Shown piece after piece: positions 1 through 35,430 of a stretch of 35,430 nt of DNA (the first letter of the stretch is position 1; each line of letters opens with the position of its first letter). Location of the stretch: the IMG/VR virus record IMGVR_UViG_2923302340_000005, positions 1 through 35,430 of that record; one strand, 5' to 3'. A program made the position numbers and the translations under genes. Source of the stretch: a virus. Taxonomy: Duplodnaviria > Heunggongvirae > Uroviricota > Caudoviricetes. Below the pieces are notes generated by a model. The model was not told the origin of the DNA. It searched no databases and saw only the letters and a list, made by a program, of their open reading frames with translations.

Positions 1-1023
1 TTATGTGGATGAAATGTGGATGCCTCCTTTTAACGGATTAAGTGAAATTGCATCCTGGAGGAAATCAGGAGCGAGGTGCGCATAGGTCATAGTTTGCTGG
101 ATCGTAGCGTGCCCCATAATTCGCTGGAGCGTAAGTATATTTCCTCCATTAATCATAAAGTGAGCAGCAAAGGTATGGCGTAGAACATGTACAGCCTGTC
201 CTTTTGGTAGGTCTGGCTTAACACTGCGAAGCACCTTGCGATATTCCTCATAATTGACGTCAAACAAAAGGCCGGATTTCTTTGTTTTGATCTCACTAAC
301 AACTTCATCAGAGACAGGAATAATTCGAACTTTTCCGTTTTTAGTTTTGTTAAACGTCACGCGATTATTGATGATGTGTTCCGCGCGCAGATTTTTCGCT
401 TCTCCCCATCTCGCCCCAGTACTGAGACAAAGTAGCGTAATCCGCCGGGCATCACCGCTTACTGCATCCAGTAATTTGGCGATTTCTTCCGTGGTGAGAT
501 ACGTCATTTCGGGTGATTTTCGTTTCAAAGAGGGGAGGGCGCGGAGCGGATTTTCTCCGTGAAATTCCCCGGCATTTGCCAGGAGTGTAAACATTCCTCC
601 GAGATCCGACTCATCACGCCGAACAGTAGACTCTTTTACTCCCAAGGATAAACGGGAGCTTCGATAAGCGGCCATGAAACGAGCATTAATCTGGCTAACC
701 CTTGGATCATTCATTTCTTTGATGATTTTTTTCAACCTGGTTAGAACGCCGTTAGCATATGGCTTATTGCGTCCACCCAATTCCCACCATAACGGAAGCA
801 GATCTGAGAGATGACGTTGCTCTGTTGGCTTTTCAAGCCATTCCTTATCGTGCATGTGGCTGAGAACATAACGCTCAAAGGCCACTGCATCTGCCTTTTT
901 CTTAAAAATCCGCTGAATCCGACGTCCACTTCGGCCACGCGGTCTAACATCCACTTTATACCGTCCACCATCGAGCGCTTTAATTGCCATTGGCAAGCCC
1001 TCCGGTGAAACGAGGAAAGACAT
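1..1023 (-). CDS. int: Tyrosine integrase, P2 Int-like
   Basis: 340-aa ORF; C-terminal catalytic region with conserved R...HxxR...Y pattern (VLRHTFAAH, TMTYAHL) typical of phage tyrosine recombinases; sits next to the immunity repressor as in P2. Stop codon at 1-3, so the adjacent att site is outside the window. Confidence 0.9.
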   Translation of the reverse strand: MSFLVSPEGLPMAIKALDGGRYKVDVRPRGRSGRRIQRIFKKKADAVAFERYVLSHMHDKEWLEKPTEQRHLSDLLPLWWELGGRNKPYANGVLTRLKKIIKEMNDPRVSQINARFMAAYRSSRLSLGVKESTVRRDESDLGGMFTLLANAGEFHGENPLRALPSLKRKSPEMTYLTTEEIAKLLDAVSGDARRITLLCLSTGARWGEAKNLRAEHIINNRVTFNKTKNGKVRIIPVSDEVVSEIKTKKSGLLFDVNYEEYRKVLRSVKPDLPKGQAVHVLRHTFAAHFMINGGNILTLQRIMGHATIQQTMTYAHLAPDFLQDAISLNPLKGGIHISST

Positions 1024-1056
1024 TTCCAGTTTGTAAAACGTAAGAATAATAAAGGG

Positions 1057-1359
1057 TTAGCCAATTTTCCTTTCGGATGGGGGTAAGTCCGTTGGCTCTT
1101 GCCCATAGTGTGCGAGAGCCGGAGCTATCTGCCCGGATTCAGGCGCAATTTTCCCAGTCATAAACCACAACGCATATTTCTCAAATCTGGGGTTGTTTAG
1201 TATTTGCTCAATTACTTCAGCATTAGGGATAGTTTTACCGCTTTCATATCTCCACAGAGCATCACGGTTTAAACCAAGCATTTTTGCTGTATCCGGGAGG
1301 CTAGTAAGTCTCTCGCTTTCACGCATGATTTTTATGCGCTCTCCAATAGTCATACGCAT
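1057..1359 (-). CDS. C: Immunity repressor, P2 C-like
   Basis: About 100 aa; matches P2 C from memory (MTIGERIKIMRESE, WFMTGKIAPESGQIAPALAH). Start placed at first ATG (1357-1359) with GGAG 9 nt upstream; the track ORF starts at an upstream TTG (1374). Confidence 0.8.
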   Translation of the reverse strand: MRMTIGERIKIMRESERLTSLPDTAKMLGLNRDALWRYESGKTIPNAEVIEQILNNPRFEKYALWFMTGKIAPESGQIAPALAHYGQEPTDLPPSERKIG

Positions 1360-1360
1360 G

Positions 1361-1389
1361 TTGCAATTCTCCAACGCCTGTATTAATAT
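1361..1389 (+). promoter_or_regulatory. Candidate early promoter Pe (sigma-70 type) driving the cox-like operon
   Basis: TTGCAA (1361-1366), 17-nt spacer, TAATAT (1384-1389), read directly; position between divergent C and cox-like genes matches the P2 immunity switch layout. Confidence 0.55.
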
Positions 1390-1396
1390 TTATACA
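1379..1396. promoter_or_regulatory. Near-palindromic operator-like site overlapping the Pe -10
   Basis: tgtatTaatattTataca is symmetric at 16 of 18 positions and overlaps the -10 hexamer; candidate repressor or Cox binding site. Confidence 0.4.
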
Positions 1397-1454
1397 AATG
1401 AGTTTGATTTGGGGCATCCGTCGCAAGAAATACCCCAAACAGGGAGATTATCAC

Positions 1455-1781
1455 ATGAATGAAGAACTATTGAGGGCATTGTTTAAGATCCCAGACCCCA
1501 TCACCGTCGATGAGTTTTCCCGCCGCACAGGTAAGACCGAATCAGCCGTAAGAAAGTTGGTAGAGCGTCGACTCATCCCTCTAACTACTGAGCGCGAGGT
1601 TTTAGGCGAGGAAGGGAGTTCGCGCCGTCTTCTCATCCTTTGGAATGAGTGGCTCGAAATGGTCTATGACGCAACGAAACAGCTTCCTCCTGAGCGTAAA
1701 GATTGGCGCAATCACTGGCTTAAGAAAGCCAAGAAGCTGGCGGAAGATTTGGGATTAGGCTTTCTTAATTTTGCTGCATGA
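1455..1781 (+). CDS. Cox/Apl-like small DNA-binding excision and regulatory protein (putative)
   Basis: First gene of the rightward early operon, divergent from C; GGGAG 8 nt upstream of ATG 1455; small basic protein. Track ORF extends to ATG 1398, which lies almost at the predicted transcription start. Confidence 0.55.
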   Translation: MNEELLRALFKIPDPITVDEFSRRTGKTESAVRKLVERRLIPLTTEREVLGEEGSSRRLLILWNEWLEMVYDATKQLPPERKDWRNHWLKKAKKLAEDLGLGFLNFAA

Positions 1782-1799
1782 GATGCAGGGAGTTTTGAT

Positions 1800-2141
1800 A
1801 TGAAACAGCAACGTAATTCACGCTTTCGTAATGGTGCTGAACGCCACGCTAACCGTTTCGCTACCAGTGCATCACGCAGCAACATCCGCTACAGCCTGAG
1901 TGATACACACGCAACGCCGGATGGCTACCCAGTAAAACAAATCGGCGAGCATGCCTGGCTGATTGAGAAAGCTGGAATCGTGGTCCACAAATGCCCACGC
2001 AATCCGTTTACCGGAAACCGCATTTTTGCATTGAGCTGCGGCGACAATCAATTCGGGCAGGATTTCACATTATACGAAGCACTTCGCACGGTTGATCGTC
2101 TGCTTCGTGGGCAAAGTTTTATTAAACAGGCTGATTTATAA
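1800..2141 (+). CDS. Hypothetical early protein
   Basis: 113-aa ORF with AGGGAG-type RBS, in the early operon; no family recognised. Confidence 0.6.
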   Translation: MKQQRNSRFRNGAERHANRFATSASRSNIRYSLSDTHATPDGYPVKQIGEHAWLIEKAGIVVHKCPRNPFTGNRIFALSCGDNQFGQDFTLYEALRTVDRLLRGQSFIKQADL

Positions 2142-2151
2142 CAGGTGCTTT

Positions 2152-2430
2152 ATGACCAAAGAGCATGCACAAGGTGTATTTATCCGTTTTATTGATTTTC
2201 GCGGTGAACTGTTATTACGCGCATCAGCCATTGACGGAGTTGTTCCATCCGAAAAAAACGCAGCTACTTACGTTTATCTGAACGGTACGCGCCTGACTGT
2301 GGAGCTTCCGTACCAGACCGTGCGAGAAATCATTAGCGAAGCTGAAAAGGCACGTCAGGTTAATGGCGATAAACCATATATCGAAATTATTTGTATGGAT
2401 TCAGAAGCTGAAATTCAGAAAGCAGATTAA
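2152..2430 (+). CDS. Hypothetical early protein
   Basis: 92-aa ORF, start ATG 2152 close behind the previous stop; track ORF begins earlier at 2092. Confidence 0.5.
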   Translation: MTKEHAQGVFIRFIDFRGELLLRASAIDGVVPSEKNAATYVYLNGTRLTVELPYQTVREIISEAEKARQVNGDKPYIEIICMDSEAEIQKAD

Positions 2431-2441
2431 AGGGCGTTGCG

Positions 2442-2684
2442 ATGGGCAAAGAATATAAAACTCTCATTAACAAAGCACTTGAACGATTTTATTTTCGCTT
2501 AAGTGCATCAGGCGCTCATGCTGAACGTGCAGCCCGTGACTCATTGACCAGGGCAATCCGGAGTTTGTATGACGTCGCTTTTTACGCTGATGATCTGGAT
2601 GCACTTAACGAACTTTCCGAGCTGATCTGTGCCGCAGAATGCGGGGAACATATTGAACCGTATAAGCTGGGGAATATCGCATGA
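2442..2684 (+). CDS. Hypothetical early protein
   Basis: 80-aa ORF with AAAGGG upstream of the ATG. Confidence 0.55.
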   Translation: MGKEYKTLINKALERFYFRLSASGAHAERAARDSLTRAIRSLYDVAFYADDLDALNELSELICAAECGEHIEPYKLGNIA

Positions 2685-2794
2685 GTATATTTATCTCATG
2701 GCTTGTTCTGATTATTTCGGTGGCCTGCGCCATTGGAATTATGCGAATTATTCATTCAGTAAAAAAGATTGAACGTTTTTTCACTGGTGAATAA
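2681..2794 (+). CDS. Small hydrophobic peptide (37 aa), putative single-pass membrane protein
   Basis: Not in the ORF track (under 60 aa). ATG 2681 overlaps the upstream stop (ATGA), GGGGA 7 nt upstream; translation MSIFISWLVLIISVACAIGIMRIIHSVKKIERFFTGE has one hydrophobic helix. Confidence 0.35.
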   Translation: MSIFISWLVLIISVACAIGIMRIIHSVKKIERFFTGE

Positions 2795-2979
2795 CGATAC
2801 AAATAAAACATCAAATTAAATAAGAAAACGTGAAAACCATCCGTATTAACGGAGGTATTCGCACACGCAAATAACGGAGATACAAAAATGCACGCAAAAG
2901 AAGAAGGTATCATCAGAGCACTGAAAGAAATTTCAAAGACAGAAAACGAAGTAGCGAAAAAGCCATAGCAAATAATCAT

Positions 2980-3297
2980 ATGGACGTCGCAACCCACACA
3001 CTGATAGTCGCAAGAGTCACGGCAGAAGCAGCCGAAATTATCGCAAAACAGGATGCTGAACTGGCGGTTCTCAGAACACAACCAGTCACCGGACTGGATT
3101 TGTCTAACACCGGACGCCTTATTTACACAATTGGCTCGGAGCTACAGCGATACACCATTATCGCCGGGTTACAGGATAAATACCTGATCACTCCTCACCC
3201 CATAAGGGAATCAGAAATTCTGACAAATCTCCGCCTGATAGAGCGCTCTCAAGTCGCATTCATTGATGACGCACAGTGCACCGTATTTAACGCATAG
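2980..3297 (+). CDS. Hypothetical early protein
   Basis: 105-aa ORF following an AT-rich spacer; weak RBS. Confidence 0.5.
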   Translation: MDVATHTLIVARVTAEAAEIIAKQDAELAVLRTQPVTGLDLSNTGRLIYTIGSELQRYTIIAGLQDKYLITPHPIRESEILTNLRLIERSQVAFIDDAQCTVFNA

Positions 3298-3320
3298 AGT
3301 TACTGGACAAAGGGGGCGCA

Positions 3321-3524
3321 ATGGCAATTAAGCATTTTCCCGTCGTTCGCTTTACCTCCAGAGGGCGCGAATACGAGGTCGACGAACGCCTGATTACCAC
3401 TATCGACAAACATCGTTCGGAAAAGGATGCACACCACATCTACCTCACTGACGGCACTTACTTCTGCGCCACTAATGTGGCGCGGGTAAACCTTATCCGA
3501 CAGGTACAGGAGCCACGCAGATGA
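3321..3524 (+). CDS. Hypothetical early protein
   Basis: 67-aa ORF with strong RBS (AAAGGGGG); stop overlaps the next start. Confidence 0.55.
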   Translation: MAIKHFPVVRFTSRGREYEVDERLITTIDKHRSEKDAHHIYLTDGTYFCATNVARVNLIRQVQEPRR

Positions 3525-3787
3525 CCATTCTGGACTACATCGCTACTCATCCGGGGTGTAGCGGCGGAGAGATCGCCGCAGCACTGAATACTCCAACCAC
3601 AGCCATTAATGCTGAGTTACGCCAACTTTGGCGCGGCGGCTTAGTCATCAGAACAAACCGCAGCACAGGTGGTCGCGCTCGCAAAACTGGAGGCCAGGCT
3701 TCTTACCACGTAAACCCGATGCCGTTCGGGTGTAGCAATCCACTTACTCACATGTTTAACCAGCTACTGAAGGAAGCCAGAACATGA
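3521..3787 (+). CDS. Putative winged-helix DNA-binding protein
   Basis: 88-aa ORF coupled to its neighbours; sequence pattern (ILDYIATHPGCSGGEIAAALN...LRQLWRGGLV) resembles a wHTH regulator. Family assignment is by eye only. Confidence 0.45.
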   Translation: MTILDYIATHPGCSGGEIAAALNTPTTAINAELRQLWRGGLVIRTNRSTGGRARKTGGQASYHVNPMPFGCSNPLTHMFNQLLKEART

Positions 3788-4083
3788 GCACCATCAACCA
3801 CCAGAAGCTACGCGAACTGGCATTTGCCCTGCAACGAATGGCAACACCTCAAAAATTACTGGCATTTCGCGCAATGCTCTCGCCGTCTGCTGCGCTGGCA
3901 TTGCTGGATGAGCTGGAGCACGCCAGAACCACGGCTCCTGCCATTCGCCTGACGCTCCATCATGAAATCGCTGATTTCTGCGCGACATTGGAGGTGCCAG
4001 GCGAACCGGAAACGCCGGAAGCAATACAGCAAGAGCTGCTGCAACGTATTGACAAGGTTTTTGATTTTTTTCTGAACCAGTAA
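3784..4083 (+). CDS. Ea22/Ead-like N-terminal domain protein
   Basis: 99 aa; shares the N-terminal signature MSxINxQxLRELA and ALLDELE with the two genes at 9325 and 9921. Confidence 0.5.
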   Translation: MSTINHQKLRELAFALQRMATPQKLLAFRAMLSPSAALALLDELEHARTTAPAIRLTLHHEIADFCATLEVPGEPETPEAIQQELLQRIDKVFDFFLNQ

Positions 4084-4190
4084 GAAACCAGAGCATGCAC
4101 ACACAAAAAAACCGCTTGCCATGCCGCAATCAGTCAGGTTACATTTCCGCTGCACCTCATAAAACGGGTGCCGGGTTTCGCAGCCTGCTG

Positions 4191-4395
4191 ACTACAAGAG
4201 CGCACAACCGCGCCAGCGGTTTTTTTGTGCGTACTGTATTGCCACGTTTTTTTCGCGTCAGAATTATGGCGGGGCGTACGGGGCCGACTTCGGTCGGGCC
4301 GGGATCTCTTGTAGCCGGTACTGCGAACCTCGTACGTCTCGCCACCCACAGTTTCGCAGCTCTGGATGGTGAGTTTTCACAACTTACTACAAGAG
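4191..4395. repeat. Three copies of CTACAAGAG, two direct and one inverted
   Basis: ACTACAAGAG at 4191-4200 and 4386-4395; reverse complement CTCTTGTAG at 4306-4314. The third copy contains the AAGAGG ribosome-binding site of the gene at 4406. Confidence 0.7.
4206..4226 (+). terminator. Rho-independent terminator candidate
   Basis: Stem AACCGC / GCGGTT with GCCA loop, followed by a T-run (4221-4226). Confidence 0.55.
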
Positions 4396-4405
4396 GCCAC
4401 ATATC

Positions 4406-4636
4406 ATGGCAAACCGCAAACAGCACCGCACTATCGCGGAGCGTCGTCACATCCAGACTGAAATCAACCGCAGACTTTCCCGCGCATTCCGCGTCGCTAA
4501 AATCATGCACATCAATATGCTGCATGAGCGTAGCTGCGAACTTTCAAACCTCTATTCATCCGCTGTTTTCAGCTATCTGGCGGATGATCTGCGCGAGCTT
4601 CAACAGCTCATCCAGCAGCAAAACAAACTCCATTAA
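4406..4636 (+). CDS. Hypothetical small basic protein
   Basis: 76-aa ORF, AAGAGG 9 nt upstream; preferred over the overlapping low-complexity 205-aa ORF 4095-4712. Confidence 0.5.
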   Translation: MANRKQHRTIAERRHIQTEINRRLSRAFRVAKIMHINMLHERSCELSNLYSSAVFSYLADDLRELQQLIQQQNKLH

Positions 4637-4708
4637 TTCCTGTTCCGGACCTTTCCTGCACCTTGCGGCGGGAGGCCTTCGCACATCTGTAACAAGAGGA
4701 TTGCCGCA

Positions 4709-5074
4709 ATGATTCTCGCCAACGACTTTCTTGAATACCTGCTCAACACAGAACGTGATCTTGCCGCTCGCGTGCGTGATCGTTATGACATGTACCTGAA
4801 ATCCCTGCCTGTACCGCAGCTCGCTGACGGAAAGATTGTTATTGATGGTCGCTACATGATTGACAGCCACGAGGGAAATTACAGGCTTTACCGCATTGAA
4901 GGTGGCACCCCGTCCGTTATTGGCATTTACCAGCGCCCATCCTCTGCAATTGTCGATGTGATTGCCGACAGCATCCGCATCACACATCGCCATGCCGACA
5001 CAGAAGACACCGTGCTGGAAATTCAGCGGCTGGCTGCCGTCTGCCGCGACACCCTGAATGGCATGACGAAGTAA
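4709..5074 (+). CDS. Hypothetical protein upstream of replication gene A
   Basis: 121-aa ORF with AAGAGG-type RBS. Confidence 0.55.
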   Translation: MILANDFLEYLLNTERDLAARVRDRYDMYLKSLPVPQLADGKIVIDGRYMIDSHEGNYRLYRIEGGTPSVIGIYQRPSSAIVDVIADSIRITHRHADTEDTVLEIQRLAAVCRDTLNGMTK

Positions 5075-5080
5075 ATCACT

Positions 5081-7909
5081 ATGACGGCAGAGTACATCAG
5101 GGACTGGCAACAACCGCGCCACGCAGTGGGACGTGAAGGAACGGGGATCCCCGTTCCTGAATCTGCGCTTTCCTCCTGGCTGGATGCCTACCGGGCAGAG
5201 AACGAGCGCCGCCAGGAAATGGCTGATGCGGCGTTCTCCGCCACGCCGCTGGGCAACCTGATTAATAAAAGCCTGGATGCACAGGAAAAACAGGACAAAA
5301 CCATCACACTGGCAGGAGACGCCAGAAAACAGGCACGCGGCGCGGTGGATGAAGCCATGGCCTCGCTGCGCCTGCTGCCGTCCTATCTGCGCGATCCGCT
5401 TATTCGCCACCTCTCCTTCCTGCGCAAAAAACAGGAAGTCGATCGCCGGAAAGGCAAAAAGAGCTGGCAGGCTGAACGCTACGCGCGCGGAACCCTGCGC
5501 AAAATATTCGAACGTCTGGACCGCACCGACCACCGCTGGCTGACACCGGGTTATCGCTCCCTTGCCGGACGCGAACGCCTGGATGATTTGCTTTACCTGC
5601 CGCAGCTCAACAAGCACCAGATACAGACGCTGGCCACCATGACGGCGGCGATGTTCAGCAGCACCTTCGAAAAACTCTGCGATGGCTTTGGCGCGACTGA
5701 TGGCGAACTGACCATGGATGTAACGCTGAAGGCGTATCAGATGCTGGCCCGCATGGCGTTACACCTGCACGCCATGCCTCCACATTATGACGCACTGACA
5801 ACAGACAAAGACCGGAGGAACGAACCGGACACGGAGCTGCTGCCGGGCGCAATCCTTCGCCTGACCTGTGCGGAATGGTGGAAACGCAAACTGTGGCTGT
5901 TACGTTGCGAGTGGAGAGAAGAACAACTCCGCGCCGCCTGTCTGGTTTCCAGAAAAACATCACCCTATCTGAGCCAGGACGCGTTAAGCGAGTTTCGCGC
6001 ACAGCGCGAGAAAACCCGCGACTTCCTGAAGAGCTTCGAACTGGAAAACGAAGACGGCTTCACGATTGATCTCGAGACAGTGTATTACGCGGGAGTAAGT
6101 AACCCGGTTCACCGTAAGGCAGAAATGATGGCCACCATGAAGGGACTGGAACTTCTGGCCGAAGCCCGTGGCGACAGAGCGGTGTTTCTGACTGTCACCT
6201 GCCCGTCAAAATACCACGCAACAACGGAGAACGGTCATCCGAACCCCAAATGGAACGGGGCCACCATGCGCGACTCCAGCGATTACCTGGTTAACACGTT
6301 TTTTGCGGCGGTCCGCAAGAAACTGAACCGCGACGGCCTGCGCTGGTATGGCATCCGCACGGTGGAGCCTCACCATGACGGCACCGTGCACTGGCATATG
6401 ATGGTCTTTGCTCATCCGGAAGAAATCGACAGCATCGTGGCCATCACCCGCGATATTGCCATTCAGGAAGACCGCCACGAGCTGGGCAATGATATTACTC
6501 CGCGCTTTAAGGTGGAGTATGTCGACGGCTCAAAAGGCACGCCAACCAGCTACATCGCCACCTACATCGGAAAGAACCTGGACAGCCGCGCCGTGGATGG
6601 CATCGACCCGAAAACGGGCAAACCACGCGTTGACCACGAAACCGGAAAATCAATGGCCGAGAGCGTGGAACGCGCCATCGGCTGGGCGCGCCTTCACCGG
6701 GTCCGCCAGTTCCAGTTCTTTGGTATCCCCTCCCGTCAGGTGTGGCGTGAACTGCGTCGCCTTGCCAGCCAGATGGCACGCAACCCCGAAGGCCCGCAAC
6801 GGCTGAAGGATGACGCAATGGATGCGGTTCTTGCTGCCGCTGATGCCGGATGTTTTGCCACCTACATAGAGAAACAGGGCGGCGTACTTGTTCCACGCAA
6901 AGACTACCTGATTCGCACCGCCTACGACCTCGCAGATGAGCTGAACGATTACGGCGAACAGAGCGTACAGATTTACGGGATCTGGTCGCCACTCATCGGG
7001 GAATCCTCCCGTGTGTGCACGCATCCGGATAACTGGAAGCTGGTAAGACGCAAACCGGAAGCGGAAGACAGCGCCCGCGAAAATGGTTTTGACCTTCAGG
7101 GCGGCCCTGCCGCCCCTTGGACTCGTGGCAATAACTGTCCCCGTGTACAGGAAACGGACAACAACGGGATAGAACAGCCGGAAGAACGGCCAGCACCGTG
7201 GCCGCAGCTCCCTGACGGCGTTGAAGTGAACGAATGGATGCGCTCACTGAAACGGCACGAACGCCGGGCGCTGATGCGTTCGCTTCGGCTTCGTGACAAA
7301 CAGGCAAAAAACAGCAGTGATGAAATGCAGAGCTGGACACAGAGCCGCAAACAGCAGCGGCCTTTGCCTGATAACCACGAATTACTCGCTAAAGAATGGC
7401 GGGAATCTGCCGAATCTCTCGGCCTGCATATCGGTGAACAGCAGATGCAGCACCTGTTACGGGGCGGCAGCCTGTACGTTGACGGCAGCATCATTGCACC
7501 GCAGGGATTTGAAATTGTACGCAAACCGGATACCCGCCCGGACAGCCGAATCACGCAGCTCTGGCAGCGCCTGAGCCGTAATCACGGCGTAAGCAGCACA
7601 GAGATCCGCCATAACCCGGTCGCCAGCTATCTGGAACAACTGGGGGCATCAGACCCCGAAGCCGCCGCACGTCTGGCATCCACACTTCAGCAGGACCAGA
7701 ACACCATGAAAACCCCCGTTACCGTGCTTTCTGACATGCTGCGCGCCATCCGTGACACAGAGCACGCACAGAGAATCAGTGAAACCACTGAACGCGCCCA
7801 CCGCAAAGCAGACCTGCTGCGGGGTAGCCTGACCAGTGGAAACAAAAAACAGACAGAAACGGGACTCACAAATCTCGTAAATGAGCAAAAAACGCGCCAT
7901 AAAACATGA
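5081..7909 (+). CDS. A: Rolling-circle replication initiator, P2 gpA-like (HUH endonuclease)
   Basis: 942 aa; HUH-type metal motif HWHMMVF and paired catalytic tyrosines SYIATYIGK, characteristic of P2 A / phiX174 gpA Rep proteins; carries a long charged C-terminal extension relative to P2 A. Confidence 0.85.
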   Translation: MTAEYIRDWQQPRHAVGREGTGIPVPESALSSWLDAYRAENERRQEMADAAFSATPLGNLINKSLDAQEKQDKTITLAGDARKQARGAVDEAMASLRLLPSYLRDPLIRHLSFLRKKQEVDRRKGKKSWQAERYARGTLRKIFERLDRTDHRWLTPGYRSLAGRERLDDLLYLPQLNKHQIQTLATMTAAMFSSTFEKLCDGFGATDGELTMDVTLKAYQMLARMALHLHAMPPHYDALTTDKDRRNEPDTELLPGAILRLTCAEWWKRKLWLLRCEWREEQLRAACLVSRKTSPYLSQDALSEFRAQREKTRDFLKSFELENEDGFTIDLETVYYAGVSNPVHRKAEMMATMKGLELLAEARGDRAVFLTVTCPSKYHATTENGHPNPKWNGATMRDSSDYLVNTFFAAVRKKLNRDGLRWYGIRTVEPHHDGTVHWHMMVFAHPEEIDSIVAITRDIAIQEDRHELGNDITPRFKVEYVDGSKGTPTSYIATYIGKNLDSRAVDGIDPKTGKPRVDHETGKSMAESVERAIGWARLHRVRQFQFFGIPSRQVWRELRRLASQMARNPEGPQRLKDDAMDAVLAAADAGCFATYIEKQGGVLVPRKDYLIRTAYDLADELNDYGEQSVQIYGIWSPLIGESSRVCTHPDNWKLVRRKPEAEDSARENGFDLQGGPAAPWTRGNNCPRVQETDNNGIEQPEERPAPWPQLPDGVEVNEWMRSLKRHERRALMRSLRLRDKQAKNSSDEMQSWTQSRKQQRPLPDNHELLAKEWRESAESLGLHIGEQQMQHLLRGGSLYVDGSIIAPQGFEIVRKPDTRPDSRITQLWQRLSRNHGVSSTEIRHNPVASYLEQLGASDPEAAARLASTLQQDQNTMKTPVTVLSDMLRAIRDTEHAQRISETTERAHRKADLLRGSLTSGNKKQTETGLTNLVNEQKTRHKT

Positions 7910-7958
7910 AGTGCGCACAAAACAGGCAAAAGCGGGATTTGAAAATCCCGTAAACGAT
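7857..7958. promoter_or_regulatory. Imperfect direct repeats straddling the A stop; candidate parC-like site or operator
   Basis: gggactcacaaatctcgtaaatga (7861-7884) and gggatttgaaaatcccgtaaacga (7934-7957) match at 18 of 24 positions; the second contains the perfect palindrome gggattt..aaatccc. Confidence 0.4.
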
Positions 7959-7985
7959 TAATTAATCAACATAAGGAAAAGCGAC

Positions 7986-8945
7986 ATGAAAATTTGTATC
8001 GACGACGGCTCCACCAACATCAAGCTGGCATGGACTGAGAACGGCGAACGCCGCAACGCCATCAGCCCGAACAGTTTCAAGTCGGAATGGTCTGCGCCGT
8101 TCGGTGGCACGCAGCCCGCGAACTACATGCTTGATGGCGTGCGCTATGGTTTTGATCCGGTCAGCGATCGCTTTGTCCAGACGACCGACACGCAATACCA
8201 GTACAGCGATGTGAATGTAATCGCCATTCACCACGCGCTGGTCAAATCAGGCATCACACCACAGGAAGTGGATGTGGTTGTCACCCTGCCACTGAGCGAA
8301 TATTTCGACACAAACGCACAGCCGGACATGGCCAACATCAACCGCAAAAAAGCGAACGTTATGCGCCCGGTGGAGTACCAGAACGGCAAAGCATTCACTA
8401 TCCGTAACGTACGGGTTATGCCTGAATCCATTCCGGCTGGCTTTAAAGCACTGGCTGACATGAGTCCGTTTGAATCCCTGCTGATTGTGGATTTAGGCGG
8501 AACCACGCTGGATGTGGCAAAGGTTCAGGGACAACTGGCAGGTATCAGCCAGGTGTTTTGCGATCCACACGTAGGCGTTTCCCTGATGGCCGATGCCGTA
8601 CTGTCGGTGATGGCTACTAACGGTATGCGTACCAGCCACCACATCGCCAATACCATTATCGAACATCGCCATGATGAAGCCTGGCTGCGCCAGCACATCC
8701 ACAATGACGCGCATTACGCCAGCCTGATGGCGGTTATTCGTGAAAAGGAAGAAACACTGAAACAACGCGTGATCCGCGCACTGGCGGGTTTTTCGGGTTA
8801 CGGGCGGGTGATGGTTGTCGGTGGCGGGGCGGAGATTGTGGCACCCGCTATCCGCGAAGCCTGCGGAGTTAATGCGACTTTCATCGCGGACGGGGTGCCA
8901 CAGTTTGCTCTGGTTAATGGGCTGTACGCAATGGACAAGGAGTAA
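7986..8945 (+). CDS. parM: ParM/StbA-like actin-type segregation ATPase
   Basis: 319 aa; strong resemblance to plasmid R1 ParM as recalled from memory along the whole length (IDDGSTNIKL, ISPNSFK, YSDVNVIAIHHAL, VMPESIPAG, LIVDLGGTTLD, SGY..VMVVGGGAE, LVNGLY). AAGGA RBS. Confidence 0.85.
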   Translation: MKICIDDGSTNIKLAWTENGERRNAISPNSFKSEWSAPFGGTQPANYMLDGVRYGFDPVSDRFVQTTDTQYQYSDVNVIAIHHALVKSGITPQEVDVVVTLPLSEYFDTNAQPDMANINRKKANVMRPVEYQNGKAFTIRNVRVMPESIPAGFKALADMSPFESLLIVDLGGTTLDVAKVQGQLAGISQVFCDPHVGVSLMADAVLSVMATNGMRTSHHIANTIIEHRHDEAWLRQHIHNDAHYASLMAVIREKEETLKQRVIRALAGFSGYGRVMVVGGGAEIVAPAIREACGVNATFIADGVPQFALVNGLYAMDKE

Positions 8946-8949
8946 ACCA

Positions 8950-9261
8950 ATGACGACACCAACCAGACGGATAAGTTTCTATCTGAAGCCCGCCGCCGTC
9001 AAGAACGAAAGCGAAGCATGCGCCTGGCTGGACAGCCTTACACCAGAAGCCCGCAAAAGCGGCCAACGCGTGGCTTTTCTGGCCGGGCTGGCACTTCTGA
9101 AAATGAATCCGGCAGAGGCTTACCGACTGGCTGCATGGGCTGATGGCGAGGCGTTATCAGTGACACAAACCAGGACAGAACGCCCCGTGCCACAGCCAGC
9201 ACCAACCGCACAGATAACCAGTCAGATGGCCGGAAATATCCGGGCGTTATTTCCCGAATAA
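8950..9261 (+). CDS. parR: ParR-like adaptor protein (putative)
   Basis: 103 aa directly downstream of the parM-like gene; AAGGAG 7 nt upstream; resembles R1 ParR (RRISFYLKP..., VAFLAGLAL, C-terminal LFPE). Track ORF starts further upstream inside parM. Confidence 0.65.
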   Translation: MTTPTRRISFYLKPAAVKNESEACAWLDSLTPEARKSGQRVAFLAGLALLKMNPAEAYRLAAWADGEALSVTQTRTERPVPQPAPTAQITSQMAGNIRALFPE

Positions 9262-9268
9262 CACAACG

Positions 9269-9288
9269 TCAGGGCGAGTTCGCCCTGA
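9269..9288. repeat. Perfect palindrome TCAGGGCGA-GT-TCGCCCTGA, left bracket of the Ea22-like pair
   Basis: Read directly; shares its stem sequence with the palindrome at 10474-10499 on the other side of the pair. Confidence 0.6.
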
Positions 9289-9324
9289 TCTCCACCTCAG
9301 AACATAAACAAGGAGACCGACTTA

Positions 9325-9924
9325 ATGAGCGAAATCAACTATCAGGCACTGCGTGAGTTAGCAAAACAGGCAACACAGGGCGAATGGGTCGCATTTATTT
9401 CGCCGGGCAAATACGGCACGTACGCCGTGCACACACCAGGAGATAATCATCACGGAGATATTGTCGACTGGCCTGGATTCGACGAACAGAAAAACGCAGA
9501 GAACAACGCTCGTTATATCGCAGCTTTCAACCCTGAAGTAGTGCAGGCTCTGTTGGATGAACGAGAAGCCCAAAGCAAACGCATTGCAGAGCTGGAGGCT
9601 AATTTCACGGAGCTGGCAGCGGAGAATGCCGCAATGAAGCTGTTTATCAGGGGCAGTTGCTATGTATTTGATGGAGAGCAGGATGAAATATCTGACGCGT
9701 ATATCTGCGCAACAGACGGAGGAATGCCACAAACCCCAGCCACCGACGCTTTTCTGGCTGAAGTACGGGCGCAGGGCGTGGAGATGCTGGCAAAAAATCA
9801 TCAGAGTATCGTCAATGCACTTAAGGGAGATTCTTTATTTTCTGATGATGAATACCGACATGCAGCTATTGTTTCCGCAGCTGTATATTTCGCCGCAGAG
9901 CTTCGCAAAGGAGGCAGCCAGTGA
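9325..9924 (+). CDS. Ea22/Ead-like family protein, paralog 1
   Basis: 199 aa; N-terminus MSEINYQALRELAKQA and ALLDEREAQSKRIAELE coiled-coil motif; AGGAG RBS. Confidence 0.55.
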   Translation: MSEINYQALRELAKQATQGEWVAFISPGKYGTYAVHTPGDNHHGDIVDWPGFDEQKNAENNARYIAAFNPEVVQALLDEREAQSKRIAELEANFTELAAENAAMKLFIRGSCYVFDGEQDEISDAYICATDGGMPQTPATDAFLAEVRAQGVEMLAKNHQSIVNALKGDSLFSDDEYRHAAIVSAAVYFAAELRKGGSQ

Positions 9925-10460
9925 GCAAAATTGACTATCAGGCACTACAAATGGCAGCAGAACGTGCAATTCCGGCAATGGAACGCCTGTTAATATTGCC
10001 AGTTGATGATGATTTGTTAAGCGAACAGGAACTTAAAGATTACGGTGTGGATATTGACGCGATCAACACCTTCAGAATTCTGGCTGGACCGGAAGACATG
10101 CTGGCACTGCTGGATGAACTGGAAACAGCAAAAAAACGCATCGCTGAACTGGAAAAAATCGCCACTGACTATGCACTTAAATTCCAGAAAGCACAGGACG
10201 CATTAAAGTATGCCGCTTTGCTGCATAGCAGGACGGCGCAACAAACAAATAATTTTGCAGTATCGCTTCCGGACATAAGCGAATATTTCATTAATGACGT
10301 ATTTCAGCCCTTGCGATACGAGCGGGATGTTGAAAGAGCCATCATAAAGGCTGGCGGAAAAGCATTGTGGCAGGAGAAGCACGAGGAAAGAACGCATCAG
10401 CTAAGTGATGTAAATAGTGGATGGTTATGCCCACTGACAGAAGGTAAAAAGAACACCTGA
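9921..10460 (+). CDS. Ea22/Ead-like family protein, paralog 2
   Basis: 179 aa; GTG start overlapping the upstream stop (GTGA), AAGGAGG RBS; N-terminus MSKIDYQALQ and ALLDELETAKKRIAELE; divergent C-terminus. Confidence 0.55.
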   Translation: MSKIDYQALQMAAERAIPAMERLLILPVDDDLLSEQELKDYGVDIDAINTFRILAGPEDMLALLDELETAKKRIAELEKIATDYALKFQKAQDALKYAALLHSRTAQQTNNFAVSLPDISEYFINDVFQPLRYERDVERAIIKAGGKALWQEKHEERTHQLSDVNSGWLCPLTEGKKNT

Positions 10461-11026
10461 TTTCCTCTCAAACCAGGGCGATAATCGCGCATCGCCCTGC
10501 TGCACAATAGTGCACAAATTTGCACAATTTTTTTGAACGACTTTTTGCCCTTCCAGCCCGCGTGGCGGCTGGATCCGTCAAGGATCCGTGCGTGCACAAA
10601 AAAACGCGTTTTTTCTGCGCGCAGGTGACGGGGGAACAGCCCGCGCTTCAGGGGGTAAATAGCATTCCCTGAACGATGTCGCAGAGACACAACAGAATGG
10701 CCATATTTCTCACGCTGAGCATGAAAAAGGCGTGAGGGCTTTTGATTTGATGGGGTGAAAGGTAAGGCCGTCAAAATCGCACTGAGGCAGCGAGGACATA
10801 CAGTCAACGTGGTGGGATTGCGTAAGAGTCTGACCGTCGATGGTGGCGATAAACTGGAAGGCGTCGTGAAATTATCTGATTGATACAGGAGCTGGAGAGC
10901 CGGGGCATAAATTTTTTATGCCCCGGCGAAGCAGCAGACAAGCGAAGCGCGTCAGTGATGCGGCACCTTGCCGACCACACTTCATAAGTGCAAAATACGA
11001 GCAAAGAAATCAATGGAGGCTGTTTT
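10461..11026. other. Structured noncoding region; candidate cos packaging site
   Basis: No credible ORF on either strand. Contains palindrome CAGGGCGAT / ATCGCCCTG (10474-10499), TGCACAA three times at exact 10-bp spacing (10501-10527) plus a fourth at 10593, palindromes AAAAAACGCGTTTTTT (10599-10614) and CTGCGCGCAG (10615-10624), a GACGGGGGAA segment (10627-10636) reminiscent of the P2/186 cohesive-end sequence, and a 12-bp perfect stem CCGGGGCATAAA / TTTATGCCCCGG (10900-10926). Confidence 0.4.
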
Positions 11027-11551
11027 ATGGTCATTAATTACAAGCAGTTACGAGAAAAACGAGATCAGGTAAAGGAGAGTTTTCGCCGCAATGAAGACCT
11101 GACCCCACTTGTACGAATTGCCCAGGGAATTGTTGATGCTTATGAAATCTCTCTGGAGCTGCCATCACAGACATGGACGGATAGCGACGGTAATCGCCAG
11201 CATTACGTTTCATGCGGACTGGAAACAACTGAAGGGTTTCGCAGAATGCCTTTATCTCAGATCCCTGCCGCTACCCCCAAAGCAAGGGGCGGCAATGATG
11301 AGCGAAAACTGATTTTCAGCATTGAGACAGTGGTTGACGACACACCTGGCGAAGTCGCCTTCGTGCATACTCCTGTTTCGATCGCAATGTATAACGATGA
11401 AATACAGGTTCGCGTTAATAATAATATCGTGCCACTTAAAGAAGGTAATTCACCATACACCACCGTTTGTGAAGCCATTCAATATTACGTTCTCTCTGAA
11501 ATTGATAATCTCAAGCCTGACGGCACCCAGAAAATGGTTCAACTCTGGTAA
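11027..11551 (+). CDS. Hypothetical accessory protein
   Basis: 174 aa from ATG 11027 with GGAGG 7 nt upstream; no recognisable family; convergent with portal Q. Track ORF starts at GTG 10988. Confidence 0.55.
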   Translation: MVINYKQLREKRDQVKESFRRNEDLTPLVRIAQGIVDAYEISLELPSQTWTDSDGNRQHYVSCGLETTEGFRRMPLSQIPAATPKARGGNDERKLIFSIETVVDDTPGEVAFVHTPVSIAMYNDEIQVRVNNNIVPLKEGNSPYTTVCEAIQYYVLSEIDNLKPDGTQKMVQLW

Positions 11552-11556
11552 AAAGG

Positions 11557-11583
11557 ACAGCCCCAATCACGGGGCTGTTTTTT
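11557..11583. terminator. Hairpin plus T-run between the convergent accessory gene and Q
   Basis: ACAGCCCC-AATCAC-GGGGCTGT followed by TTTTTT on the plus strand; the Q stop codon lies in the loop. Confidence 0.55.
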
Positions 11584-12613
11584 CATCAAGAAGAGCATAA
11601 GAATTAAAACGGATCACCTCTTCGCCAAGCCAGTCATTGATGTGCTTCATGGCCTCCATAACGGGCATCAGCTCGTTAATTGCATAAACCCGCGCGGCCT
11701 TCTCCACATCACCAAACGCACTTTTTTCGCCCGGCATCGCCCCCATCAGTTGCGGTGGAACACGGTGCGCAGCCAGCACATCATCACGGGATGCCGCCTT
11801 AACATTCATGAACTCATCTTTTGCGGTGATCTGCTGGAACGGCAAAATTTGCACCCCCTCTTTCCCCCCGTTGGGCGCATGGATGAGCACGTTTTTAAAC
11901 GCACCACCACCACGCGCACCCTGTAACGTTTCTTTCAGGGAGTCCATGCTTTCGCGGTTTACCTGCGCTGCACCGATATAGATGATGCACCCGGCGTGGG
12001 ATCCATTGTCGTAATACAGTTTTCTGAACATGTCCGCCGAATGAGACAGGCTGGCCGAGAGTAATGCGCCAAGATATTCCGGCATGCCGTAAATTTCCTG
12101 GTTAATGTCCGGATTCATCAGGTGGCACACTTTGCCAGGGCGAAACTGAAACGCATCCTTGCCATCCTGCACATACCACCATGATTCAAGATCGCTTCCG
12201 CGTCGCATGTATTTCGCCAGGGCGTGCCGTAATTTAAGCGGTTCGCCGAGCATATTGCTTCGAAGCTCAAGAAATGCGTTACCGAACACAAACCAGTCCA
12301 GCGCCAGCGCCGAGAAATCCTGCCGGGAAAGCAGCGGGTGCGGAATATAGCAACCGAGCAATACATTGCGCTTAAAGTAAAGCGCAGACTGATGCCAGGA
12401 CGTTTGCCGGGCAGCTCTTGCCAGACCGTACCAGTCCACCGGGGTTTCATACCACCGCCCGTTATCAGCACAGTACATATTGTCCAGCAAATCATGCCCG
12501 GTCAGGCGATAAGGACCATCAAATGTGAATGCACTGAGCGACGATTCTTTCCTGAGCGCATCAGCGAGATCAATGCGTGAACTCATGCGCACTTTTTTAT
12601 TTTTTCTGCTCAT
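11567..12613 (-). CDS. Q: Portal protein, P2 gpQ-like
   Basis: 348 aa; size, position and leftward orientation with P as in P2; start overlaps the P stop by 1 nt. Confidence 0.85.
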   Translation of the reverse strand: MSRKNKKVRMSSRIDLADALRKESSLSAFTFDGPYRLTGHDLLDNMYCADNGRWYETPVDWYGLARAARQTSWHQSALYFKRNVLLGCYIPHPLLSRQDFSALALDWFVFGNAFLELRSNMLGEPLKLRHALAKYMRRGSDLESWWYVQDGKDAFQFRPGKVCHLMNPDINQEIYGMPEYLGALLSASLSHSADMFRKLYYDNGSHAGCIIYIGAAQVNRESMDSLKETLQGARGGGAFKNVLIHAPNGGKEGVQILPFQQITAKDEFMNVKAASRDDVLAAHRVPPQLMGAMPGEKSAFGDVEKAARVYAINELMPVMEAMKHINDWLGEEVIRFNSYALLDEKTAP

Positions 12614-14364
12614 CAGAACTCCATAACCGTAAAACGCTCGTTTTCCCCTTCGCCGCCAATTGGTTCGTTAATGACAGCAAGCATGGTTGCCCACGCAAGG
12701 TCGCCGTGGCTGATCCCCCTCGCACGGTCCGTTTCGTAAGTGATAAAGCCGCCCGGTGTTTTCACCTTACGCACGGCGTTAAAGGCCGCGACCAGCTCGC
12801 GTTCGGCGCGATCGTATTCCCACCGCCCGGCACGCATTATTTGCAGCATTTTCAGTACCAGCGACCGTTTTGATGACAGCGTGAAGGTGTACGGAATAGC
12901 AGCAGGGAAAAACCGTTTCACTATCTGATAAACAGCCTCCCCGTTCCCGCCCGTCACATCAATGCCGATGTGTTCCACGTTGTAGCGACACGTGAACTCT
13001 TCAATGACTCTGGCCTGTTCTTCAAACTCCAGCCCCTGAACGCGTCGCGTCTCCACCGTTCGAAAACGGCCACCAGGAACAGCCGGAGGAACCACCACGG
13101 ACACAGCGCCGCTGTCGCCGTTGCCACTGCTGCCGTTTGCGTCATACCCAATCCATACCGGACGATTCCCCATCGGGCGGGGAGCAAAAGGTTTCCAGTC
13201 TTTCCAGTCGTCGTATCCGTCAACACCGCAGCCAATCAGGATATTCAGGTTAAATGCCGATTCCCCTTCGCGGACAAACTCACACATATAGAGATTGCGG
13301 AACTCGTCTTCGGTGTTTTCATCACGAATTTCGTCAATATCGGTGTGTTTCCAGCCGTGATTAACCACATCTTCCAGCGTGACAATTTGCCGCCACGTCC
13401 GGTCAGGGCAGATAAGCCCGTTATGCAGCGTTTTCCAGTCCACAGAAAAACGCTGGCGTTTATGCGTGGCCTTTTTCTCGTTCCAGCGGTCGCCGTTCCA
13501 GTAGGCGTATGCCTCGTGCGTTTCGGTGGATGGCGTGGAGAAGTAGGTGCGCCGCAGTCCGCTGAGGGTTGCCATAGCGCCAGCCACCTTGCGCAGTTCA
13601 GCAAAGCGACTGACCCAGAAAAATTCATCAAAATAAAAATTGCCCGTATAGGACTGTGCCGACGCAGCAGAAGTGCCGAGAAAATGCAGCTCTGCGCCGT
13701 TGGAGAGGATGATTTTATCGCCCCCTTTCAGCTCCACATCAACTTCAGCCGCGGCCTTCTGAATAATGCTTTTGAACTGGAACGCCTGACGACGCGACGC
13801 AGACAAAAAAATCTGGTTACGCTGGTAAGGTTGCGCCACATCGTCACGCAGCGCCATCATCAGAGCTTCCTGTGCAAAATACCAGGTCGCCCCAATCTGT
13901 CGGGATTTCAGGATCATCCTGTTACGTATCCCGGCTTCCTTGCAAAGTGTCAGGGAGTCAAACCAGCCCCGCTGATGCCACTCCAGCCTGCTGATGATTT
14001 TTTCCCGCAGTGCGACAATCTGTTCCGGCGTGAAATGATTTTTGAGTTTTTTCGCCCGGCCTTTCTTTCCTGCGGCCATCACATCCGGCTGGCCATCATG
14101 CAGCTTTTTAAGCTGCCGGGTCAGTAGGTCTATTTCCTTAAAGTCACCGCCTGTTTTATTCTGTTTTTCAGTAAGCTGGATGAGGCGCGCATCGATGGAC
14201 TGCGTGACACGCTGCACGGGTGGCGTTTCATCCCACTGGTCGCGTTTTTTCCACGCATAAACCGTGTTCGGGTTTATTCCCATCAGACGTGATATTTCTG
14301 CGGGCGGATAACCCTGCCAGTAAAGTTGCCGCGCACGCTGGCGCACAAAAGCGTCCTGAATCAT
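12613..14364 (-). CDS. P: Terminase large (ATPase) subunit, P2 gpP-like
   Basis: 583 aa, same size as P2 gpP; forms the leftward P-Q operon. Confidence 0.85.
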   Translation of the reverse strand: MIQDAFVRQRARQLYWQGYPPAEISRLMGINPNTVYAWKKRDQWDETPPVQRVTQSIDARLIQLTEKQNKTGGDFKEIDLLTRQLKKLHDGQPDVMAAGKKGRAKKLKNHFTPEQIVALREKIISRLEWHQRGWFDSLTLCKEAGIRNRMILKSRQIGATWYFAQEALMMALRDDVAQPYQRNQIFLSASRRQAFQFKSIIQKAAAEVDVELKGGDKIILSNGAELHFLGTSAASAQSYTGNFYFDEFFWVSRFAELRKVAGAMATLSGLRRTYFSTPSTETHEAYAYWNGDRWNEKKATHKRQRFSVDWKTLHNGLICPDRTWRQIVTLEDVVNHGWKHTDIDEIRDENTEDEFRNLYMCEFVREGESAFNLNILIGCGVDGYDDWKDWKPFAPRPMGNRPVWIGYDANGSSGNGDSGAVSVVVPPAVPGGRFRTVETRRVQGLEFEEQARVIEEFTCRYNVEHIGIDVTGGNGEAVYQIVKRFFPAAIPYTFTLSSKRSLVLKMLQIMRAGRWEYDRAERELVAAFNAVRKVKTPGGFITYETDRARGISHGDLAWATMLAVINEPIGGEGENERFTVMEF

Positions 14365-14518
14365 TGCTCCCCCTGAGTAATTACAGGAAGATTACCCGCG
14401 CGCGAAACCGTTCTCCTTAACCCCCTGTTCTGGCCGTTTTCTTACAACAAAAGCCCTTTGTATCAGCCTGTTACGCTTTGCCATCATGACTGAAGAACCA
14501 GTCAGAGGGGCAAAAACT

Positions 14519-15355
14519 ATGGCTAATGAAAAAAAGACATCCCGCAAAAAGTTTCGCGTGGCTGTCTCCGGATCAACTGTTGATGGCCGCGAAATCAGCC
14601 CGGTACATCTGCGTGAAGCCGCCGAGAACTTCAACCCGGATGTTTACGCTGCCCGCGTGAACGTTGAGCACTATCTCTCGCCATGCCCGTCAAGCGAATT
14701 TTCCGCAATGGGCGATGTCACCGCGCTGAGTACGGAAGATATTACGGAAGGCCCGCTGGCCGGACGTACTGCGCTGTATGCAGAAATCGAACCGACCGAG
14801 CGCATGAAGCAGCTTGTCGCTGACGGCAAGAAAATCTATTCCAGTATCGAACTGCACCCGCAGTTCTCCGTTAACGGGCGCGCCTATCTGGTCGGGCTGG
14901 CGATGACCGACACCCCGGCAAGCCTGGGCACTGAGCGCCTGAAATTCACGGCACAGCAACGTCAGGCGGTAATGACGTTCAACAGTGTCCAGGGTGAAGC
15001 GCCGCTTATCTCCGAAGCCATCGAGTCTGAAATCATCGAAATGGCAGAACAACGCCAGGAAGAAGGCATCCAGTGGTTTAACCGCGTAATGGGAATTATT
15101 GGCCGTGGCCGCAAAGCGGATGACGCCAGTTTTTCCCGTATTCAGGAAGCGGTGGAAGGCGTCGCAACGTCACAGGCCGACATTATCGACCGTTTTAATG
15201 TGCTGGAAACCCGCCATCAGCAGGACCGCCAGAAAATTACGTCACTGACCACAGAGCTGACAGCACTGAAGGAAAAACTGCGCACGCAGGACGGCGATCC
15301 GCAGAACCGGTTCACCGCAACGGGCGCAGCCTCCGACCAGCTGGCTGACTTCTGA
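14519..15355 (+). CDS. O: Capsid scaffolding protein, P2 gpO-like
   Basis: Start ATG 14519 with AGAGGGG RBS (track ORF starts at 14486); similar to P2 gpO (FR..V.G.T.DGR.IS, IEP...........YLVGLA.TD.PASLGTE). Confidence 0.85.
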   Translation: MANEKKTSRKKFRVAVSGSTVDGREISPVHLREAAENFNPDVYAARVNVEHYLSPCPSSEFSAMGDVTALSTEDITEGPLAGRTALYAEIEPTERMKQLVADGKKIYSSIELHPQFSVNGRAYLVGLAMTDTPASLGTERLKFTAQQRQAVMTFNSVQGEAPLISEAIESEIIEMAEQRQEEGIQWFNRVMGIIGRGRKADDASFSRIQEAVEGVATSQADIIDRFNVLETRHQQDRQKITSLTTELTALKEKLRTQDGDPQNRFTATGAASDQLADF

Positions 15356-15378
15356 TAAGACAAAGGAGCAAATTTTTT

Positions 15379-16431
15379 ATGAATCTGGTGATGTCAGATA
15401 TTACCCGCAACAAGCTGGGTTGCTATATGGCGCAGCAGGCGTCGCTTAACAATATCCCGGTTTCCGCACTGGTATCGCGATTTACCGTGGAACCCTCGGT
15501 ACAGCAGCGTTTTGAAAACGCCTCAAAGGAAAGCACCGAATTTACAAAAAGAATTAACGTGATCGGCGTGACCGACCAGAAAGGCGAAAAAATCCTCCTG
15601 GATACCACCGGGCCGATTGCGCGCACGAATACCAGTTATGACGGCACAAAACGCCGTAACCCGAATAATGTGGTTGATCTGAAAAACCGCAAATACCAGT
15701 GCGAACAGGTGAACTACGACACGTTTATTTCATATCCGCAGCTTGATGCCTGGGCGGCACACCCTGATTTTCAGTCCCGCATCAGCGCACAGATTGCCCG
15801 ACAGGTGGCACTTGACCGCATCATGATCGGTTTCAACGGCACGTCTCACGCGGATGAGTCCAACTTCAGCACCAACAAGTTGCTTCAGGACGTTAACGTG
15901 GGGTGGCTGGAGCACATCAGAACCGACGCCAGCGAACGCGTTATGAATGACGTGACGCTGACCTCCCGTAACATGGACAACACCGTGGCGCACGCGGGTA
16001 AGTATGCGAACGCTGATGCACTGGTACAGGACGCGCGCTCATCCCTGCTGGATGAATGGCACAAGGAAGCTGACGACCTCGTGGTGATTATGGGGCGCAA
16101 CCTGTTTAACTCGCTGCGTCTGCCCGTGCTGAACAGCATCAGCGGCCAGAATCCTAATGCGGAATTACTCGCCGGGCAGCTCATTCTGTCATCGCGCACC
16201 ATTGGCGGGCTGGGCGTGTTCCTTGCGCCGTTCTTCCCGGATTCAACGATGCTGATCACCTCGTTCAACAACCTGTCGATTTACTGGCAGAAAGGTTCAA
16301 TGCGTCGTCTGATGAAAGACGAACCGGAATACAACCGCATCGCCACCTACCAGTCCATCAATGACGCTTATGTCGTTGAAGACTATGGCAAGTGCGCGAT
16401 GGTCACTGACCTGAAGTTCGCCGACAGCTAA
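15379..16431 (+). CDS. N: Major capsid protein, P2 gpN-like
   Basis: 350 aa; conserved blocks shared with P2 gpN (FTVEPSV, KGEKI, IGFNG, LQDVNVGWL, DALVQDA, LVVIMGR, LSIY, DYVVEDY); AAGGAG RBS. Confidence 0.9.
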   Translation: MNLVMSDITRNKLGCYMAQQASLNNIPVSALVSRFTVEPSVQQRFENASKESTEFTKRINVIGVTDQKGEKILLDTTGPIARTNTSYDGTKRRNPNNVVDLKNRKYQCEQVNYDTFISYPQLDAWAAHPDFQSRISAQIARQVALDRIMIGFNGTSHADESNFSTNKLLQDVNVGWLEHIRTDASERVMNDVTLTSRNMDNTVAHAGKYANADALVQDARSSLLDEWHKEADDLVVIMGRNLFNSLRLPVLNSISGQNPNAELLAGQLILSSRTIGGLGVFLAPFFPDSTMLITSFNNLSIYWQKGSMRRLMKDEPEYNRIATYQSINDAYVVEDYGKCAMVTDLKFADS

Positions 16432-16476
16432 TCAACTCACGGCGGGCATCATGCCCGCCTGTAACGGAGAGAAAAA

Positions 16477-17277
16477 ATGATTACTCCTGCACAGCAACAC
16501 TGGCAGAACGTGATGGCACAGCGCGCAGGCCGGGCGAATGAAGGCGTGGACCATGCCGCGCGTACCGCGCATGAAGAGGTGCTGTATCGTCTGCGTCTGG
16601 CACAGGCCCGGCTTAAGGGCGTACAGGCCAGAAGCGCGAAAGCCGCCATCAAAAAAGAGTTGTTGCCGGATTTTTCCGGCTGGATTGAGGGAACGCTGGA
16701 GGCTGACGGCGGGCAGCAGGATGAAGTGATTGCCACGCTGATGGTGTGGGCGATTGACTGTGGCGATCTTCCGCTTGCGCTGCGTATCGGCGCGTATGTG
16801 GTCCATCACAACCTCATCATGCCGGATAACTTTGGCCGTACTGCTGCCACGGTACTGACCGAAGAAATCTGTAATCCGGTACTGACGCAGGCCGGGACGG
16901 ATGCCGACGCGGATTTGTCCGCCTTTATCGAACCACTGGACACCCTCCGGGAGATTGTCACCGACCAGGACATGCCGGACGAAGTGCGCGCCAAATTATG
17001 CAAAGCGTGCGCCTTTGCCCGCCGTGGCCTGACCGATGCGGACAGCATGGCCTCATCACTGAAGCTGCTGCGCGAAGCGATGCACCTGAACCCGAACGCA
17101 GGTGTGAAACGCGAGATTGCAACCCTTTCCCGCGCCCTGAAAAAAGCCGATTCCGCAGCCGCACCAGAAGATGCCAGCACACCGCAGGCGCAGGACGAAA
17201 GCAGCAAAAGTAAAAAGACAACGCGGAAGCCTGCAACACGAAAAACCACCGCGACGCAGAAGGCGAAGCGCGGTTAA
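16477..17277 (+). CDS. M: Terminase small (endonuclease) subunit, P2 gpM-like
   Basis: 266 aa; matches P2 gpM (KKELLP, MPDEVRAKL, AGVKREI) with basic C-terminal tail. Confidence 0.85.
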   Translation: MITPAQQHWQNVMAQRAGRANEGVDHAARTAHEEVLYRLRLAQARLKGVQARSAKAAIKKELLPDFSGWIEGTLEADGGQQDEVIATLMVWAIDCGDLPLALRIGAYVVHHNLIMPDNFGRTAATVLTEEICNPVLTQAGTDADADLSAFIEPLDTLREIVTDQDMPDEVRAKLCKACAFARRGLTDADSMASSLKLLREAMHLNPNAGVKREIATLSRALKKADSAAAPEDASTPQAQDESSKSKKTTRKPATRKTTATQKAKRG

Positions 17278-17380
17278 CGACTGACCCCGTCAGCGGGCGG
17301 CGTGCGCGGTGTTCCGGTTTGACTCCGTGACCGTTTACACCGCGCACCCACCGCCCGATTTTTTTCAGGAGTGAACCCCC

Positions 17381-17875
17381 ATGAGTATGGTTGCCAGAAC
17401 TGAACCAAGACCCGCAGAGGACGACATCACCGATACCGATGATGGTGATACCCGTATTTCAGCGGGTGCATTCTGGCCGGATATTGTGCTGCGTGAGCTG
17501 CGTCTGGCGATACGACTGCCGGGCCGTGTGACCACCTCCCGCCTGCTGCATACCGCCACCGGGGCAGTGGCACACGTTACCCGCGAGCTGGAAGCGTGGC
17601 AGCAGGAACAGCAGGCGGCTGGCCATCTGACGCTGGCCGATGTTCCGGCACCCGTAATTAACGGAGAAAGCGCCAATCTCTGGCACTGGCGCAATGCTGT
17701 TTATACCGCCACACGCGCCCTGATTCTGGAGCGTTACCGCGATGCGGACACAACGGACAAGGGCGACCGCAGGGCGGACGCACTGGATATACAGACATCG
17801 GATTTGTGGCGTGATGTGAGCTGGGCCATCTCTGACATTCTGTGCCGCCCGCGAATCTTTGCGGAGTTGTGCTGA
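17381..17875 (+). CDS. L: Head completion protein, P2 gpL-like
   Basis: 164 aa, AGGAG RBS, position between M and X. Confidence 0.8.
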   Translation: MSMVARTEPRPAEDDITDTDDGDTRISAGAFWPDIVLRELRLAIRLPGRVTTSRLLHTATGAVAHVTRELEAWQQEQQAAGHLTLADVPAPVINGESANLWHWRNAVYTATRALILERYRDADTTDKGDRRADALDIQTSDLWRDVSWAISDILCRPRIFAELC

Positions 17876-18075
17876 TGAAAGTAAAGGCACTGGAAGGCGA
17901 CACCGTGGATTCGCTCTGTTTCCGGTACTACGGCACGACGCAGGGCGTCACCGAAAAGGTGCTGGATGCCAACCCCGGACTCTGCCAGCAGGTATTTCTG
18001 GACGCCGGGCAGGACGTGGAGATGCCAGAGCCGGAGAAGAAGAAACGAGAAATGATTCAGTTGTGGGGGGAGTAG
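17875..18075 (+). CDS. X: Tail protein X (LysM-like), P2 gpX-like
   Basis: 66 aa from ATG 17875 overlapping the L stop (ATGA); matches P2 gpX (MK..AL.GDT.D..C.RYYG.T.GV.E.VL.ANPGL). Confidence 0.85.
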   Translation: MKVKALEGDTVDSLCFRYYGTTQGVTEKVLDANPGLCQQVFLDAGQDVEMPEPEKKKREMIQLWGE

Positions 18076-18077
18076 CA

Positions 18078-18401
18078 GTGAGCACCATTCAAACAGGGAT
18101 CACAGAGCAGGTTATTGCGTGGCTCTTTGACCACCTGCCAACGGTGTATGCAGTAGGCGCGGCGGTCAGCATTTCCGCGCTGATGAGTCTTTATGACGGA
18201 CGAACACTGGTTCAGACCGTAACGGGATCGCTGGCGTGCGGCGTTCTTGCCATGGCCGTGGCCGGGTCGTTGCGCTTCTTCGGGTTTCCTGAAGATGCCG
18301 TGACGTTTATCGGCGCATCAATCGGTTTTATGGGTGCAGAGAAAGCACGCGACAAGGTTATTGCGGCCTTTAATCGCAGGGTGAAGGAGAAGGACGAATG
18401 A
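18078..18401 (+). CDS. Putative holin
   Basis: GTG start 5 nt after a GGGGGGAG run; 107-aa product with about three hydrophobic helices and a charged C-terminus; first gene of the lysis cassette. Confidence 0.6.
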   Translation: MSTIQTGITEQVIAWLFDHLPTVYAVGAAVSISALMSLYDGRTLVQTVTGSLACGVLAMAVAGSLRFFGFPEDAVTFIGASIGFMGAEKARDKVIAAFNRRVKEKDE

Positions 18402-18790
18402 GCAACACATTTAAATTCAGCAGCCGGAGCGAAAAGAATTTGCAGGGCGTAAATCCTGATCTGGTGAAAGTGACCCGACGGGCACTGGAAATCTCGGAAG
18501 TGGATTTTGGTATCACCGAAGGGTTGCGCAGCCGTTACCGCCAGAAGCAACTGGTGGCCACGGGTAAGAGCCAGACCATGAACAGCCGCCACCTTACGGG
18601 GCATGCCGTGGATGTTGTGGCTTATATCGGCAGCCAGGTGTCATGGGAATGGCCGCTGTACGAAAAAATCGCAGCAGCATTCAGACAGGCCAGCCGGGAA
18701 CTGAATATTCCGGTGGAATGGGGCGGCGACTGGAAGACCCTGAAAGACGGACCGCATTTTCAGTTACCACACGGAGCCTATCCGGCATGA
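18398..18790 (+). CDS. Endolysin, peptidase M15 (L-alanyl-D-glutamate peptidase) type
   Basis: 130 aa; zinc-binding pattern SRHLTGHAVDV and small size typical of M15/VanY-like phage endolysins; AGGAG RBS. Confidence 0.75.
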   Translation: MSNTFKFSSRSEKNLQGVNPDLVKVTRRALEISEVDFGITEGLRSRYRQKQLVATGKSQTMNSRHLTGHAVDVVAYIGSQVSWEWPLYEKIAAAFRQASRELNIPVEWGGDWKTLKDGPHFQLPHGAYPA

Positions 18791-19194
18791 AGCTCTGGCC
18801 CACGCTGGGCGTCGCTTTCCTTCTGATTGCCGCATGGGGAACATCCATGCGTCTGTCGTGGTCGCTGGGCCGGGAGAACGCCAGAAACGAAGCGCAGGCC
18901 AGCACCCTGAAAAGTACCGTCGACACCCTGAATATCATCAGCACCGGGGTACAGGATATGCAGCAGGTGCTGGCGCAACTCCGCGTGGAAAATCAACAGA
19001 GAAATCAGGACGGAGAGGCCAGACGTGAACAGCTACGCAACGATATTGCAAAAGATGAATGCGCCCACGCTTTGCCTGACGCTCGTTTTACTGACAGGTT
19101 GCGCAGGCACGCAGAACGCGCCACTGCCAGCGCCGTCAGTCCGGCTTACACCGCAGACGCTGACCATACCGGTAATGCCTCCTCCCTTCCCTGA
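18787..19194 (+). CDS. Inner-membrane spanin (Rz/LysB-like)
   Basis: N-terminal transmembrane segment (LWPTLGVAFLLIAAW) then coiled-coil-like charged region; overlaps the endolysin stop; contains the embedded outer-membrane spanin gene. Confidence 0.65.
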   Translation: MKLWPTLGVAFLLIAAWGTSMRLSWSLGRENARNEAQASTLKSTVDTLNIISTGVQDMQQVLAQLRVENQQRNQDGEARREQLRNDIAKDECAHALPDARFTDRLRRHAERATASAVSPAYTADADHTGNASSLP

Positions 19195-19345
19195 CACTCC
19201 CACATGGGGAAATCTCGGTATATGGGGCGACCGCCTTCTGGATGCACTGGAAACCTGTAACGCGGATAAACGGGCCATTGAATTACTGGAACAGCGCAGG
19301 CTGCAACGACTGAACAACGAGGATAACAACCATGCTGAAAACTGA
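19025..19345 (+). CDS. Outer-membrane spanin lipoprotein (Rz1/LysC-like)
   Basis: Overlaps the end of the inner spanin gene in another frame; lipobox LLTGC after a hydrophobic signal segment; Pro-rich mature part. GTG 19025 has a GGAGAGG RBS; alternative ATG at 19055. Confidence 0.6.
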   Translation: MNSYATILQKMNAPTLCLTLVLLTGCAGTQNAPLPAPSVRLTPQTLTIPVMPPPFPDTPTWGNLGIWGDRLLDALETCNADKRAIELLEQRRLQRLNNEDNNHAEN

Positions 19346-19799
19346 TTCCCTGCGTGAAGCCATGACCCGTTCATGCCGATGGTGTCAGGCTAACCCGGAA
19401 AAATTCACCATTTTCGTGGAGAGCGGCAACATTGAAACGACCGGAGAAACGCCCTCGTTTGTTTACCGCTATCAGATGGTGATGTTTGTCATGGATTACG
19501 CCGGGGAGCTGGACGACCTCACGCTGCCGCTGCTGGCGTGGTTATCCGAAAATCAGCCACAGTTGTTGCTCAACCCTGAGCGTAATCAGGACATCAAATT
19601 CTCCGCCGTTATCAATGACGATGACAGCGCCGATCTCCTGTTTACGCTCCCCCTGCGGGAACGCGTTCGCATCACGCGCAGCAGTCAGGGCACACCGCAG
19701 GCAGAACACCTGCCGGAGCCAAAACCCCGCCTGCCATCTTCCGAAGGCGACTGGTCGCATGTATTCCAGGATGTGACGTGGGGTGAAAGCGATGGATAA
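19332..19799 (+). CDS. R: Tail completion protein, P2 gpR-like
   Basis: 155 aa, same length as P2 gpR; shared N-terminal motif MLK.DSLR and PLLAWL.EN.P. Confidence 0.8.
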   Translation: MLKTDSLREAMTRSCRWCQANPEKFTIFVESGNIETTGETPSFVYRYQMVMFVMDYAGELDDLTLPLLAWLSENQPQLLLNPERNQDIKFSAVINDDDSADLLFTLPLRERVRITRSSQGTPQAEHLPEPKPRLPSSEGDWSHVFQDVTWGESDG

Positions 19800-20427
19800 G
19801 GCATTCACCCGCGTGGATGAAACCTTTGAGGCCATCCGCGACAGCCTGAATCAGCAGGCCATCAATAACATCGCCAGAAAGCTGGCACAGGATTTACGCC
19901 GCGCCCAGCAGGCGCGTATCCGGTCACAGAAAGCGCCGGACGGGACCGCGTGGACACCACGCAGACGCCGCGTAACCCGGATACAGGAACGCATTCGCTT
20001 TATCTGGAATAACGAAGCACGCACGCTGAAAAACTGGCATCACGACACGGGGAAATACGGGCGAACCATTACCGGGTGGGATGAGGATAAAAACAATATC
20101 CGCACGTTTTACCGGGATGACATCGACCGTTTTCTGGAAATACGCACCCGGCGCATCAACCAGGACAGCACAAAGCGCGTCCCCATGTTCGTAAAACTGC
20201 GCACCGCCCGCTACCTGAAAGCCCGTGCAGATGCTTCCGGTGTGACGGTGGGTTACAGCGGCGTGGCCGCACGTATTGCCCGCGTTCATCAGTTCGGTGA
20301 GCGCGATCAGGTTGCGCCGGGCATTTTCACCGATTACCCGGTACGTGAGCTGTTGGGTATCAGCCAGGCAGATGAGCGCCTGATTTATAACACGGTGCTG
20401 GGCCGGATTGCGGAGGCTGTACGGTGA
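19792..20427 (+). CDS. S: Tail completion / virion morphogenesis protein, P2 gpS-like
   Basis: Position between R and V; start ATG 19792 (track gives 19783). Confidence 0.7.
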   Translation: MDKAFTRVDETFEAIRDSLNQQAINNIARKLAQDLRRAQQARIRSQKAPDGTAWTPRRRRVTRIQERIRFIWNNEARTLKNWHHDTGKYGRTITGWDEDKNNIRTFYRDDIDRFLEIRTRRINQDSTKRVPMFVKLRTARYLKARADASGVTVGYSGVAARIARVHQFGERDQVAPGIFTDYPVRELLGISQADERLIYNTVLGRIAEAVR

Positions 20428-21005
20428 GCGCAGAACTCATGCGACTGCTGAGCAACATCATCCGTACCGGGATCATCTCTGAAGTTGATGAGGAATCCTG
20501 GTGCGTGCGCGTTCGCAGCGGCGAACTGGAAACAGGCTGGCTGCGCTGGAACACCACGCGCGCGGGAGCCTTCAATGTGTGGCTGCCGCCATCACCAGGC
20601 GAACAGGTGGTAATTGCCTGCATTGGCGGCAACCCGGAAACCGCCATGATAATTGGCAGCCTGTGGAGTGATGCCAGTCCGGCCCCCGGCAAAAGCCTGA
20701 ACGAAATCGTGATCAGCGCGCCGGACGGCGCGGTGTTCCGCTACGACGCGGACGCAGGCGCACTGAGCGCCAGCGGCATGAAAACGGCCACCCTGCAGGC
20801 ATCCGTCAGCGTGACACTGGACACGCCCGTCGTGGAATGCACAGACCTTCTGAGAACAGCGACGCTTGACGTCACAAAAGGGGGAAAGATGAGCGGCAAT
20901 ATCACGCACAGCGGCGGCAATTTCACCTCAAACGGCATCACAGTGCATACGCATAAACACGGTGGCGTTAAAGGTGGCAGCGATTCGACAGGAGGCCCGC
21001 AATGA
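20424..21005 (+). CDS. V: Baseplate spike protein, P2 gpV-like
   Basis: 193 aa; matches P2 gpV (IRTGII, VTLDTP.V.CT, KGG.M.GNI.H.GG...SNG...HTHKH); GTG start with GGAGG RBS. Confidence 0.85.
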   Translation: MSAELMRLLSNIIRTGIISEVDEESWCVRVRSGELETGWLRWNTTRAGAFNVWLPPSPGEQVVIACIGGNPETAMIIGSLWSDASPAPGKSLNEIVISAPDGAVFRYDADAGALSASGMKTATLQASVSVTLDTPVVECTDLLRTATLDVTKGGKMSGNITHSGGNFTSNGITVHTHKHGGVKGGSDSTGGPQ

Positions 21006-21352
21006 CAACCCGCTACACAGGAATGAACCCGGACAGAACGGGAAACCTGAACGATACGGAGCACCTGAAACAGTCAGTCAGGGACATCCTGACCACCCCG
21101 CTGGCCAGCCGGGTTATGCGACGGGAATATGGCAGCCTTGTGCCTGATTTGATTGACGAACCCATGAATAACACCACGCGTCTGCAATGCATGAGTGCTG
21201 CCGTGATTGCACTGACGCGATGGGAACCCCGCATTGCCCTGGATGCCATCGACGTTGTCTGGAAGGCAGGAGGCCGCGCCGGGGTGACGCTGTCGGGCAC
21301 TGTTATGCAGACCATGCAGAATGTTGAGTTAACCATCACGCTGAGGGAGTAA
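21002..21352 (+). CDS. W: Baseplate wedge protein, P2 gpW-like (GPW/gp25 family)
   Basis: 116 aa; position and size; start overlaps the V stop. Confidence 0.8.
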   Translation: MTTRYTGMNPDRTGNLNDTEHLKQSVRDILTTPLASRVMRREYGSLVPDLIDEPMNNTTRLQCMSAAVIALTRWEPRIALDAIDVVWKAGGRAGVTLSGTVMQTMQNVELTITLRE

Positions 21353-21355
21353 ATC

Positions 21356-22252
21356 ATGCCTGCTGTTGACCTTTCCCAGTTACCGGAACCCGCCATCATC
21401 GCGGAGCCTGATTTTGAGGCAATTCTGGCTGACACAAAGGCCATGATGATTGCGGCTTATCCCGCCGAACAGCGTGAAGCCGTCTCCGCCGCGCTGGAGC
21501 TGGAATCGGAACCCCTGAACGTTATCGCCCAGACAACAGCGTTTCGTGAAATGCTGTTACGCCAGCGGGTCAATGAGGGGGCACGGGCCTGCATGTTAAG
21601 CCACAGCACCGGGACAGACCTGGACAACCTCGCGGGCAATATGAACACAAAGCGCCTGACCATCACTCCGGCAACGGATACCACCGACGCGGTGATGGAG
21701 AGTGACACCTCGCTGAGACTGCGGGCGCAGCGGGCGTACGACGGCCTGAGTGTTGCTGGCCCGTCAGGTGCATACGAGTATTTTGCCCGCAGCGCCAGCG
21801 GTCTGGTGCGTGATGCGCGGGCTATCAGTCCGTCTCCGGCCAACGTGACGGTTTCCATCCTGTCCACTGAAGGCGACGGCACAGCAACGGAGGCGTTGCT
21901 TAATACCGTTCGTGCCGTTCTGAATGCAGAGGATACCCGCCCGGTGGCCGACCGCCTGACCGTACAGAGTGCCAGAATCGTGACATGGCGGCTGAATGCA
22001 AAACTGTACTTTTATCCCGGCCCGGAATCCGAACCTATTCTGGCTGCGGCTGAATCGTCGTTCAGGAAGTGGCTGGCTGAGCAGGGGCTTATCGGTCAGG
22101 ACGTGGCGTTGTCCGCCATTGCTGCCGCACTGCATGTGCACGGTGTGCAACGCGTGGAGATAATCGAACCCACACAGAATATGGCCATCAGCGACATACA
22201 GGCGGCGCGCTGTGAGTCATTCACCATCAGCGAAGGTGGACGCAATGAGTAA
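21356..22252 (+). CDS. J: Baseplate assembly protein, P2 gpJ-like
   Basis: 298 aa; position between W and I. Confidence 0.8.
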   Translation: MPAVDLSQLPEPAIIAEPDFEAILADTKAMMIAAYPAEQREAVSAALELESEPLNVIAQTTAFREMLLRQRVNEGARACMLSHSTGTDLDNLAGNMNTKRLTITPATDTTDAVMESDTSLRLRAQRAYDGLSVAGPSGAYEYFARSASGLVRDARAISPSPANVTVSILSTEGDGTATEALLNTVRAVLNAEDTRPVADRLTVQSARIVTWRLNAKLYFYPGPESEPILAAAESSFRKWLAEQGLIGQDVALSAIAAALHVHGVQRVEIIEPTQNMAISDIQAARCESFTISEGGRNE

Positions 22253-22772
22253 TTCGTTGTTACCACCATCAGCCAGCAATTTCATGCGTTGTGCCGAAGC
22301 CGTCGGAACACGCATTACAGACATTCCGGTAGACCTCAACACGCTGTGGTCGCCGGACACCTGCCCGGTGCATCTGCTGCCTTATCTCGCCTGGGCGTTT
22401 TCCGTTGACCGCTGGGATCGCAACTGGCCGGAAGAGACAAAGCGACAGGTTATTCGTGATGCATGGCTGACACACCGACACAAAGGGACCATCAGCGCAC
22501 TGCGCCGGGCCATTGAGCCGCTGGGATACCTCATTCGCGTGTCTGAGTGGTGGGAGTTCGGCGGCGAACCCGGAACATTCAAGGTTGATGTTGGCACGCT
22601 GGACAGTGGTGTGACTGAGGAAATGTATCTGGAAATGGAACGGCTGATTGCCGATGCCAAACCCGCAAGTCGCCACCTTATCGGCCTGAACATTATCCAG
22701 GACATTCCCGGCTATCTGTATACAGGCGGTGTGGTCTGTGATGGTGATGTTATTACTGTTTATCCCGGATAA
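22245..22772 (+). CDS. I: Baseplate protein, P2 gpI-like
   Basis: Start ATG 22245 overlapping the J stop; 175 aa; position before tail fibre gene H. Confidence 0.75.
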   Translation: MSNSLLPPSASNFMRCAEAVGTRITDIPVDLNTLWSPDTCPVHLLPYLAWAFSVDRWDRNWPEETKRQVIRDAWLTHRHKGTISALRRAIEPLGYLIRVSEWWEFGGEPGTFKVDVGTLDSGVTEEMYLEMERLIADAKPASRHLIGLNIIQDIPGYLYTGGVVCDGDVITVYPG

Positions 22773-22782
22773 GTGAGAAACA

Positions 22783-25440
22783 ATGAGCACGAAATTTAAA
22801 ACCGTTATCACTACTGCCGGAGCCGCGAAGCTGGCAGCCGCCACCGTCCCCGGCGGGAAAAAAGTAAACCTGTCTGCAATGGCCGTGGGTGACGGTAATG
22901 GCAAATTGCCGGTGCCGGATGCCGGTCAGACGAAACTGGTGCATGAGGTCTGGCGTCACGCTCTGAATAAAGTCAGCGTGGATAACAAGAATAAAAACTA
23001 TATCGTGGCTGAACTGGTTGTACCGCCCGAAGTGGGCGGCTTCTGGATGCGTGAGCTTGGTCTGTATGACGATGCCGGAACACTGATTGCGGTATCCAAC
23101 ATGGCAGAAAGCTATAAGCCAGAACTGGCTGAAGGCTCCGGACGTGCGCAGACCTGCCGCATGGTTATTATTGTCAGCAACGTGGCGTCCGTTGAGCTGA
23201 GTATTGATGCCAGCACAGTGATGGCGACGCAGGATTACGTCGATGATAAAATCGCAGAGCATGAGCAATCCCGCCGCCATCCTGACGCCACGCTGACAGA
23301 AAAAGGTTTTACTCAGTTAAGCAGTGCAACAAACAGCACCAGTGAAAAGCTGGCGGCAACGCCAAAAGCGGTCAAGGCAGCAAATGACAACGCAAATTCA
23401 CGTCTGGCGAAAAATCAGAACGGTGCAGATATCCAGGATAAATCAGCTTTTCTGGACAATATTGGTGTTACCAGCCTGACGTTTATGAAAAACAACGGCG
23501 AAATGCCGCTTGATGCTGACTTGAATACATTTGGTCCCGTTAAGGCTTATCTTGGCATCTGGTCTAAAGCAACATCCACCAACGCAACACTGGAGAAAAA
23601 TTTCCCGGAAGATAATGCTGTCGGTGTGCTTGAGGTTTTTGCAGCTGGCAATTTTGCAGGCACACAACGTTTTATCACGAGAGACGGCAATGTATACATG
23701 CGTAAACTCGTCAATAAGTGGAATGGCACTGATGGTCCGTGGGGCGTATGGCGTCACACTCAATCAGCTACCCGCCCTTTGAGTACGACTATAGACCTGA
23801 ATACGCTTGGAGCCGCTGAGCATCTTGGTTTATGGCGTAACAGTAGCTCGGCTATAGCTTCATATGAACGCAATTATCCAGAGGAAGGCGGCTTTGCTCA
23901 GGGGACGCTTGAGATCCTCGAAGGCGGGAATTATGGAAGAACGCAACGTTATACCACTCGTCGTGGGAATATGTACGTTCGCTGCCTTGCGGCAAGCTGG
24001 GATGCATCAAATCCGCAGTGGGAACCGTGGTTAAGAGTCGGTCATCAGTCAGAGAGCCGTTATTACGAAGGTGATTTGAATGTTCTAACCGACCCCGGTA
24101 TTTACAGTGTTACAGGAAAGGCGACAAACGGTCCGATTCTGGACGCTGCTGGGGCGACATTGCTTGGGATACTGGAAGTAATCAGGCGTTTTGATGGTGT
24201 ATCTGTCTGGCAGCGTTACACAACAACAGGGAGATCAAAAACCACACAGGGGCGCACTTTTGAGCGCGTCTACGCCGGGAGCACATGGACCGAATGGCGA
24301 GAAGTGTATAACTCCTTTTCGTTGCCCCTGAATATGGGGATCGGTGGCGCAGTGGCAAAACTCACCAGCCTGGACTGGCAGACCTACGATTTTGTGCCGG
24401 GCAGTCTGATAACCGTTCAGCTTGATAACATGACCAATATTCCCGACGGTATGGACTGGGGCGTCATTGATGGCAACCTGATAAACATCGCAGTTGGTCC
24501 GAGTGATGATTCCGGTACGGGGCGCTCAATGCATGTATGGCGCAGCACTGTAAGTAAAGCGAATTACCGCTTTTTTATGGTTCGCATTTCAGGAAATCCG
24601 GGAAGCCGCACGATTACGACAAGACGTGTGCCAATTATCGACGAAGCTCAGACATGGGCGGCGAAACAGACATTCAGCGGTGGTCTTTCAGGCGAACTAT
24701 CCGGCAATGCTGCTACAGCAACAAAGCTGAAAACGGCAAGGACAATTAACGGCGTAAAATTTGACGGCTCGGCAAATATTGAAGCGTTTCCGCCAGGTGT
24801 TCCGCTGCCGTGGCCATCAGATACACCACCTGCAGGTTATGCAATCATGCAGGGGCAGACGTTTGATAAGGCAGCATATCCGAAACTGGCTATTGCCTAT
24901 CCTTCTGGTGTTATTCCAGATATGCGCGGCTGGACAATCAAGGGCAAACCCGCCAGTGGTCGGGCCGTATTGTCTCAGGAACAGGATGGCATTAAATCGC
25001 ACACCCACAGTGCCAGCGCATCCAATACGGATTTGGGTACGAAAACCACATCGTCGTTTGATTACGGTACTAAATCAACGAATAACACAGGTGCACATAC
25101 CCATAATGTATCTGGTACTGCAAATAGTGCTGGCGCACATACTCATACCGTTCCATTAAGGAGACCAAACAGTGGCGGTATGAATTTCGACTGGCTGGAT
25201 GGTTCATCAAGTGGCACGGTGGTGGGGAATGGAACTGTGCCTTCTTCTGGCGCACATACCCACTCAGTATCAGGTACCGCTACAAGTGCTGGGGCACATG
25301 CACACACTGTTGGTATTGGCGCTCATACGCACTCTGTTGCGATTGGTTCACATGGACACACCATCACCGTTAACGCTGCTGGTAACGCGGAAAACACCGT
25401 TAAAAACATCGCATTTAATTATATTGTGAGGCTTGCATAA
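22783..25440 (+). CDS. H: Tail fibre protein, P2 gpH-like with His-box C-terminal repeats
   Basis: 885 aa; conserved P2 H-type N-terminus ([18 protein letters not shown]); C-terminal 150 aa carries repeated GAHTHxVSGTAxSAGAHxHTV modules. Confidence 0.85.
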
Positions 25441-26057
25441 TGGCATTCAGAATGAGTGAACAATCACGTACCGTAAAAATTTATAACCTGCTGGCCGGAA
25501 CTAATGAGTTTATTGGTGAAGGTGACGCATATATTCCACCTCATACAGGGCTGCCAGCTAATTCTACAGATATCGCCCCACCGGAAATTCCTGCTGGCTT
25601 TGTGGCAGTTTTTAACAGTGAAAATGAATCGTGGAATATTGTTGAAGACCATCGTGGTAAAACGGTCTATGACGTGGCGTCGGGGGACGCATTGTTTATT
25701 TCTGAACTCGGACCGCTATCAGAGAATGTCACCTGGTTGTCGCCAGCAGGGGAGTATCAGAAGTGGGACGGCGTATCCTGGGTGAAGGATGAGGAAGCAG
25801 AAAAACTGTTTCGGATACGGGAAGCGGAAGAGAAAAAGGCAAGGTTGATCCAGGAAGCAACAGATAACATCGCAATTCTGCAGGATGCAGTTAATCTTGA
25901 AATAGCAACAAACGAGGAAAATTCACAACTGGATTCCTGGAGAAAATACAGAGTATTAGTGAGTAGAATTGACACCAGTACAGCTCCGGATATCGTATGG
26001 CCAGAGCTGATGAATCAGGGTTATGTTCGGGAGGACGAGCAGATAACTTCAGACTGA
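25440..26057 (+). CDS. G: Tail fibre assembly chaperone, P2 gpG-like
   Basis: 205 aa; start overlaps the H stop (TAATG); typical Tfa N-terminus ([34 protein letters not shown]). Confidence 0.8.
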
Positions 26058-26584
26058 AATTTAGTGATGAATGTTGAATCATCAGGAATATCATGCAATA
26101 CCAATGCATGAGCACCTATTGTGACATTGTTTCCTATACGCACTTTGCCACCAAGAATGGTGGCATTACAACCAATGGTCACATTATGCCCTATAACAAT
26201 ATCCATATCATTAAATTCCCCGCGAAGTCCAATAGTTACTCCGGGCTTAATTGAACAATTTTCACCGATTGTTACTTTGTGACCGATAACAACACTGTTG
26301 AGATAAGAAATATCAAAGCCTTTCCCTATATTTACAGTTAAAGGGACTGTTACATTATATTTATCAAGAATGAAACGTTCTATTTTTCCCGCAATCTTCC
26401 GACAGTATCCGCCTTTATCAAAAAGGTATTTGGCTATGCGCCACCAAAATAAATAACGAAGTCTTCTATGTTTTATTGCGCGAACAATTGCCTTTCGCCA
26501 GGAGAAAGGACGCTCGCTACCGATTACTTCATAGTGAATACAGTCTTTAAGTTCATTAATATTCATATCTCTATTATTCAGCAT
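26021..26584 (-). CDS. Hexapeptide-repeat (left-handed beta-helix) O-acetyltransferase, WcaB/CysE-like; cargo gene at the Z/fun position
   Basis: 187 aa; N-terminal helical segment then tandem hexapeptide repeats ([43 protein letters not shown]); visibly AT-rich against its neighbours; weak RBS; 3' end overlaps the G stop by 37 bp. Confidence 0.7.
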
Positions 26585-26754
26585 AAGATAATCATGTGAC
26601 CAATTATTGTAATAATTTTAATGGTATGTTTCTACTGGCTATCCAGCGTGTCTGATACCCAGTAACAAATCGTTAATACGGGGGCAATCAAATGGTGAGT
26701 GTTAAGACTGGCCACTTATTACCAGGTATGAGGGTATGAGTGGCCAGCATTAAA

Positions 26755-27249
26755 TCAGAACAGTCCTTTAACTGAACTGGCCGCGCTGTTAAGGGATGAT
26801 GTCACTTTATCTTTGAAGCCGGACAGCATATCGCTGAACGATGAGGATTGCAGGCGCTCCCGCAAATCCTCATCACAGCGTTCAAGGGTCAGTGAAAATT
26901 CTATCTTTTTCGCCTTACCGTAGCGATCAAACTCGGAGCGGGTCGTATTCGTTTCAGTCAGTACATACATGCCGTAAATCTGCCCGACACCATCAATCAG
27001 AGGCCAGGGGCGTCCTGTATACGCCTGCGTGGTCAGCAACGAAAGCGACACTTCGCCACCTGTAATTTCAGGATAAAGCACGCCGGAAAGCACGATGCGA
27101 TCATCACCTGCACCGATATACTGCCAGCTTGCTGAGCAGTTAACGCGTTCATTTTTCACATGCCGCCAGCTTTTGTTTTGCTGTAACTGCTGATGCGGCA
27201 GCGTGCGCAGCTCAAAAACAAACATGCCGTAGATCATCATCATGGCCAT
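26755..27249 (-). CDS. U: Tail protein, P2 gpU-like
   Basis: 164 aa; close match to P2 gpU (GMFVF.LRT.P.QQLQ, LSGVL.PEITGG, KIEFSL). Confidence 0.85.
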   Translation of the reverse strand: MAMMMIYGMFVFELRTLPHQQLQQNKSWRHVKNERVNCSASWQYIGAGDDRIVLSGVLYPEITGGEVSLSLLTTQAYTGRPWPLIDGVGQIYGMYVLTETNTTRSEFDRYGKAKKIEFSLTLERCDEDLRERLQSSSFSDMLSGFKDKVTSSLNSAASSVKGLF

Positions 27250-27255
27250 GACTCC

Positions 27256-30099
27256 TCAATCTTTATCGTAAAAACTGCCACGCCCGGCACGGGCGCGCCG
27301 TTCCATTTCTGCCCTGACCATTTCACCGACCAGTTTCGCCAGTTCGCGGGGATTCTGTGTAACAACGTTATGCAGATGAACATGAATTTCACCGCCAAAT
27401 CCGGAGGCAACAGGCTCCCGGTTACGGGAAGTTGCAGGAACTGATGCCACTGGCGATCGTATGGCCTCCGCCACCGGGCGGGAACTGGCCGCAACAACAG
27501 GGACCAGCGCCGGAGGCAGCGGAGCCGGGACCACGGGTGTGATATTAATTGCGGGGGCAGGCTTACTGACCTGCGCAATCTTCCGCTCCTGCCACTCTCC
27601 ACGAACAGCAAGTGCGCGGGGCAGGTTCTTAAAGACAATATCGCCGGGGCCAATGCGTTTTTTCGTCTCATCAACCAGCTTACCTGTGTTATCAGCAATT
27701 TTGCTGAGTCTGCGTAGCGTCCCGGTATTGCTGTCTGTGAGCGGTTTGTTGTCTTTGGGTTTATTACCTCCGGTGCCATTGCCATTTTCCACAGGCTTCG
27801 GCGGATTGATTTTCGCCAGGTCACCCTGAAGCAAGGCAACCTTGTCCTGAAGAATGGCCGCACGCTGTGCGTCTTCGATTTTCTTGCGCGCCCTTTCCGC
27901 TTCATCCGGAAGGACGCCAAGTTTTTCAAGTATCCACGCCAGCGTATCCAGTAGCATTTTTGCAGGTGTCAGAACAAGCTGTAACGCACCGCCAAGAACG
28001 TTACCGAATATCTCGCCAGCACTGGTACATTTATCCAGCGTTTCCTTGCTGGACTCCATCGGTGACAGCAGCGATTTAAACCAGTTAAACACCTGGCTGA
28101 TCCCGCTTCCGATTGTGTCAAAAACAGGACCAAACCGTTCAAAGGTTTCGCGCAACGGGGTCAGCCTTTCCATAATCCCGCTGAACACCCCGGCAAAAAA
28201 TGCCCTGATGGGATCCCAGTATTTCCAGATAAGAACGGCAGCTCCGGCAAGCGCAGCCACGATAAGACCAACCGGACTGAACAGCGCCCCGATAGCGCCT
28301 CCCAGTAAAGAAACGGAACCCGTCACCATTCCCCACAGCGCAGGCAACACCCTGACGACATTCATTGACCGGGTAAGAATGTCAAAACCAAGACGCAGGG
28401 TGGCCAGCTTCCCGTAAAGCACCCCAATAACCAGCGACAACGAGCCAATCGTTGCAGTCATTGCCAGCAACGCACCGCCTGCTATCAGTAGCTGGCGCGT
28501 CAGTACCGGATGGGCCTGCGCCAGCGAGGTGATTTTTTCAAGCACCCGCGTGAGCCACTGCGTGACAGAACGCAGCGGACCGTCAACCAGATCACTGATG
28601 CGAATACGAAGACCTTCCCATGCGCTGTCGAGATTTTTCAGGTCCCCATCAAGATTATCGGCCATTACTTTTGCGACGCGATCGGCCTCTCCCCTTGCCC
28701 CCTGCAATTCTCTGGTCAGTTTTTGCAGCTCTCCTGAACCAGCCGCCGCAACAAGCGTCTGCAAACCAACGAACGCCTCTTCTCCGGCGATGTCCTTGAA
28801 GAAGGAAACCTGGTCCACCTGTCCGTATTTTTGTGTCGCCTTATAGAGATCAAGCAGCACATCCTCCATCGGGCGCATTTTGCCTCTGGCGTCAGCAACT
28901 GACACCCCCAGCTCTTTCAGTGCATCAGCCGCAGCTTTTGGCGGTGATGCAAGGCGGGACAGACTTGCGCGCATGGCCGTACCAGCATCGCTTCCGCGAA
29001 GACCATTATTGGCAAGCATCCCGGCCATGGCTGCCGCTTCTTCAAGACTGATACCAAGTTTTGCGGCAACCGGACCGGTATACTTCATGGTTTCGCCCAG
29101 CGCGCGTAAATCAGTATTGGTCCGGGTGAATGCTGCTGTCAGCGTATCGCCAACACGGTCCATTTGATCGGCTGTCAGGTTGAACTGTGTGAGGATATTG
29201 GAGCCTATATCAGCCGTCTCGCCGAGTTCGACGCCACCTGCCAGCGCCATATTAAGAACACCGGGCAATGCGGCCTGAATGGCCTGCGGAGTAAAACCAG
29301 CCATTGCCAGAAAGCTCTGCCCACTGGCGGCATCACTCGCAGTAAACTGTGTTTCAGAGCCAAGTTTTAACGCCTGCTCACGCAGCGCCTTAAACTGTGG
29401 GCTGTTTTTGTCGATTCGCGTCAGTGCCTGAACGCGGGACATCTCTTTGCCGAACCCGATCGCAGGCTGCAAAAAACGCCCGGCAGCATAGCCGCCCGCC
29501 GTTGCCGCACCAATTGCCAGCGCACCACCTGTTTTCAGTTTTCCCGCTGTTTCCTGCGCGCGCGAATACCGCTCACGCGCCCGTGTTACACGCGCAAGCG
29601 CCTGCCGTTCGCGTTCAAGCTGGTTGTTGTACTGTTCGGTGCGTCTGATGGCCTGCTGGATGGTGTTATCGCTGCCTGTCAGGGAAATGCCGTGGCGTTT
29701 CAGCTCTCCGCCAAGCTCCCGCATTTTCTGAATTTCCCGTGTGCGCGATTCATTCAGGCGTTCAAGCCGGGTGCTTAACTGCTGCATCAGCTTTTGTTGT
29801 TTTTCGCTGAGCACTGTACCCGTGCGTTGTAACTGATTAAGGGCGTTAAGCTGGCGTCGTGCTTTCAATATGCCAGCATCCGCTTTACCGACAGCGTCAC
29901 GGGCGCGCTCAAATGAACGCGCCTGACGCTCGAGATTTTTGATCGCCCCCTGCGTTCGCTGGATGGAGTCACCAAACTGCCCCATCAGGCGGCGGGCGTT
30001 TTCGGCAGGCCGGGTCAGCCTGTCAACGGCGCTGAAAGCGACCCGGATGTCAAGAGTCTTCATTGTCTGCATTCCCGCTGCGAAGTGCCGCCCGCTCAC
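27256..30099 (-). CDS. T: Tail tape measure protein, P2 gpT-like
   Basis: 947 aa, long helical N-terminal part and hydrophobic central segments typical of tape measure proteins; immediately follows E/E'. Alternative start at internal ATG 30069. Confidence 0.85.
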   Translation of the reverse strand: MSGRHFAAGMQTMKTLDIRVAFSAVDRLTRPAENARRLMGQFGDSIQRTQGAIKNLERQARSFERARDAVGKADAGILKARRQLNALNQLQRTGTVLSEKQQKLMQQLSTRLERLNESRTREIQKMRELGGELKRHGISLTGSDNTIQQAIRRTEQYNNQLERERQALARVTRARERYSRAQETAGKLKTGGALAIGAATAGGYAAGRFLQPAIGFGKEMSRVQALTRIDKNSPQFKALREQALKLGSETQFTASDAASGQSFLAMAGFTPQAIQAALPGVLNMALAGGVELGETADIGSNILTQFNLTADQMDRVGDTLTAAFTRTNTDLRALGETMKYTGPVAAKLGISLEEAAAMAGMLANNGLRGSDAGTAMRASLSRLASPPKAAADALKELGVSVADARGKMRPMEDVLLDLYKATQKYGQVDQVSFFKDIAGEEAFVGLQTLVAAAGSGELQKLTRELQGARGEADRVAKVMADNLDGDLKNLDSAWEGLRIRISDLVDGPLRSVTQWLTRVLEKITSLAQAHPVLTRQLLIAGGALLAMTATIGSLSLVIGVLYGKLATLRLGFDILTRSMNVVRVLPALWGMVTGSVSLLGGAIGALFSPVGLIVAALAGAAVLIWKYWDPIRAFFAGVFSGIMERLTPLRETFERFGPVFDTIGSGISQVFNWFKSLLSPMESSKETLDKCTSAGEIFGNVLGGALQLVLTPAKMLLDTLAWILEKLGVLPDEAERARKKIEDAQRAAILQDKVALLQGDLAKINPPKPVENGNGTGGNKPKDNKPLTDSNTGTLRRLSKIADNTGKLVDETKKRIGPGDIVFKNLPRALAVRGEWQERKIAQVSKPAPAINITPVVPAPLPPALVPVVAASSRPVAEAIRSPVASVPATSRNREPVASGFGGEIHVHLHNVVTQNPRELAKLVGEMVRAEMERRARAGRGSFYDKD

Positions 30100-30579
30100 G
30101 CCAGCTAACCACTTCGCCGGGCGTCATCATGAAGATTTCGGCGGGCGACCAGTTAAAAATGGCGGCAATATCCGCCACCAGATCTTCGATGTGCTCAAAG
30201 CACACCAGGGTGATTACGCTGCCGTCTCCTGCACGCTCTTCGCGCCAGAGTCTGGCTCGCTCATAAAATTTACAGCCACAGCGCACAACTGAATAAAATC
30301 GCGTGACGACATTTTTTTAATCATCACTTCATCCAGTCGTGGCGAGGTCACGCGAGGCAACAGCGTGAACATGGTATCCGCTTTCAGATTCAGCACATCA
30401 GACAGCGACAGACCACGCAGGGATCCAGCCTGCTCAATAGCCCCGGTGATCTCCACATACGTGATTTTTTCGCCACCACGCTCAATTGGTCGGGTCAGTT
30501 TTACGCCACGCTCGCTGGTTTCTTTCACAGTGTCAGCAACGACCGTATTTTCGGTATCGATGTTTTTCGTCTCTTTCAT
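30050..30579 (-). CDS. E+E' fusion made by programmed -1 frameshift
   Basis: Plus-strand T7 run at 30312-30318 (AAAAAAA on the coding strand, in codons AUU AAA AAA AUG); the -1 frame is open from this site to the stop at 30050 and overlaps the T start. Confidence 0.65.
30214..30579 (-). CDS. E: Tail assembly chaperone, P2 gpE-like (unshifted product)
   Basis: 121 aa between tail tube and tape measure genes; contains an A7 slippery run. Confidence 0.8.
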   Translation of the reverse strand: MKETKNIDTENTVVADTVKETSERGVKLTRPIERGGEKITYVEITGAIEQAGSLRGLSLSDVLNLKADTMFTLLPRVTSPRLDEVMIKKMSSRDFIQLCAVAVNFMSEPDSGAKSVQETAA

Positions 30580-30633
30580 CAGGAAACTCCTTTCAGTCAG
30601 AGGCGACGCACTGCGCCGCCTGCATATTACTTA

Positions 30634-31146
30634 TCAGCCAAGCCCGAGCGCGGAACGGATGCGATCGGGCACAATGTCCTTGCCGTCCTTCCGGTAAATG
30701 AAGTTCAGCAGGTCAATCTCCCACAACGGGCGATCGTTAACACTCAGCTTGTAGTAGGTGTTTTTAATGGCGTAAGTGTGTGATGTGGCTTCGCCCTGTT
30801 TGGCTTCCCCCATATCAATTTCCGTCACACGTCCGCGCATTTCGACTTCATACAGGTCGCTTTCATCATCGGTGTAGTATTCACCCGCAAAACGCAGCAG
30901 CGTGCCGTCAATCGTGCCGCCATACTTCAGGAACAGCTCACGAACTGCGCCCCCCATGACAAAGCTCGCATCAAGCGCGGAGTCGTCCAGACCGAGATCA
31001 ATACTTACCGCCCCCATCATGCCACCACCCCGGTAGCTGTCGGTTTTGCGCGTCAGTTTAGGCAGGGTGACGGACGTCACCTTACCCACTTCGTTTTCAC
31101 CATCCACAAACAGCGTAAAAAAGCGAAGATGTTTTGGTACAGCCAT
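30634..31146 (-). CDS. FII: Tail tube protein, P2 gpFII-like
   Basis: 170 aa; size and position downstream of the sheath gene. Confidence 0.85.
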   Translation of the reverse strand: MAVPKHLRFFTLFVDGENEVGKVTSVTLPKLTRKTDSYRGGGMMGAVSIDLGLDDSALDASFVMGGAVRELFLKYGGTIDGTLLRFAGEYYTDDESDLYEVEMRGRVTEIDMGEAKQGEATSHTYAIKNTYYKLSVNDRPLWEIDLLNFIYRKDGKDIVPDRIRSALGLG

Positions 31147-32330
31147 CAGGCACCTCCCAGCACCGCAAATGCGGGACCAAAGAATTCATCAGTAAACGAC
31201 TGGTAAAGCTCCATGTCTTCCAGCGGAGGAACGGGCGTATATTTGTAGCGAATACGCACACGCCCCTGACGTAAATTCGTGGTGCTGTTATCCACGATGT
31301 CATACCAGCACTCCGCGCCAATCAGTTTCCCGGCAGTAACCAGTGAATCCAGTTTTGCCCTGATGGCACTGATAACATCCTTCACGTTCGCAGGCGTCAG
31401 TGGACTGTCGATGGTTTCAAACTGCGCTTCCGCAATTGAATCAGCCAGCACCTGTGCAGTTCGGGTATACACCTCAAAGATGTAGGCGTTCGTTTCCGGT
31501 GTGCGGTTGCCCCAGAAGCGGAACCCGTTGCGACGAATAATGGTCGTGATTTCTTTGTTGTTGAGGCTGTTGGCATCGCTGTCTTCGGCCTGCAACGACC
31601 AGAACACATGCCTCGACATCCCCAGCACATTTTTAACCGGAACGTTGGACAGCGATTTGTGCCAGCCCTGCTCATGGTCAATGTACGCACGAAGGCCGCA
31701 CGCATAAGCAGGCGCGGGGAACGTTTCGTTTTCGCCACTTTTCGGGTTGTAGGCGATGAAGTCCGGCCATAAGAGCATCACTTCACGTTCGTTGAATTTC
31801 TGGCGGTAGGTAATCGCTTCAGCCATCGTGTTACAGCCGTGACATGAGGCATACACAAATGCGCGCAGTTTACCCGCAATCACGCACAGGGATTTTGTCA
31901 CCGCCTCCGTGTCCAGCTCCGGCGCGGCCAGAATACGCGGACGGTATCCGATGCTTTCATCCTGCTCTGCAACAAGCAGCGCATACATCCCCGTATAGCT
32001 GCCGTCATCCTCAGAACCACCGATAACCAGTTGATCCTGCGTCTTTTCGTCTTCTTCTTTGTGTTCAGCCACGCGAACGACGATCACCTTTGTGCTCACC
32101 TGGTCTGCGATGGCCTTAAGCGCACGATAAAGCGTCCCCGTTGTTCCGCATTTTCCCAGCACGTCATTGACGCGGGTCAGCAGTGTGGGCTTGTTCAGCG
32201 GGAACAGCTTCGCGTCCGCATCATCCGCCGTTGCCACGATACCGATAACGCTGGAATCAACATCGTTAATCGCTGTTACCAGGTCGGTATTTTCCGTAAC
32301 ACGGGCACCATGAAAACGAGTTTCACTCAT
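31146..32330 (-). CDS. FI: Tail sheath protein, P2 gpFI-like
   Basis: 394 aa; AAGGGG RBS; first gene of the leftward sheath-tube-E-T-U block. Confidence 0.85.
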   Translation of the reverse strand: MSETRFHGARVTENTDLVTAINDVDSSVIGIVATADDADAKLFPLNKPTLLTRVNDVLGKCGTTGTLYRALKAIADQVSTKVIVVRVAEHKEEDEKTQDQLVIGGSEDDGSYTGMYALLVAEQDESIGYRPRILAAPELDTEAVTKSLCVIAGKLRAFVYASCHGCNTMAEAITYRQKFNEREVMLLWPDFIAYNPKSGENETFPAPAYACGLRAYIDHEQGWHKSLSNVPVKNVLGMSRHVFWSLQAEDSDANSLNNKEITTIIRRNGFRFWGNRTPETNAYIFEVYTRTAQVLADSIAEAQFETIDSPLTPANVKDVISAIRAKLDSLVTAGKLIGAECWYDIVDNSTTNLRQGRVRIRYKYTPVPPLEDMELYQSFTDEFFGPAFAVLGGA

Positions 32331-32487
32331 AGCTTCAGCCCCTTGTATCCGTTAAATGATTCGGCAACAATCATCACCCACCACGCGCGTAATCTCACCC
32401 CTGCGCCGTTCTCCCGCCACGGCGACAACAAAAAGCAGTAACCCCCTCCGCACGCACATGCGACCATGCCACACAAGGAGGGAGCAG

Positions 32488-33597
32488 ATGACCGACACCA
32501 CCATGCAATTGCTCAGTCAGGGCACAGACCCCGTGAAAATGCCGGATTTTGATATTCTCGCGGAGGGTAAAACGCTGTCAGGCGTGGCAGAGCGCCTGAT
32601 GAGCCTGTCACTGACCGACAACCGGGGATTTGAGGCGGACCAGCTCACCATCACGCTGGATGATGCGGATGGTCAGTTGCAGCTACCGCCACGGGGCGCG
32701 CGCCTGACGGTTCTCATTGGCTGGAAAGGCGAACCGCTGACAGAAAAAGGCACTTACATTGTTGATGAAATCGCTCACGAAGGACCGCCGGACAGGCTGA
32801 CTGTTTCAGCCAGAAGCGCAGATTTTCGGGATGAATTTAACGTTAAACGTGAGGTGTCCTGGCATGATGTGACCGTTGAGCGTGTGGTATCCGCCATCGC
32901 TCATCGGTACGGTCTGAAACCGCAAATCAGCGAAATGCTGATGGATATCGAAATCGACCACGCCGACCAGACCGAAGAAAGCGACATGTCCTTTCTTACG
33001 CGCATGGCGGAAATGCTGGGCGCAATCACCACGGTAAAAAGCGGTAATCTGTTATTCATTATGCCAGGCAGTGGCGTGAACGCACAGGGCCAGCCGTTGC
33101 CATCGTTCGCCATCACGCGCAGCAGTGGCGATCGCCATCAGTTCCGCATTGCTGACCGCGAAGCGTATACGGGGGTACGCGCTTACTGGCTTGATCTTAA
33201 TTACGGGAAAAAGAAAAAAGTCAGCGTGAAACGCCGCAAACCGCCAAAAACCAAAAAGGAGAAAAGCAGCAGCCGTGAAGGTGATTATATGGAAGGCGCG
33301 GAAGGCAATGTGTTTGTGTTACGCAAGACTTATCAGAACGAACAGGCAGCAAGACGCGCAGCGGCGGCAAAGTGGCAGCAGCTACAACGCGGAGCCGCAT
33401 CATTCTCCATCACGCTGGCACGTGGTCGTGCAGAACTCTACCCCGAAATGCATGGCACGGTAACAGGATTTAAAAGCGAGATTGATAATCAGGACTGGAT
33501 TATTGCAAAAGCCGAGCACATCATTGATAACAGCGGCTTTACCACGCAGCTTGAGCTTGAGGCAAAAATCCCGGAATGGATAGCAGAAACAGACTGA
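32488..33597 (+). CDS. D: Tail / late control protein, P2 gpD-like
   Basis: Start ATG 32488 behind AAGGAGGGAG (track ORF starts at 32356); matches P2 gpD (LSLTDNRGFEADQL.I.LDD.DGQ..LP.RGA, GWKG). Confidence 0.8.
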   Translation: MTDTTMQLLSQGTDPVKMPDFDILAEGKTLSGVAERLMSLSLTDNRGFEADQLTITLDDADGQLQLPPRGARLTVLIGWKGEPLTEKGTYIVDEIAHEGPPDRLTVSARSADFRDEFNVKREVSWHDVTVERVVSAIAHRYGLKPQISEMLMDIEIDHADQTEESDMSFLTRMAEMLGAITTVKSGNLLFIMPGSGVNAQGQPLPSFAITRSSGDRHQFRIADREAYTGVRAYWLDLNYGKKKKVSVKRRKPPKTKKEKSSSREGDYMEGAEGNVFVLRKTYQNEQAARRAAAAKWQQLQRGAASFSITLARGRAELYPEMHGTVTGFKSEIDNQDWIIAKAEHIIDNSGFTTQLELEAKIPEWIAETD

Positions 33598-33639
33598 ACA
33601 ACTTAGAATAGCGCCAGCACCACGTTAAGGGAGGTCGCT

Positions 33640-33900
33640 ATGTTCCGTTGTCCGCTTTGTGGCGCATCTGCCCGTATCCGCACCAGTCGTCCGGAAAATG
33701 ATTCAAACACCGTGCGGCAAAAGTATTACCAGTGTAACAACCTGGAATGCGGCGTATGCTTCTCAACACTGGAAGCCTTCCATAAATTCACATCAAAACA
33801 CGCCTCCGGCGTTCACTCTTCAGAAGGTATCCCGTGGCATGAGCTGCCAGCTTCACACAGGGGAAACAATCAGATGAGTTTGCCTTTACCTCAGAATTAA
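33640..33900 (+). CDS. ogr: Ogr/Delta-family zinc-finger late transcription activator
   Basis: 86 aa; MF.CPLC...AR.RTSR......Y.QC.N..C matches the Ogr CxxC...CxxC zinc finger; last gene of the phage backbone; AAGGGAGG RBS. Confidence 0.8.
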   Translation: MFRCPLCGASARIRTSRPENDSNTVRQKYYQCNNLECGVCFSTLEAFHKFTSKHASGVHSSEGIPWHELPASHRGNNQMSLPLPQN

Positions 33901-33988
33901 CAGGCAGAATTGCCGGAGTAACAAAAAAGCGATAGATTACGCGCGGGTGCCTTTCGGCTGATGGTCGGAGGGAATACCCGAAGGCCAG

Positions 33989-34225
33989 ATGTGGAAAGGC
34001 CCCGGAAAACATTTCTGTTTAACCGAGGCCCTAACACTTCTTACCTTCGCAAGTAGAAGGTTAGCGCCTCTCCTCTCAGGAGACAAGCGTTATGACGCAA
34101 ATTCCGTTAAAAACCCTGTTACTTTGCATAACTGCGGTAGCGATAATCTGGATCCTCCACACATCACCGTGCGAGTTACGATTCAGGTTTGCTGGCACGG
34201 AAATTGCGGCATTCTTACTATGTAA
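33989..34225 (+). CDS. Mok-like overlapping reading frame (putative)
   Basis: 78-aa ORF in a different frame that spans the hok-like gene, as mok does in hok/sok loci; no independent support. Confidence 0.3.
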   Translation: MWKGPGKHFCLTEALTLLTFASRRLAPLLSGDKRYDANSVKNPVTLHNCGSDNLDPPHITVRVTIQVCWHGNCGILTM

Positions 34226-34232
34226 TAAGTAA
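34092..34232 (+). CDS. hok: Hok/Gef-family type I toxin (46 aa)
   Basis: Not in the ORF track. AGGAG 9 nt upstream of ATG 34092; translation MTQIPLKTLLLCITAVAIIWILHTSPCELRFRFAGTEIAAFLLCNK has the Hok signature: hydrophobic helix with CxT, then CE(L/V)R.R....E(I/V)AAF..C. Confidence 0.75.
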   Translation: MTQIPLKTLLLCITAVAIIWILHTSPCELRFRFAGTEIAAFLLCNK

Positions 34233-34319
34233 GATAACCGCGACGGGGGAGTAATCCCCCGTCAATCGGTTGCTAAGGTTGGTCGAAACGGCACCCTATC
34301 TCACAGACATGAACAACAA

Positions 34320-34353
34320 ACCCGCAGCGTAAAAACTGCGGGTTTTCTTTTTG
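34320..34353 (+). terminator. Rho-independent terminator at the 3' end of the hok-like transcript
   Basis: Stem CCCGCAG / CTGCGGG followed by TTTTCTTTTT; a second hairpin GGTGCCCTC / GAGGGCACC lies at 34354-34376. Confidence 0.6.
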
Positions 34354-34481
34354 GTGCCCTCACAAATGAGGGCACCATACATAAGCAATAGGCATAACAG
34401 ATCGATGCAATAAATCCGATCGATAAAAACGATCGATTTGCTATCATATCGGCAGCAGTAACCACACAAGAGGTGCCGCAA

Positions 34482-34679
34482 ATGACGCAAAATGTACGAT
34501 GCAAAAATTGCAACAAACTACTTGCCCGCGCCTCATTTCACTACATTGAAATAAAATGTCCGCGCTGCAAAACACTTAACCAGATAACGAGAGCCATCGA
34601 GCACCCCACACACATGAGGAGTTATGACCGTGGGGATCGCAATCCAGCACCAACCAGCACATACACCGGAACACACTAA
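34482..34679 (+). CDS. com: Com-like zinc-finger protein (Mu Com family)
   Basis: 65 aa from ATG 34482 (track starts at GTG 34473); RCKNCNKLL...HYIEIKCPRCK is nearly identical to the Mu Com zinc finger as I recall it; 3' end overlaps the methyltransferase start by 56 nt. Confidence 0.75.
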   Translation: MTQNVRCKNCNKLLARASFHYIEIKCPRCKTLNQITRAIEHPTHMRSYDRGDRNPAPTSTYTGTH

Positions 34680-35430
34680 GGTTTATCAGACTGACAATGC
34701 CACGCTCTGTCGTGGGAATGCGCTGGAAATATTGCCGCTGATTGAGCCAGAAAGCATTGATGCCTTAATCACTGACCCGCCTTACAGTTCGGGCGCGACA
34801 CACAAGGCCGGACGCACCAACCAGGGCAGCCATGCAAAATATCTGAACGGCGAGAACCTTCACCGCTTTGATGGGTTCGCGGGTGAAAACATGGACGCCC
34901 GTTCGTGGGCTTACTGGACACAATTATGGATGGCACAGGCACACCGCGCAGTCAGGCCGGGCGGTTATGCCCTGGTATTTACTGACTGGCGACAACTACC
35001 AGCTTTAACCGATGCGTTTCAGGCCAGTGGCTTTACATGGCGCGGCATCATTGCGTGGAACAAGGGGAGGGGGTCACGAACACCACATACCGGGTATTTC
35101 CGGCATCAGTGCGAATACATCGTCTGGGGCAGCAAAGGCCATTTAGATAAATCGCCTTCGGGACCGTTCGACGGCTGCATGACGTTCCCAGTTATCCCGT
35201 CAAAGAAAATGCACCCGACCGGAAAACCAGAAGAACTAATGGCGGAACTGGTCAGGACTGTGAATAGTGGCGGAACAGTCCTTGATCCTTTTATGGGGTC
35301 AGGGACAACGGGTGTGGCTGCACTGAAAGCAGGGCGAAAATTTATTGGTATAGAAACCAGTGATCATTATTTTGAGGTAGCAGCGCAGCGGCTTCGGGGG
35401 ACTATTACCACAACCATTTCGGCTACATAA
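34624..35430 (+). CDS. DNA methyltransferase, beta-class amino-methyltransferase (N6-adenine or N4-cytosine)
   Basis: 268 aa, complete (TAA at 35428-35430); motif IV DPPY (ITDPPYSS) precedes motif I (FMGSGTTG), the beta-class order; GAGGA RBS. Confidence 0.8.
   Translation: MTVGIAIQHQPAHTPEHTKVYQTDNATLCRGNALEILPLIEPESIDALITDPPYSSGATHKAGRTNQGSHAKYLNGENLHRFDGFAGENMDARSWAYWTQLWMAQAHRAVRPGGYALVFTDWRQLPALTDAFQASGFTWRGIIAWNKGRGSRTPHTGYFRHQCEYIVWGSKGHLDKSPSGPFDGCMTFPVIPSKKMHPTGKPEELMAELVRTVNSGGTVLDPFMGSGTTGVAALKAGRKFIGIETSDHYFEVAAQRLRGTITTTISAT

Follow-up and report, generated by a model that had tools for sequence, protein, structure and literature searches.

A com-methyltransferase gene pair in a P88-like prophage with the predicted elements of a Mu-type translational switch

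In bacteriophage Mu, Com is an RNA-binding translational activator that is essential for translation of mom (PMC6483171, PMC3378877). The stretch of 35,430 nucleotides analysed here (hereafter the window) is a P88-like prophage (Xuanwuvirus, P2 family); it begins at the integrase gene (minus strand, 1-1023) and closes with the stop codon of its last gene. This last gene, whose stop codon is the final triplet of the window, encodes a DNA methyltransferase, and its start is overlapped by a com homologue on the same strand. The question raised by this arrangement is whether Com governs the translation of the methylase as it governs that of mom in Mu, where the element is transposable rather than P2-like and the cargo is a different one. 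The best explanation for the features described below is that com and the methylase gene form a bicistronic operon, which the prophage carries at its right end as accessory cargo and which works like Mu com-mom.

The com and methylase genes and their place in the prophage

The com gene specifies a zinc ribbon with cysteines at positions 7, 10, 26 and 29 that matches Pfam family PF10122 (Zn_ribbon_Com) with a score of 44.6 bits (E 9.5e-12), where the cut-off is 22.9. Like Mu Com the protein is a CCCC ribbon, and over the finger the two are identical at 25 of 42 positions (60%), with the stretches RCKNCNKLL and CPRCK unchanged; the initial annotation, which called them almost identical, thus overstated the resemblance. 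RefSeq lists the product (WP_001353016) as a 'Com family DNA-binding transcriptional regulator', a name that is probably wrong.

The methylase matches PF01555 (N6_N4_Mtase) at 116 bits (E 2.7e-33), and this match, together with that of Com, bears out the proposal that a beta-class enzyme here takes the place of mom, whose product belongs to PF25680. DPPY lies near the N-terminus (residue 49) and FMGSG near the C-terminus (residue 221), which is the beta-class motif order, with motif IV before motif I. As motif IV of an amino-methyltransferase DPPY points to N6-adenine, and going by this motif the enzyme is most likely an N6-adenine methyltransferase. Its scores fall far under the curated NCBIfam cut-offs for CcrM (88 versus 830), PRK11524 (YhdJ; 77.5 versus 292) and NF010253 (101 versus 244), so that specificity is not transferable from any of these; the nearest solved structures are DpnA-type enzymes (5hek and 5hfj) and CcrM (6pbd), at E ~1e-20. 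Identity with the non-specific E. coli methylases M.EcoGII, a 349-aa protein of another prophage (PMC5778455), and M.EcoGIX, which is plasmid-borne (PMC7736820), was rejected, and M.EcoGI, also non-specific, was dropped as a lead, the window enzyme being far below the nearest NCBIfam cut-offs. No restriction gene lies next to the methylase, which has hok upstream and, in the matching E. coli chromosome, attR and raiA downstream; the enzyme is an orphan, as had been supposed.

Relatives of the methylase are found without com. An 81%-identical enzyme (L170, 2151-3295) directly follows ogr in another P2-like E. coli prophage, beside a zntA-like gene, with neither com nor hok; its probable start is a TTG preceded by GGAG. 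A 62%-identical enzyme (L167-L169, 2307-3786) is encoded without com in Salmonella Mu-like prophages, with GemA and Mor upstream, between the holin and lysozyme genes, a placement that is an alternative route to late-only expression of a phage methylase. A com gene is likewise absent upstream of a 41%-identical homologue in a Burkholderia P2-like phage. The com-less 81%- and 62%-identical enzymes indicate that the methylase has no intrinsic need of Com, and the L170 enzyme that methylase and Com cassette are independent modules.

Two in-frame start codons, ATG 34624 and GTG 34630, are available to the methylase, and from the sequence the second is the likely one. It is favoured by its spacing from the Shine-Dalgarno sequence, 8 rather than 2 nt, as in L119 (AAGGAG, 8 nt, GTG) and in Mu (GGAG, 7 nt, GUG), and by its position in the 3' arm of a helix, where the GUG of Mu mom also sits. 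In addition, GUG is the only start of a 76%-identical methylase behind the same cassette in L119, and P0001, which with 1486 sequences is the largest cluster in the database, begins with this codon. The overlap of 56 nt that had been annotated between com and the methylase holds if ATG 34624 is used and becomes 50 nt from the likelier GTG 34630; with the latter start the +1-frame overlap of the downstream gene is 50 nt in both the window and Mu.

Among 5426 complete E. coli genomes, about 170 (~3%) carry near-identical copies of the pair (98-99.6% at the DNA level), and phage Chuche has them too, a recurrence which argues that the juxtaposition did not arise by chance. In E. coli ETEC4069 the matching DNA is 99.6% identical and is followed directly by raiA, which makes the com-methylase module the last cargo before attR. 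Escherichia phage Chuche (PP925824), an isolate, encodes at this site, between ogr/hok and attP/int, the same Com and a methylase 97% identical to that of the window, and this placement puts the module inside the phage genome, not past its end. Of the earlier placement at or beyond the right end of the prophage, the former part therefore stands and the latter does not.

The suggestion that the pair forms one compact module with hok fares no better. A terminator separates hok from com and the methylase gene (Table 1), ogr and hok are present with com and methylase absent in P88, PhiR44_2, Shae_phiSM and 520873, and the L170 methylase has neither companion; hok, com and methylase are thus separable units. 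The hok/sok locus is common to P88-like phages without com and methylase. Its sok part matched Rfam over 33945-34103 at 47.4 bits, under the gathering score of 59, and was the sole near-gathering match in a scan of 33500-35430 (E<=1), in which no family covered the com/methylase junction. A perfect 10-bp inverted repeat (34353-34377, GGTGCCCTCA-caaa-TGAGGGCACC) separates the hok terminator from the com promoter. Near-identical relatives have it, have a variant of it or lack it, L002, L086 and L094 being without it; it could represent a small insertion element or serve to bind a protein.

Table 1. Features of the right end of the prophage (window coordinates)
Feature	Position	Strand	Details
gpD	32356-33597		
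ogr	33640-33900		Ogr_Delta, E 5e-14
hok/sok locus	33945-34232		
hok-family toxin ORF	34092-34232		HOK_GEF, E 2.5e-8
Intrinsic terminator closing the hok unit	34318..34352	+	10-bp stem then T-run; upstream boundary of the com-methylase unit
Putative Dam/OxyR-type control region	34388..34437	.	three GATCGAT sites at 34400, 34418 and 34431; spacing 18 and 13 bp
Predicted sigma-70 promoter	34420..34447	+	-35 TCGATA, 16-bp spacer, extended -10 TGcTATCAT (34439-34447)
com	34482..34679	+	65 aa, Com-family CCCC zinc ribbon; SD AAGAGG 34468-34473
Candidate Com-binding RNA hairpin	34591..34604	+	gagc[CAUCGA]gcac; CC-N3-GAG in loop, C-G closing, one A.A stem mismatch
Predicted translation-inhibition stem-loop	34604..34635	+	outer helix CCCCAC (34604-09)/GUGGGG (34630-35); inner CAUGA/UUAUG
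Shine-Dalgarno sequence of methylase	34616..34621	+	GAGGAG; 8 nt before GTG 34630, 2 nt before ATG 34624
Beta-class DNA amino-methyltransferase	34624..35430	+	268 aa from ATG 34624; 266 aa from GTG 34630

Control elements upstream of com and at the gene junction

Upstream of com lie three GATCGAT sites whose spacing of 18 and 13 bp exactly repeats that of the three GATCs ahead of com in Mu; nowhere else in the 35-kb window is there such a triple or a GATCGAT 7-mer. The stretch comprising GATC cluster, com and start-codon helix aligns with the sequence of Mu (alignment A1), with a gap in the window and its relatives opposite ~21 nt of Mu between the third GATC and the -10 element. We take the three GATCs of Mu to be its Dam/OxyR switch sites, an assignment that reportedly goes back to Bolker and Kahmann in 1989 and to Hattman and Sun in 1997, and the missing ~21-nt segment to be the site of the C activator. 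An OxyR consensus is matched at 15 of 20 positions in the window and at 13 of 20 in Mu, against a background maximum of 14.

Whereas Mu Pmom is governed by Dam, OxyR and C (PMC3378877), the window is without the C-activator segment and has a predicted promoter with an extended -10, whose TGnTATCAT element is kept in relatives including L119. Within the 250 nt upstream of com we found no TTAT-N-ATAA site or Mu C-type half-site, and no P2 Ogr-type late promoter element (TGT-N12-ACA). Control of the com promoter by Dam and OxyR is plausible from its sequence. Because the predicted promoter looks activator-independent, late-only timing of expression is not accounted for, which counts against a switch of the Mu type.

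In Mu, Com recognises CC(N)2-3GAG presented in a loop with a closing C-G pair, and a translation-inhibition structure whose stem holds the mom GUG start lies immediately 3' of the Com element, in the region GAAUGCCUGCGAGCAUCCCACGGAG (PMC6483171). The window shares GAGCAYCCCAC with this Mu Com target, and GCC-N3-GAGCAYCCCAC occurs in it a single time. As in Mu, a candidate Com hairpin is followed directly by a helix predicted to sequester the start codon (GAGCAYCCCAC ... GUGGG). The two sites differ in that the hairpin of the window has a mismatched stem, the A.A mismatch making it weak, and in that its stem-loop is longer and, taken alone, more stable than that of Mu (-13.2 versus -8.7 kcal/mol). 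A different Com hairpin seen in the MFE fold, CGA[GAGCCA]UCG, was rejected, as L129-type relatives are unable to form it.

In the predicted stem-loop the apical tetraloop is the GGAG of the Shine-Dalgarno sequence, and AUG 34624 and GUG 34630 both lie in paired positions. The 66-nt region folds at -17.5 kcal/mol (z = -2.4), with 2 of 200 shuffles equally stable. When a transcript of 306 nt was modelled, all six pairs of the outer helix formed with probabilities of 0.99-1.0, both start codons have a probability of being unpaired of 0.00, and the GGAG is partly accessible (0.68). A fold of the mRNA over 34600-34640 had been put forward as a check on Com control, and its outcome agrees with that proposal: the stem-loop at 34604-34635 is predicted to pair both candidate starts with a probability of at least 0.99 and adjoins the Com-motif hairpin. 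The outer helix CCCCAC/GUGGGG is also found in L119, L008 and L129, its Mu equivalent being CCCAC/GUGGG, and it is unchanged in all members of the window's clade while adjacent positions vary. The inner helix CAUGA/UUAUG was rejected as a conserved feature, since it is missing in L109 and L116.

Com loci with other cargo

We fetched 160 loci encoding relatives of Com. The gene after com belongs to at least five unrelated families of DNA-modification enzyme, namely Mom, D12/Dam-class, beta-class N6_N4, C5-cytosine methylase and Hia5/Hin1523; the loci also include one Neisseria group and a few uncoupled cases. Com homologues of Clostridia followed by genes for proteins of 711-805 aa, and that of L083 followed by AspRS, were judged uncoupled on the grounds of terminator-like hairpins, or the absence of a Com motif, between the two genes.

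That Com can precede a methylase other than Mom is already published, for FluMu, Pnme1, H. aegyptius and Pseudomonas phage B3. The first three carry a com homologue ahead of a non-Mom DNA adenine methyltransferase (hin1523, nma1821, hia5) at the mom position (Drozdz et al. 2012, PMC3299994), and that paper also credits Morgan et al. 2002 with noting Com sites 5' of hin1523. These loci resemble the window in having com followed by a non-Mom methylase and in combining a hairpin with a start-codon helix. They differ from it in their Mu-like prophage hosts, in that the comHia and hia5 ORFs do not overlap, and in the enzymes themselves: Hia5, Hin1523 and Nma1821 are Dam-related and non-specific for m6A, with motif I before a DPPY at about residue 194 (PMC3299994), whereas the window encodes a beta-class enzyme that BLAST assigns to another family. 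In B3, as in the window, the com gene (ORF47) overlaps the start of a methyltransferase (ORF48, annotated as DNA adenine methylase), but ORF48 is D12/Dam-class (PF02086, putative activity) and the pair lies amid the tail genes of a Mu-like siphovirus.

Closer to the window by family is Stenotrophomonas phage Smp131 (P2 family), in which a 'translational regulator' overlaps a methyltransferase, a pair known from annotation only. The gene pair of the window is itself already annotated in GenBank and RefSeq, and that of Chuche is entered as 'gpCom control of modification' and 'DNA methyltransferase'. In the literature we found no analysis of RNA elements or promoter for the Chuche and Smp131 pairs, nothing specific on P2-like phages with Com, on the Pfam name or on the RefSeq entries WP_000215751 and WP_001353016, and no description of the P2-family beta-class version, its RNA elements or its retained GATC triple.

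Several lines of evidence indicate that the two RNA elements are conserved across com loci. The Com hairpin lies 25-45 nt upstream of the cargo start. In its 37 distinct versions 93% of cells are paired, against 76% in column shuffles, and 35 double-sided changes are seen where 11.7 are expected; the covariation score is reached by 0 of 500 shuffles, with the proviso that hairpin extraction demanded two inner pairs and the free test is therefore of the two outer pairs only. The 9 unpaired cells belong to the window's own enterobacterial clade, with an A.A or C.A mismatch. Perfect 4-bp hairpins were found in 46% of real regions and 0.5% of decoys.

Start-codon helices of -7 kcal/mol or lower are present in 53% of 70 distinct cassettes as compared with 8.5% of 2792 decoy AUG/GUG codons; since the cassettes are mutually related and not phylogenetically independent, the p-value for sequestration is inflated, and the real evidence is the diversity of helix solutions, with at least 10 different helix sequences sequestering the start codon. 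In L054 and related FluMu-type loci, for example, the Com hairpin is accompanied by the start-codon helix GCCAUAG/CUAUGGC. Between L012 (GCCAUGAG..CUCAUGGC) and L049 (GCCACGAG..CUCGUGGC) there is a compensatory swap from AUG/CAU to GUG/CAC that includes the start codon. With both Mu Com target elements present in the window, and with this architecture conserved and covarying in distant com loci, the Com-dependent translational control put forward in the initial annotation gains support, all of it at the level of sequence.

The loci L012 (2599-2636, Marinomonas) and L049 (2602-2642, Vreelandella) encode Com and a Dam-class methylase, and in both the Com recognition motif doubles as the 5' arm of the helix, a change of start codon (AUG versus GUG) going with a change of motif (CAU versus CAC). 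With such a helix arm, binding of Com and occlusion of the start codon would compete directly.

A near-identical enterobacterial cassette (gcGCCaNNGAGCACCCCAC..aagga..GUGGGGaac) lies upstream of Mom, C5 and beta-class cargo. GTGGGG(AAC) is common to the beta-methylase, C5-methylase and Mom cargo, and judging from these sequences the recombination joint appears to lie just past the 3' arm of the helix, at GTGGGG(AAC). In L008, L131 and L151-L156 (com at ~2501) enterobacterial cassettes with the CCCCAC/GUGGGG helix stand ahead of a C5-cytosine methyltransferase (PF00145) and after tail-fibre genes; we found no published description of Com-gated C5 methylases. The chances seem to us evenly balanced that Dam/OxyR-type promoter, com, Com hairpin and start-codon helix together make up a portable expression gate, one that would have repeatedly captured unrelated DNA-modification enzymes (Mom, Dam-class, beta-class, C5 and Hia5-type) while moving among Mu-like, P2-like and other phages.

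A Mu-type switch and its alternatives

We consider it probable that the pair is a switch of the Mu type, in which Com binds the hairpin and opens the start-codon helix, such that an orphan adenine methylase is made and protects progeny DNA. Besides the unexplained timing, the com-less relatives of the enzyme, the weak hairpin of the window and the loss of the inner helix in L109 and L116 weigh against this reading. Transcription would proceed from the sigma-70 promoter with its extended -10; as the three Dam sites, in an OxyR-like site, overlap the -35 and spacer, use of this promoter would probably follow the state of Dam methylation, as at Mu Pmom. Com would be translated off its own ribosome-binding site, and the start region of the methylase, inside the 3' part of com, would be shut in the stem-loop, with its start codon, most likely GUG 34630, base-paired. 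The Com zinc ribbon would bind the small hairpin just 5' of the stem-loop by way of the CC-N3-GAG loop, whereupon the stem-loop would open and ribosomes initiate. The DPPY beta-class methylase, most likely acting on N6-adenine, would then methylate replicating phage DNA, and progeny would reach the next host already protected against restriction, an anti-restriction role that we infer by analogy.

The same arrangement of genes might instead reflect translational coupling in cis, with ribosomes that translate com unwinding 34604-34635 and the Com protein dispensable or auxiliary only. The start region lies 50-56 nt within com, so that each com-translating ribosome must melt the helix, and the imperfect Com hairpin of the window also speaks for such a mechanism. 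Pure coupling, however, needs no Com-motif hairpin, yet a conserved and covarying one stands at constant spacing from the start in loci with unrelated cargo. Moreover, the comHia and hia5 ORFs do not overlap (232-348 and 413-1255; PMC3299994), FluMu-type loci such as L054 keep both hairpin and start-codon helix, and Mu cannot do without Com, an RNA-binding protein, in the translation of mom (PMC6483171, PMC3378877). We therefore regard coupling as an unlikely account of the locus.

Constitutive translation of the methylase from AUG 34624 or GUG 34630, independent of Com, would require that the stem-loop be too weak in vivo and com a relic. Close homologues function in other prophages without com, and the GGAG in the apical loop is partly accessible; yet com is intact, the outer helix is invariant in the whole clade while its neighbours vary, and the predicted ensemble leaves neither start codon unpaired, all of which makes this reading quite improbable. 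That Com is a DNA-binding transcription factor acting on the promoter, and not on translation, is suggested by the RefSeq product name and by a single sentence in PMC3299994, according to which the promoter is positively regulated by Com. We give this hardly any credence, as the experiments on Mu Com revealed RNA binding and translational activation (PMC6483171, PMC3378877) and what is conserved and covaries is RNA structure at the start codon of the downstream gene.

A Mu-type switch in this position bears on what the methylase may do. The Com-gated genes of Mu, Haemophilus and Neisseria prophages, mom among them, encode unusually promiscuous, host-toxic enzymes, and Hia5, a non-specific m6A methylase, was proposed by its authors for use as a research tool (PMC3299994). 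By analogy with these enzymes, the Com-gated beta-class methylase, carried by ~3% of the complete E. coli genomes, may reasonably be suspected of countering restriction with broad specificity; as a rule its gene would not be expressed, and routine methylome surveys of lysogens would hence overlook it. As of 2019 no structure of a Com-RNA complex had been determined (PMC6483171), and a second natural version of the switch, differing in its stem-loop and in the mismatch of its hairpin, could help to define what Com recognises. If the portable gate is real, com would flag phage genes for promiscuous or toxic DNA modifiers, including cargo families without a Pfam assignment.

Two points concern the annotation of the window. 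The start of the methylase gene is probably to be placed at GTG 34630. The gpD ORF as mechanically listed carries a long low-complexity N-terminal extension (MIRQQSSPTTRV...), and, going by its relatives, the true start of gpD is probably near the methionine of MTDTTMQLL.
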